DNA from: Stegostoma tigrinum
Taxonomy: Eukaryota
Direction: 5' to 3'
Assembly (NCBI RefSeq): GCF_030684315.1
Contig: NC_081354.1
Span: forward strand, 130,983,314-131,047,313
DNA length: 64,000 nucleotides
Shown here: in pieces, positions 1 to 64,000 of the stretch
Position numbering within the stretch: the stretch's first letter is position 1
Layout of the letters: the number at the start of each line of letters is the position of its first letter
The notes under the pieces: model-generated
What the model saw: the letters and a program-made list of their open reading frames with translations, nothing else
What the model was told of the DNA's origin: nothing
Databases searched by the model: none
Made by a program: the position numbers and the translations under genes

Positions 1-1711
1 CATTAAAAAATCTTAAATGAAAAAGTTATAAGAACAAAGCTCTTCTCTTTTATGAAATAGGATCAGCTATGTTTAATGATTCATTCTGCAGGTTCTTCTA
101 AAACCAACATCTGGTTTCTCAGCCCTATGAAGGTAATTCTTTGAACATTACAAATGCCTCAAACTCAACATCATCATCAAAGCAAAGGATTAGTACAGGT
201 GGTGAATTGATAAGTTTGTGGATGGTTGAATCACCTGATTTGAGCCGTGTAATACTATTGACTGGTGCCTGAAATGTAATCATTACGCCCATGTTGCAAC
301 TTGTACCATGGGAGTAAAAATAGATTCAAGCATTTGAATCTGACATGTAAAAATGTTTGCGTTTGAACAGTAAAGCAGCTGAACAATTATAGCTTCACCA
401 TATTTTTAGATTAATGAAAGAAGAACATGAAACATTGTTGACAAAAAAGACTTGTGGCGGCACTCATGTGGGAGTGTCCAATGTATCAATCTGTGCATCT
501 TCAAGTTTATATATGACTAGCAACAAAGGGCTATAAGGACATCTTTAAATTTCCTCATCCAAAACATAATCTTCTTGTATCCAGGAAACATTTCCTTCAA
601 GCTTCATATATCACAAAATTATCAATTAATTTTACAACTTAGTTGGGTTACGGTGAAAGATCTGTGGTGCAGGTCTATATTTGGACCAAATATATTGTTG
701 TTACAAAGGAACAGCAAAGGCAAGGGACAAATGACCTCCTTTGATGTTTTAAACTTCTGAAATGCAATTTTACTACAACATGTTGTTCTCAAAATCATTC
801 TCCCATTATGTATTTGTTTAGTACTTCAATCAAGTGACAGTCTCTTAGTGTTAGTGCTGAAACAAACATCTGTTGACCTGCAATTTGTAACAGAGTTTTA
901 TTTTAGTGCAACATTTCTGTGTAAACCTGGTTTTAAGAATGAATTTTGCTGCTTGTAGATGCTTGAAACATGGGTTCTGGCAGACTGCTGAAGAAAATTA
1001 AAGTGCTGAACCAAGGTAGGGAGGATGGATTTTCGGCTTGAAGTAGGAGGGAGGAATTCTGATTCTTGGGCCACTGGGACCAGTTCTGGGACCAGTTCTG
1101 GGACAGAAGGCACCTATTAAAAAAAGGATAAGTCAAACTTCAATGGTGCTGTGACTAATACTTTGTGTCATGGTACATTAATGTAGTTAGAGAAAATTTT
1201 AACTAAATTGAGAGGCACAGCATACAGAATCAGTATTAGGTTTATTTGTCACTTGTACTCAAGTGTAGAACGTCATTCCAAGCGCAGTCTTAGCTACAAA
1301 GGTACCTAGGTATAAATTCTTAGGTACAAAATAGAAACATAAAGAAATAAGTTAAAAGGTTCTATATTAAAATTCTTCTGTAGGCATGTCCCTCCATACT
1401 AGGCTTTCCCAATGAGGGCACACTCTTCCCATGCTGGACTGAGTCTCTCACTGCCAACTGCCATCTAGTCTCACCATCTGCTTTGCTGGCAACTGCCATG
1501 CAGGCTCAGCAGCCACTCCTCTGCCAATCCCAACGTCTGCCACACTCTGGATTCCTGACTCCAATGCTATCACTGTCTCCCCAACTAAACTCTCTCCACA
1601 AGGTATGGAATAAAGAAGTAAACTTTTAAAAAAAAGGGGAAAATTGGCAAGAAAAGAAGAAACAAAAATAGGGAAAATGGACAGAGTGGACAAGAGCCCA
1701 GATGCTTCAGA

Positions 1712-1837
1712 GATAGTGGGAACTGCAGATGCTGGAGAATCTGAGATAACAAGGCGTAGAGCTGGATGAGCACAGCAGGGGAAGCAGCATCCGCGGAGCA
1801 GGAAGGCTGACGTTTCAGGTCTAGACCCTTTTCAGAA
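1712..1837 (-). mobile_element. Solo PLE terminal repeat (family A) with degenerate hammerhead
   Basis: Same repeat as the 3' end of the GIY-YIG-bearing copies at 42.2 kb and 55.4 kb; flanked by 10-bp TSD ATGCTTCAGA (1702-1711 / 1838-1847). Confidence 0.85.
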
Positions 1838-1976
1838 ATGCTTCAGAAAAGTGAGTTCATAAGATCGATGAATACTGATTCACAGAATTGTGGCAGGTTT
1901 AGATTGCCATGCTATGATATTGCAACCCAAATGGCGTTTGCTTCCTTTGGGTGGTAAAGTAATTATGTCCTTAATC

Positions 1977-2069
1977 CTGAAGAAGAGTCTCGGCCCAAAA
2001 TGTCAGATTTCCTGCTCCTCTGATGCTGTTTGGCCTGCTGTGTTCATCTAGCTCTACACTTTGTTATCT
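1977..2069 (+). mobile_element. Solo PLE terminal repeat (family A), degenerate hammerhead
   Basis: CTGAAGAAGAGTCTCGGCCCAAAATGTCAG...GCCTGCTGTGTTCATCTAGCTCTACACTTTGTTATCT matches family A. Confidence 0.8.
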
Positions 2070-2139
2070 AATAGCCCAGAAAAGAGGAATATGGTGCATA
2101 AAGTGAGATTGTTGGACAATGCTACAGAAGGCAGTAACA

Positions 2140-2935
2140 CAACATTAGATAGGAACTGACTAAGAAAGCGTATGAGAAATGCAAAGAAAGGTTGACAATG
2201 CATTTATAGGAAGACGCTCAGAGTGGTGATGAGGTCGGTGAGCTGAAAGTACAAAGGATAGTGTGGGAATACAATGTAATTGCTATAATAGAAGTATGGC
2301 TTAAAATTGCTGCGGTCTTTGTGCTTAATGGACAAGTTTACAAAGTGTTCAAAAAGATGGAGGAGTCAAAAAGGGAGACAGCAAGCTTCTGAAGGAAATT
2401 AAAAGGCAGGATCTTGAGGGCCGTAATCTCTGGATTACTTCCAGTGCTACATGCAATCCAGTGTGGAAGTAGGAATGTCGGCAGGATCAGTAGATGGCGA
2501 GAAGCATGGTGCAGGTGTTAGAAAAGAGAGAAAAAAGAGAAGTGAGGTGGGAAGACTACTAATTAGGGAAGGCATTGCAGTATTAAAAACAGGGGAGTCT
2601 TTGGTGGGGAAAGGACAGAACCTATTTGGGTAGAGTTGAGAAGTAAAAAATGTTAGACTACTTGGAATATTGTACAGGCCTCCAAGCATCAGGAGAAATA
2701 AGAGGAGTTACAGAAGAACAAACCTTCATGGAAATCACTGAGATATGTAAACAAAAATAACATAGTGATACTGAAGACTTTAATTACTTGAATATCAATT
2801 GAGTTAATTCAGATTAAAGGACAAGGAAGGGAAGGAATTTCTGTTCTCTGTCCAACCTGGAAGGATGTTTTGTTAGATCAGTTTTGGAAAGCATGTAGGT
2901 CAATTGGGCAAAGGGCTAATTTTTGGCTTTGAGTT
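2140..2935 (+). mobile_element. Old CR1-type LINE, endonuclease-region relic
   Basis: Degenerate APE-domain motifs (IAIIEVWL, WVELR, YRPP, EDFNY) with stops and frameshifts; appears to continue at about 4100-4500. Confidence 0.6.
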
Positions 2936-3490
2936 AGATGTACGTTGTTCCTGGACCAGTAAACCTGGCTTTTAGGACATCTGTCCAGACATTGATTTTT
3001 GGTGACCCCAGACTGAGCTCTCGGAGCAGAAGCTGCTTAATGCAGAGGCAGGCTGCGTGGGAGGCCTGCTTCCATTCATTGGCACTGTATTGGAGCATCA
3101 ATACAAGGAATAAGAAATCAAACTGCCTAACAGCCCCAATTCCTCAGGACCCATGCAGAGATGAGATCATTTAAAGTTATCTTAAATAAAGTTCTAAGTG
3201 TATACTGCAGGCTCCATTACAATAAAAATACTCTCACTCATAAACAATTCACTACATTTGCACTCTTCAATTTCGTAAAGCCTCATGAGCAAAATAAAAT
3301 TCACACAAATGCATAATTTTTAAAAACAACAAGCACTGAAATTTGTATAGTCCCACTTCAAAGAATCACTTTGAAGCTATGAATCAAACTGAAATGGCAG
3401 GCACACTACTATGAAATTGGATGGTCGTGAAATCATTTGTGCAGTAGTGAGTCAGTAAAGGAAGCTCAGACATTTTCTCAATGTTTTAAA

Positions 3491-3650
3491 GGACAGCATT
3501 TTTAAATGTTTTAGCTTTTTGGCAGCTCGCTTTGACATTTGCTTTTGACAGGTTCTCTTGACACTTTTATCAGCTCCCCCTGACAGCTGCATCCGTTCAC
3601 AGTTGGTTTGACAGGTCTGTTGACAGATTCAATGAGCTTGACAGTTCATG
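3491..3650 (+). promoter_or_regulatory. Candidate enhancer: cluster of TGACAG (Meis/Pknox/TGIF-type) motifs
   Basis: TGACAG at 3546, 3581, 3609, 3621 and 3639, plus TGACA at 3533 and 3559, all on the + strand with non-repetitive spacers. Confidence 0.45.
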
Positions 3651-6513
3651 AATTTATCTGTTTTTTACTCATATCATGTTTGGTATTAACCAGTCCAAAG
3701 GTCACCTTATCCCCGCGAAGAGCATCTACCCACCACCACAGGTGTCCTGGGTCGATGTACAAATAAGTAGCTTATCTTTCCAAAGGTCTAACCAAAGTAA
3801 TCTATAAACTTCAGACTTACTGCTTTTACCAGGTTTACATTGTGAGACTTCTCATTTCTGGGCTACCAAAGCCAGAAAGGACCAGCACATGTGCAGGTCC
3901 TGAATTGGCCCAGACCTGTCACTCCAAAAATGTTAAGTGTTAAACTGGAGTAGTGGCGGGTGGGGGCGTGCTGGTGGTGGTACAGTGGTGGGGGTGGAGG
4001 TGGAGGCAAGAATTTGATTTCTTGACTCATCCACAATTTTTTGCCATGAAGGAGATTCTACCTTTCATGGTGAATTTCCAGGCCTAACTCTCTGTGCCAG
4101 AACATATGAGTAAAAATGATCATCATATCATTATGCTATGGTTAGTAATGGAAGAAGGCAAGGAATAATATCATGTAGAACTTCTCAGTTAGATGAGGGC
4201 TAATTTAAATCAGATGTGAAGGCTGGAGTAATATAGATTAGAGAAAACAGAAAACACTGAATTGAATGGAATGGACCAAGGGATGATCTTTCAGGAAAAG
4301 ATGTTTCAGATCCAAGCTAGTTATGTTCATATAAATTCAAAAAGGAAAGGTGCCAAAAACCTGGCTCCTTGAATGACAGGGAAGTTAGAGATTTTAATGA
4401 AAATTCAATGAGTGTATTATGCCAACCAGGCAATCATTTCAATATGAACCTGGTCAAATACAATGGGTTGAGAGGGGAGATGAAAGTGAAAATATGTATG
4501 ACAAAGAGAAAATGATTGTCAAAAGGTGACCCAAATGTACAACACAGAAATCCATTCAGCACAGCAAACCCATGACACTGTTTATGTTCTACCTTCCAAT
4601 TTTCTTCATTTAACCTCATCTCTGCAAGAGGGCACTCCCAATATAGATTCAATCTTTCCATGCTGCATCATTCTATGATTCAATATATGTCTCTGATGAG
4701 GCACTACTCCTACTCTTATAAAACTAAGCTCAGCACTCTAACTGTTTTGTCTAATAACAAAGTACAGGAATGAAGTGAGGTTTTTAAAGATTTTCTTGTT
4801 TGTGTCTTTCCTGTCTCAAGAGCTAGAAAAATTGTCTGGGCTCCTAGCAAATCTGTTAGAGCTGCTGGCAAAGGCTCGAGTGCTGTGCGCTCTCAGTGTC
4901 CACCAACAGACACCTTCTCCATGATTGACTGCTCTGTTGCAATTCTCTACAAGAAGACCTCACACTAATTAGAGTTGGACTTCTTGACACTTTGAACCAA
5001 TATGTGAAGGTTTACTGACTCACATGCCAAGATATTTCTGCCTCAGCTTTCGGTTTTCTTCTCAGGCCTGGGTTATTAAAGTCACCTTTGGTAGTTACAA
5101 CTGTAGGATACAGGATGACACAGTTTACCTCCTTCATAAGTCATTTGATTCCCACAGTCTGGTCCAGGATATGAATACAAATTCCTTGCAGATTCCACCT
5201 AACACCCCCACTGGGCTATACATGATGCTAATATCTGATCTGATGTTTGAAAGGATGCAGCTAAATGACGCACTGCCTTCCTAGGAACGATCTTTGTTTT
5301 CTCTACTTGCTCAGAACCATTTACTACCTCATGACCTGAAATGGAAGAAAGGTCAATGAGTATCTGGTGCTGAAGAATAATTATACAAGACTCAAAGCAT
5401 TAACTCAGTTTGCATCTCCACGCTTGCTGCTGGACCTCTTGAGCTTCTCCAGTTTTCTCTGTGTTAGTTTCAGAGTAACCCCAATAAGCAGAGAGAGATG
5501 AAAGACCGCTGAAAACAATAATGTTTGATAATGTACAATGGGAACATGTTAGAAGAAAGTGCAATCTCACTGTGGACTCATAACTGGTCACAAACCAAAT
5601 TTAGCAACTTGAAGGTCTCAGCAGTTTATCCTCTTTATCATCCTGTGGAATTAAACAAGAATTACTAGGTGGTTTAAACTGTAGCGTGTATGAACTTGCT
5701 GCAGGCGTAAGACCTCTCACTTTGTAGCTTCAAAGGAACTCGCATCCAATAGACGTTCTTCATAATGGGTCCAAACTTGGGTGTCTGCTGGTATTCTTTG
5801 CGCTCAATGCTCACTTACATTATGAGAAGTCATCTATGGCATTAAAGTTTTGTGGAATTTAAAATTATTCTTATTTGAATGAAAGATTGTTAGATTTATG
5901 AGAATTTAGATTTGAAAGGTAATGGCCAGGACATAATACTTAAAGAGGTAAGAGCTGGGCATCACTTCTGAGCCAGAAGCCAATATACTTTAGATGCACA
6001 GAGGAACTTTATAAGCCAAGGTCGGGCCTGCCAAGGAATCGGGAGCAGATATCCCACCCCTAAAGGCTACTGATCAATCAGAGCAACGTATGCTGCTAGT
6101 AATGCTCTAAGGTCTACCCAAAGAGTTGGTGCTGGATGCTTGGGTCGCAGATGGACATTGCACAGAAGATTCACCAGAGAGAATTAGCAGAAAGCTAGAA
6201 ACAAGGATGGGGGTTGGCTTTCAGTGGACAACACATCACATCACCTTCCCAATGGTGAGTCCCTTGATCGAGCACTGAATGTATGCTAGGGTATAATGGA
6301 CACCAACTTCTTCCATACGAGGCTCAAGCAAGCTTTACAGGATTTCCTGGACAAACAGCTGGAATATCTTGCAAGTTCTATTAAATCCTGCATTAAGTTC
6401 CAATGGACGCAGGAGTAATTGGTTTCAAGTGTCTAAATAATAAGCCTGAATGATATTGTCTTGAATGGCCATTGGGATTCATGTGTTGGTCCCTAACATA
6501 TCTGGAGGAACTA

Positions 6514-6640
6514 GGAGACAATAAGGACTGCAGATTCAGAAAGCCAGAGTCTGTAGGTGTAACTCTGGAGTCCTGATTAAGGGTTTCGGCCTGAAACATT
6601 GACTTTCCTGTTCTTCTAATGCTGTCTGATCTGCTGGGCT
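6514..6640. mobile_element. Degenerate PLE terminal-repeat fragment
   Basis: CTGATTAAGGGTTTCGGCCTGAAACATTGACTTTCC (decayed hammerhead) preceded by an inverted tail segment. Confidence 0.55.
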
Positions 6641-6812
6641 TATCTGGGGACAATTTTTTCAATGGCAGGAATCATTTGGGATGATTCTCCCACCTAATTC
6701 CCCTCACCCTTGCCACTGACATGAGGCCTATTCCAGTGGCCTCAAATAAATTCTGCACCAATCTGATCTAATGCTAACTAAAGTCAAACAGCTTCTCAAG
6801 AATAAGAGCAAA

Positions 6813-6965
6813 AGGAAAGTACTGCTGGTGATGAAGATCTGAAATCAAAGCAAATTGCTGGAGAATCTCAACAGGTCCGGCAGCATCTGTCAAGAGAGAA
6901 AAATAGAGTTAACATTGCAAGCCATCTATGACTCTATGTGTTTTGAGTTAGCTTGCTCTTTTCCA
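6813..6965 (-). mobile_element. PLE terminal repeat (family D-like), degenerate
   Basis: TTGCTGGAGAATCTCAACAGGTCCGGCAGCATCTGT...AGAGTTAAC is shared with 12151 and 17843. Confidence 0.55.
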
Positions 6966-8639
6966 TGCATGTTGTAGTCCTAGAACTATGAAAGATGATT
7001 GTAGAGGATCCAATTTTCTTTCCATCACATTGCTGCCCAGGAATCTCATCTAGTTTTATCAGCTGCTATAGCACGAAATACAGCATCATGTACAACTTGT
7101 TTGGCCACATTCTATATTCAGTCTCTACCAATTTATATGTAATGAAGGCTTTTTACCTTTAGTTCAAGAAAATGGGCATTGGCCCAAACAGAGATCGTAA
7201 AATATTAATATCATACATAGTTCTGTAAATTGTTAATTTACAATGAATAACAGCTTAGTTTCAACCATATTTTTCTTTAAGGATTGTCTCTATATTTGTT
7301 ACATGTTTTAATATTTTCTTAAAAGTAGCCCTGGGCAATAAATATGTCGGTGTGCCTTTAAATTGATAATATAAAGATATTAGGAGCACCTATGAAATTA
7401 AATTGACCATGTAAATGCTTTGTAATTATAAATCCATCTCATTTTAATGTTCCAGTTATTTTACACACAAAGTCTGAATTATTCTGTTGGAAGCAACTCT
7501 ATAAATGATGATGGAGGGTTTCATTATCCCTTAGCACAAACCATTTAATTAAGTTAAAAATGACAAGGAGCGGAATATCTGGGCAAGTGCACTGTCTATA
7601 CAAGTCAAAATATACAAAATCTGGGAAACCCCCAATTTTCTTTTAGTTACTTTCATGAAAGATTGTTTTCAAAGTTTCCCTGGCCCAGAATTTCGGTGCA
7701 GACACCATAACACATTAAATTAAGGAGTGACTGCTTATTCGTCTCTACAGCATCTGAAGAGCTGAATGGATGAGTCGCAGGTTTCTTTTTGTTCTACTTT
7801 ACGACCACATGAAAGTACATAAAGCTCAAATCCTATAAATCAGATAGCACCTGCAGATTTCTAACCTTCTGAAGAAAGCAGGTGTAAATATCATCTCAAG
7901 AAGCAGCTCAGCAAATCTATGAAGACCTTTTAACAGTAAAACCTTTTCAAAAGGATGAAACATTTTTGAGAATAACACTATTATATTCCTTTTCTTACAG
8001 TGAAATCTGTTCCACTGAGAGTGTTTCACATTCTTTTGCATTTCTGCACAATGGTTAAACCAATAAAAGCCCTGCATAGACTTGGGTCTAGATCAACATT
8101 TGGGAAATTTTACTGCCTGTTTTCACATGTTGTGAGGCAGCAGGATGAATAGACTGAATCTGCTGATGCCAACAGCAGTAAATGTTGAGACATTTACACC
8201 TATTGTTCATCCTGATCTTTCAGTCCTAACTCATGCACATGTGCAACAATTGCCTGAGCTGTTTAGTATTCTAATGGGAAGACTTGTGTTGCCAGAGCCA
8301 CTCTGTCAATTTGTCTAACAATGACCAATGACCACATGGCTAACTCCCTGACCTGACTCCACACAAGCCCTCAGCTTGAATACCTGCTCTGCATAACAGC
8401 CTCCCTAGGCATGCACCTCTAATCTAAATACACACTATGAATACCTGCCTCATCGTACCACTTGAACCCTTGGCTTATAGTTTCAGGAACAATGCCTGGT
8501 AAGATGGGTCTCCAAACACCTTAGAGGCTTGTGAGGTAATTGATAAGGTAAGTTTGGTAAGACATGGTGATATAACTACCTCGGCCTCTGGGCAGAGATT
8601 CCTCCAAAAAACTAGATACTACTCAGATTTCACCAAAAA

Positions 8640-10850
8640 ACATAAGATTGTGCTCATAGAATCAATTTGGGTGGTGTTGAGGAATGGCAGGAGAAGAAGT
8701 CATGCGTGGGAGCGGTTTGCAGGACTGCTAACAGTAACCACAATCCCAGTCAAAGATTAGAGCAAGAAATCTGTGGGCAGTTTTGGTCCCCTTATTTAAG
8801 CAAACTTATCATTTCATTGGAGATGGTCCCTGATATGGAGGGATTGTATTATGGACAAAGGCTAAACAGGTTGGTGTTCTACTCGCTGGAGTTTAGAAGA
8901 ATGAGAGGTGATCTCATTGAAACATATAGGATTTTAAGGGGCTTGACAGGGTAAATGCCAAGACGATGTATCCCCTTACGGTAGAGTGCAGGATCAGAGG
9001 GCATCATCTCAGAATAAAGGAGCCTCAATGTAAGACTGAAATGAAAGGTATTTCTTCTCTCAGAGGGGAGTGTGTCTTTGGAACTCCTTTCCACAGAAAG
9101 GTGTGGGGACAGAATCCAAGTGTATATTTAAGTCTGAGAAAGATAGATTCTTGACCAGTAGAGGAATCCAGGATTATGGGAAAAGGCAGGAAAGTGGTCA
9201 TGAGGAACATCAGATCAGTCATGATCCTATTGAATTGCAGAGCAGGCTCAAGGGACTGAACAGCCTACTCTTGCTCCTATATCTTATGGACAACCATATC
9301 ATCTGGATTTGAAGCAGTAGCCAGGACAAGGAGTTCACAGAATCACAGATAGTTTTTCAGAGTAGTTTATGTTGGCCTTGGTATTGTGCATTGTAACAGC
9401 ATTAATTAATGACCCCCAGATTGCAAGTATCCTCTAAGTGTTTATCAGCTAACGTACAATTGAAATTGATATCCAGTTTGAAATGGGGGAGATGGGATCC
9501 AACACTAATATTTGACACTTAGAAAAGGGGCAAAGATGTGGGTGTGGAAGCTGAATAAGCTGGAAAGAACTGGCAAAATAGCTAGGAGGTATATCAATAT
9601 AGAAGCATTGGCAGATATTTCAGGGGATATCTCAGAAAAGTCAGAGTAAATATATTTCTACAATAAAGAGACAATTCAGCATTTACTAAAGCAAAGAATT
9701 TAGGAAAAGCATCAAACTTGACCAAAAAGCATAATATATAATATACAATATCCTGGGATGTGAATGTTATTGGCTGGGTGTGTAAAGATGGCATCCATAC
9801 ATAATCCCCTTTCTTAAGGCCATTCAGATTTTTCAATCAAACCATCCTTCTCTCTTCTAAATTCCAGTGGAAAGAAGCTCAGCCTTTCTATTCTATGCTC
9901 ACGGCAGAAATGTCTGAAAGTTTATCAAAGGGATGCAATCTCTCGAGAGAGAGCAAGAACAGAAATTTAGTAGAAGACAATAAGGAAACAGTGGATAAAA
10001 TTAAGAAAAAGTTACACAAAGAAGGCTACAAGAAAGATATTAGGGACATAGATATCTGAAATGAATAGGATAAAGATTTGACAAATAGAGTTTAACGTGG
10101 GGAAATGTGCAATTATCCATTTTGGCAGGAAAAATACAGAAGAAACATAATGTTTAAATGGTGAGAGATTGCAAAGTTATGAGATATGGAGGGATCTGGG
10201 CATGAATCACAAAAGGCTGGTATGGAGGTACAGCAAGTAATTAGGCAAACTAATAGAATATTGTGGCCGTACATATGAACTTATGAAATGGGAGCAATGT
10301 AGACCATTCAGTCCTTTGAGTGTGGAGTACAGTGCACAATACTGATCATCGCATTTACAAAAGGATGTTAATGCATTGGAAACAGTTCAGAGAAAGTTTA
10401 AGAGGAGAGTCTAGACAGACTAGGCATATATCCTCAAGAGTTTAGAAGCGTCAGGGGTGACTTAATTGAAACTTTTAAATCCTGAGGACACTTGGCTGTG
10501 TGGACATTCAAAGGAAGTTTCTTCTTGTGGGAGAATCTAAAAGTAAAGGCCATAGTTTAAAAGCAACGGGGCACCTATTTAAAACAGAGAGGTGAAAACA
10601 TTTTTCTCTCTCAGGTAGTCAAGAGTCTTTGGAATTCCCTGCTTCAAAAGACAGTGGATGCAGAATCTCAACATTTTAAGGCAGAAGCAGAGAGATTCTT
10701 GATTGCCAAGGAAATAAAAGATTACTGGGGATATGCAGGAGTGTAGAGTTGAGGTGAAAATCAGTTCATCCATGATCTTATTGAATGATGGAGCAGTGTT
10801 AAAGGACTGAGTGGCCTACTCTTGTTCCTTGTTTATATGTTCATATGGTC
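8640..10850 (+). mobile_element. Cluster of nested CR1-type LINE fragments
   Basis: IESIWVVLRN (endonuclease region) and FYSLEFRRMRGDLIETYRILRG (RT C-terminus); two CR1 3' ends at about 9290 and about 10850. Confidence 0.8.
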
Positions 10851-11309
10851 ACATCTGCTCTGTTCTTCAATAGAATAGAATAGTAGAATAGAATAATAAT
10901 TTATTGTCACTTGTATTTTTACAAGAAATATAGTACGAAGTGTTTAAGTCACCATTCTCTGGTGTCTATATTAATAACAGAAATCATACAGAAAATAATT
11001 TAAGACAAAGTCCATCTTAGTTCAGTTCAAGGCTGATGGGTTCTCAAAGCCGAGGAAAAGACAGGAACTAGATTCTCCACCACAGCAGAAATCTGATTTC
11101 AAAGTTGTCGAGTCTCATGCTGTTGCAATCCTGAATTGGATCACCACGCTGCTGAAGACACTGCACAATCTGCCCCAACAACCCACTTCATCACCAAAAC
11201 CATCACTGAGGTAGACCACCACACTGGACCATTGGAATCGGGGTTGGAAGACACTGCAGAAGCCGCATCAAGGAATTCCGGGCCATTGAAATACATGGCC
11301 GGACCCACC

Positions 11310-11700
11310 TTAATAAGATTGTGCTGATCTGTTCGTGTTTCAACTTCCACATTCCCACTGTCCCCCAATAACCTTTGATTCTCTTAATCTATCCACGTCT
11401 TAGTAATGTTCAATGAACCAACTTCTACCGCCTTCAGAGGCAGAGGGCCCCATAGCCACATAATACTTTAAAAGAAAAAATATACCATCATCTCTGTCGT
11501 TATTTTAAACAGTACCCCCAGCTCTGGCTTCCACAGAGAAAGGTGGCATCCTTTCCATGTCTACCTTGTTGAGACTATTTAGGTTCTTGTGCATTTCAAT
11601 CAATTCATATCTCTCTTGTTTAAACTTTGGTGGAAACAAACCCAGCCTGTATAACCTATCCTCATAAGGTAAACCACTCATTCCAAGCATCAATCCATTA
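11310..11700 (-). mobile_element. CR1-type LINE 3' fragment
   Basis: ORF 11505-11693 GLPYEDRLYRLGLF...ELIEMHK. Confidence 0.75.
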
Positions 11701-12150
11701 CCTCATGCCAATCCTTTGCTTTTTCCCTAGACTCAGCTGATTATTTTTATCCAATTGCCCAATATCCCTTGAATGCCTAAGTTGAACCTGCCTCCACTGT
11801 ATTGCTAAGCATTGCATTCCATACCCTATTTGCCAAGTGAAAAACTTATTTGTCATATCACTGTTGCTTTGTTTGAAAATAACTTTAAATCTATACCCTT
11901 GCCTTTTTTTTTACAGTTGCTCATTAGCAACTCTGTCCTGCACACTTATGATTCTGAAAATCTCTATCAGATGTCTCGTAGCCTTTTTGACTCCATGGAG
12001 AACTGTTCCAATTTCTCTAATCTATTTCATAGCTGTAGTTTCTCATTCCTGGAACTATTCTTGTTAATTCCTTCTGCGCTGTCTTGAATCATACATAATT
12101 TTTCCATAACCCAGAACTGTATAGAATACTCCAACTGAGATCTAATTAGT

Positions 12151-12255
12151 AACAAAAACAAAGTTGCTGGAAAAGCTCAGCAGATCTTACAGCATCTGTG
12201 AAGGAAAAAACAGAGTTAACTTTTCTGGTCCGGTGACCTTTCCTCATTGAGGAAG
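12151..12255 (-). mobile_element. PLE terminal repeat (family D) inside a CR1 relic
   Basis: Reverse complement reads TGAGGAAAGGTCACCGGACCAGAAAAGTTAACTCTG, a decayed hammerhead. Confidence 0.6.
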
Positions 12256-12415
12256 ATCTAGCAAGTGTATTATACAAGTTCAAAATCACTTCCTTGTTAT
12301 TGTACTCTATTCCCCAGTTTAAAAAAAAGCTGAGGACACTATATACTTTATTAACTGCTCTCTATAGTTGTCCTGTCACCTTGAATGATCTGTGCAGCCA
12401 AGTCCCTTTGCTCCT

Positions 12416-12820
12416 GAGATAATGGGAACTGCAGATGCTGGAGAATCCGAGATAACAAAGTGTGGAGCTGGATGAACGCAACAGGCCAAGCAGCATCTTA
12501 GAAGCACAAAGGCTGACTTTTGGGCCAAGACCCTTCATCAGAAAAGGGGGATGGGGAGAGGATTCTGAAATAAATAGGGAGAGAGGGGGAGGTGGGCCGA
12601 AGATGGATAGAGGAGAAGATAGGTGGAGAGGAGAGTATAGGTGTGTAGGTAGGGAGGGGATAGGTCAGCCCAGGGAAGACGGACAGGTCAAGGGGCGGGA
12701 TGAGGTTAGGATGTAGGAAAGGGAGGTGCGGCTTGCGGTGGGAGGAGGGGATAGGTGAGAAGAAGAACAGGCTAGGGAGGCGGGGACGAGCTGGGCTGGT
12801 TTTGGGATGCAGTGGGGGCA
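12416..12820 (-). mobile_element. 5'-truncated PLE (family A): C-rich 3' region plus terminal repeat
   Basis: Collinear with the reverse complement of about 55800-56199. Confidence 0.85.
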
Positions 12821-13065
12821 GTCTTTGTTGTTAAAGTTGATCTTGACACCAGTTATTTGTTGATGATTTGAATCATCAGTATAGTGTAATTTGTAAAATC
12901 CTTGAGTTTATGCTGAAAGGATGATTTGCTGATATGTTTTTCCACCAATGCAGGCTTTCGAGATGATGAGAACAAAAGAAGGAGACAGAGATAGACCCCT
13001 CCAATCCTTTTTGGTGCCAATCAATTTTCTCTCTCTGCTGCGCTACCAAGCAGCTACTGAAATAT

Positions 13066-13160
13066 AGATAACACAGTGCAGAGCTGGGGGAACACAGCAG
13101 ACCAAGCAGCATCAGAGGCGCAGGAAAGCCGATGTTTCGGGTCGGGACCTACTTCAGAAA
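13066..13160 (-). mobile_element. Solo PLE terminal repeat (family A)
   Basis: Family A match; CTACTGAAA is repeated on both sides. Confidence 0.8.
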
Positions 13161-13579
13161 ATGCGAAATGTTCTACTGAAACATGTTTCATTCATGTATT
13201 CACCAATCTGACTCCATTGTGTCTCCATTAGGGATAGTTGTCAGAAGATTTCAGGAAGGCCTGGTATAAGAACATAAGAATGTAACAGACAGGAGCAGGA
13301 ATAGACCATCTGGCCCATCAAGCCTGCTCTACCATTCAATAAGATCATGGCTGATCTTTTCATGGACTCAGCTATAATTCATTGAAACAGTTATCAAACA
13401 GGTAAAGTACAGTTCTTTTATTTTCTTTTTCTAAATTATCCCTTAAATGTATCTGTCTGCACCTCCATCAGTGTGTGAGAAGGAATTTATATTCAAAAAA
13501 GAGCAGGCTTAAATCACAGAATTTTGTTGCCTTGCGGTTCATCAGTGTTCTGCTAAAGTTGCATTAATAATATAAAGTG

Positions 13580-13797
13580 ATAATGGGAACTGCAGATGCT
13601 GGAGAATCCAAGATAATAAAATGTGAGGCTGGATGAACACAGCAGGCCCAGCAGCATCTCAGGAGCACAAAAGCTGACGTTTCGGGCCCAGACCCTTCAT
13701 CCTCTCTGATGAAGGGTCTAGGCCCGAAACGTCAGCTTTTGTGCTCCTGAGATGCTGCTTGGCCTGCTGTGTTCATCCAGCCTCACATTTTATTATC
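13580..13797. mobile_element. PLE family A inverted (hairpin) insertion
   Basis: About 92-bp inverted arms (13610-13701 / 13708-13799, 2 mismatches, 6-nt loop); 16-bp direct repeat TTAATAATATAAAGTG at 13564-13579 and 13798-13813. Confidence 0.92.
13702..13737 (+). ncRNA. Minimal type I hammerhead ribozyme (intact core)
   Basis: CTGATGA (13706-12), extra A, GGG/TCTAGG/CCC stem II, GAAAC (13726-30), GTC (13731-33); predicted cleavage after C13733. Confidence 0.75.
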
Positions 13798-14439
13798 TTA
13801 ATAATATAAAGTGTTAATTTTTGTATAAGTTATAAATTTGATGTCCAAGGTTTGATTTTTGTAAAGCCTGCTTAGGAACAATTAAGCAATTTTGAGAGTC
13901 ATCGAAGTTTTAAGATCACTGCGTTGTGAATCCAATGATATTGAGGGTCATTTGTCTTGTTGTAACAGTGAAATAATAATATATTACTGTGGAATGATAG
14001 AATCTTTATTCAAAAATATCTGCATGATAATATTTGCTGACAAACATACTTAGCAAGGAATGATATAAAGCAATAACTTAATAAATCTTTTTGGACTACC
14101 AACTTTATTCAATTTATTAATCCCATAAGACCTGATTCTTCATGTTCTTGTACTCCTTGGATGTTTTGAGTTAAAACTGCAGCTCTGGCTAGCATCTGAA
14201 GAGGGCATTTGCCCCATCTGTTCACCTTTCCCAAGCTCAAACAGAAAATTGAGTTGGTTGCCATTCATGCATCAGGGCACTCTGGCTGAAGACAGCACTT
14301 GTAATCTTCATATCTATACAACCACAAACTTAGGCCCGAACATGCCTTGTTCCATTCTTTCTTAACATAAATGTGCACCTTCACTGTGTAGAATTAACCT
14401 GTGGCAGATTAATATTTTTGAAAACAAGTGTATAAAGTG

Positions 14440-17400
14440 TTTTGAGAACTGAACGCAGGATTTATCGACAGCAACGTTATTCATTTTGGAAGGAAGAACA
14501 AAGCAGAGTGTTATTTAAATGGAAAGAAACTGCAGAAAGCTACAATTCGAAAGGATTTGGGATATTTGTGCATGACCAATAAGGCAAGGAACCAACTCGA
14601 GAGCAAACCAACCTAGACTGGCTGTTGTGTAATGTGAGAGGATTAATTAGTAACATTGTGTGTTAAAGATCCTTTAGGAAAGAGTGACCATAATATGGGA
14701 GAATTGTTCATTAAGATAGAGTGTGACAAATTAAATCTGAAACTAGGGTACTGAACTTAAAGAAAACTACCTTTGATGGTATGAAGCATGCATTGGCTAG
14801 GATAAGCTGGCCAAAGATACTTAGGGGGTTGACCATGGATTAGCAATGGCAGACATTTAAAGAACCCATTAATGTACTTCAACGATTGTACATCTCTATC
14901 TGGCGCGTAGGAACTGTGGCTAACAAGGGAAATCAGGGATCATGTTAAAGCCAAACAAGAGGCACATAAATTGGCTAAGATGAAAACAGCAAATTTGAGG
15001 ACTGGCAGAAATTTAAAATTGAGCAGAGGAGGACAAAGGGTTTAATTTGAAAGGGGAAAGTAGAATATAAAAGTAAGCTTGTGGAAAACAAAAAAAAAAC
15101 TGACTGCAGTTTCTTCTACAGATATATGAAGACAAAAAGACTTGTGAAGACAAATGTAGATCTCTTGCAGTGAGAATCAGGTGAATTCATAATGGACAAC
15201 AAAGAGATAGTAGACCAGTTGAACAAATACTTTGGATCTGCCTTCAATAAGGAGGATACAAGTAACCCTTTCAGAAATGCTAGGGGGCAGAGGATCAAGC
15301 ATGAAGAAAGAGCTGAAGGAAATCCTTATGAGTCAGGAAGTAATATTAGGGAAACAGATGGGATTAAAACCCAATAAGTCTCTGGACCTGATGCTCTGCA
15401 TCCCAGAGTACTTAAGGAAGTGGCCCTAGAAATACTGGATGCATTGGTGATCATTTTCTAACATTCTGTAGACTCTGGAAGAGTTCCAATGGACTGGAGT
15501 ATAGTTAATGTAATCCCAGTCTCTAAAAAATGAGGGAGAAAGGAGATGGTGGATTGTAGGCCAGTTAGTCTGACATCAGTGGTGAGGAAATTGCTGGAGT
15601 CAATTATTAAGGATGTAATAACTGAGCATTTGGAAAGTGGTGACAGAATTGGTCTTAGTCAGCATGGATTCACAAAAGGGAAATCATGCTTGACAAATTT
15701 TCTGCAATGTTTTGAGGATGTGACCAGTAGAGTGGACAAGGGTGTATCAGTAGATGTTATGTATCTGGGCTTTCAAAAGGCTTTTGCCAAGGTTCTCGCA
15801 AGAGATTAGTAAGGAAAATTAAAGCTCATGGAATCAGAGATAATGTGTTGACATGGATAATGAACTCGGTGGCAGACAGGAAGAGAGAGTTAGAATAAAT
15901 GGGTCCTCTTCAGCGAAGCAGGCATTGATGAGTGGGATACCGCAGGGTTCAGTGCTTTGACCCCTGCTATTTACAATATATATTAATGATTTGGATGAAG
16001 GAATTGAATATAATACCTCCAAATTTGCACATGACACTAATCTGGGTGGCAGTGTGGACTGTGAGGAGGTTGCTAAGAGGCTGCATGGTGACTTGGACAG
16101 AATGGTTGAATGGGCAAATACTTGACAAATGCAATATAATGTGGATAAATGTGAGGTTATCCACTTTGGTCGCAAAAACAGGTAGGCAGACTATTATCTG
16201 AATAGTGGTAGTTTAGGAAAAGGTGGGGTGCAGAAAGACCTGGGTGTCATGGTGGAACAGTCACTGTAGGATGGCATGTAGGTATAGCAGGCAATGAGGA
16301 AAGCTAATGGCATGCTGGCCTTCATAGCAAGAGGATTTGAGTATTGGAGTAAGGATGTCTAGCTGCAGTTAAACAGGACCTTGGTGAGACCACACCTTGA
16401 GTATCGTGTGCCATTTTGGTCTCCTAATCTGAGGAGGGATATTCGTTCTATTAAGAGAGTCTAATGAAGGCTCACCAAACTGATTCCTTGGATGGGAGGA
16501 CTAACAAATGAGGAAAGACTGGATCGACTGGGCTTGTACTTGTTAGAATTTAGGAGATCGAGGGGGGCATCTCTTAGAAAAATATAAAATCCTGACGGGA
16601 CTGGACAGGCTAGATGTGGAAAGAATGTTCCTAATGTTGGGGAAATCCAGAACTAGGTGCCACAGTCTAACAGTAAGGGGTAAGCCATTCAGGGCTGAGA
16701 GGAGAAAGAATTTCTTCACTTGAGAGTTGTGAACCTGTGGAATTCTCTCTCACAGAAAGCTGTTGGGGCCAGTTCATTACATATATTCATGAAGGAGCTG
16801 GACGTGGCCCTTATAGCTAAAAGGATCAAGGCATATGGAGAGAAAGTGGGAATGGAATACTGAGAAAGGCATGATCAGCCATGGTCATATTGAATGGTGG
16901 TGCAGATTTGAAGGGCTGAGTGGTCTACTCCTGCACCTATTTTCTATGTTTGTATGTTTCTATGGAACACAAAAAGTTAGCATAAAGGTGCAGCAGGTAA
17001 TCAAGAAAGCTATTGGAATGTTGGTCCTTATTTGAAAGGAGTATCAGAGTAGGGAAGTCTAACTGCAGCTATACAATGTGCTGGTGAGACCACAGCTGGT
17101 GAGCTGTGAGACATTTTGGTCTTCTTAGTTAAGGGAAGATATCATTTAATTGGAGGCAGCTCAACAAAGATCTATTAGTATGATCCCTGATATGGAGATA
17201 GTTTCTTAAGATTCAACAGTTTTGGATTCTATTCACAGGAGTTTAGAAGAATGAGAGTTGATCTCACATAGGATTCTTAAGGGGCTTAGCGGGGTACAAA
17301 CTGAGAGGATGTTTCCCCTCACAGGAGAGTCTAGGACCAAAGACCATAGTCTCAGAATGAAAGGGTCCCAATTTAAGCCCGAGATGAGGAGGAATTTCTT

Positions 17401-17640
17401 CTCTGAGGCATTTGAATCTTTGGAAATCCTTGCCACAGAGAGCTTCAGGGCTGAGTCTTTGTGTATGTTTAAGTTGAGATAGATAGATTCATGATCAGTA
17501 GGGGAATCAAGGGTTATGAGGGAAGAGCGGGAAAGTGAACATGAGGAATGTCAGATCAGCCACGATCTTATTGAATGGCAAACTAGATTCAGAGGCCAAA
17601 TAGCCTACTCCCATTCCTATTTCTTACGGCCTGATGGTCA
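14440..17640 (+). mobile_element. CR1-type LINE (about 14590-16960) nested in an older CR1 fragment
   Basis: RT motifs RPVSLTSVVRKLLESIIKD and QHGFTKGKSCLTNFL; tail TTCTATGTTTGTATGTTTCTATG at about 16945-16963; the outer copy breaks at about 14575 and resumes at about 16964. Confidence 0.9.
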
Positions 17641-17842
17641 ACATAGTGCTACAACAACTTAGTGAAATTTGCTACACTTGACCTCTGCGGATACAGGTTA
17701 CAACTACACCCTGTTGATAAGAGCGTTCCCAATAGAAGACTCCTGGTGGAAGTTTAAAAAATTGTGAGACACATGAATAGAGTAACCAGAATGTTTTTTG
17801 TTCTCCCCCGGCGTATAAGTGTTAAGTTAAAAAAAAACTAAA

Positions 17843-18753
17843 GAACTGTAAATGCTGGAAATCAGAAAGAAAAACAAAAATTACTGGAAATATTCAGCAG
17901 GTCTGGCAGCATCTGTGGACAGAAATCATAATAAATGTTCTGAAGATGGTTCACTGGACCTGAAACATCCATTCTGCTTTCTCTTTACAGAAATTGGAAG
18001 TCATGTTGAGAGTGTGCAGGACATCAGTGAGACCTATTCCGAAATATTGTGCCCAATTCTGGTTGTCCAGTTTAGGAAGGTTATTTTTAAGCTGGAGAGG
18101 GTTCAGAAGAGATTTATTAGATAGACATATGGATGATAGTATGAGGTAGGGGTGGAGGTTAGATATACCTTATGATTAGGGTAAAAGTTTGGCTCAACAT
18201 CGTGGGCTGAAGAGCCTGTACTGTGCTGTACTGTTCTATGTTCTGTGTTCTATATATACCAGGATGTTGTCGGGTATGGAAGGTTTGAGTCATAAGGAAA
18301 AGCTGGATAGGCTGGGAATTTTTTTCACTGGAGCATGGGAGGCTGAGAAGTGACCGAATAAAAGTTTATAAAATAGTGAGGGGTATAGATAGAATTAATG
18401 GTAGTTTTCTTTTCCCTAGAATGGGGGATTTCAAGACTAGGGGGCACATTTTTAAGGTGAGAGGAGAATGATTTAAAACAGGCACATGCAACAATTTTTT
18501 TACACGGGGGTGGTTCACGTGTGAAATGAACTTCCTGAGAAAGCGGTGGATGTGGGTAGAATTACAACATTTAAACGGCATTTGGATAAGTACATGGATA
18601 GGAAAGGTTTGGAGGGATATGGGCCAGGAGCAGGCAGGTAGGACTAGTTTAGTTTGGGACTATGGTCAGCATGGACCGAAAAGTCTGTTTCATGACTATA
18701 TGACTCTATGCTGCCAGACCTGCTGAGTTTTTGCAGCAATTTCTGTTTTTGTT
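17843..18753. mobile_element. PLE family D hairpin interrupted by CR1 fragments
   Basis: Left part 17843-17990 contains CTGAAGATGGTTCACTGGACCTGAAACATC; the right arm resumes at about 18708 (TGCTGCCAGACCTGCTGAGT); CR1 pieces (KLERVQKRFIR) fill about 17993-18707. Confidence 0.7.
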
Positions 18754-19731
18754 ATAAATATCAATTACTCAAGGACAAAGGTTTAAGGTAAAAAGGGCTA
18801 AGTTTAAAGGAGATATGAGAAGCAGGTTTTTAAACAGAAGGTGATGTATCTGGCGTGCTCTGCCAGAGGAGGTGGGGGCGGTGGATACAATAGCAATGTT
18901 TTTAGGTTAGAAAGACATAATGTGTCAGTTCAATTTTGTTGGACTGAATGGCCTGTTTCTGTGCTGTACTATTCTTTGTTCTTCTTTGTTCTTTGTTATC
19001 CATATTCTATACTGTGTTTGTGGCATGTTTTGATGTGAATCCCCTACTGCTAAAGAGACTATCAGACTAATTCTAACCTAACTGCTAATGCTGGACAGGG
19101 GAGGGGAAGTTAATGAACAAAGGGTCCAGGTGTGCGAACCATTAAAAGCTCACTTGCAGGTGCAAAAAATTGATCAGAAAGGCTTATATGATATGGAACT
19201 TCACCAAAAGATATTGAGAAGATAAAAGCAAACTGATACTACTGCAACTATTCAAAGTTTAGTTATCTGGAGCCAACCCTCAGAAAGATAAGATGATGGC
19301 CTTAAATAAAATCCAACCATGATTCACAAATGACATATAGGATGAAGCATTTGATTTATGATGGGAAACTGGGTAAATTCAGATTATACTCCTTGCAGGA
19401 ATACAGACCCAATATCATTGAAGCATTTCCAATAACAAAGTGATCTGCCAAGATTGATGAAGAATAATTCTTCCTTTTAGTATAATGTAGAAAGAAAAGA
19501 GCATAAGGGTTAAACGGTCTAATCAATGCTGCCAAATGTATTATGATGCTTGAAGTGCTGGAGTCACCTTTAATGTGACATGAAAGTTTGAAAATTGCTC
19601 ATTATTATGTAAGCACAACTCAGAACAATGCAGAATACAAGAATTTTTATGTGGCATGGCTGTGCAATTATTGATCAAACTAATTGAATCAAAGAAATGT
19701 GTTAATTCAAAGCAAAGGTTTATTATGAAAC

Positions 19732-20252
19732 ATAGGAACATAGAAAATAGGTGCATACTAGGCCAATCGGCCCTTCAAGCCTGCACCACCATTCAATATC
19801 CTCGTGGCTGATCATGCAATCTCAGTACCCCACTTCCGCTTTCTGTCCTTACCCTTGATCCCTTTAGCTGCAAGCGTCAAATCCAATTCCGTCTTCAATA
19901 TGTGTAACAAACTGGCTCCAACAGCTTTCTGTGCAAGAGAATTCCACAGGTTCAAAAATCTCTAAGTGAAGCAGTTCTTCCTCATCTCAGTCCCAAATGG
20001 TTTACGCCTTATTCTTAGACTGTCACCCTTTGTTCTGGAATTCTGCAACATCAGGAACATTCTTCCCACATGTAGTGTGTCCAGTCCTGTCAAGATTTTG
20101 TATACTTCTATGAGATCCTCCTCATTCTTCTAAATTTTAGCGAGTACAAGCCCAGTTGATCTAGTCTTTCTTCATATGTCAGTGCTGCCATCCAGGGAAT
20201 CAGTCTCGTGTACCTTCATTGGACTCCCTCAATAGGAAGAATGTCCTTCCTC
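19732..20252 (-). mobile_element. CR1-type LINE 3' end
   Basis: Reverse complement of the CR1 3' region, with tail CATAGGAACATAGAA. Confidence 0.85.
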
Positions 20253-20395
20253 ACGAAGCATAGGTGGAACACCAAAAAATACTTCCAGTCATTCAGTATC
20301 ACTGGAATAAATAATACCATTTCCCAATGTTTATTTTCTTCAAATTGCTGAAACATCATTCAAGGCTTTTTTTTACTTGCTTTATGCAAGTTCAA

Positions 20396-20672
20396 GGAAT
20401 CCCTACAGTGTGAAAACGGGCTATTTGGTCCATTGATGCTGCACTGACCCTCCAAAGAGGTTTCCAACGTTTACTTCTGAACTCCCCATTTTAGCATGGC
20501 CAATTCACCTACACTGCACATCTTTGGACCAAAGGAGGAATCTGGGGTACCCACAGAAACTCATGCAGACCCAGAGAGAATGTATAAACTTCACACAGAC
20601 AATCACCCAAGGTTGAAACAAAACCAGGTTTCTGGCACAGTGAGGCAGCAGGGCAAACCACTGAGCCACCAT
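20396..20672 (-). mobile_element. HE1-type tRNA-derived SINE (degenerate)
   Basis: Matches the copies at 24913 and 45404. Confidence 0.75.
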
Positions 20673-20744
20673 ACTACCCAAGTTGATCTATCAGAGAAGC
20701 CATTATGCCACAGATCATTTTGAGCTCGAAAATAGGATACAATT

Positions 20745-21175
20745 TCATTGACAGTTAGTTGTCACTTAGCCATGGCACTGTCACCCATGAAGTGCAGGTT
20801 CAATTCTCATTCCAAGTACTTGTGTTATCTATTGTTTACACTTCAGTTTAGGACTGAGGAAATGCTGTGCTGTTGGAGGCCTAATCATTTTGAAGCAAAT
20901 GTTAACCTGAAGTCCTGTCTGATTCCACCTCATGACAGAATTTTGGAGATTAGGACAGCAGTTTTCTTGATGCTCTGACCTTCTTAAACCCCAACCAACA
21001 TTATTAATGAATAGGCTATTTGCCCATTATCCTATTGTTGCTTGTTGGACTGTGCAGACCAAAAGGAACTCTCACTTTTTGAAGTGACCAGGCTTCAAAT
21101 GTGCCTCATTTGTTGTATAGCACTTCAGGTATCTTGGGGTAATGAAGGCACTGTATGTCAATATAAGTTTCCTTC
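20745..21175 (+). mobile_element. DeuSINE (SacSINE1/AmnSINE1-like) relic
   Basis: GGACTGAGGAAATGCTGTGCTGTTGGAGG...TGTTAACCTGAAGTCCTGTCTG resembles the SacSINE1 body (from recall, not aligned). Confidence 0.5.
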
Positions 21176-21191
21176 CTTCTTTAGTTTTTAA

Positions 21192-21570
21192 TGGGGAAGC
21201 AAAGCCCTAATGGGTATTTTCACTAGTCTATTAATCCAGAAACTCAGCTAATGTTCTGAGGATGCAAGTTTGAATCCCACCATAGCAGATGGTGGAATTT
21301 GAATTCAATACAAAAAAGTCTGGAGTTAAGATTCTACTAATGACCATGAAACTATTATAGATTGTCAGGGAAAACCCATTTGGCTCATTAATGCCTTTCA
21401 GGGAAGGAAATCTGCCATTCTGACCTGGTCTGGTCTCCATGTGACTCCAGGTGGTTAACTGTCAAGATCCCTCTGAAACGGCCTAGCAAGCTATTCATTT
21501 CAAGGGCAGCTCGGGGTGGGCAACAAACATCGGCCAGCCAGCAACCCCATAATGCACGAGTGAATGAAAA
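21192..21570 (+). mobile_element. tRNA-derived SINE, family B
   Basis: Collinear with 25573-25910 and 33100-33440; core GGGAAGGAAATCTGCC...CATGTGACTCCAG; tail AAGGGCAGCTCGGGGTGGGCAACAAA. Confidence 0.75.
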
Positions 21571-21952
21571 AAAACTGATGTCCTAGTCCCTGACACATCG
21601 TATTCTAAGTGAGTTTCCTTCAACTCAGCTTGTCTTTACCCATTTCTAAATGCTTTCCTGGTGATTATATCTATTCACCCAAACCTGCCTTTTGTTGCAT
21701 TAATCTAAATCTTCTCTTCTGCACTCTGACCAAATTTGCTGAAGCACTCATATGTTTGTGGACTTTGTCCCTTCCTGTCCCATGCCGGTTACCATTGTCC
21801 ATGTCGTTGAACAGAATTATTGTCTTCTCCCTTCTCTTTAACTTTTGGAAACATCCCTTTCAATGACTCCCTCCTCCCCACTACCTCAGCAACAAGCAAT
21901 AAGCAGCCTTATGAAAACTGTAAACTATTTAATCCCATCAAAACTGAATCTC

Positions 21953-22020
21953 TGATAACAAAGGGTGGAGCTGGATGAACACAGCAGGCCAAGCAGCATC
22001 TTAGGACCACAAAAGCTGAT
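21953..22020 (-). mobile_element. Partial PLE terminal repeat (family A)
   Basis: GATAACAAAGGGTGGAGCTGGATGAACACAGCAGGCCAAGCAGCATC...AAAAGCTGAT. Confidence 0.8.
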
Positions 22021-22139
22021 GGGCAATCGACCAAGTGCAGGTTGATGAGATTGGAGTAATTTGGTGTTTGTTTGATAGTGTAGGCATGGTGGGCCAAAGG
22101 ACCTGTTTCTCTCCTGCATGACTCATGATTCAAAATGGC

Positions 22140-22665
22140 TGCTTTGTCCTGGATGAGGCTTCTTGATTGTTGCTAAAGCTGCACTCAAGCAGGAACTTGA
22201 GGAGTATTCTATTATGCTCCTTACTTGTAACTTATTGATGGTGAACAGCTTTGAGGAGTCAGGAAATGAGTGGTTTGCTGTGGGCTTCCTAGTCTCTGAA
22301 CTGCTCTTGTATCCACTGTATTTATACGATTAGTCCAGTTGAATTTCTGGTCAATGGTAACTTCCAGGATGTTGGCAGTGGGAGATTCAGTGATGGTATC
22401 GCCATTGAATGTCAAGTGAGTGGTGTTGGTTAGATTTTCTCTTGTTGCTTTGTATTTGTGTGGCACAAATTACTTGTCACTTTTGAGCCAAAGCTTGAAT
22501 ATTGTATACATCTTTCTGCATTTCGGCATGGACTGTTTCAGAGCATGTGGAATTGTGAGTGGTGCTGAACATTGTACAAACATCAGTCACCATCGCAATT
22601 TCCAACCTAACAGTGGAGAAAATGTCATTGATGAAGCAGCTGAAGATGGTTGGGCCTAAGACAGT
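22140..22665 (-). mobile_element. Non-LTR retrotransposon RT fragment, second lineage (CR1/L2 group)
   Basis: VLGPTIFSCFINDI...AMVTDVCTMFS and ILEVTIDQKFNWTNRINTV...QRLG. Confidence 0.8.
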
Positions 22666-24069
22666 ATCCACTCAAAGTGAAGCATGCTCTACTCCTGTTC
22701 CTCTAACTGATTACCAAGCAGGCAGACAGAAAGATTTTAACTGCATGTGCAACTTTAGTAACAAGCCACATTGAAGTTCTTATCTTCAGGGATATAATAA
22801 GCTTCTGCCCTGCGCCTCCAACAGTTTCTCAGTGTTCTCAGAATACAGAAACCAAGGAGCAAACAGACTGGTATGAATCATTACAGAGAGTGTTGGCGTG
22901 TAGAATGCACTGCTGGCAGTCGTAGTGGGTCAGATACTTCAGAGACTTTTCAGTGACTCTTGGATAGGTACGTGGATGACAGTAAAATGTAGGGTATGTG
23001 GCGTAGATTGATCTTAGTAGAATAATAGGTAGACACAACATCGTGGGCTGAAGGGCCTATATTGTGCTGTACTGTTCTATGTTCTAAATAGTATGGTGTT
23101 GCACTGAAGTTACTTTGTAAGTGAGCTCAGATTCTGAGTAACCCTACGTGGGTGAGAAAACCTTTTACCATTATGCCATGAAAGAGCTGGAAATATAAAC
23201 CCATAGTATCAGAACACTGCAAGACTTTGAACATGTTTGATACAACATGCAGGTAGTTCTATTGTGGAGAGGGGCAGGAGATAGAAGGAATAGAGAGTGG
23301 AAAAAGTTGCATTTTTTATTGAAGCCTAAGATGATCTTTTTACTATTTGCAGTGATATTTACAGCTGCCAGGCACAAGACAAAAAAATTTCTGATTTATA
23401 TCCAAAATGGCTTTAGCTATTTCTCATCCAGATACGACAACGAAAGAAAGAACTGACAGGTGTATTCAAAAGTGTTCATATGATACCTGAGTCAATGGTC
23501 CATCTCACTGATATCTATAGTTTAATCAGCAAGGGGAAATTTTTTTTTGTGTGTGTGTAGGTTCGTGGGTAGCACATCAAGCAGAGACAAGCCTGTTCAA
23601 TTTTGTCTGTGATAAAGCAGTAAACCGATACTGCATAAGTGTGAAGCTACACACAAAATTTATGCTTCAAAGATAAGAGTAAAAATTAGTATCAAATGTC
23701 TTAAGATGATCAAATTTTACAGGAGATACCTAATCAGCAACACCAGGTAAACTATTTTTCAATCCTCACATTGAAAGTATTTACCAAAATAAGAGAACAT
23801 GGAACAAGACATTTCCTAATACATTTTATAAGGTACAAGGCAAGGGATGATAGTGTAAAAAAAAGTGACAATTTCCATCTTAATTGCCTATTATTAACAT
23901 CAGGTGTTCCAAGTTGGATATGGTGTAGTCAAATACAGAATAACATTAAACCTGCCTTTGAAGTAGGAATACCCTTCGCTACCTCACAAGGATACATCTG
24001 TGAGTCCAAATCCTCCTCCCAACCCCATACAAACACACCATCATCATATTGATTAGGGTTCCCCTGCAA

Positions 24070-25440
24070 TGTCATGGAGTAATAAAGTCCTACAGCACAA
24101 AACCAGGCCCTTCAGCCCAAACAGGTCTATGCCAAACGACATGTCCAACCATGCTAACCCCACTTCCCTGCAATTGGCCCATATTCTCCTAAACGTGACC
24201 TGTCTATGTATTTGTCCAAATGCCTTTTAAATGTTGTTAATGTATCTGTCTCATCCACTTCTGCTGGCAGCTTGTTCCAAATGTGTACCACCCTCTGTGT
24301 AAAAACACTTGCCCGTCAGGTTCCGTGCATCCTTTCCCCTCTTAGTTCAAACTGATGCCCTTTAGTCCTCGATTCCCCAACGCTGGGAAAAAGACTGAGT
24401 GCATTCACCCAATCCATGCATCTCATGATCTTATACACTTCTATAAGACCCCCGTAATCTCCTAAAGAAAAACGTCCTAGCTTGTCCAACCTCTCCCTAT
24501 AACTCAGTCCCTTGAGTCCCAGCAACATTCTTGGAAACTTCTTCTGCACTCTTTCCAATTTAATAATATCTTTCCTATAGCAAGGTGGGCAAAACTGAGC
24601 ACAATACTCCAAGTGCAGCCTCACCAACATCCTGTACAACTGCAACATGGCTTCCCAACTTCTGTACTCAATGCCCTGACTGATGAAGGCCAGTATGCCA
24701 AAAGCTTTCTTCACTGCCCTATCTACCTGGGACTCCACTTTCAGAGACCTGTGAACCTGAATTCCAAGGTCCCTTTCTTCCACTATATTCCTAAATCCCC
24801 ACCATTCACAATAAAGCTCCTACCTTGATTTGACTTTCCAAAACACAATAGCTCACAGTTATCTGTGTTAAATCCCATTTGTTGTTTCTCAGCCCACTTT
24901 CCCAGTTGATCTAGATTCATAGAATCCCTACAGTGTGGAAACAGGCTCTTCAGCCCAACAAGTCCACACCGACCCACAGAGCATCCCACCTAGACCCATC
25001 CCCCTAATCCACATATCCATGAACACTACGGGCAATTTAGCATGGCCAATCCACTTTGCCTGCACATCTTTGGACTGTGGGAGGAAACCGGAGCATCCAG
25101 AGGAAACCCACGCACACACCGGGAGAATTTGCAAACTCCACACAGTCACCTAAGAGTGGAATTGAACCTGGGCTCCTGGCGCTGTGAGGCAGCAGTGCCA
25201 ACCACTGAGCCACTGTGCTGTGATCTTGTTGCAATTTCTGATAACCTCCCTCACTGTCTATGATACTGCTTATTTTAGTGTCATCTGCAAATTTACTAAT
25301 CCTGCCTTGTACATTGTCATCCAAATCATTGATATAGATATGAAAAAACAATGGACCCAGCACAGACCCCTGAGGCACACCACTAGCCATAGGCCTCCAG
25401 TCTGACAAGCAACATTCTACTATTACCCTCTGCATCTTAC
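24070..25440 (-). mobile_element. CR1-type LINE RT/3' fragment split by a SINE
   Basis: SGVPQGSVLGPLFFHIYINDLD...KFADDTK (25037-25435) and LEYCAQF...LERVQKKF (24316-24783). Confidence 0.9.
24913..25220 (-). mobile_element. HE1-type tRNA-derived SINE
   Basis: A box TGGCTCAGTGG and B box GGTTCAATTCC on the - strand; TSD TGATCT (24907-12 / 25221-26). Confidence 0.9.
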
Positions 25441-25572
25441 CATTATGTTCTCCAATGATGTATGCTGGGAGTCATTCACATAGATCCCCAGAGGAGATAT
25501 CTTGCCACTGTCTCTTATATTCCCACCTGCAATGAATTCTATTAGGTGTACAGCCTTGCACATATGCATGAG

Positions 25573-25910
25573 GGGGAGGCAATAGCCTTGTGGTATTATC
25601 GCTGAACCGTTAATCCAGAAACTCAGTTAACATTCTGGAGACCTGGATTTAAATCCCGCCATGGCAAATGGTGGAATTTGAATTCAATAAATATCTGGAA
25701 TTAAGAATCTAATGATGGTTGTGAATCCATTGTCGATTGTTGGAAAAAAACAGTATTGTTCACTAATGCTATTTAGGGAAGGAAACTGCCATCCTTACCT
25801 AGTCTGGCCTACATGTGACTCCAGACCCACAGCAATGTGGTTAACTCTTCACTGGGAAATTAGGGATGGGCAATAAATGGTATCTAGCCAGCAATGCTCT
25901 CATCCTGTGT
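25573..25910 (+). mobile_element. tRNA-derived SINE, family B
   Basis: Collinear with 21192-21570. Confidence 0.8.
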
Positions 25911-26275
25911 CTACAAAATCATGAGAAGGATAGACAGGGTGGAGAACAAGATGCGTTTTTCCCAGAGTAGGGGACTCAATTACTAGGGGTCATGATTTCA
26001 AGGTGAGAGGGGAAAAGTTTAAGGGAAATATGCATGGAAAGCTCTTTACGCAGAGGGTGGTGGATGCCTGGAATGTGTTGCCAGCAGAGGTGGTAGAGGT
26101 GGGCACAACAGCATCATTTAAGATGTTTCTATACATGAATGGGCAGGGAGCAGCGGGATACAGATCCTTGGAAAATCAGCGACAGGTTTAGATAGAGGAT
26201 CTGGATCCTCACAGGCTTGGAGGGCCGCAGGGCCTGTTCCTGTGCTGTAATTTTCTTTGTTTTTTTGTTCTTTGA
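25911..26275 (+). mobile_element. CR1-type LINE 3' end
   Basis: FTQRVVDAWNVLPAEVVE and a TTCTTTG-type tail. Confidence 0.8.
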
Positions 26276-26424
26276 AAAAAAATGAGTCTGTGCAACCAAA
26301 ACCTCTCCAAGATTTAGCATGCAAAATTTTCACTTGTCTTACTACTGTCCCATTTTGAAACTGAGACCTTTGTAAGTGTCTCCGAACCCCATCTCAAACC
26401 CATAGGGATTACACTTGCAAACCA

Positions 26425-26916
26425 ATGTTTTCCCATTTGGGTAAAATAGATCATTCCAGGCCTGAATGTTGGATGTTTAAAGGGAAGCCTGTAGGAATGG
26501 TTAGCCTAGATAGAGGTATCCCAGCAGCAGTGCAGCTGAACCCAACTACTGAGCCCAGCCACTTGGGAGAATTTGTCTCATGTGTGGCCCAGCCAGACAA
26601 CCACCCTGAGAATGAGAGATTCCATTTTGTCCTGATTGGAACATCACCTTTATATCTTTCCCAGAAGGCAAACCAGTCTATTTGCTTTACTCAGAGCCAC
26701 TGGGATAACCCAATCCCTATTGTGCGGGAGAGTTCTAAACCTTGTCTTTACCCTGTAATAGCAAGTCCCAGACTAGGGGAGTGGGATGAGGGATCATGTC
26801 TGTTCCCCTCCACCTGGGTTCCACTCCAGTGTGGTTTAATCTCAGGCCCCGTAATAACAGGAATTGTCCCTGAACTACTCCTGGCAGGGATAACATTTCT
26901 ATTTGGAATGACGTGA
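26425..26916 (+). mobile_element. Gypsy-type LTR retrotransposon gag/protease relic
   Basis: Decayed zinc knuckle (HLGKIDHSRPECWMFKGKP) and protease C-terminal-like LISGPVITGIVPELLLAGITFLFG. Confidence 0.55.
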
Positions 26917-27109
26917 TTCTATAACTTGATGAACTGTTAAATGTTCAAGTTGTTGATTCAAAGAAGTAAATGAAACTAAAAGGGTTCCATCGAGCAAAAT
27001 AGGTTATACTTGTTTTCCAGGGAGTGGAAGAGAGCACCTCAAGATGAACCAATTCTGTGAGGTTTCAGAAAGGTACAGAAAGCTGAGTTCAATTCATTTG
27101 CCCAGTAGG

Positions 27110-28145
27110 GGACAATAGAACCTAAAATGCAACCCTCCCCATGCGCGGGGTTTCTCTGCCCTGTTATTGGTTGTCTTCTCCTGTAGAGAGGAGAACACGG
27201 GAATCACTGAAATGACAGTGAGTGGTGCAGTTGTTAGTGTTGGTGCATCTGGGGACAAGGTGTTGAAGGAGACTGAAGGACTGAGAAGGTAGTGGAGGGG
27301 GCATGCAGGGTTAATGGTGTGGGTGGTTAAAGGGAAGGGGGAGGGGGAATGACTGGGGTTACTGCACACAATAGTGAGAGTGGCAAACCATGCGTGTTGG
27401 TGGGAGATGGGAGCAGTGGCAAAGATAGTATATGAAGTACCAAAGAGCACTTTGCTTGGCAGAGTAGAGAAGGTCACTGACCTTCTTGCTGTATTGTTGA
27501 CCATTCCTTTACATCCTGGAGATGGCCCTGACTCTGAGAGCAGGCTGGCCATATCTAAGAATGCGACCTCCTCTGTTGGTCACCTGTGAAGAGGGCTGCT
27601 CTGTTTTGCATCCTTCCATCAGACCTCCAGGACACTCAGGGAGATTCATGGCACCAACCTCTCCTTCTCTGATATATTCAGACTTCAAAGCATGGCAGCT
27701 TCAGAATGCCAGAGTATGGACATAAGGGATGACAGTCTATGGCTTGATGCCCACTGGGTGGGCAAGTTGTTCCAGGAACAGCATATGGGAAGAAGGGATG
27801 GACTCTGACTCTTTCTTCTATGTGTGAATATCCAAGGTTCATGCACGGTATTAATTTCCAAAAACATCCAGACATTAATGTGACGCCACCACAATCAGTG
27901 TGGGAAGGACCTTGTAGGAGAGGGAATGTTGGTGAAAATTGGATGTGAATGACACCATGGGGCAGAGTAGATATTTGCGGTGGTATGTTTGGTACTTTAG
28001 GGCAAAGAATTGACCTAATGGACCTTGTCATTTGTAAGTACCTACCACTAATCTTGCGTTTGCTTATATAGGCCATGTGGCAATAAAACCTCCAAAAATC
28101 TTGAGGCAACTCGAAACTAGCTAAAAAAAAATAGGATTCAGCCTA
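27110..28145 (-). mobile_element. Harbinger-derived relic with Myb/SANT fragment
   Basis: The - strand at about 27460-27510 reads RNGQQYSKKVSDLLYSAK (compare RNxxQCRKKVNDL). Confidence 0.55.
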
Positions 28146-28654
28146 GTATCACTGAAAAGATTGATTTCTGTGTTTCAGCTACAAAGTGAGCCAATTTCCA
28201 CCTTATTTCTGATACACCTTCATCAGTGATTCAACAGCATCTGAGCACACATAAAAGGGACGTATATACATTCGACAGGAAGAATTCGAGGGTTTGAGTT
28301 AGAAGGAGAGGCTGAATAGACTGGGACTTTCTTTCCATGAGGCGTAGGAGGTTAAGGACTTAACTTTTGGAAGTTTATAAGATCATGTGAGGCATAGAAA
28401 AGGTGAATAGCAAAGGCCTTTTCCCTAGGGTAGGAGAGCTCAAAGGTAGAGGATATAGGTTTATGATGACAGGGAAAATTGATTAAAAGGGACCCTAAGG
28501 GAAGATTTTTCACACAGAGGGTGGTGCATATATGGAACAGAAGGAGCAGAAGAGGCAAATCAAAACAAACTGGACTATGATCTCTTGTGACTACAGTGAT
28601 AACCCCAGACTTGAAAGCAGGTCTCCCCCTACAGGGGGAATCACAGAGAATCTG

Positions 28655-29990
28655 ATAAAGAACATAGAACATAGAACATAGAACATTACAGCACAGTACA
28701 GGCCCTTCAGCCCTCGATGTTGTGCCGACCTGTCATACCGATTTCAAGCCCATCTAACCTACACTATTCCATCTACGTCCATATGCTTATCTAATGACGA
28801 CTTAAATGTACCTAAAGTTGGCGAATCTACTACCGTTGCAGGCAAAGCGTTTTATTTCCTTACTACGCTCTGAGTAAAGAAACTACCTCTGACATCTGTC
28901 CTATATCTTTCACCCCTCAATTTAAAGCTATGCCCCCTCATGCTCGCCATCACCATCCTAGGAAAAAGGCTCTCCCTATCCACCCTATCTAACCCTCTGA
29001 TTATTTTATATGTTTCCATTAAGTCGCCTCTCAACCTTCTTCTCTCTAATAAAAACAGCCTCAAGTCCCTTAGCCTTTCCTCGTAAGACCTTCCCTCCAT
29101 ACCAGGCAACATCCTAGTAAATCTCCTCTGCACCCTTTCCAAAGCTTCTACATCCTTCTTAGAATGCGGTGACCGGAACTGTACGCAATACTCCAAGTGC
29201 GGCCGCACCAGAGTTTTGTACAGCTGCAGCATAACCTCTTGGTTCCAGAACTCGATCCCTCTATTAATAAAAGCTAAAACACTGTATGCCTTCTTAACAG
29301 CCCTGTCAACCTGGGTGGCAACTTTCAATGATCTGTGTGCATGGACACCGAGATCTCTCTGCTCATCTACACTACCAAGAATCTTCCCATTAGCCCAGTA
29401 CTTTGCATTCCGCTTACTCCTATCAAAGTGCATCACCTCACACTTGTCTGCATTAAACTCCATTTGCCACATCTCAGCCCAGCTCTGCAGCTTATCTATG
29501 TCTCTCTGCAACCTACAGCATCCTTCCTCACTGTCCGCAACTCCACTGACCTTAGTGTCATCTGCAAATTTACTAACCCATCCTTCTACACCCTCATCGA
29601 GGTCATTTATAAAAATGACAAACAGCAGTGGACCCAACACCGACCCTTGTGATACACCACTAGTAACTGGTCTCCAGGATGAACATTTCCCATCAACTAC
29701 CACCCTCTGTCTTCTTTCAGCAAGCCAATTTCCAATCCAAACTGCTATATATCCCACAATTCCATTTGTCTGCATTTTGAACAATAGCCTACTATGGGGA
29801 ACCTTATCGAACGCCTTGCTGAAATCCATATACACCACATCAACCGGTTTACTCTCATCTACCTGTTTGGTCACGTTCTCAAAGAACTCAATAAGGTTCG
29901 TGAGGCACGACCTTTCCTTCACAAAACCGTAGACAATGACGAGTTAAAGATCAATGCCAAAGGCTCGGCAATCTCCTCCCTGGCTTCCCA
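28655..29990 (-). mobile_element. Young 5'-truncated CR1-type LINE
   Basis: (ATAGAAC)n tail at about 28655-28686 and an uninterrupted RT frame. Confidence 0.95.
28852..29922 (-). CDS. CR1 ORF2 reverse transcriptase, partial, open for 356 aa
   Basis: YMDFSKAFDKV, SGVSQGSVLGPLLF, KFADDTK, RPHLEYCVQF. Confidence 0.8.
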   Translation of the reverse strand: MKERSCLTNLIEFFENVTKQVDESKPVDVVYMDFSKAFDKVPHSRLLFKMQTNGIVGYIAVWIGNWLAERRQRVVVDGKCSSWRPVTSGVSQGSVLGPLLFVIFINDLDEGVEGWVSKFADDTKVSGVADSEEGCCRLQRDIDKLQSWAEMWQMEFNADKCEVMHFDRSKRNAKYWANGKILGSVDEQRDLGVHAHRSLKVATQVDRAVKKAYSVLAFINRGIEFWNQEVMLQLYKTLVRPHLEYCVQFRSPHSKKDVEALERVQRRFTRMLPGMEGRSYEERLRDLRLFLLERRRLRGDLMETYKIIRGLDRVDRESLFPRMVMASMRGHSFKLRGERYRTDVRGSFFTQSVVRK

Positions 29991-30289
29991 GGGAGAGAGA
30001 CGATATTCCTGTGGCTTAATCTGTTGGGTTATGGGCCTTCCCCTCCTTACAGCCTTACATTCCAATCGGCTCTATTTTACCACTTGAACATCAGCCACAT
30101 TGAGTTAGCATCCTCCGCACTCTGTAGGGAAACAATGCCACCATCGACAAAGGGTGAGGCTGCAAGATCGCTGCCTAATCAGGCTGTTAACAACGTTAAT
30201 TGGCTGCCTGTTTCCGTGGAGCAATGGGAATTCCCATCAGTGGAAATACATTACAGAGCAGTACTGTAAACAACAAATGATGGAGACCA

Positions 30290-30806
30290 GAGATAGCAAG
30301 AACTGTAGATGCTAGAGTCAGAGGTAACACAGTGTGGAGCTAGAGGAACACAGCAGACCAGGCAGCATCAGAGGAGCAGGAAAGCTGATGTTTCAGGGCG
30401 GAACCCTTCTTCAGAACTGAGGAGGGCAAAAGGAGCTTGGAAATAAATAGGGAGTGGAGGAGTGAGGCTAGGAAAAGTAGTTTGGAGGGAAGATAGACAT
30501 GTTGTGTCAGGTTGGGGAGGCGGGAATGAGAGGGAGGATTGGGCATAGCATGAGGCCAGGGGTGGGGAGATTTTAACACTCATAAATTCCATGTTTAAGC
30601 CATTGGGCTGTAGGCTCCTGAGGTGGAATATGAGGCGCTGCTCCTCCAGTTTGCAGATGGTGTCATTGTGGCACTGAAGGAGGCCCAGGACGGATATGTC
30701 ACCAGGGAGTGGGAGGGGGCGACCAGAAGGCGTTGTTGTTTGTCATGTACATAGTGCAGATGCTCTATGAAACAATCTCTGAGTCTTTGCTTAGTCTCAC
30801 CAATGT
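30290..30806 (-). mobile_element. Degenerate PLE family A copy (GIY-YIG C-terminus plus terminal repeat)
   Basis: The - strand encodes IGETKQRL and KLEEQRLIFHL; terminal repeat at about 30290-30416. Confidence 0.8.
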
Positions 30807-30809
30807 CCG

Positions 30810-30978
30810 GAGATCACAGTAGGTCAGGTAGCATCCATGGAGAGAGACCAAACTAATGTTTTGAGTCTAGCTGACTCTTCATCTGGACTCGAAACGTTCG
30901 CTTCCTCTCTCCCCATGGATACTGCTGTGATCTCCAGCATTTGCTGTTTTCGGTTCAGATTCCATCATCAGCAGTCAT
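30810..30978. mobile_element. PLE-type hairpin (family D-like)
   Basis: Inverted arms AGATCACAG...CCATGGAGAGAGA / TCTCTCCCCATGG...CTGTGATCT around GACTCGAAACGTT. Confidence 0.6.
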
Positions 30979-32110
30979 TTATTCCTGTATTACAGAGCAG
31001 CATTGACAGAGCAATGGAATATTAAAATATTATAAATATTATAAATATTTGCGGACCAAGGGGTTGCTGATATATGTTGATGGCGAAGTGAAAACTTAAA
31101 ACTGAGTTTGTGTGTCACAACACCTGTGCTGCAGATAGTAGCTTTGTCTGTTACAGTATTAACATAGGTTTGGATTAAATTTTATTTACACTTTAGGAAC
31201 TGCAAATATTGCAAATCACTTTTACTTGTGCTCAATGCACATATGATAAAAATAATTGCCTCTAATTTGTTGAGTAAATATTCTCTTAACTTTCACCTGA
31301 AGAAGTTCTATATTTTTTCAGTGAAGCCAAGAATTCATTTTCAAGTGAGAGATCAAACAATGTACCGACGTCAGCACACATTGTGGTTTTGCTCCGGTAA
31401 TGCCTGCAGGGCAAAATGACACCAAGTTCCATGAAACAAAGGGAAGGTGGCAAAGACAATAGCAAGGGGCACCTGCAAATGATTTTTAATTATCCTGTTA
31501 TGGGTAAATTTATTTTGGGTAGTCTGTAGCAGATATAGAATGAGAATAAGTTTGCATCTCAGATGTGATGCATATCTCAACATCTCATCCAAGTTTAAAG
31601 TCATGTTCGTGAAAGTCCAACTTTAAATTAAACAACATTAAGCAAATTGAATTTTACCATTAAAAGAAATGCAAAGCTTAGTTTGGCTCTCTTGAATGTT
31701 TCTCTGCAGATAAGAAACCATTATACAGCAAATTCCTACAATAAATAGCTTTCAATGTTGGTCCCAATGGCAGACGCTGGAGGTTTGACCGTAAAAGTAG
31801 GTGTAGAGGTGGGGGTGGGTCGGTTTGCAGGGAGCAGCAAAAGGGGAGAGTGGATGGAGGCCGGAGAAGAAGAGGAAGAGAATGGAGACAGAGCAGCAAC
31901 TGAAACACTGGGCATTATTCCCTCTTATGATGCTGTGTCATGCAGACCTGAAAAATGGGAGAGGCAACCACTTGGAACTAGGTAGAGCTTTCCTGTGCAA
32001 TTACATTCCTTAATGTCCATTACACATGCAGACAGGCATTGTCTGCGTCCTTTGTGAGGACCTTCAGTTGCACTCCAACTTTGAATCCTGACTCCTACTC
32101 AAGCCCAGAG

Positions 32111-34190
32111 ATGGCAAAGCAGAGGCAGAAAATAGCGCCCAAATGTGGTAACTATTTCTTTGAGTTGTTTCTGGAAACTGTGCATGAATACAGGGACATC
32201 CAGAGATGGCAACACAAGGCCACTCCATGAAGGCAATATGGGGAGAGATGGCTGAGACAGTCAGCACATTAGCAACCCAGGACTGTGACTGGATAGAGGG
32301 TCACACAAGGAAGAACGATCAGCTGCAATCTGTCAAAGAAGGGGGTCACTCTCTGCTAATTCCTCCATGACCCTGTGACGATACTGTACCATTGTTAGCT
32401 TGCCACATGGACATTCTTAGATGAGGGACAATTCCATCATATGCCTCAAGTCTAATCAGTCTCTCACTTCATTGCACTCACCCATGTTGGAATAAGAGAT
32501 GCACAGTGATACTGCATGTCACACGTCTGCCATGGTTGACACTTCAAAGAAAATGGGACCTACAAACACACAACTACTCACATACCCACAGCCTACTCAC
32601 CGTCCATCACAGCTAGGAGAACCTACACATTGTATATGTTCTCACTAAAGGCTGAACTGGAACCAGGTCACCACCACAAAATTTTGCTTGAGCAGTGACA
32701 CCATAGATATATATCATGCATGCACATCATAGAAAATAGGCACAAGAGTTGGTCATTGGCCCATCAAGTCTTCTACCTCAGCACAGTACTTCTGTTCTCT
32801 CATTGTACCACCCTATACCTTTAGGCTCTAAAACTTTACTTCTTTCTGAAAATATCCAGTAACCATCCACTGCTGTAACTAAATGCAAAAATTAAATCTG
32901 TGATCTGTCCAGGCAGGTTTCTCTCTGGGACCTGGCCTATCCAGTACCACTATCAACTGAAGTCATCTACTCCACCGTTCCTTGGTGAAACTGTTTCTCA
33001 ACTCCATTGTCTTGCCACAATCATTGTTACGTCTTTTACAAACAAAAGAAAATCAAACCCAGATATAAAATTATGCCAGATGAATGCCATTAAGATTTTT
33101 TTTATTCATTCAGAGGATGTGGGTGTCACAAGCTAGACCAACATTTATTGCCCGGAGGACAGTTATGAGTGAACTATATTGCTGTGGGTATGGAGTCACA
33201 TGTCCGCCAATCCAGATAAGGATAGCAGTTTCCTTCCCTGAAGGACTTCAGTGAACCAAATGGGTTTTTTTTCCCAACAATCAACAATGGATTCACGGCC
33301 ACCATTAGACTCTGAATTCCAGGTAGTTATTGAATCCAAAATCTACAGTCTGCCGTGGTGGGATTCAAACTCAGGTCTTCCCAAACATTTCCTGGGTCTC
33401 TGAATTAACAGTCCAGTGCTAATACCACTAGGCCATTGTTCCCCACATGGTGGATGTTAAATGAGTGGGAGATTTGAAGAGTATTTATGAGTTAAAATGG
33501 GGATTGCAGTTCTATATTTTGAGCATGAGTTTAAATTGATTTAAACTGAAGTTGCACTAAAATCCATCAATCCAATTCTTTCACAACAGACAAGCACCTT
33601 TCATTTAGGATCTTCTCAGTCATAACATCTGCCATAAGCACTTTCTTCTTACTTGGGGAACACTTAGACAATGGCAGCCTGTGGGTTCATATCTGCAGCT
33701 GTGGCTATCATTGCAGGCAAATAATTTATACACCAGCAGTAATGTCCCTTAATGCCTCTACCATCCTGCAGGACAAGAACTTGGACAGCTAGAGAGACCA
33801 TGGCAAGACAGAGAACAGCATGCCCAAACCCTGGATCGTCACCATATTTGAGGAGCAGGCTGCCAAGTGGGGTGGCAAGAGAACATGGGAGCAGGCCCAC
33901 ACAGGATTTGATATGCCCACCTATCTAGGCAACAAAGCACCATGCTGCTTCTTATGTATTGTCACCAAGTTTAATGCAATCTTTGGTAAAGATGGTGCCT
34001 CAAAATTCTAACACACCTTTATGATTTTTTTATTTTCTCTGCAGCTGCTGAATCACAACCATAGAACTGTTGAGGACATTGAAGTATCCCAGCCCCAGCC
34101 CCAGCAGATACAAATCTCCCAGCCCCCATCAGCACATATCCCAGGAGGAGCAGCTAGGGCCCTCAGTGTGAGCATTGCCACCTTTAGCAG
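32111..34190 (+). pseudogene. Fossil Harbinger Myb/SANT gene, three apparent exons
   Basis: MAKQRQKIAPKCGNYFFELFLETV (32111); DKNLDS*RDHGKT...IVTIFEEQA after the AG at 33770-71; AG/GT-bounded segment 34045-34190; in-frame stops. Confidence 0.5.
33100..33440 (-). mobile_element. tRNA-derived SINE, family B
   Basis: Reverse complement of family B. Confidence 0.8.
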
Positions 34191-34589
34191 GTAATTATGT
34201 AAAGGCCACATTTATAAAACGTTTTACTTTATTTTTAATTGTGGATTGAATCAGAAAAAGTATTGCTTTTAAACCCATGACTGCAAAAGGAATTGCTGCA
34301 CTTTTAAAATGCAAGCTACTGAATCTCATTGTATTTTGTGCTTACACTGCTGCTTTGTTCAAGCAATAGTGGGAAGCAGTTTGCAAATAAGCTAGGCCAG
34401 GGGGTGTATACAAAGTGACATTCAGCAAACTACAAGTTTCCCATTGGTTTGTGGAGTCATAACAGGTTGTGAATGCCATGTGGGTATGAAGAATATTACC
34501 AAAAGCCTTCAGACTGCTGGAAGGGAAGATTGTGTGTGACTCTCTCCAGTTGGCTGTTGCTTTTTGAGACTTTCAGAAATTTTATCATT

Positions 34590-35565
34590 AACAAGGCCTT
34601 CAATAATGTTTCACTTAAAAGATTACGATGTAAAAGTAAAGAGCATGCAATTAGAGATATGGACAGCAAACTGGTTGGCAGACAAGAAACAAAAAATAGG
34701 AGTAAACAGGTATTTTTCTGAGTGGCAGGCAACAACCAGACGAGTATGCCACGATCAGTGCTTTGATCCCAGCTATTCACAATATCTGCAAATTTGCAGA
34801 TGACACAAAGCTGGGTGAGAGGGTGAACAGTCAGGAGGGTAAAAAGATGCTTCAATGTAATTTGAACAAGTAGAGAATGGGCAAATCCATGGCAGATGAG
34901 GTATAATGTGAATAAATATGGGATTATCCACTTTGGTAGCAAAAACAGAAAGAGGGATTATTATTGTATATACCCACTATTGCCCCATATGCCTGAATAC
35001 CTTTGCTTAACAAAACTTTTTCTACCTCAGATTTAAAATTAAGAACTGATCCTGCATCAACTGCCATTTGGGGAAGAGAGTTCCAAGCCTCCCCTACTTT
35101 TTGCGTTAGAAGTTCTTCGTAACATTTCTCCTAAATGGTCTGGCCCTAATTTTTGGTCTATGTCCCCTAAGTCTAGAATCTCCAACCAGTGGGAATAGCT
35201 TTGTTAACTATTCAGTCTTTTTCTGTTAACTCAAAGATTTCAATCAGATCACATTCTAAATTCTAGAGAAAGTTAACCTAATTTGTATAATCTCTCCTCA
35301 TAACTTAATCCTGCTGTCCTGAAGCAGTGGTAGATTGAAAAGGCAAGAGGTGAAACAAGATTTAGGTATCATTAACTCATCACTGAAAGTAAGCATGTAG
35401 GTGAAGAAGGCAGATACTATGTTGGTTGTCACCTTGAGAGGGTCCAAGCACAGGAGCAGCGATTACTTACTGCAATTATTCAGGGCCTTGGTGAGACCAC
35501 ACTTGGAGTATTATCTTCAGGTTTGTTTTACTTATCTGAGGAAGGATGTTCTGGCTTTGGAAGGA
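34590..35565. mobile_element. CR1 RT fragment (+) interrupted by a CR1 3' fragment (-, about 34965-35320)
   Basis: KFADDTKLG at about 34790 and ALVRPHLEYY at about 35490. Confidence 0.75.
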
Positions 35566-37234
35566 AAGCAACTAGTCCTGCTCATAATTTATGTATTTAT
35601 AGTTCTGAAAGCTCTAGGCTTGCCTGGAAAACTTTGTCCAACATCCTGAGTGCTGGGCCAAGGAACCTGCTAGACTTTCTCGAGTTAACTTGTGGAGGCT
35701 AGTAACTAGCAGCACCTTGGTTGATGGAAAGCAGGGCGAGCAGACCAGTGAAAACTGCAGAAACAACATTATAGCTAACAGTGCAGTGTTTAAAAGGATA
35801 TATATTCCTTATTTTGTCAGCAATGTTATAATGACACTGTGTAGACGAGTCAAGTGAAGAATTACTGTATCTTGAAATTGCAAAACACAATAGGATATAA
35901 ATGTAACAATTTACATACTACTGGTGGATATTCTTTGTGGTTGCTCACTGTAAATAAGCCGATACAATGAGTGAGAGATCCTATATGAGCCTTTGATGCA
36001 AGCTCAATTCACCACCCGTCAGCATCAGAAAGTGCCATCATAATTGGCTTGAGCATTATTGGATACCAAGTACTTGACCAGAGTATCCACCCAATGTACC
36101 TGTAGTACACTTTCTAAGGTACAGAATGTGCAGCATTAATTGAATTTCTAGCTTAATGTTTTGTAACCACAGTTTATGCCATTGCATCAGGGACACAAAT
36201 TTATCTGTTCCAGTAAATCAAATTTTATTTATATTAAATTGTGCTCTGATTTTTTTTCTGCTTGGAATTTACATTTATTAATTCAGCAAGTCCATTATTT
36301 TGTGAAAGCAGTAAAGAATTAATATTTCAGAGCAGCTGTCGTAAATTTACCACTCCAGGGCCTCGAGTTTATTATCCAAGCTGACATTATCTGATAGAGA
36401 TAGCATCTTTCAGGGAAACTTTAATTTAAGTCACAGATAACCTTGCAGGTAGATGATGATTCAAGATAGTGTTCAAAGATGGGGTGGAGAGTTTTCCTGG
36501 TGTCACAGCTGCAAAAACCAACAAGTGCAATTTATCTTATGCTGCTTATGGAAACCAGCAGGACACAAATTGGCTGCCATATCTGTCCAAAAGGAATGTT
36601 CTCGCTAAGCTGCGCGCTCACTGGGTACCACTGTGAGGTTCCGCCAAGGTCCCACACACATCACTTGCATATGCGTTGACTCTCGTTTTGGAAGTTACTG
36701 CCCGACACAGGCCTCAGAGGTCTGCGCACCGAGAAACAAATTAGAGCGACTATTACCTACAAGTGCTCACATTCTAAAACCTTTATATTGTGTATAAACC
36801 AGATAAGTCAGGACTATTTGCCATTTGGAGGAGCAGTATAAGCAGTCTGGACAGAAACTTCAAGCAATGAAATTCCTGGGTGTGGACGGTGGGGAGGGTG
36901 TGAATCACCTGCCCCCCTCACTTGGTTGCCACAAGGTTAACTTTAATAGGATCCCTTTTGGGCACTTTCCTCTCAGACCCAAATGAACTCATCTTTTAAA
37001 AGAACACAATTTAACCAGGTTTTCTTGAATTGCCAAAAAGGGTGAGGGTGAAATCTTATAGGGCTCTCAGTGACAAAGGCTACAGCAGCATTTTATAGTT
37101 TTCACAAATGATATGCTCAGTTTCTTGGTAGGCAGTGATATATGGCCAATTGGAGCGGGGGGGAGGTTAAAGGGGCTTTAAGGGGATTTCTTGAAAATTA
37201 ATTAACAGGCCTTTAACTAAGGCTTTTTTTCACT

Positions 37235-37340
37235 TGTGCGATGTGGATACCATTGGCTGGCCAGCATTTTTTTATTGCCTGTCCCTAGTTGCCCTTGAGA
37301 AGGTGGTGATGAGTTGTTGCCTTGAAACACTGCATTCCAC
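37235..37340 (-). mobile_element. 3' tail of a LINE, shared with SINE family B
   Basis: GCCAGCATTT...TATTGCCTGTCCCTAGTTGCCCTTGAGAAGGTGGTG. Confidence 0.6.
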
Positions 37341-37544
37341 ATTATAATTGGCCAGTAATGATGTGGAGGCCAATGTGGGGGTGCCGGTGTTAAACTGGGG
37401 TGGGCAAGGTCAGAGGTCACACGACACCGGGTTATAGTTCCGACAGGTTTATTTGAAATCACAAGCTTTCAGAGCATTGCCCCTTCATCAAGTTGGCTCC
37501 AAAAGCTTGTGGCTTCAAATAAACCTGTTAGATTGTAACCTGGT

Positions 37545-37636
37545 TAACAAAGTGTGGAGCTGGATGAACACAGCAGGCCAAGCAGCATCTCAGGAGCACA
37601 AAAGCTGACGTTTCGGGCCTAGGCCCTTCATCAGAG
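37545..37636 (-). mobile_element. Solo 92-bp PLE family A repeat
   Basis: 15-bp TSD AGATTGTAACCTGGT (37530-44 / 37637-51). Confidence 0.92.
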
Positions 37637-37638
37637 AG
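37604..37638 (-). ncRNA. Minimal type I hammerhead ribozyme (intact core)
   Basis: - strand: CTGATGA-A-GGGCCTAGGCCC-GAAAC-GTC-AG. Confidence 0.75.
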
Positions 37639-37802
37639 ATTGTAACCTGGTGTCGTCTGACTTCTGACATTAATATTCTATCTTATCAAATTTGCCAAAC
37701 AAGCAAGAGGCTGATAAATCTCAACAAGTAAATCAGAGTGGGTGGTTGGTAACTTTATCTCATTGCTTGCCCTCAATGTTGGACACTGGGCAACACCATC
37801 AT

Positions 37803-37897
37803 AGAGTAACAAGGGGTAGAGCTGGATGAACACAGCAGGCCAAGCAACATCAGAGGAGCAGGAAAGCTGATGTTTCAGGCCTAGGCCCTTTTTCAGA
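37803..37897 (-). mobile_element. Solo PLE family A repeat, degenerate hammerhead
   Basis: Family A match; core reads CTGAAAA...TGAAACATC. Confidence 0.8.
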
Positions 37898-37989
37898 ATA
37901 TGCTGCATTTACAGACATTAGCGTCTGCTAGACATAGCCTCTAACTATCCTAATCTCTGACCTAGACAGTGATACCCTCGGGCAATGAA

Positions 37990-38395
37990 AGAATAAAAAA
38001 ATCACCCTATCCATGACACTCGTGATTTTAAAACTTCTAAAAGGTTACCCCACAGCATCTAGCACTCCAGGGGAAACAGGCCCAGCGTATTCAGCCTCTC
38101 CCCATAGCTTAAACCCTCCAACCCTGGCAACATCCTTGTAAATCTTTTTTGCACTGGTCTTACGTTTACTCGTATCTTTCCGTAGAAGATAGGCCATAAT
38201 TTATGCAAAATTCTAAAAGTGGCCTCACCAATGTAATGTACAGCTGCACACGACATCCCAACTCCTATACTTAATGCCCTGACCAACCAACGGAAGCGTG
38301 TCAAATGCTTCCTTCACCACTCTGACTACCTGCAATTCCACTTGCAACGAACTATGCACTTATACTCCTAGGTAAGTTTGGCAACATTCCCCAGT
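37990..38395 (-). mobile_element. CR1-type LINE fragment
   Basis: VQKRFTRMLPGLEGLSYGERLNTLGLFPLE. Confidence 0.8.
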
Positions 38396-38515
38396 GCCAT
38401 AAAGTTAACTTATGCTGGCAAAGTGTAGAAGCTCATTGACCTACAGTGCTCGGAGACTCCATTAGATGGCAGAGACTGCACTGACCTCAGTGTAACTTCA
38501 GACCGAAGAGATAAT

Positions 38516-41290
38516 GCCTCAGAGACATGGTTGCAGGGATTTCAGGACTGGCAGTTAAGCATCCAAGGATTCACAACATAACGAAAAGATGGGGAGGTGG
38601 GCAGATGGGGTGGGGTTGCCTTGTTAGGCAAGAATGAAATTAAATCTAAGGCACTGAATGACATAGGTTCAGAGGATGTGGAGTCTGTGTGGGTGGAGTT
38701 GAGGAACACAAAGGCAAAAAAACCATAATGGGAGTTATGTACAGACCTCCTAACAGTGATCAAGACCAGGGGCGCAAGATGCACCGAGAAATAGATAGGG
38801 CACGTCAGAAAGGCAAGGTCACGTTAATCATGAGGGACTTCAATATGCAGGTGGACTGGGTGAATAATGTTGCTAGTGGATCCAAAGAAAAGGATTTCAT
38901 GGAATGTTTACAGGATGGCTTTTTGGAACAGCTTGTGATGGACCCCACAAGGGAGTAGGCTATTCTGGACTTAGTGCTATGTAATGAGCATGACTTTATA
39001 AAAGACTTTAAAGTAGGGAAACAATTGGGAGGCAGCGATCATAATATGGTAGAGTTCAGTCTGCAGTTTGAAAGAGAGAAGGCAAAATCGGATGTAATGG
39101 TGTTACAGTTAAATAAAGGTAATTACAGGGGCATGAGAGAGGAATTGACGAAAATCAACTGGAAGCAGAGCCTAGCGGGGAAGACAGTAGAGCAACAATG
39201 GCAGGAGTTTCTGGGTGTAATCGAGGACACAGTACAGAGGTTCATCCCAAAGAAAAGAAAGATTATCCGGGGTGGGATTAGACAGCCATGGCTGACAAAG
39301 GAAGTCAGGAAATGTATCAAAGAAAAAGAGACAGCCTATAAAGTGGCCAAGAGCACTGGGAAATCAGACGCTTGGGAAGGCTACAAAAACAAACAGTGGA
39401 TAACAAAGAGAGCAATAAGGAAGGAGAAGATCAAATATGAAGGTAGGCTAGCTAGTAATGTTAGAAATGATAGTAAAAGCTTCTTTCAATACATAAGAAA
39501 CAAACGAGAGGCAAAAGTAGACATTGGGCCGCTGCAAATCGATGCTGGAAGGCTAGTGATGGGAGATAAGGAAATAGCTGAAGAACTTAATAAGTGCTTT
39601 GCATCAGTCTTCACAGTGGAAGACATGAGTAGTATGCCAACAATTAGGGAGAGCCAGGGGGCAGAGTTGAGTATGGTAGGCATTACAAAAGAGAAAGTGC
39701 TAGAAAACTAAAAGGTCTAAAAATTGATAAATCTCCTGGCCCCAATGGGCTACATCCTCGAGTTCTGAGGGAGGTGGCTGAGGGAATAGCAGAGGCTTTC
39801 GTCATGATCTTTCAAAAGTCACTGGATTCTGGGAAAGTCCCAGATGATTGGAAAATTGCTGTTGTAACTCCCTTGTTTAAGTAAGGATCAAGGCAAAAGA
39901 TGGAAAATTATAGGCCGATTAGCCTAACCTTGGTTGTTGGTAAAATTCTAGAATCCATCGTTAAGGATGAGATTTCTAAATTCTTGGAAGTACAGGGTCG
40001 GGTTAGAACAAGTCAACATGGATTTAGTAAGGGGAGGTCGTGCCTGACAAACCTGTTAGAATTCTTTGAAGAGGTAACAAGTGGGTTAGACCAGGGAAAC
40101 CCAGTGGATGTTATCTATCTAGGCTTCAAAAAGGCCTTTGATAAGGTGCCTCATCGGAGGCTGCTGAGTAAGGTGAGGGTCCATGGTGTTCGAGGTGAGC
40201 TACTGGCTTGGATTGAGGATTGGCTGTCTGACAGAAGGCAGAGAGTTGGGATAAAAGGCTCCTTTTCAGAATGGCAACCAGTGACAAGTGGTGTCCCGCA
40301 GGGTTCAGTGTTGGAGCCGCAGCTGCTCACTTTATATATTAATGATCTGGATGAAGGGACTGGGGGAATTCTGGTGAAATTTGCTAATGATATGAAGATA
40401 GGTGGACAGGCAGGTAGTATTGAGGAGGTGGGGAGGCTGCAGAAAGATTTAGACAGTTTCGGAGAGTGGTCCAGGAAATGGCTGATGAAATTCAACGTGA
40501 GCAAATGCAAGGTTTTGCACGTTGGCAAGAAGAATACAGGCATGGACTATTTTCTAAGCAGTGAGAAAATTCATAAAACAGAAGAACAAAGGGTTGGTCC
40601 AGGATTCTCTAAAGGTTAACGTGCAGGTAGAGTCCGTGATTAAAAAAGCAAATGTAATGTTGTTGTTTATCTCAAGAGGGTTGGAATATAAAAGCAGGGA
40701 TGTTCTTCTGAGACTTTATAAAGCTCTAGTTAGGCCCCATTTAGAATCCTGTGTCCAATTTTGGGCCCCACACCTCAGGAAGGGAATACTGGCACTGGAA
40801 TTTGTCCAGCGGAGATTCTCATGGATGATCCCTGGAATGGTAGGCCTAACATACAATGAGTGGCTAAGGATCCTGGGATTGTACTCATTGGAGTTTAGAA
40901 GGTAGAGGGGAGACCTATTAGAAACTTACAAGATAATGTATGGCTTCGAAAGGGTGGGTGCTGGGAAGCTGTTTCCATTAGGCGGGAAGATTAGGACCCA
41001 TGGGCACAGCCTTAGAATTAGAGGGGGTAAATTTAAAACAGAAATAAGGAGACATTTCTTTAGCCAGAGAGTGGTGGGCTTGTGGAATTCATTGCCAGTG
41101 CAGTGGAGGCCGGGACGTTAAGTGCCTTGAAGGTAGAGTTCAATAAATTCTTGATCTCACGAGGAATCAAGGGCCACGGGAAAAGTGCAGGGAAGTGGAG
41201 TTGAAATGCCCATCAGCCATGATTTAAATGGCAGAGTGGACTTGATGGGCCGAATGGCCTTACTTCCACTCCTATGTCTTATGGTCTTAT
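38516..41290 (+). mobile_element. CR1-type LINE, most of ORF2 (endonuclease plus RT) with stops and frameshifts
   Basis: YRPPNS, RDFN, GGSDHNMVEF, NYRPISLT, SGVPQGSVL; tail TATGTCTTATGGTCTTAT. Confidence 0.95.
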
Positions 41291-41498
41291 AATAGGAACT
41301 GCAGATGCTGGAGAATCCGAGATAATAAGATGTAGAGCTGGATGAACACTGCAGGCCAAGCAGCATCACAGGAGCAGGAAGGCTGACATTTAACGCCTGG
41401 ACCCTTCATCAGGGTCTAGGCCCGAAACGTCAACCTTTCTGCTCCTGTGATGCTGCTTGGCCTGCTGTTTTCATCCAGATCTACACCTTGTTATCTCA
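41289..41498. mobile_element. PLE family A hairpin insertion
   Basis: Inverted arms meet at about 41410; TSD TAACTTCAGACC at 38493-38504 and 41499-41510. Confidence 0.85.
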
Positions 41499-41955
41499 TA
41501 ACTTCAGACCAGACTGGCATGGTCTGACATCATGGCCTCCACTACTGGACCTGGGAAAAGGAAGTCCCACCAGTAACATCACCTAGCAGCAATTGCATCC
41601 AGCAGCACCTCCAGGTCCCTGTCCATATAGCAAGGACCCAATTTCCCCTTGTCTGAGGCAAGTGTCAGGCTCTGGGCAGTGTAACTCTGGTTTGTCTGGG
41701 TATGCAACAGGTTATTAAAGATGGCAAGCTGCATAGATGAATTGCACAATTTCTGTGGAGTGTCAAGTTGTTCAGGGAATGACGCATGATAACAAGAGGC
41801 CAAGTTTGGACATGAGAGATGCCATAGGATATGGTTGGTAGCTAATATGGTGAGTGAAAAGACACAGTGAGAGAACTCAATCAGTCTTACAGCTAAAAAA
41901 ATTGGTGAGAAACTCAACACAACTCAGACTTTTTCAAAAACTGTAAGATTCAACC
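41499..41955 (-). mobile_element. Harbinger Myb/SANT relic (continues at about 38410-38504)
   Basis: KGKLGPCYMDRDLEVLLDAIAAR resembles the Harbinger Myb/SANT N-terminus (PRFSDxDLEVLLDAV). Confidence 0.6.
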
Positions 41956-42247
41956 CACAGTTTATTAATTACTAAACGTGAGTAGTAACAGTAAAGCAAT
42001 ACAAATACACACAGTTTCTAAATAAGATGTGAGTCCACATTATAAAGGTTAAAAAATAGTGGATCTGTCTGTGAATTGTTCACAAAGAGCAGATAGATAA
42101 ATCTTGTGGGCATAACCATGGATGAAACTGGTAGCATTTACATTGGCAGTTGAACAGTCGATTTTGAGAATCTTGGCTATGTAGCCGATTGAAATTCTTT
42201 GTTCTGATTCCTTTTGGCAGAGGCTGACTGGCAACACTCAAGGTGAA

Positions 42248-43530
42248 AGATAATACAGTGTGAAGCTGGATGAACACAGCGGGCCAAGCAGCATCAGAGG
42301 AGCAGGAAAGCTTGACGTTTCGGGTCGGGACCCTTCTTCAGAAATGGGGGAGCAGAAGGGGATTCTGAAATAAACAGGGAGACGGGGGATGCGGATAGAA
42401 GATGGATAAAGGAGAAGACAGGGTGAGAAGAGACAGACAGGTCAAAGAGGCAGGGTTAGAGTCAGCGAACGTGAATGTAGGTGGGGAGTTGGGGGGATAG
42501 GTCAGTCCAGGGAGGACGGACAGGTCGGGGGGTGCATGCGGGATGAGGGTAGTGGGTGGGGGATGGGGGAGGGTCTTGATGTGGGAGGAATGGTTAGGGA
42601 GGCGGGGACTAGCTGGGATGGTTTTGGCATGTGGTCGGGGGAGGGGAGATTTTGAAGCTTGTGAAGTCCACATTGATACCATTGGGCTGCAGGGTCCCCA
42701 AGCGAAATATGAGATGCTGTTCCTGCATCTTTCGGGTGGCATCATTGTGGCAATGTAGGTGGCCCAGCATGGACATGTTGTCCGAGGAGTAGGGGTGGGA
42801 ATTGAAATGGTTCGCGACTGGGAGGTGCAGCTGTTTGTTGCGAACAGCACGTAGGTGTTCCGCAAAGTGGTCCCCAAGCCTTTGTTTGGTTTCACCAATG
42901 TAGAGGAGGCTACAACAGGAACAGCAAATACAGTATATCACTTTGACAGATGTGCAGTGACCATCTGTTTGATGTGAAAAGTCTTCCTTGGGCCTGGGAT
43001 GGGGGTGAGGGAGGAGGTGTAGGGGCAGGTGTAGAGCTTACTTCAGTTGCAGGGAAAAGTGCCGGGTGGTGGGGCTGGAGGGGAGTGTGGAGCAGTCAAG
43101 GGATTCGTGGAGAGAGCGGTCCCTCCGGAAATCACATCAGGATGGGGAGGGAAAAATGCCTTTGGTGGTGGGGTCGGATTGCAGATGGCGGAAATGTTGG
43201 AGGATGATGCGTTGGATTTGGAGGTTGGTCGGGTGGTACGTGAGGACGAGGGGGATTCTGTTTTGGTTATTATTGTGGATAGCGGGTGTGAGGGATGAGT
43301 TGTGGGAAATGTGGGAGACACGGTCGAGGGCATTTTTGATCACTGTGGAGGGGAAGTTGTGATTTTTGAAAAAAACAGGACATCTGGGATGTTCGGGAGT
43401 GGAATGCCTCATCTCGGGAGCAGGTGCGACAGAGGCGAAGGAATTGCGAATAGGGGATGGCACTTTTATAGGAAGGTGAGTGAGAGGAGGAATATTCTTG
43501 GTAGTTGTGGGAGTTGGTAGGCTTAAAATG
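42248..43530 (-). mobile_element. 5'-truncated Neptune-type PLE (RT C-terminus, Cys linker, GIY-YIG, terminal repeat)
   Basis: AIPYSQFLRL, RIPLVLTYHP, GTFPCN..YTCPY, IYCICCSCCSLLYIGETKQRLGDHFAEHL; frameshifted. Confidence 0.92.
42311..42344 (-). ncRNA. Minimal type I hammerhead ribozyme (intact core)
   Basis: - strand: TTT-CTGAAGA-A-GGGTCCCGACCC-GAAAC-GTC-AAG. Confidence 0.7.
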
Positions 43531-43917
43531 GACTCAAAGTAAGAGAGTCTTTTCCCTTTCTTTGCCTACAACGCAGGGATGTTTAATATGTTGTTCTCAC
43601 CTGAAAACCTGAGTTCAGATCCTACAATTACCCACAGGCTAGGTTGTATTTGCATATTCCTGGAAGGCCAAAACACAATAACTCTGCAAAAAGTAGCTTT
43701 CTGCTGATGGGGGTTGGGGGCGGGGGGAGAAACAGCATCTCATTATCTCTTCCTTTTATATTTCTCCCTCTGTTAAAGTTTCCTTAACACAGTGCAGGTG
43801 CCAGCATTTATTGTCAATCCCAGTTAAGAATCAATCATATTGCTGTGATCTAGAGTCACTTCATAAAAATTTATCTCATTTCTACCTTCCTTCTCTTCTG
43901 AACAAGAGGTATAAATT

Positions 43918-44050
43918 CATTAGACAATAGACAATAGGTGCTGGAGTAGGCCGTTCGGCCCTTCGAGCCAGCACCACCATTCATTATGATCATGGCTGAT
44001 CATCCACAATCAGTATCCTGTTCCTGCCTTATCCCCATAACCCTTGATTC
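43918..44050 (-). mobile_element. CR1-type LINE 3' tail
   Basis: (TAGACAA)n tail followed by the CR1 3' UTR in reverse. Confidence 0.75.
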
Positions 44051-44469
44051 ACAACATTAACTCCACAGATGTCACCACACACGCTGAGTATTTCTACCAC
44101 ATTCCATTTTTTTATGAATAATGTAAGCATCCACAGCATTTTGCCTTTAACCATTTCATTAAACTAATGTTCTGCTCATTCACTGCTAATGTTCTGCTCA
44201 ATCATTTACCCTTGTTCATCAGTGTCAACCATTATGATGACAACAATCTTATGGCTCAAAATAATCTTAGCGGTGGGGCAAGGAGTTATCTCTAACTTCA
44301 TTTTAATAATAGCTGCTAAGTAAGTGTGTAAGTTGAGATAATGACATTTGATCACAATGGAACCTTGACCTTAGTCTGTAGGATCCCAGAGTTGTCCTCT
44401 CACACCATTTCTTGAATGTAGTTACATAAAAAAACAGTAAAGCCACCATAGTTGGAGCAGGTTAGGGCT

Positions 44470-44640
44470 GCTCTTTGATTAGAGAGAGATGATTATTGTT
44501 GGTTTAACCTGACGGTTACCACGCCTCAAGTAAGAGGAGAGTTTGAGCAGGAGAGTCCTTCATTATAACCTCGTTTGTTGCAGGAATTGAAATGTTGGTG
44601 TCACGGCATTGCCAACAAACCACCCAAGCTAACCAACCTC
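44470..44640 (-). mobile_element. Short SINE-like repeat, family C (second copy at about 49520-49640)
   Basis: TTAGAGAGAGA...GGTTTAACCTGA.GGT.ACCACGCCTCA is shared between the two loci. Confidence 0.5.
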
Positions 44641-45403
44641 CCCACCCCCTTTTATGTATATTGGATAAATGTTGTTGTTTTTCACTGATATGGTGTGGAC
44701 TACCTTCTATCAACAACCCAGACCTAATTTCACTACATCGCTGAACAAGAGCTAAGCCAATGCCCCATCCTTAGCTTTTTATCTTCAAGTATATTTCATA
44801 ATTACATGTTTACATTGAATTCACAACACAGAAACAAGACATCCAGCTCAACTGGTCTTTAAAAGTGATTTTCTATCTGACACAATCATCATTTGTCTTG
44901 GTTTATTTTTATCTAATTCACTTAATATCTGGGTTCAGTATCATCTTCAAGTTGGATAACTCTGTCGGAGTTTTTTGTCTAGTACATTTAATTGAAGTGT
45001 GATGCTTAGATAGGAAAAAATCATGAAAAGATACTTGTTACAAAAACGGGGATCTGTAATCACTCCCTACCTGGTCATAACGGTTGCCAAGCCTATTTTA
45101 CATATTCTGTTCAACAGATGAAAGATTAGATTTCCTGACTTAAGAGCAGTTAAGATCAAGTGAAGAATTGTTAGAGGAGTTCAAGATCATGTTGGATTTT
45201 GATTACAAATAATGCAAAATTATTTCCAGTTCAAATGGTCAGCAAACAGAAAACACAAGATTAAGGCAGTTGTAAAAGGCATGTGACCAGAGGCATGTGA
45301 GAATTTTTTCGGGTTGTTATGATCTGTAATGTCTTCCTGAGAAGTGTGATAGAATCAGGTCCAATAACAACCTTTTAAAAATGGAATTAGACAAATACTT
45401 AAT

Positions 45404-45737
45404 CATAGAATCCCTCCAGTGTGGAAACAGGCCATTTGGCCCAACATGTCCACACTACCCCTCTGAAGAACATCCCATCCTGACACATTTCTCTACCCCT
45501 GCATTTTGCCATGTCTAACCCAAACATTCCTGGACACTACAGATATTTTAGCACGGTCAATCCACCTAGCCTGCACATCTTTGGGCTGTGTTAGGAAACC
45601 AGAGCACCCAGAGGAAATTCTCACAGACACAGGGAGAATGTGCAAACTCCACATGGACAGTTGCCCAAGTTGTGGAATCGAACCTAGGCCCCTGGCACTG
45701 TGAGGCAGTAGTGCTAACCACTGAGCTACCATGCCAG
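45404..45737 (-). mobile_element. HE1-type tRNA-derived SINE
   Basis: A and B boxes on the - strand; TSD CTTAAT (45398-403 / 45738-43). Confidence 0.9.
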
Positions 45738-47243
45738 CTTAATGAAGAACAAATAATTCTAGGCTATGGGAGAAATGTCAGGTCAACGTAAAATTGATTA
45801 ATTCTTTTTAACAAACCAGTACAAAGCGACACAAGTCCTTTACTTCCACTGCATCATTCTGTGAAAACCTTATAAGTTGAACTTTCAAACAGATAGGAAG
45901 GAATGCTTCTGAAAGCAGCATCTAGTAATATAATTACCAAAGAGTTAAATTTATTGCATCGTACTACAAGATCATTGAAACTCTGCTTTGGATTACTGAA
46001 AAATAACACAGTTTTACAGTAATATAAATTCTGATTTTACTGGTTTCATTTCAGTATTTCATCTCAAACCAAAATTCCAAATGTTTAAAATGCTTAAATC
46101 CTGATGGTTCTATGGGAAAAGAGCTTGAGACAACATGGAGCCATTGTTTATTTATTTCATGAATTTTCAATTACTTTGTTATTCCAGTGATGATTTGCAT
46201 TGTTGTAATATTCCATCAGATGAGGATTACCCACAACATTTTAAATTGCTATTTAGTATATTCATCACAGGGCTATTTTTCAGCTATGTATATTGTGAAA
46301 GAATACCTTATTAGATGACCTGTTGGACCTTTGGAATCTCAGTTTTAAGGTGATGTGATGTCTGGCTGCCTGCATCTTTGTAATTTCAAGAAGATGACAA
46401 GATAAATATTTACTTTAGACACAATCAATGTTTGACTATCATTCATTTGCACTGGATATCAAAATTATATCCTTTATATTAGTAATAATAATAACTTTTA
46501 AATGCAAGGCCAGCACAGTACAGTTTGCCAACAATTATTCAGTTTTTCCAAACTTGGTGAGGCATTCCAATAGAAAGCTGTCTCTAACTCTCTCAACCAT
46601 TTATTCTTACAGAGTAAAGCAATTTCTCAGTGATGGATTAGTGCATTCCTTTTGGAGTTCAATGTTTATTTTTCCTTCTTTAACATTCATCCTTGAAGCT
46701 GCAATCAGCAACACACATGTTAAATAACATTTGTTCCCCGATTTTCTAGGTAAAGAGATATTCAGAAGGATGCACAGTGATAATGGAGGAACAGTGATAC
46801 ATTTCCCAAGTCAGGACAGTGAATGGTTGAGAGAAGAATTTGCAGGAGTTGGGATTCAATGTATCTGCTGCCCTCATCCTTGCTGTCTGAGGAGCCTTGG
46901 TGAGTTTCTGCATTTTGTAGATTTCACAGACTACTGGTCCAGTAGTGGATGGCAGTGTGGACTTCATCAAGGTCAGAAAACCACTTTTCTTTAGAATCGT
47001 TGTACAAGTTATGTATCTGACGTAAGTAGACATGACAATGAGATTTTGCTTGAGCTGTAGTTGAAGTGTCATGAGTCTCGTTTATAGTATTGGGGAGTTC
47101 TGACAGTGCTCCTATTCCAGATAGCGAAACCAAATTCCTTTCCAGAAAGACAATGCTGGAAGGACAAATGATATCAACCTGAGAACAGCCGGAGGTTCCC
47201 ACTCTGACAGGCCCAAGCTGAGTGTATGTCGATAGGATATTCT

Positions 47244-48205
47244 GTATGAAGGGACTGTAGGTATTCTGGCAAAGTTTGCCAATGACACGAAGATAGATGG
47301 GCAGGCAGGTAGTACTGAGGAGGTGGGGAGGCTGCAGAAAGATTTAGACAGTTTAGGAGAGTCGTCCAGGAAATGGCTGATGAAATTCAACGTGAGCAAA
47401 TGCGACGTCTTGCACTTTGGAAAAAAGAATACAGGCATGGACTATTTTCCAAACGGTGAGAAAATTCATAAAACAGAAGTACAAAGGGATCTGGGAGTGT
47501 TGGTCCAGGATTCTCTAAAGGTTAACTTGCAGGTAGAGTCTGTGATTAAGAAAGTGAATGTAATGTTGTCGTTTTTCGTAAGAGGGTTGGAATATAAAAG
47601 CAGCGATGTGCTTCTGAGACTTTATAAAGATCTAGTTTGGCCTCATTTAGAATCCTGTGTCCAATTTTGGGCCCACACCTCAGGAAGGACATACTCGCAC
47701 TGGAGTGTGTCCAGCGGAGATTCACACGGATGATCCCTGGAATGGCAGGCCTAGCATACAATGAATGGCTGAGGATCCTGGGATTGTACTCTTTAGAGTT
47801 TAGAAGGTTGAGGGGAGATCTAATAGAAACTCACAAGATAATGTATGGCTTAGAAAGGGTGGACGCTGGAAAGTTGTTTCCATTAGGCAGGGAGACTATC
47901 ACCCTTGGGCACAGCCTGAGAATTAGAGGGGGTCAATTTAAAACGGAAATGTGGAGACATTTCTTCAGCCAGAGAATGGTGGGCCCGTGAAATTCATTGC
48001 CACGGAGCGCAGTGGAGGCCGGGCGTTAAATGTCTTCAAGGCAGAGATTGATAAATTCTTGATCTCACAAGGAATTAAGGGCTACAGGGAGAGTGCAGGG
48101 AAGTGGAGTTGAAATGCGCATCAGCCATGATTAAATGGCGGAGTGGACTCGATGGGCCAAATGGCCTTACTTCCACTCCTATGTCTTATGGTCTTATGGT
48201 CTTAC
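47244..48205 (+). mobile_element. CR1-type LINE 3' kb, same subfamily as 38516-41290
   Basis: Closely similar to about 40350-41290, including the diagnostic PHLESCVQFW; (CTTATGGT)n tail; sits in an older CR1 fragment extending to about 48520. Confidence 0.92.
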
Positions 48206-48805
48206 ATTTCCTCTGGCTGATGTCTCTATAACCAGGGACATAATCTCGTGACACAGGGGAAAGGCCATTTCATAGAGAGATGAGGAGGAATTTGTTCGTG
48301 CAGAGTTTGGTGTATTTTTGGAACTATCTACCTCAGAAGGGTGTGGACCTTTAATCATTGAGTCTGTTCAAGACAAAATTAATAGGTTCTTCGAGACTAA
48401 TGACATGAAGGAAAAGAGATAATACAGGAATGTGGCATTCTGGAGATGATCAGCCATGATCTCATTAAAGGATGGGGCCGGTCTGATGGGCTAAATGGCA
48501 GACTTCTGTTCCTTTGTTCTGAATAGCACTATGTCTTTGCCTAAACAGCATATACTGGAGCAGTTCAATAATACAGCTCAACACCAACTACTCAAGGTAA
48601 TCTGGATTGGGTGATAAATGATGATGTTGTCGTACAAGTCATATTTTGTCAGACTTTTCATGATTTATACACTTGAAGGTCCAATTCTTACATTGCTATA
48701 CATGTTATATATGGGTCTGAAAGGGCTTGAAAGAGTTCATGGGGATTTCTTGCCAAGTACCACCCACTGGGCTGACATCATGGAGACAGGTGGAATGAGT
48801 AACAA

Positions 48806-48865
48806 AGCTTTTGTGCTCCTAAGATGCTGCGTGGCCTGCTGTGTTCATCCAGCTCCACACTTTGT
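48806..48865 (+). mobile_element. 60-bp PLE family A fragment
   Basis: AGCTTTTGTGCTCCT...CTCCACACTTTGT flanked by TAACA (48800-04 / 48866-70). Confidence 0.8.
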
Positions 48866-50199
48866 TAACACCGCAATGAAGTCTGACTTAAGAGAAGACC
48901 CTTTTAACAATGTGTCTAACAACATATACCATATCTTTGTACAGTTAAAGGAGCGGTACAGCTGCAATAAACTATATTTTGTTTGCTAAAAGACATCTTC
49001 TAGTTTGACCAGAAGCTAGCTATCCTCATCCACACAAACTGTGTAGGCCCTGGAGAAACATATGATTAGATGATATAGATGGCAGTACATACACAAGTAA
49101 TGATTTTGAGCCTCACTGCAATACAATACACAGGGCTATATTAAATGATGTACCACAGTGCATCCCCAATATTGTCCTGTTTCCTTCTTTGTCACTAATT
49201 AAAGTGTTTATGCTGCTTACTGATATATAGTTCCATCAGTGCTGACAATCTTTCACACCTTCATGTATGAGCTTCAGCAGTGAGTGTATTTTGACTATAG
49301 ATGACATTACATCTTAGATTTTTGATACCCTTCACCTATAGGTAAGAACTTGCAATTTCTGGAAGAGTGGTCAAATATCCATCAAAAGGGGCAAAACCTG
49401 GATTTTTTTTGTCATTTCGAGTGCAGAAGTATCGAGGCTAATTGCAGTGGCACTACAATTTTCTGACTGATATTATTGTAAAAGTTAATGTTGCATATTT
49501 GTACCAAAGCATATGGCTCCTCTCACATTAGAGACAGACAAATAATAGTGGTTAAACTGGAGGGTCATCGCACCTCACATGGGGGAGAATTTGATTCCTT
49601 CGTGGTAACCTTAGCCAGTATGGGAATTGTACCTATACCGTTAGCATCAACATATCCACTCCTTTGACTAATAGCCATGACTCATTGCCTTGACATATGA
49701 AATGTTTCCTGTCCATTCTGTGAGTTGGGTATCCATTCCTGGCAGCAACATTCCAATGAAAGGTGCTGTGAAGTGCAGCATTGAAGATAAGAAGTATAAT
49801 GTAAGTGGGTTGAAGATGTACCATGGTGTTGCAGTGAAGATGCAGCTATACATCAAGGATGCCGAGGACCTTGGGAGCAGGGTGTGCATGGTCATTGCCT
49901 AGTAATGTGCCCTGAGATGTTGGTGTCTAATGTTCAACATACATGTTGACAGGAACAAATAGTGAACTGGTTAGTGGAGTCACGACATCTAGTTTCTATT
50001 CAGCAGTTAGGAGAATAGGAAACTGTATAATCAATAAAAAGGTTAACTTTTATAGTACAACAGCAAAGTGAAGCAAAAAAAAACAAAAAAGTGCTTAATT
50101 TACTTCTGCAAACAAACAGGGAAAGCTTGCCTTTCAAGCAGCAACAGATCTACAGAACGATCACTTCACCCAACTGTCAGAACTGGAGGTCAACTCAGT

Positions 50200-51440
50200 T
50201 CTGTCTGGCTAGTTGTGCCTACACTGTATCATGCTGAAGGTGATGTTCCTCCTGCACAATATCCTCGCTTTCCACCTCAGAAGACAGCCAAAGCTCTCCT
50301 AGCAGTTCAGCACCCATCACATCCCTCCTCTGCCTGTTCCAGTTGTGGAGGGTAATGTGTACAAGGATTATGTGACACACTCTGTCTGGACTGCACTGCA
50401 TGGCACCCCGGACTGATCCAAGAATCTGATCCTTATCTCCAGCGGCCAATCATCTGATGCACTATGGTCCTAGTGGAAGAACAGGCTGCATTGTATCATC
50501 AATCTGCCTCAGTCAGGGATTGTGTAACAGAGCCATCAGCCATGTTTATAGAGGGTAGCTCCTGTCTTCTGGTACACTGTCCTTGTAAGGCACCTCATCA
50601 CCATCAACAATGCCTGCTCTGCCATCCCTCCACAACTACTTTACCATCATCTACATTGGGCCCAACCAACACTGAAGTCACCGATTCTCAGGCACCCTCT
50701 TTGCAGCTGCTCTGATACTGCTCCACCACCACATCATCTCCTGTGCTCGACCCACCAACATCAAAGTCACGCCTCTCACTGCTGGGCCAACATCATCAAT
50801 ATCGTCATGATGCCCTTCCACCATTGCTTTACTGCCACCAGCACCAAACCCAACCAACAACACAGTCCCTGATCTTCAGGCACCATCTTTTGCTTCTGGG
50901 CCTATCTCACTGATGTCACCTCCACCGCTGTAGCAGCCACCAATTCCTGATCCTGCGCTTGTTCCAGAAAGGCAAGCAGGGGCTCACTCTCCTCTGTGAT
51001 AGGCGTGGCTCGAGGTCTGTGCGCTGGGCTGTCATCACTGCTGACGCTGTCCAAGCTCAGGACAAGGTAAGTGGGTTAAAAAAGAATTAAAGAGGAAAAT
51101 AAGGGGAAAAAAAACGTCAGAGCAGACAAGCTCCAGCACAGGAACACTACTCCACCGCCATCTCAGACCAGAAGCAACTTATGACCACTCAGGTTCAGGC
51201 AACCGCCTATCCCATCAGGTTGCAAGTTCTCCTCCAGCAGAATACACAGTTTTGTGACAATGTCCCACTCTGCAGTGACATTGTGCCTTGCTCGTCTGGA
51301 GGAAATGGCATCGGGGATGATAGACCCTGGGTTTCTGAGGGACCCTTCAGCTGTGATTCCTTCATATGGAGTCCTTTTGGGGCAGTTACAGGACATGGAT
51401 GCCTAACCTGGACATTCGTTCTTCCTCAATGCCCCTGAAC
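50200..51440 (-). pseudogene. Harbinger (HARBI1-like DDE) transposase relic, interrupted at about 50600-51162
   Basis: DIVTKLCILLEENLQPDGIGG (N-terminal); EDRSYPL*TWLM, YNAACSSTRTIV and QCSPDRVCHIILVHITLHN (C-terminal). Confidence 0.75.
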
Positions 51441-52257
51441 CTTTTTTGTACCCCAGCCACAGTGATTATAAATTCCTGCTGTGACTGGATTCATGATTCC
51501 AATGAATCTGCCTGGATAATATCAGAAACAGAACCAGTTCTTGGTAAACTGAGCAGTCAGCATTTGCATCAGTCATAAACAGTAATTTGTTATAGTCCTC
51601 CACATGGTGGGACATGGAGGGTTCTGACAGGATAAGCGATGGAATACGTCTCCGTGGATCTTTAACACAGTGATCTTTATTCTGATGGGTGCAGCACAGG
51701 CCATGTTGCAGAATTACAGTTAGAATTTGTAAATGCAGTGAGATTACTGAAAAGTTGTCCCTCATTCCTCCAATCCCCAGTAAACCAAGAAAGGCCGTTT
51801 TGCATGTAAGAGGATGTTGGTGAATACTTCTAGTTCAAGGTGAGAAGAAATCAACTCCATGCCTTTGTGCAGCCTGGGATTACTTTTGTGAATTGCAGTC
51901 CCCAGGTACCACTTTTAAGATTGCCTGTGACCACTTCTACCTTACACAGATGACTGCCTTCAATCTGCAATGACCAATGAGATGGCCAAGATTGCAAGAT
52001 TTGTATCCCATGTAGATGGACACTGTATGCATTGAACATTCAGGCTCATTTGATTACAGATAACTTCGACTTGGACTGTGTAAGTGCCTGATGTCTGATT
52101 AATAAAATTGCCCTGTGAAGAGCCACACATCACTGACCATTTCAGTCCACATATTCAGAAAGAAAACAAAATTACTCTGCTCACTCCGCATATGGTTGCA
52201 ACCATCTTTTATTTCCATTGCACATTTGCAATTCAGTTGGTAAATAGAACACAACAC

Positions 52258-52556
52258 AGGGCAGCATGATGGCTAAGTGGTTAGCACTGTTACCTCACAG
52301 TACCAGAGACCTGGGTTCAATTCCAGCTTTGGATGACTGCGTGGATTTTATATGTAGACCCTCTACCTGCTTATGTTTCATCCCATGGTCCAAAGATGTG
52401 TAAGCTAGGTGGATTAGCCATGATAAATTGTCCCTAATGCACAGGCTAGGTGGATTAGCCTTGGGAAATGTGGGGTTACAGGGTCTGGGTGGGATGCCAT
52501 TCAGACGGTTGGTGCTGGCTCGATGCCTGAATGGCCTCTTTCTGCACTATAGGAAC
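52258..52556 (+). mobile_element. HE1-type tRNA-derived SINE
   Basis: TGGCTAAGTGGTTAGCAC...GGGTTCAATTCC head and CCAAAGATGTG core. Confidence 0.8.
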
Positions 52557-53439
52557 CCTAGGTTGTGCTTTACAGTGTAAATCACAGATTGAGCCAGGTC
52601 ATCTTGGGGCTTCCTAAACCGTTATGCTCAGTTCTTCCTTTCCTGTTAACTCTGTCAGTTTTGAGCTTCCAAATGCTCCCACGTAACTCTTTAATTTAAG
52701 TCCTCATCGACTGACATTAATCCCTGAGCCGAGCCAAACAGTTTAGCCAAACCAGCCATCATGCTGCACTATCTGCCAGTCTAAACCACTGGTGGGACCG
52801 TTGATAGCAACCCCCTGCATGGAAATCACATTTGTTCCAATGCACTATCATCTCACACCACCATGTGTTGACTTATCTCCCTTTACAATTATTGTTTGCT
52901 CTTCATTTCAGCATGCTGCCTCTGAACCCACAATCGACTGCCCCAAATTCCCAACCAGCACGGCCCCGACTTTCAGCGGATTAATGTGGATAATCCCTTG
53001 ACTGGCTTGGATAAGAGAGGTCTGGCTGATAGATGTGCAGCTCCCTGACGGTGCCTCGTGGACTGGTTACACTGGACCTGCTATGCCCAACTCCCAGACT
53101 GCAGAGATATGGAACCCTTACACTGACTGCTCCAAGCAGCTGACTGCCCGTGTCCAACTCCTAGACTGAAATCGAACACTATCCTTGACTGACTGCAATG
53201 GTATCGCTGACTAGTAGTCCTCTTTAACTTGACCAAAGACTGTTCCTCTTAGACTTTGAAAGATGGTCATTCGGCTAAAACACATGCAGTGTGCTTGTTG
53301 CATAAGATGTTGGTACTTGTTGTAAGTGTGACATTGATATAGCCTGGCTCCATACACCAATAGTTCCACCCCCTTGACTGATCTCTGCTGGCAACCATGA
53401 AAAGTTGTTTGGCTTTGTGTGTGCACTAAAGGCAAGGAA

Positions 53440-54145
53440 AGACGGAAGTATTATGAGCCCTTTGGCTCTGAACAAAGTGACAAAGTGCAAGAAGGCAAAG
53501 CACGGCAAGGCAGTAATGTTGTGAGTATCCAAACAGGCACAGAATGGGTGAGCACTCAGACAGCAAATGAGCAGCTCCGAGGTAAACCCTGTTCCAGTGA
53601 ATAATTGCGTGGTTGTCCCTTCCTGCAAAGTGGCCTGCCAAAGCTTTAAAATATATGGTGTTAGTGCCCTCCGAAGAACAGCATTGAAGTAGCAAAATGT
53701 ACCCCAAGGTTTTCCAAGATATGTTCTGATGATATGGTTAGACTCCATGGAGATTTGGTGCAGGCTGTCACTAGCCTTGGAGCATACCCCGAGATGCTGG
53801 GAACAATGGCCAAGACGGAGGTCCAGAGGACCGAGTGGTATGCTGCATTCACCAGGTACCTTCTCAGGCATTCATGTTAACAATTGTTGCCATCCAGTTT
53901 CTCCCCACTGTGTAGGAGAATAACACACTGCATGCTAATGAGATGAGATTAAGTACAAATGAAATGTAAATGCGTTAAAATAGACCTCTCGCTTCTCACT
54001 AGTCTGATTCTTATCTCACCATTCAAACCTTCGATGAAAAACCTGAATTTTTTTCTTGAATTGAGAATCTCATTTTCTAATCCCAGCATGCTTTCCCAAC
54101 AGCTCCAACATTGACAATGTCACTCAGGGCTCGGAAAATTCAGTT
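53440..54145. mobile_element. Probable Harbinger-derived relic
   Basis: Weak transposase N-terminal similarity (NRVY, - strand) and Myb/SANT start (PRFS, + strand) in a divergent layout. Confidence 0.35.
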
Positions 54146-54677
54146 CTATATCTTGTTAAATACAAGAGAGCAGGAAGTACTTTTCTTCTACTACACTGGA
54201 TAAAGTTGGCACTGGTTTTTTTCTACACTTATAAAGAATTGTGGCAGCAATTTTAATTATGAGCAGCAGCTCACACGAATTGTAACTGGTATGTGCAGGC
54301 AACGGTTCCAGTTCATGTTGTCCAATCTCGATCAAATCTGAAGTCTCTATTACTGTTGTGGCTGCGTACAGATCAAGACAGAACATATAGCAAGTAAGTG
54401 AGGATAGGATTCTATAATAATGACAAATATGTTGTCAACACCATTTAAAGATGTGGGGCAAGAGCTTTGTTTGCATCATACATTTATGGAGGAGTAATAC
54501 AAGTGCCGATAGTCCATTATGTGGGAGGCATATATTCCATGCCATAATTCACTTCCCTGAGCAATAGTAAAGTTCTAGTGGCATTAGAGTCTTCTTAAGA
54601 AAATAAAAGGCCTCGCCTAAAAGAAAAGTATGGTGGATCCTTGAAATCAGAACTACAAAGGGGAAATCCTGAAGATT

Positions 54678-54910
54678 TCTGAAGAAGGGTCTAGACCTGA
54701 AGTGTCAGCTTTCCTGCTCCTCTGATGCTGCTTGGCCCGCTGTGTTCATCTAGCTCTACACTTTATTATTGCACCCAAGTGCAATTTGAAGGTCTTTGGA
54801 ACTTCAGATCAAGAACAATTGGACTCTGTTTCTCTCTCTCCACAGATGCTGCCAGAAATTTTGCATTCCTCAGCATTCCCTATGTTTTCTATTTCAGAAA
54901 CTGTAGCAGT
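54678..54910 (+). mobile_element. PLE terminal repeats (family A 54678-54770; family D-like about 54810-54910)
   Basis: CTGAAGAAGGGTCTAGACCTGAAGTGTCAGC (decayed hammerhead) and CACAGATGCTGCCAGA...CAGCAT. Confidence 0.7.
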
Positions 54911-55409
54911 TATTTAAAAACTTTCTACCCGACATTGGGTAGCTGGTCGAAGTCTGTTCTATTCAGCATTAACCAGATCTTACATGCAATTTAATCAGCA
55001 GCTTAAAGGGACGGCTGGTGAACAGAACAAAAAGATTAGTTTTGATTTTTTTTAAATGCACTTGCATTTCTGCAAACTGCACACAAGTCACCAAATATTG
55101 TTTGTCCCTGATTGTCTAACTAGATCATCACATCACCGTGACCCCCTCAGCCATCTTTCCCCATGCCAGATCTTGCCTGAACATGCTGCCATAATTGTAA
55201 CAGCCCAAAATTGGTGTCAATCTCTGAAGGGATTTTGGGGATGGGTATCTGCTGTCCACAGCTTTCTGATCTAATTTCTATGAGGTCAAACATCTGACTT
55301 CAGTTGGGCTTGAGGTCTACCTGTTCCTGCACGGACACTTTATGTGCAACCACTTTGTACTAGCATGTTGGTATTCTTGCATTTCCCCTAACAGGGTTCA
55401 ATGAAAGTC

Positions 55410-56199
55410 ACATCTGCCAATGTGGTATACTGCATCCACCGTACCCGGTGTGGCTTCCTCTACATTGGGGAAACCAAGCGGAGGCTTGGAGACCGCTTTG
55501 CAGAACACCTCCGCTCAGTTCGCAACAAACAACTGCACCTCCCAGTCGCAAACCATTTCCACTCCCCCTCCCATTCTCTAGATGACATGTCCATCATGGG
55601 CTTCCTGCACTGCCACAATGATGCCACCCGAAGGTTGCAGGAACAGCAACTCATATTCCGCCTGGGAACCCTGCAGCCATATGGTATCAATGTGGACTTC
55701 ACCAGTTTCAAAATCTCCCCTTCCCCTACTGCATCCCTAAACCAGCCCAGTTCATCCCCTCCCCCCACTGCGCCACACAACCAGCCCAGCTCTTCCCCCC
55801 CACCCACTGCATCCCAAAACCAGTCCAACCTGTCTCTGCCTCCCTAACCGGTTCTTCCTCTCACCCATCCCTTCCTCCCACCCCAAGCCGCACCCCCAGC
55901 TACCTACTAACCTCATCCCACCTCCTTGACCTGTCCGTCTTCCCTGGACTGACCTATCCCCTCCCTACCTGCCCACCTATACTCTCTCCACCTATCTTCT
56001 TTACTCTCCATCTTCGGTCCGCCTCCCCCTCTCTCCCTATTTATTCCAGTTCCCTCTCCCCATCTCCCTCTCTGATGAAGGGTCTAGGCCCAAAACGTCA
56101 GCTTTTGTGCTCCTGAGATGCTGCTTGGCCTGCTGTGTTCATCCAGCCTCACATTTTGTTGTCTTGGAATTCTCCGGCATCTGCAGTTCCCATTATCTC
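55410..56199 (+). mobile_element. Young 5'-truncated Neptune-type PLE (GIY-YIG plus terminal repeat)
   Basis: VVYCIHRTRCGFLYIGETKRRLGDRFAEHL...LGTLQPYGINVDF; 12-bp TSD TCAATGAAAGTC (55398-409 / 56200-211). Confidence 0.95.
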
Positions 56200-56274
56200 T
56201 CAATGAAAGTCTTGTCAATTTTCAAGTTATTTATGTAGCTAATATTGAATGCAAAAGCACGTTGAAGTTAAAGA

Positions 56275-56925
56275 GTCATAAAGTCATATAGCACAGAAAC
56301 TTAGCTCTTTGGCCCAACTCATCCATGTTGACAAGGTCTCCTGAGCTTGTCCCATTTGCCTGCATTTGGCCCATATCTCTCTAAACTATCCTAACTGCAT
56401 ACCTGTCCGAATGTCTTTTAAGTGTTGTAATTGTACTCCCCTCTACCAGTTCCCCTGGCAACTAATTCCACATATGCACCTCCCTCTGTGTGAAAAAGTT
56501 ACCTCTCAGATCCCTTTTAAATCTTTCTCATTTCACCTCAAAACTTTGTCCTTTAGTTTTGAACTGCCCCACCCTAGGGAAAAAAAGCCATGGCTAGTCA
56601 CCTTATCTATGCCCCCTATGATTTTATAAACCTCGATAAGGTCACCCCTCAGCCTCGTGTGCTCCAGGGGAAAGAAACATTCCAGCCTAACCAGCCTCTC
56701 TGTATAACCCAAACATTCCAGTCTCTGCAACACTCTTGTAAATCTTTTTTGAACTATTTCTGGTTTAATAACATCCCTCCTATGGCAGGATGACCAGAAT
56801 TATGTGTAGTACTCCAAATGTGGCCTTACCAATGTCACATACAGTCATAACATGGTGTTCTTCTTAAAATGTGGAACCACATTAGCTGTCCTCCAGTATT
56901 CTGGCATCTCCCACACTTCTTGTTG
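56275..56925 (-). mobile_element. CR1-type LINE 3' fragment
   Basis: LEHTRLRGDLIEVYKIIGGIDKV; tail AGAGTCATAAAGTCATA. Confidence 0.85.
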
Positions 56926-59900
56926 TAAGTTGTTGGAAATTATAGGCATGACTAAACAAAATGTGAAACTGTCACATTTTTGTGCAAGTTTATACAAGAA
57001 AAAAAGCCATTCATATATAATCCTTTTAAGAATTGATTGCAAAGTTGATTTTGGCCCCTGTGAAATTGTGTTACATTAGTTAAACTCGGATGCCACTCGG
57101 ATTAAGATCACATGCTAATAATAAGAGATTAAGTTGCTTTCTGCCAAAGACATTTAACTACTTCCCTTTAGCCTGATTTCTTTCATGAGCAAGATTAGTT
57201 TTTGACCCTCTTTAGGACAAAAACTATTGATTTCAAAGTAAAATCTTTTTATAATCTCCTGTAAATGTGTCTTAACTTTATCACAAAGCTGTTTTCTTTG
57301 CCTCCTTTTTTGCAATGTATCTTATCACCGCTCTGCTCTCTACAGAATAAACCTGTCTTCAAGTGTGACCACATATTTCTAAATTTATAGATTGGTGTCG
57401 ACAAAATCATCTGCAAATGTCTGAACTGTGCCCTCACTGAACATAGTGAGTTTCTTGACTTCCTGCCTGTTGCAACATATGTAATTCCTTTTGAAGTTAT
57501 ACGAATGCTTGCCTTCCAAATTGTATGGCGATTGTTCCAAGTGGAATGCGTAATGGAATCATATATTCTGAGTTACTACTTGTTGATAATAATAACCATT
57601 TGAAGAAATGAAAATGCTTTTTAAAATGTAGCTTTGAAATGTAGCAACAAGAATTGTCAACACAGAGAACATGTGCACTTTATTATGTGTCCAGAGGCCT
57701 GAATGATGACGTGACAATGTAATTGTACGCTACATCTGGTGCTGCTCACTTGACAAATACAGAAACCTATCCATTTTGAAATATTTTTCACCTTAGTTAT
57801 TATCTTTCACAGAATGGACTCACAAGACGGTACAGCACAGACAAGGCTATTTATATGTTAAGACTGTGTCAATTCTTTCAATGAGTGATCCAGTTATGCT
57901 GCTCCTTTAAAACAAGAGTCTTTACTGATTGCTTTATGTGTTAAATCTATTTTTCTATTTTTATGTTAGTTCAACAATAAATTGTTTAAACACAAATATA
58001 ATTCATTTACATTTTTGACAGAATCCTCAGTTTGTTATTGCTTGTCAGTAACAGAAGAGAATGGGTGTAATATGTTATTTATCTAAGCAGTCAAGATTTA
58101 CTCCAATGACCCAAAGTTCTTCCCCTTATTGTTGGAAACAGAAACACACACTAGGAATTAGTTCCATCTGTTAGCACATCTAAGTGACCATCCTCCTTGC
58201 CCCTGAACCTAGCTACTGGGATCTCACAGATTATTAGTTTTTGCAAGTGGGGAAGAGAGCATCAAAACCAAGCCCCATCATGCATGATACCTAGCAATTG
58301 ACTTGTATCAAATCATGAGTGATGGCTAATTTACTGCTTCCAAGGCCAGATGCAAACAGACCACTCCTTTTGCCACTCCAGCTGAACTCTGCACACTCAA
58401 TACCAAATCAAATCTGCCACTTTCTGGTCTTCATCCACTTGGCAACCCAAGATTGAAATCAATGGCATAATAACATGTCAACCAATGACTGAGACATTCT
58501 TCAAGAGCATTTCTGTGACCTGCAGGAGAGTAAATAGCCACATTGTCTTTAATTCCTGTGTATTTATTTTGCTATGATATTGAATCTAAAATTATTTTGG
58601 TACTCTGAACAATTATATGACAACAAAATAAAGTATATTTCATGTATAATATTTTGTCATGTTTCAAGGATATTTTAATGTATTTTAGAAGCAACGAAGA
58701 ATTAAAAGAGTACAGATTCAACACATACTCAGTCACGTGGATTAATGTCAAGAAAGATAGAGTAGTTATTCTACAATGGAGGCCTCTACTTGGAAATACA
58801 GCAATGCCATCAGCTTAGGCTCCTGATGTATATTTAAGGAAGCTCCCATCAGAAACAGCCAGGTTTTCTGCTAAGCCAATTACAAGAGGGTCTAAAAATT
58901 TCTTTCAGAAAGTCTGGGTGCCAGTGAAACTGTTGACACTCCCCCAATTTTTATCTGTTTGATGCTTATTATCCAGGGAAGAAATAATTGGCTGATGGCA
59001 CAAAATTGCCTTCCTTGGGTTCCTTTTTACTAAATATCTCTTAATTTCATAAGTCTATATCGAGCAATGAGAAAGGCATGCTGCTGTTCATGCATATGCT
59101 GTCATAGCCAGGCTATGTGCCACGCTAAACTAATCACGGTGAAAAATTAAAATCACTCTTTGACTAAACAACATTTTTCATTCACTTCTGTTTTTTTTCC
59201 AGTGTATACAGATACTCAAAAGAACATGAGAATTCCCTGTTTTAATGTGTTGCAGGTATTTGATCCTTCAGCTTATGCAGCTCATTTAGGATGTTGCTGA
59301 ACTACGACAGTCTATTTGTTTCAAATTATTGACAATGGAAATACACGCTCCTGGTCTTTATCTGCCAATACCAAAGTAAACGTGTTGAACTTTTTGTTTC
59401 CTTCATTTGTAGCAGCTTGTCAGAATGAGTGGTAATGCCACATTAATCCATCAGATAAGAGGAAGGTGAAGTGCTACTCTGTGCTCTTTAAAATGCCAAT
59501 GTTTATTTTCTTTCCCTTTTGACACTTAACAGTATTGCAGTCTGGGTCTTTCTTGGATCTCCATCCAAACGCTCCATTAGAAAGGATTAGATTTTCTCTC
59601 AAATATAAGAAATAATACATGTAATTAGTACATTCAACACATTGTTTTATTTTGATAGCAAGCATCAATCATCAGGTGTAACCCGAGAGACACAATTTGC
59701 CCTATGAACTGTAGCTGTGGCTCCTGTGGCAACATCAGATTGCAGAAGCTTGTCAAAAGAAGGTTAGAGCATGTTTTAATGCTACTAGGGGCTTAGTATT
59801 TAATGTGGTATACCCCAGGAAAATTATCTGTGGTTATTATTTTAGTTTTCCTTTTCATGATATCACTTGTATTAGACCGGCACTGGTATTAGACACTGAG

Positions 59901-61154
59901 CCTGACAATATGCAATTTAATACAATGCTCCCTATTTGCATCTCTCCCCACAACTCCACCCTCCACCATTCTCCCCATCATTGGCCATCAATGCAATCAG
60001 TAGACAGAGGGAGATATTTGAGAAATTCTACATTGATCTGTGAAGTGACTGTGGAGGGAATATTAAAATACGAGAACTTTGTTTTCAAGCCTTGTAAATG
60101 TACAGGAGTCCACAGTGACAAGGGGATACATTGCCCAGAAGCCCACCTCCATTTGGCAAAGTTGTGCTGTCAGCTACAGCTCGGAACAATTATCGCAATC
60201 CACACCCATTGCACAATTCAACAATTTGCTCCAAAGATCAATGATTCACTGTGAAAATAAAAAACCTCTTGACATCTAACCTTCTGTGTGCTTATTTATT
60301 TGCGAGTTGTCTGATCACTCCTAACCGTATGTTTTGATATTGTTGCCACATTTATCCACTACTTTCTTCTCCTCTGATGTTTTGGCAGCTTTTGTTGCCT
60401 TTAGCTAAATTTGATACCCATCCTTCCTCTCCTGAGAACTATTTTCTAAGGTCAACTAAGTGTCCATTAATATCTCTTCATGCTAATTGAAGTGGTTTAC
60501 CATTTGTTGCAATAAATTTTCTGTCATCCTTTACTCCTGAGTTTCTACCTTTCTTCAACTGCCAGTTCCTTAAGGACATAGCTCCCAGAGCAAGTAATCA
60601 CACCAGGGGATAACCCCAGTGCATTAGTTTTAAGGCTGGCTTTGAGGAAATCCTTTCTTTTTCATAGGGTTTTTATGTTTGCTGATCTCTTCATTGAAAC
60701 TAGTAAATCCATTATTCAAGATCACACAGGTGTATGCTTGGAAAATACATCAGCTTTGCAGGAAAACTAGAAATACACATTACCAAACTAAATACGGGGA
60801 GCAAACTCAATTCTAACCAGCCAGTATGAGTGTGCACATTTTGGGAAATTAGGCTGTATCTGTCCTGCTGGATCTCTGTCAATTTTTGCTCTGGTTTGAA
60901 ATTTCCAGGCTTGCTTGCACCAAATTTCAGACCACCCAGAAAGATACAGGCACACACATTTAAATGACGCTATTCTGACTTTGCCTATCATCGCCATCTC
61001 AATTACACTAATGTGAACAGATGAAAGATAATAAATATCCGTGGTAGAAAATTGAATGGATAGATTGACTATAGATTACCTTTCAATTCTGTTAATGAGT
61101 CCTGGATGAGAAAAGGCGATCAGATTTTGGAACTGCCATGTTGCAATGCACTAA

Positions 61155-61590
61155 CCATAAGACCATAAGATTTTGGAGCTGAATTAGGATTTTCAGCACA
61201 ACAAGCCTGCTCTGCCATTCAATCATGGCTGATATTTTCTCCTGATTCTCCTGTAACCTTTGATCCCCTTAACAATCAAGAACCTATCTTTGTCTTAAAT
61301 ATATTCAATGGCTTGGCCTCCAGTGCCTTTTGCATCAATGAATTCCACTAATTCACTACCCTCTGGCTGAAGAAATTCCTCCTCATCTCAGCACTAATGA
61401 ATTGTCCCCTCACTCTGAGGCTACACCATCTGGGTGTAATCTCTCCTACTTGTGGAAAAGTCTTTATGTCTACTGTATCCAGGAGTCTCAATGTTCTGTA
61501 AGTTTCAAAGAATTTCCCCACAAACCTTCGAAACTCCATCAAGTACACACTCAGAGTCCTCAATCTATTCCTGCTCACCTTTTCTCTAAC
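61155..61590 (-). mobile_element. CR1-type LINE 3' fragment
   Basis: EMRRNFFSQRVVN; tail ACCATAAGACCATAAGA. Confidence 0.85.
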
Positions 61591-62679
61591 TCTATATTTC
61601 AAATATGCTTCTTTTCAAATGCCATAAGAACTTTCAGTGGTTTTGCTCAGATCTTGTACGGAGTTTCCAGGTTATCTAGTTTTTATTTTAATTTCAGTAC
61701 TTTCAGCATATCCTCACTAGTGTTATGATGGGCCACAAATTTTCAGATGCAATAATCCTGTCTCATCAAGTTACTTGGAAACATTTATTTCTGTTTGGTT
61801 TACAATAAATATTAACAAATGAACAAAGTATTTTCTCACATTTCGATGCAAATGCTCTAGTAGAAGTGCATAAACAAATTAGTTACTCATTTAGACATAC
61901 ATTTTTGTGTATGTAAGTTAAATAATGGTTAATTGTGACCTTGGCGTATTATCTCTCACCCTTGAACTCTTTGCTGTGTTCAGTGTGATTGAACACACCA
62001 AGCACCTAAAATAACATTTATTTTATCATCCAGCTACGTAGCCTCTTTCTAACATCTCACTGCAATATTCTTCGGCCGTCTATCCTCCCAGCATTTCTCT
62101 TCAGACCGAAAAGTTGAAGAATGTGGTATTGGCTGCCAATGGAACAATGGCAGTGACTGGCATGGATGTGGAAAAAAGTTAGATAAGTGTATGAAAGAGA
62201 ACAGAATGGAAGGAAATGTTGACACGGTAAGATGAAATAAATAGATTGAGAGGAAGTTGGTATGGAACTTTGGCCAAATAGTATTTTTTAGTCCTGTTCT
62301 TCTGAGTCTGACTTTTTTGGATATCCTCCCTCCCTTTTCCATTACGTCCATTATATTTAATTCTCTCTAGCCAGGAAATAATTTGGAGGCAAATTTCTTA
62401 AGTACTAGTAGTTTCTGTTCTTGATCCAAACAAGGGTCTGGATGATTGGTACTTCTATTGGGTGTAGTGAAATGAGTTTCTTTTCAAGGTAGTGAAATGT
62501 TATAAATGAATGACAGCATTTTTCTTTTGCAAAAAGATTTTCCAACACATGGCTTTGTTACCATTGGGTTCTATGCATTGAGTATGTAGGTTCCGCAGGT
62601 TACCATGAGAACAATGACAGATCATTGAGGTCTGGTTTGGTGGCAAATCTTAGTGTGGGGGTATGGCTAAGATCTTGAG

Positions 62680-63160
62680 ATTGGGTGGCTCGCCGAGTTG
62701 GTTTGTTGTTCTGCAGACGTTCCATTACCCTGCTGGGTAACATCATCAGTGCAGCTTCCGATGAAGCATCGGTGTGTTTTCCCGCTTGGTTTTTAAACTC
62801 TGGAGTCCGTTGAGCTGGATTACCTCACTTCCGGTTTTCTCGAAGCTTGGGGCAAGCTAAGCAGAGACAGGCACGGGAATTCCTAGAAGACTGGTACTCC
62901 ACGAATAAAGCCTTCAATAAACACATAGACCTGACCCCACATACACTCCACTACGAAGGGAAACCGGAAGTGAGGTAACCCAGCTTAATGGACCCCAGAG
63001 TTTAAAATCCAGGCAGGAAAACACACCGACGCTTTATCAGAGGCTGCACTGATGCCGTTGCTCAGCAAAGTAATGAAACATCTGCGGAACAACGAACCAG
63101 CTCGTTGAGACAACCAACCACAACAGCCATAACCTGAGCTACAAATCTACTCCAAAGCTT
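62680..63160 (+). mobile_element. Penelope/Poseidon-type PLE (family C) with inverted terminal repeat
   Basis: Inverted arms at about 62680-62839 / 62959-63118 flank LGQAKQRQAREFLEDWYSTNKAFNKHIDL (GIY-YIG C-terminus, from 62847). Confidence 0.8.
62712..62753 (-). ncRNA. Hammerhead ribozyme, family C (one core substitution)
   Basis: - strand: TGCA-CTGATGA-T-GTTACCC/AGCA/GGGTAAT-GGAAC-GTC-TGCA; stem I 4 bp, stem II 7 bp; GAAAC changed to GGAAC. Confidence 0.65.
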
Positions 63161-64000
63161 TACAGCTAAAATTGTTCAATCTTTGTTTTCCAAAGATCCC
63201 CATTCCCGAATATAACATTGCTGATCCGATGTGAAGCACGAGTCCAAACTCCTTTTAATGCAAATGCTGCAACTGTCACTGATTAAAACATTCTGTTATT
63301 ATTTCTTCTTCTGTACATACAAAAGTACATTAGCATACTCTCATGCTATTATGTGTAGGTAATCTGCAATCAATCAGTAAGCAATGACTGGGCAAATGTG
63401 AAAGGCATTATTCCAGCCAACACAGGACAACTGACCCGGGGAGGGGTTCAAGGAACAAAGTTATCAATCTATTGCGGCCACGGTTTTTCTGCAGACAGTG
63501 CCCCTTCTTCCTTAGGAAGCAAATGCTGCCTTCTTTTCTGGTCCTACTGCCTGAACGTACAATTCTCAAGGATACTGTCTTGCATGAGGAAATGTAAATA
63601 CAAAGGAAAACCTTTTTTTTCACAAGAGCTACTTTCATTTTAACAGAGAGAATAAGGGGTGTTTTAACAAAGGTGCTTAAAAATATGAAGGAATGGATAC
63701 AATAAGATTCAATACATTTCCAATTTCTGAGCGATATAGAAAGAGAGGGCCCACAGACCAAATATTTTTGGACAAAAGGCAGGAGTACATCTTTTTGAGT
63801 CTTTGAAATGTAATATTGGGGTTACTGATTGAAATGGAAACTGTATCAATATTAACAATAAGATCAAAGGGAAGAGGGAGGAAAATAGGCGGGCAGAATG
63901 ACTACAAGGAAGATAAATGTCAGCATAGACTGATTGCACTGAACAGCCTGTTTGTGAGTTGTAAAATTTATATAGTGCCAGGACTTGAAAAGGCCTTGTT

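Follow-up and report, generated by a model that had tools for sequence, protein, structure and literature searches.

A complete minimal hammerhead motif in a Penelope-like element of Stegostoma tigrinum, predicted to be silent at an inverted insertion

Hammerhead core and inverted insertion at the locus

The window analyzed here is a 64-kb stretch of Stegostoma tigrinum DNA (contig NC_081354.1). Its plus strand at 13706-13733 reads CUGAUGA, A, GGGU, CUAG, GCCC, GAAA, CG and UC in succession, which by sequence and by descriptor match corresponds to a minimal type I hammerhead core. In the hammerhead numbering used in the text of PMC4209133, C3 to A9 are located at 13706-13712, an extra A at 13713 and G12 to A15.1 at 13726-13729, followed by C15.2/G16.2, U16.1 and C17 (13733). 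A13713 is unpaired between A9 and G10.1, and G13714 and C13725 form the G10.1-C11.1 pair. The initial annotation had reported all core nucleotides present and a cut after C13733. The letters agree, and the cut site is predicted between C13733 and A13734. Stem II (13714-13725) consists of 4 bp, GGGU/GCCC, with a CUAG loop, as indicated by the fold and by pair counts; this form is favored over the 3 bp and 6-nt loop drawn initially. Stem III has no loop and is reduced to the ACGU palindrome at 13729-13732, which can pair only with a second copy. Stem I (13704-13735) was described as very short and measures 2 bp, CU at 13704-13705 with AG at 13734-13735. In a fold model, two copies can be paired through ACGU into a double hammerhead, and the initial view that the collapsed, palindromic stem III implies a dimer stands. 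An extended stem I formed through distal CAUCUC/GAGAUG was rejected. It appears in the fold of one copy and is absent from the other long copies.

A minimal hammerhead descriptor matched the window exactly three times, at 13706 on the plus strand and at 37634 and 42341 on the minus strand. In 200 Markov-resampled windows the mean was 0.03 matches and the maximum was 1. The plain pattern CTGATGA-gap-GAAA is barely over chance, with 5 matches versus 1.6 expected. A search against Rfam found no hammerhead at gathering score in the whole window. At E<=10 it returned 19 weak matches for 13400-14000, mostly microRNA precursors and no hammerhead; the microRNA-precursor matches arise because the locus forms a hairpin. 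By every sequence feature tested, the motif is the minimal hammerhead of Penelope-like elements (PLEs), and its self-cleavage is a prediction.

The copy at 13706 is one half of an inverted insertion, a setting absent from the initial annotation. The segments 13610-13701 and 13708-13799 form 92-bp inverted arms that are 98% complementary (90 of 92 positions, two mismatches). The right arm (13702-13799, plus strand) is a PLE end piece that starts 4 nt ahead of C3, ends at the family’s first 3’ end point (~66 nt past the cut) and has no tail. The left arm (13579-13701, minus strand) is an inverted PLE end piece that begins at G5, C3 and U4 being lost, and includes a tail of ~30-35 nt (~13579-13609). 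The arms are therefore unequal, with a tail on the left arm only. A 16-bp target-site duplication flanks them, with an AT-rich left copy at 13564-13579 and a right copy at 13798-13813.

The 234-nt locus folds as a single hairpin at -187.7 kcal/mol (z -27). In a 600-nt context, the mirror arm pairs with all positions from G5 through the cut, and the stem II closing pair forms with a predicted probability of 5e-18. The nearest copies on the same strand are located at 1977 and 41404, 11.7 and 27.7 kb away. Because the copy at 13706 faces its own mirror copy, its hammerhead is predicted to be silent. The isolated core is also predicted to favor an inactive CUGAUG/CGUCAG duplex, at -11.4 versus -3.6 kcal/mol for the hammerhead. 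The double hammerhead is predicted at -5.5 kcal/mol, far above the best inactive dimer at -38.0 kcal/mol, so that activity may be lost completely in the shark motif. All of these values are secondary-structure energies, in which tertiary contacts and protein are ignored.

The invariant AG past the cut (13706-13735) pairs equally well with C3-U4, which yields the inactive CUGAUG/CGUCAG hairpin. Such a hairpin could act as an intrinsic off switch, to be released by protein binding.

The parent element and its family

A BLAST search with the locus found 16 family copies in the window. Three are intact and 13 are truncated or changed in the core or stems, in line with the initial report of decay in other copies of the family. 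The intact cores at 37607-37634 and 42314-42341, recognized initially, are both on the minus strand and match the descriptor. The latter reads CUGAAGA (N7=A) and carries one additional A after C17. Twelve of the 16 copies are outside head-to-head pairs. The window contains two such pairs, and the joint of the second (41286-41496) is inside the hammerhead core. None of the 16 copies is arranged head-to-tail, and a tandem retrozyme identity was rejected on this ground.

The solo short copy with an intact core at 37545-37638 (minus strand) has a 15-bp target duplication. It sits inside another repeat (37400-37545 and 37640-37665). Near 37480-37495 the minus strand of that repeat contains a stretch resembling CTGATGAAGGGGCAA, and the repeat may represent a second hammerhead-bearing family. 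Remnants of LINE-type reverse transcriptases are found at 24159-25854, 28286-29943, 38662-41500 and 47236-48200. Two of them match RVT_1 at E 1e-24 to 1e-25, and an endonuclease piece is located at 38662-38955. We take these remnants to be CR1/L2-like.

Several longer copies connect the motif to a parent element. Three of the 16 (56072 plus, 42341 minus and 30414 minus) are located directly 3’ of GIY-YIG remnants. The copy at 55410-56200 (plus strand) is a 5’-truncated PLE with a GIY-YIG fragment, a pyrimidine-rich 3’ UTR, a G12A core (56072-56099) and a tail. The fragment, hammerhead and tail are one insertion, because they share their own 12-13 bp target duplication. The copy at 42247-43545 (minus strand) is a broken PLE comprising the C-terminal part of the reverse transcriptase, a decayed linker, GIY-YIG, the 3’ UTR and the intact core. 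At 30288-30804 (minus strand), a decayed GIY-YIG remnant precedes a hammerhead copy, also decayed (C3 at 30414), with its tail. The 3’ UTR, hammerhead (G12A) and tail are retained at 12414-12821 (minus strand), where the copy at 12541 is preceded by the same 3’ UTR as the GIY-YIG-linked copies.

GIY-YIG Pfam scores of the window fragments are weak (E ~1e-3, below the Pfam cut-off). The fragment at 55392 is 95% identical to a Stegostoma reverse transcriptase and endonuclease protein, its best match, and 91% identical to a Rhincodon protein. Both proteins contain the end of the reverse transcriptase, a cysteine linker and the endonuclease. RVT_1 and GIY-YIG are found together in two proteins (P0002 and P0020), and tblastn indicated continuity of reverse transcriptase and endonuclease. 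In tblastn, the C-terminus of the Stegostoma protein also reads through the same hammerhead letters. Among 15 homologs the linker cysteines C318 and C323 are invariant and C326 nearly so; the linker is decayed in the window copy. The CX2-5CxxC linker is assigned to the Neptune and Nematis clades in the text of PMC8557442. By sequence, the family is the pseudo-LTR end of a Neptune/Nematis-type endonuclease-bearing (EN+) PLE, the clade being read from the linker motif only. The initial assignment to a minimal type I hammerhead in a PLE terminal repeat is borne out by the GIY-YIG remnants directly 5’ of three copies and by the features given in the text of PMC4209133.

Short tandem duplications at 55700-55850, directly past the endonuclease coding end, prolong the reading frame into the 3’ UTR. 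Translation of the Stegostoma gene model P0001 continues through the UTR and hammerhead, and the model is probably an annotation artefact.

Two subfamilies differ just past the cut, UUUUGUG..GAG versus UUUCCUG..CUG, and at N7, mostly U versus A. Both retain an ATG ~18 nt past the cut and a frame of ~27 codons ending at the tail end (56100-56205 and other copies). In contigs of sequencing run X4, depth-weighted changes at CpG positions of the core reach 11.5% at C11.1, ~22% at G12, 12% at C15.2 and 16% at G16.2. These changes fit neutrally decaying copies. In X5, a small sequencing run, core CpG decay is ~3-7%, well below X4, and A>G changes past the cut exceed those in X4, with ~10% at 56100 and 18% at 56116. 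The kind of run is not on record, so this pattern cannot be read as expression or editing. One sequencing run contains 136,928 contig pieces of the family, which should not be taken as a count of copies. No match to an exact 31-nt pattern of the family was found in metagenome, viral and prokaryote collections.

The initial annotation also stated that stem II keeps pairing while its sequence varies. In its three examples GGG/CCC is constant, and variation is confined to pair 4 (U-G, C-G, U-A) and the loop. Among the 16 window copies, pair 4 is U-G in seven, U-A in four and C-G in two, and the three G-C pairs are altered mainly by CpG decay. The covariation score of these copies was reached by 198 of 500 shuffles and is not significant. 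Covariation within the family is therefore not established, and this part of the annotation failed its test.

We also analyzed distant relatives in a metagenome scan of 80 loci with 33-57% protein identity. The match reaches the endonuclease end in 67 loci, and 58 of these have at least 300 nt downstream. A sense-strand minimal hammerhead is found within 700 nt past the endonuclease in 21 of the 58 loci, whereas the antisense strand gave 0 of 58 and shuffled sequences 0 of 1160. A relaxed scan gave 42 matches in 37 of the 80 loci, two of which look like chance. In most, the geometry matches that of the shark copy: the extra A is present in 39 of the 42 matches, the CG palindrome in 34 and a 4-bp stem II, GGGC/GCUC, in 30. 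Stem I is 3 bp (GCU/AGC) in 24 of the 42, versus 2 bp in the shark copy. The main class of relatives has the same 28-nt geometry, with ACGU and AGCUUU. Other classes have the stems GAGGC/GCCUC, GGCA/UGCC and GUUAUA/UAUAAC. The specific position and strand in relatives are the stronger argument that the motif is a selected part of the element lineage.

A U4C subfamily, with CCGA for CUGA, accounts for 13 of the 42 matches (e.g. L002:1322-1349), and its stems are otherwise intact. In the text of PMC3088659, U4C lowers activity in vitro, yet viroid infectivity is supported.

When five copies of the window were aligned with 21 relatives from the 28-nt class, stem II was 94.5% paired and 0 of 500 shuffles were as good, with only four two-sided cells and rows chosen for pairing. 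Because the relatives were selected by a descriptor that demands stem II pairing, this cross-lineage covariation is supporting, not decisive.

Copy ends and joints at the predicted cut site

The family has two 3’ end points, ~62-66 and ~96-105 nt past the cut and ~35 nt apart. In contigs of four sequencing runs, loose 3’ ends are found at 56160/56164 and 56200. The 5’ ends are also clustered. Among 12 short window copies, nine start within -5 to +2 of C3 and one at +7; the other two begin at the cut or immediately before it (p ~5e-11 in a uniform model, scan-corrected). The most frequent 5’ loose end in X4, in 876 contigs with heterogeneous AT-rich flanks, falls on the base preceding C3 (56071), a peak that may be sharpened by aligner collapse on the variable pyrimidine tract. 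It is also found in X5 and X9. The starts at the core edge probably mark the 5’ end of the RNA. The X4, X5 and X9 data are contigs, in which RNA ends are not visible. A sequencing-run search listed no RNA run among those that contain the family, a result with no bearing on expression. In the relatives, 26 truncated copies spread from -93 to +98 with no 5’ peak at the core edge or the cut site; these loci were ascertained by endonuclease matches.

A minority of ends coincide with the cut itself. The short copy at 48806-48867 (plus strand) begins at the first base past the predicted cut. The window copy at 22045 (minus strand) and the relative L055 are not cut-site copies, because both start 2 nt before the cut. 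Joints with intervening letters were displayed for the best-supported 12 of 105, 11 of them from X4. Five of these 11 head-to-tail joints resume exactly at 56100, the first base past C17. They leave from the 3’ end points 56157, 56199 and 56200 and carry five different linkers of 1-4 letters. The probability of five of 11 at this base is ~1e-8 in a uniform model, the rows not being independent. Three of the five share a start point, their depths (49-187) are small, and the kind of run is not on record. These joints are a possible trace of cleavage in vivo. Rare tandem joints are thus found in the species outside the window, in contigs.

The best-supported plain X4 joint, 56157-56200 (58 contigs), connects the two 3’ end points on opposite strands. 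It corresponds to inverted copies joined tail to tail, the opposite arrangement to the head-to-head pairs in the window.

The structure at 13579-13799 and the joints suggest the following mechanism. As in the Anolis PLE in vitro (PMC11167929), the element protein would nick both strands of an AT-rich target. Two cDNAs would be primed on opposite strands at two internal start sites. Both would run as far as the 5’ border of the core, which is probably where the RNA begins. Joined head to head, they would give exactly the structure at 13579-13799. Most templates would be uncut, and a minority were likely already cut at C17. In the simplest reading of the cut+1 joints, the reverse transcriptase would run off a cut RNA and resume at a start site on another template. 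The genome may thus hold a fossil record, in which most short copies are run-offs of uncut RNA and a minority, including the cut+1 tandem joints, come from cut RNA. We propose this tentatively and give it a little less than an even chance.

Alternatively, the cut+1 joints could stem from fresh insertion events in pre-existing copies, at a DNA hot spot whose position matches the cut site by coincidence. PLEs do insert into their own pseudo-LTRs (the texts of PMC6765202 and PMC11167929). In the same set, further joints resume at 56068, 56070, 56116-56119 and 55984. Resumption at 56100 is found in 0 of the 15 displayed joints without intervening letters (15 of 58), and 56100 is absent among the loose ends listed (six per run; 558 others). 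On the other side, the Anolis endonuclease prefers 5’-ATT-3’ in the text of PMC11167929, which is unlike GTC|AGC, and the five joints fall on a single pre-specified base. We consider an insertion hot spot somewhat unlikely.

Activity of the hammerhead and comparison with known systems

Taken together, a complete minimal hammerhead very probably occupies the pseudo-LTR of an EN+ PLE, in a head-to-head arrangement at this locus that is predicted to silence it. In the same reading, cutting in the parent element is likely slow and confined to the dimer, probably with aid from the element’s own protein.

This reading agrees with the class of minimal hammerheads in metazoan PLEs described by Cervera and De la Pena in 2014 (PMC4209133). 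According to the text of that paper, a Schistosoma hammerhead showed no activity as a monomer and only weak activity as a dimer. Features in common include the CUGANGA core, the extra base between 9 and 10.1, the G10.1-C11.1 pair, the palindromic 15.2-16.2 without loop III, the type I topology, the pseudo-LTR position, and mostly solo truncated copies with some opposite-strand pairs. With 4 bp in stem II and 2 bp in stem I, the shark motif is among the shortest in the published alignment, and the shark opposite-strand pair differs in that it abuts directly and buries the core. A palindromic, collapsed stem III and the dimer model are shared with the short-stem-III PLE hammerheads that cleave as dimers (Lunse, Weinberg and Breaker 2016, as cited in PMC6765202 and PMC6466107).

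The element itself resembles the Neptune/Nematis PLEs (Craig et al. 2021, text of PMC8557442) in its reverse transcriptase, CX2-5CxxC linker, C-terminal GIY-YIG and pseudo-LTR. An inverted 5’-truncated partner and a 30-40 bp tail are also described PLE traits there and are found in the shark family, whereas the window contains broken copies only. The type I hammerhead in a short, PLE-related non-coding repeat is shared with non-LTR retrozymes, which are reported from one cartilaginous fish in the text of bioRxiv 10.64898/2026.07.22.740005. Those form tandem arrays with a hammerhead per unit, whereas the 16 shark copies are dispersed or head-to-head.

The closest functional comparison is the Anolis PLE (PAc; Frangieh et al. 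2024, PMC11167929). Its hammerhead cut only with the element’s protein and was dispensable for insertion, and no RNA-seq reads were found at the cut. Its tail was traced to two internal start sites of reverse transcription, with both target strands nicked and extended. The shark family appears to have in common with this Poseidon element a hammerhead followed by two internal start sites, AT-rich targets, nicking and extension of both strands, and uncut RNA as the main template. PAc belongs to the Penelope/Poseidon clade, whereas the shark family has the CX2-5CxxC linker. A second difference is at the cut site, where a minority of shark genomic joints resume exactly.

The shark motif may instead be a vestige, in which the letters are kept by descent or for another job, such as protein binding or a promoter, and even the parent element does not cut. 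Stem I is one pair shorter than in the 24 relatives’ matches with 3 bp, the inactive core duplex is predicted to dominate, and most short copies include the uncut core. Insertion was normal for the Anolis hammerhead mutants, and RNA-seq gave no reads with an end at the cut (text of PMC11167929). Against this, helix I ranges from 2 to 5 bp among published PLE hammerheads, the lower limit being that of D. virilis (text of PMC4209133). Protein divergence of ~50% has left the core, extra A, ACGU and stem II in place. The five of 11 displayed X4 joints at cut+1, from three 3’ end points, and the copy at 48806 also speak against a vestige. We regard loss of cutting in the shark lineage as unlikely.

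The initial annotation proposed that the family supplies large numbers of unannotated ribozymes. The abundance of the motif stood; the idea of working copies did not, in view of the hairpin, the CpG decay and the inactivity of published monomers. In favor of dispersed intact copies that cut host transcripts genome-wide, three of 16 copies within 64 kb have a perfect core and the family is very abundant. The copies at 37545-37638 and 37806-37898 (both minus strand) are 262 nt apart and constitute the only possible cis dimer in the window, but the partner at 37896 carries G8A and a broken palindrome. The copy at 13706 is buried in its hairpin, with its same-strand neighbors 11.7 and 27.7 kb off, and the CpG positions of the core have decayed by 11-22%. 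Monomers are inactive in vitro (text of PMC4209133), and eight of nine Xenopus retrozyme dimers were uncut (text of bioRxiv 10.64898/2026.07.22.740005). No host exon was found in the 150 of 210 non-repeat reading frames scanned (58 or more aa, to ~49.9 kb), the sole Pfam match being the LINE endonuclease piece. Genome-wide cutting of host transcripts is therefore very improbable. A MITE or microRNA-like hairpin gene at 13564-13813 with an incidental hammerhead likeness, suggested by the near-perfect 92-bp arms and weak microRNA-precursor matches (best 39.4 bits), was rejected, since the arms derive from the end of a PLE, differ in length by the tail and lie between the copies of the 16-bp duplication, 12 of 16 copies are not head-to-head, and every Rfam match is far under gathering score.

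The hammerhead class has been known since 2014, and the copy at 13706 is predicted to be inert. In the literature text searched, we found no paper on the shark family or on genomic copies starting at the cut; figure supplements could bear on this point. A word search of part of the supplement text of PMC4209133 found no shark terms. The supplement text of PMC11167929 gave no matches, and its Fig. S2 on genomic ends could bear on novelty.

In the head-to-head pairs with a tail on one arm, priming of both strands at two internal start sites can be read compactly from the genome. A question for the field is whether minimal hammerheads ever cut in cells. In the one purified system, cutting took place only with protein and was not needed, and no RNA reads were located at the cut (text of PMC11167929). 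With about one copy per 4 kb in the window, the question becomes testable from DNA, by counting 5’ junctions at the core edge versus C17+1. If the genome does hold a fossil record of cut and uncut RNA, a count of each class would be the first in vivo evidence that a minimal hammerhead of a metazoan Penelope element cleaves, and would allow the rate to be estimated.

Follow-up and report, generated by a model that had tools for sequence, protein, structure and literature searches.

Penelope-like elements (PLEs) of the EN+ type leave copies that are 5′ truncated, optionally carry a 30–40 bp tail, and have pseudo-LTRs (pLTRs) that occur as solos or head to head, with TSDs and an Inr-like TCACT in the pLTR (accessible parts of PMC3846280, PMC8557442 and PMC8969392). 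There, solo pLTRs are put down to recombination or deletion, and self-priming on an antisense template is given as the origin of palindromes. Family A, the subject of this analysis, shares all of this anatomy but departs from those models in two respects: a cap-type G is found at its ends, on the sense strand, and these ends concentrate at two RNA-end positions. Poseidon PAc of Anolis carolinensis resembles family A in that two internal RT starts define its tail and both strands are cut and extended, and further in its predicted dimer and in having uncleaved RNA as main substrate (PMC11167929). PAc belongs to another clade, however; its ORF starts inside the hammerhead ribozyme (HHR) whereas that of family A starts ~165 nt downstream, and no RNA reads end at its HHR site, whereas a minor genomic class of family A ends there (PMC11167929). 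Penelope of Drosophila virilis initiates transcription within the pLTR, at an internal promoter with an Inr (excerpt of PMC2377424), as proposed below for family A, but there 46 nt and a 75-nt intron separate the start from the HHR region downstream, while the start inferred for family A abuts HHR stem I. The minimal HHRs of PLEs have a minimal core, a palindromic loop 3 and a short helix I, like family A, and are mostly single motifs from truncated PLEs; the circular-RNA template model proposed for them predicts neither a stop at −4 nor a cap G, unlike what family A displays (PMC4209133). Full-length L1 and SVA copies share with family A an untemplated 5′-junction G, read as reverse-transcribed cap, and 1–2 nt of microhomology (excerpt of PMC3287187). 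In L1/SVA this G marks full-length copies primed at poly(A), whereas in family A it marks the shortest copies, because priming would be internal, near the 5′ end. How PLE pLTRs, solos and palindromes form, which strand serves as template, and whether minimal HHRs cut in vivo are stated as open (PMC3846280, in part; PMC4209133; PMC11167929).

In the window, the whole 64,000-nt stretch of Stegostoma tigrinum DNA analysed here, the minus strand of a 92-bp insert comprises a minimal type I HHR (CUGAUGA at 37634, GAAA at 37614–37611, ACGU loop) and a further 62 nt (Table 1). Element positions are counted from the C of CUGAnGA as 0, and on this scale predicted HHR cleavage leaves a 5′ end at +28. 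The HHR was called from its core motif and from the minimal-HHR description in the literature (PMC4209133); an Rfam scan gave no match at gathering score, and the monomer folds into an alternative hairpin spanning 0 to +29 (z −2.0 for the 41-nt piece). The sequence bears out the preliminary description of a 92-bp HHR unit flanked by perfect 15-bp repeats within the right arm of an inverted pair from a different HHR family with AAGCUU, and terminal anatomy supports its assignment of this host to another PLE-type family. Family B, the host and a putative PLE, has an HHR, two 3′ ends with a tail, and head-to-head pairs. The host span that had been given, 37409..37668, holds at its right end but not at its left, where the arm has a tail and reaches ~37358. 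The insert lies outside the host ribozyme, ~36 nt beyond the point where cleavage of the host is predicted. In the left-arm HHR of the host, U replaces C3, and the right arm that bears the insert has no CUGAnGA, that is, it lacks the 5′ half of the ribozyme. Positions 37637–37638 double as element positions −3/−4, a 2-nt microhomology at the inferred transcription start; because the first two bases of a −4 start (CT) are common to the TSD, the insert start can be placed anywhere from −2 to −4, and it has no extra G. Five further solos said to begin near CUGAnGA (1837, 1977, 13160, 37897 and 54678) do so, with BLAST starts at −4, −9, −10, −2 and −5, and in the alignment they diverge within ~4 nt of CUGA. 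The insert is a solo pLTR, an already known kind of PLE product (PMC4209133; PMC8969392, in part), and as a single locus it is ordinary.

Table 1. Coordinates of the insert, its host and related family A copies in the window.
Feature	Position	Strand	Remarks
Family A solo pseudo-LTR, 92 bp	37545..37636	-	Positions −2 to +89, counted from the C of CUGAUGA; tailless, of the short 3′ end type
Family A minimal type I hammerhead core	37607..37634	-	CUGAUGA, stem II, GAAA, ACGU loop, GUC; motif match
Predicted cleavage of insert HHR	between 37607 and 37606	-	From sequence and the minimal-HHR description of PMC4209133
TSD copy at insert 3′ (primer) end	37530..37544	.	Bond after 37544 is the recurrent A-into-B hotspot
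TSD copy at insert 5′ end	37637..37651	.	Identical 15-mer
Host family B, left arm	37358..37495	-	Degenerate HHR from 37491 with AAGCUU loop; first of its 3′ ends near 37409; tail reaching ~37358
Host family B, right arm	37495..37668	+	Starts inside stem II, split by insert, resumes at 37652, without tail
Neighbouring older family A solo copy	37807..37897	-	Start at −2
Family A head-to-head pair	13614..13795	.	Joined at HHR 5′ boundary, 16-bp TSD
Longer 5′-truncated family A copy	55392..56200	+	GIY-YIG end, 3′ UTR, HHR at 56072, tail; 12-bp TSD

The longer copy in the table links the insert to a coding element. There the insert's unit is preceded by a GIY-YIG fragment (PF01541 in window 55392–55844, E 0.0013, below cut-off) and a pyrimidine-rich 3′ UTR. 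Two loci elsewhere in the 3.2-Gb genome, L131 and L132, are full-length pLTR-ORF-pLTR copies with ~3.5 kb between HHRs; each has a single ORF with RT, a CxxxxCxxC linker directly before the GIY-YIG domain, and that domain at the C terminus, the RVT_1 and GIY-YIG Pfam matches all lying below the curated cut-off. The GIY-YIG-linked copy and these two loci together identify the insert's unit as the pLTR core of an autonomous PLE. A CxxxxCxxC linker marks Neptune/Nematis (PMC8557442, in part), and family A is classified here, by its linker motif, as a putative Neptune-type EN+ PLE. It has the pLTRs, partial tandems, inverted 5′-truncated copies and optional 30–40 bp tail of such elements, its exact tail-to-body junctions number 1,012 genome-wide, and its pLTR holds a minimal type I HHR by core motif, with predicted ribozyme activity. 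The 3′ UTR also contains a 39-bp tandem repeat of 2.9 copies (55716–55827) and, from −30 to −22, a polypyrimidine tract ending in CAG that resembles a splice acceptor, recalling the intron beside the HHR of D. virilis Penelope. As a cause of the 5′ peak described next, a splice acceptor at −22 was rejected, few ends lying there.

Endpoints were collected from a 1.064-Mb sample of C1–C6 (the window, 400 kb of neighbouring sequence and six 100-kb blocks) that holds 280 family A copies. The 3′ ends are bimodal, with 110/279 at +90–99 and 124/279 at +125–134, the two ends being +92 and +127; in anole PAc it is two internal RT starts that give the PLE tail signature (PMC11167929). The 5′ ends were analysed for 272 copies, 8 that start beyond +60 having been dropped. 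They peak at the hammerhead boundary instead of spreading smoothly, as the endpoint check suggested in the preliminary description had asked, with 72/201 at +3 to −6 of CUGAnGA where 4.2 were expected (35/121 among unpaired copies). The local hazard of 0.043/nt, ~20 times background, sustains the view that the unit is discrete and not the outcome of random 5′ truncation, while further upstream, beyond −30, it holds steady at 0.002/nt, as in memoryless truncation. Ends are most frequent at −4/−5 (36 copies), 11 copies form another, smaller maximum at +2, and the peak is several nucleotides wide, −5 to +2, which counts against a sharp RNA start. Genome-wide, exact matches to the young core number 73,885, 64,747, 55,121 and 51,685 when extended to −2, −4, −6 and −8, which are drops of 12.4%, 14.9% and 6.2%, and breaks at −4 outnumber those at −10 ~25-fold (877 vs 36). 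Peak-length copies make up 31–60% of each subfamily (32/102 in A1, 18/41 in A1b, 42/70 in A2), and 63 of the 102 A1 copies are long. In small samples of families B and C (n = 15 and 34), endpoints scatter over −1 to −5.

The position of the peak coincides with initiator motifs, for which we took the TCT and Inr consensus from PMC4581360. In natural long copies of A1, a TCT motif has its +1 at −4, at the 5′ peak; an Inr has its +1 at −4 in A2 and family C, and at −7 in family B, against background rates of 0.002 and 0.011 per nt in the TCT/Inr scan. If reverse transcription ran off a capped RNA end, the junction should gain a G, and this was scored by fixing a non-templated base two positions out and recording the base before −4 in the non-C cases, with a background of 0.36 for G. 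Base tallies from the genome-wide pattern searches are hand counts of listed rows, limited to the first 100 by genome order except where every row was listed, while totals are whole counts. An extra G is present in 28/36 non-templated bases for A1 (first 100 of 2,436 matches in genome order; p 4e-7) and in 22/33 for A2 (first 100 of 3,334 matches; p 3e-4), whereas control break points have no G excess, with 4/7 at −10 and 8/27 at +13 (Fisher p 5e-4). Ten loci with the G that were inspected comprise four solos with TSDs, four hairpin junctions, one inverted tail and one tandem junction. No such excess is seen in family C, where the first 100 of 1,370 matches comprise 22 G, 38 A, 7 T and 33 C, and the 36/51 of family B is confounded by inverted arms that themselves end in G, 5/15 of its G loci being flagged as hairpins and ~10 looking hairpin-like by eye. 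It is likely that the 5′ peak marks a transcription start at an initiator motif in the pLTR, and likewise that the extra G of short copies is a copied cap, both readings being drawn from genomic sequence. A strong-stop strand transfer that leaves a cap scar in long copies was considered and found no support: point mutation in these copies gives 45 G to 55 A. Long copies, which run-off cannot produce and which bear no cap scar, would then have to arise by priming in a downstream pLTR or by a jump that leaves no scar.

A smaller set of ends lies at the predicted cleavage site. Perfect head-to-head palindromes centred on −4 number 1,035 genome-wide, and those centred on the AGCT just after the predicted HHR cut 709, while control centres give ~50 (ACGT four bases upstream of AGCT) and 23 (GGCC at +55). 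Unpaired breaks, scaled roughly from 11, 20 and 21 counted rows, come to ~1,500 at +28, ~650 at +30 and ~500 at +13, and breaks at +29/+30 occur as well. This class appears genome-wide only; the 1.064-Mb sample has no 5′-end peak at +28, so the class is minor, and the cleavage site as the main 5′ end was rejected on the same count, the main end being −4. The reading that we favour is that the +28 class derives from RNA cleaved by the HHR in vivo, with RT stalling as rival; a cleaved RNA template would fit best because its cDNA would end in the self-complementary AGCT. Within the window, family A copies start at or beside the predicted cleavage site at 48806–48867 (+) and 21956–22019 (−). Elsewhere, L338 (G000:C1:6174418-6177441) is a cleavage-site-centred family A hairpin with a TSD, lying in the same family B segment as the window insert.

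The target is duplicated in 10/32 peak solos (null 1/155) and, by the same rule, in only 3/60 long unpaired copies. Across 61 de-duplicated events, partly at loci selected by the search patterns, TSDs are 10–17 bp long with a mode of 14, and an A stands at −7 from the primed nick in 44/61 events and in 27/40 on the second side of hairpins. Head-to-head pairs account for 130/280 copies. Their arms are more alike than random copies (0.19 vs 0.42 mismatch at variable columns), only 3/34 pairs combine different subfamilies, where random pairing would give 43%, and at one junction (G000 block C6, near C6:15043590) a family C copy is joined to a family A copy, each copy starting at its own HHR boundary; the last suggests that cDNAs from two different families were joined. 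Most pairs would accordingly come from one RNA or subfamily, and a few from two RNAs. Such pairs fit a dimer, itself inferred, that extends both nicks on sense RNA, and do not need the antisense template proposed in the accessible part of PMC3846280. In the window, the arms at 13614/13704 differ at a few positions, and another family A pair occupies 41323–41493. Self-targeting is also seen, where an older family A copy has received a further one, with a TSD, at its 3′ end (C1a-457099; L262).

Nesting of A in B recurs at the bond that the window insert occupies, a feature absent from the preliminary description. Genome-wide, a tail-type A end follows the window-site B 12-mer 41 times and a control B 12-mer 3 times, where uniform insertion predicts 7.1 and 15.4; these predictions use B 12-mer numbers scaled up from sample counts of 6 and 13, the control being twice as common. 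Of 20 retrieved from these 41 junctions, 16 carried a B flag and the remaining 4 were B-like by eye, and 8 have exact TSDs of 13–17 bp with B resuming after the TSD. A register-free count places 76/98 A-B junctions no more than 2 nt from the bond used in the window, another 14 at a site 6–7 nt upstream and 8 elsewhere; this tally was made by eye, in one orientation and for the tail-type end only, and at least two rows are duplicates. The junction variants differ, so that independent insertions are indicated and not one amplified chimera. The hotspot is a preference, not dedicated targeting, and receives a small share of all A insertions. The target matrix was tried as its full explanation and is a partial one only, ranking the hotspot at the 94–98th percentile with better sites 5 nt away.

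We regard it as probable that the insert is a solo pLTR made by internally primed reverse transcription running off a likely capped 5′ RNA end. What the genomic copies display directly, namely the parent element, its two 3′ ends, the 5′ peak at −4/−5, the extra G, the TSDs, the A at −7 and the hotspot in B, would be connected as follows. The element's enzyme would nick both strands ~14 bp apart; reverse transcription would begin internally, at the PLE tail of the RNA, and run off the RNA's likely capped 5′ end at the putative transcription start just upstream of the hammerhead. Extension from one nick would yield a solo and extension from both a head-to-head pair, while a minority of templates already cleaved by the HHR would give the copies that end at +28. 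The family B site may be hit because it suits a loose two-fold symmetric preference of the endonuclease.

The same peak could arise if RT, meeting no RNA end at −4, released just past the HHR hairpin at 0 to +29 and added a C by terminal transfer, the +28 class then reflecting stalling at the hairpin base with AGCT fold-back. The stability of that hairpin in the monomer (z −2.0, 41-nt piece) and the breadth of the peak, with ends at −2 to +2, speak for such a structural stop, as do the additional breaks at +29/+30 and the fact that AGCT is self-complementary however the end arose. We nevertheless judge it unlikely, in view of the lack of G excess at other break points, the initiator motifs that fall at the peak in different sequence contexts, and the surplus of unpaired breaks at +28 over +30 and +13, rough as those numbers are. 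Recombination between the two pLTRs of full-length copies, in the manner of solo LTRs, would likewise leave copies that begin at −4 with a G and a TSD; L131 is full-length and starts near −4, and recombination or deletion has been suggested for solos without TSDs (PMC3846280, in part). Yet at 0.002/nt truncation over 3.5 kb leaves ~0.1% full length, to be set against the peak-length share of every subfamily, two of three full-length candidates have longer 5′ pLTRs, and pairs with both arms ending at tail sites go unexplained, so this origin appears very improbable. Ordinary random 5′ truncation with chance nesting is scarcely credible: truncation is memoryless upstream of −30, and nesting looked unremarkable in small samples (2/23 B copies; 1/60 B loci with A nearby), but the 20-fold hazard at +3 to −6 stands against the former, and chance nesting is overturned by 41 junctions against 3 at a control 12-mer twice as common and by the 76/98 at one bond.

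The preliminary description had proposed that the unit may spread by itself, as a retrozyme-like non-autonomous element, via unit-length or circular RNA. Animal non-LTR retrozymes, like this unit, are non-coding, pLTR-related and dispersed as monomers, with a type I HHR and TSDs >4 bp (PMC7229834, in part; 10.64898/2026.07.22.740005), and have been proposed to derive from pLTRs (10.64898/2026.07.22.740005). The discrete length, the TSDs and an intact HHR core in 14/46 peak solos would agree with such mobility, and solos could be transcribed if the promoter is internal. Retrozymes, however, are tandem repeats (PMC7229834, in part; 10.64898/2026.07.22.740005) of 150–450 bp with canonical HHRs and circular RNAs, whereas the family A unit has 92–130 bp and a minimal HHR and is neither tandem nor permuted; the comparison with 10.64898/2026.07.22.740005 rests on its main text, and its supplements may list this family. 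Tandem arrays were found in none of 30 inspected cases among 201 end-to-start junction matches (one, at L262, is a nested insertion with TSD) and not in the window, and permuted monomers in none of 14 copies starting at +22 to +32. In the 1.064-Mb sample there is no solo-private variant in A1 (32 solos vs 63 long copies) or A1b, and one non-private column in A2; flanks among the 46 peak solos are essentially unshared (one weak 5′, no 3′). With no sign of a solo-only lineage and the main end at −4 instead of the cleavage site, retrozyme-like mobilisation is quite improbable, and the autonomous element gives rise to the 92-bp unit as a by-product.

More broadly, and tentatively, the tens of thousands of PLE stubs may be read as a fossil map of the RNA of the element, on which a capped sense start lies at the base of the hammerhead and HHR cleavage in vivo accounts for a second end. 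A dimeric RT-endonuclease would make a symmetric 14-bp staggered cut and prime at one end or at both, in some cases using different RNAs or even RNAs of different families, and a fixed bond in the pLTR of one PLE family would be the target of another. If true, this reading would settle whether the template is sense or antisense and would be evidence for cutting by minimal PLE hammerheads in vivo. The genome offers testable answers at base resolution for the start site, the cleavage end and the 14-bp staggered cut with A at −7, and the family B site is a natural preferred substrate for an in vitro assay. Discrete ends, a cap-type G, a cleavage-site class and a cross-family hotspot were not found described in the literature searched, whose scope lay outside subscription journals, and work on cartilaginous-fish PLEs gave nothing relevant beyond 10.64898/2026.07.22.740005.

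Many mini-elements of 260–450 bp consist of pLTR, ORF start, 3′ UTR and pLTR, each with a different internal junction (C1a+291757/292016, C3+76399/76744, C1a-119897/119561, C4+52244/52553; L101-L130); with their two closely spaced HHRs, they could be retrozyme precursors. An HHR-like repeat in the window at 17940–18000 (+) belongs to family C, with a GUUAAC loop region, an Inr TCAGTT at −4 and a 4-bp stem I, and one at 30948–30971 (−), from 30971, is possibly of another family. The window also holds LINE-type reverse transcriptase fragments at 28852–29943 (RVT_1 E 1.8e-24 for 28855–29943), 38959–40619, 47236–47733 and 24316–24819.
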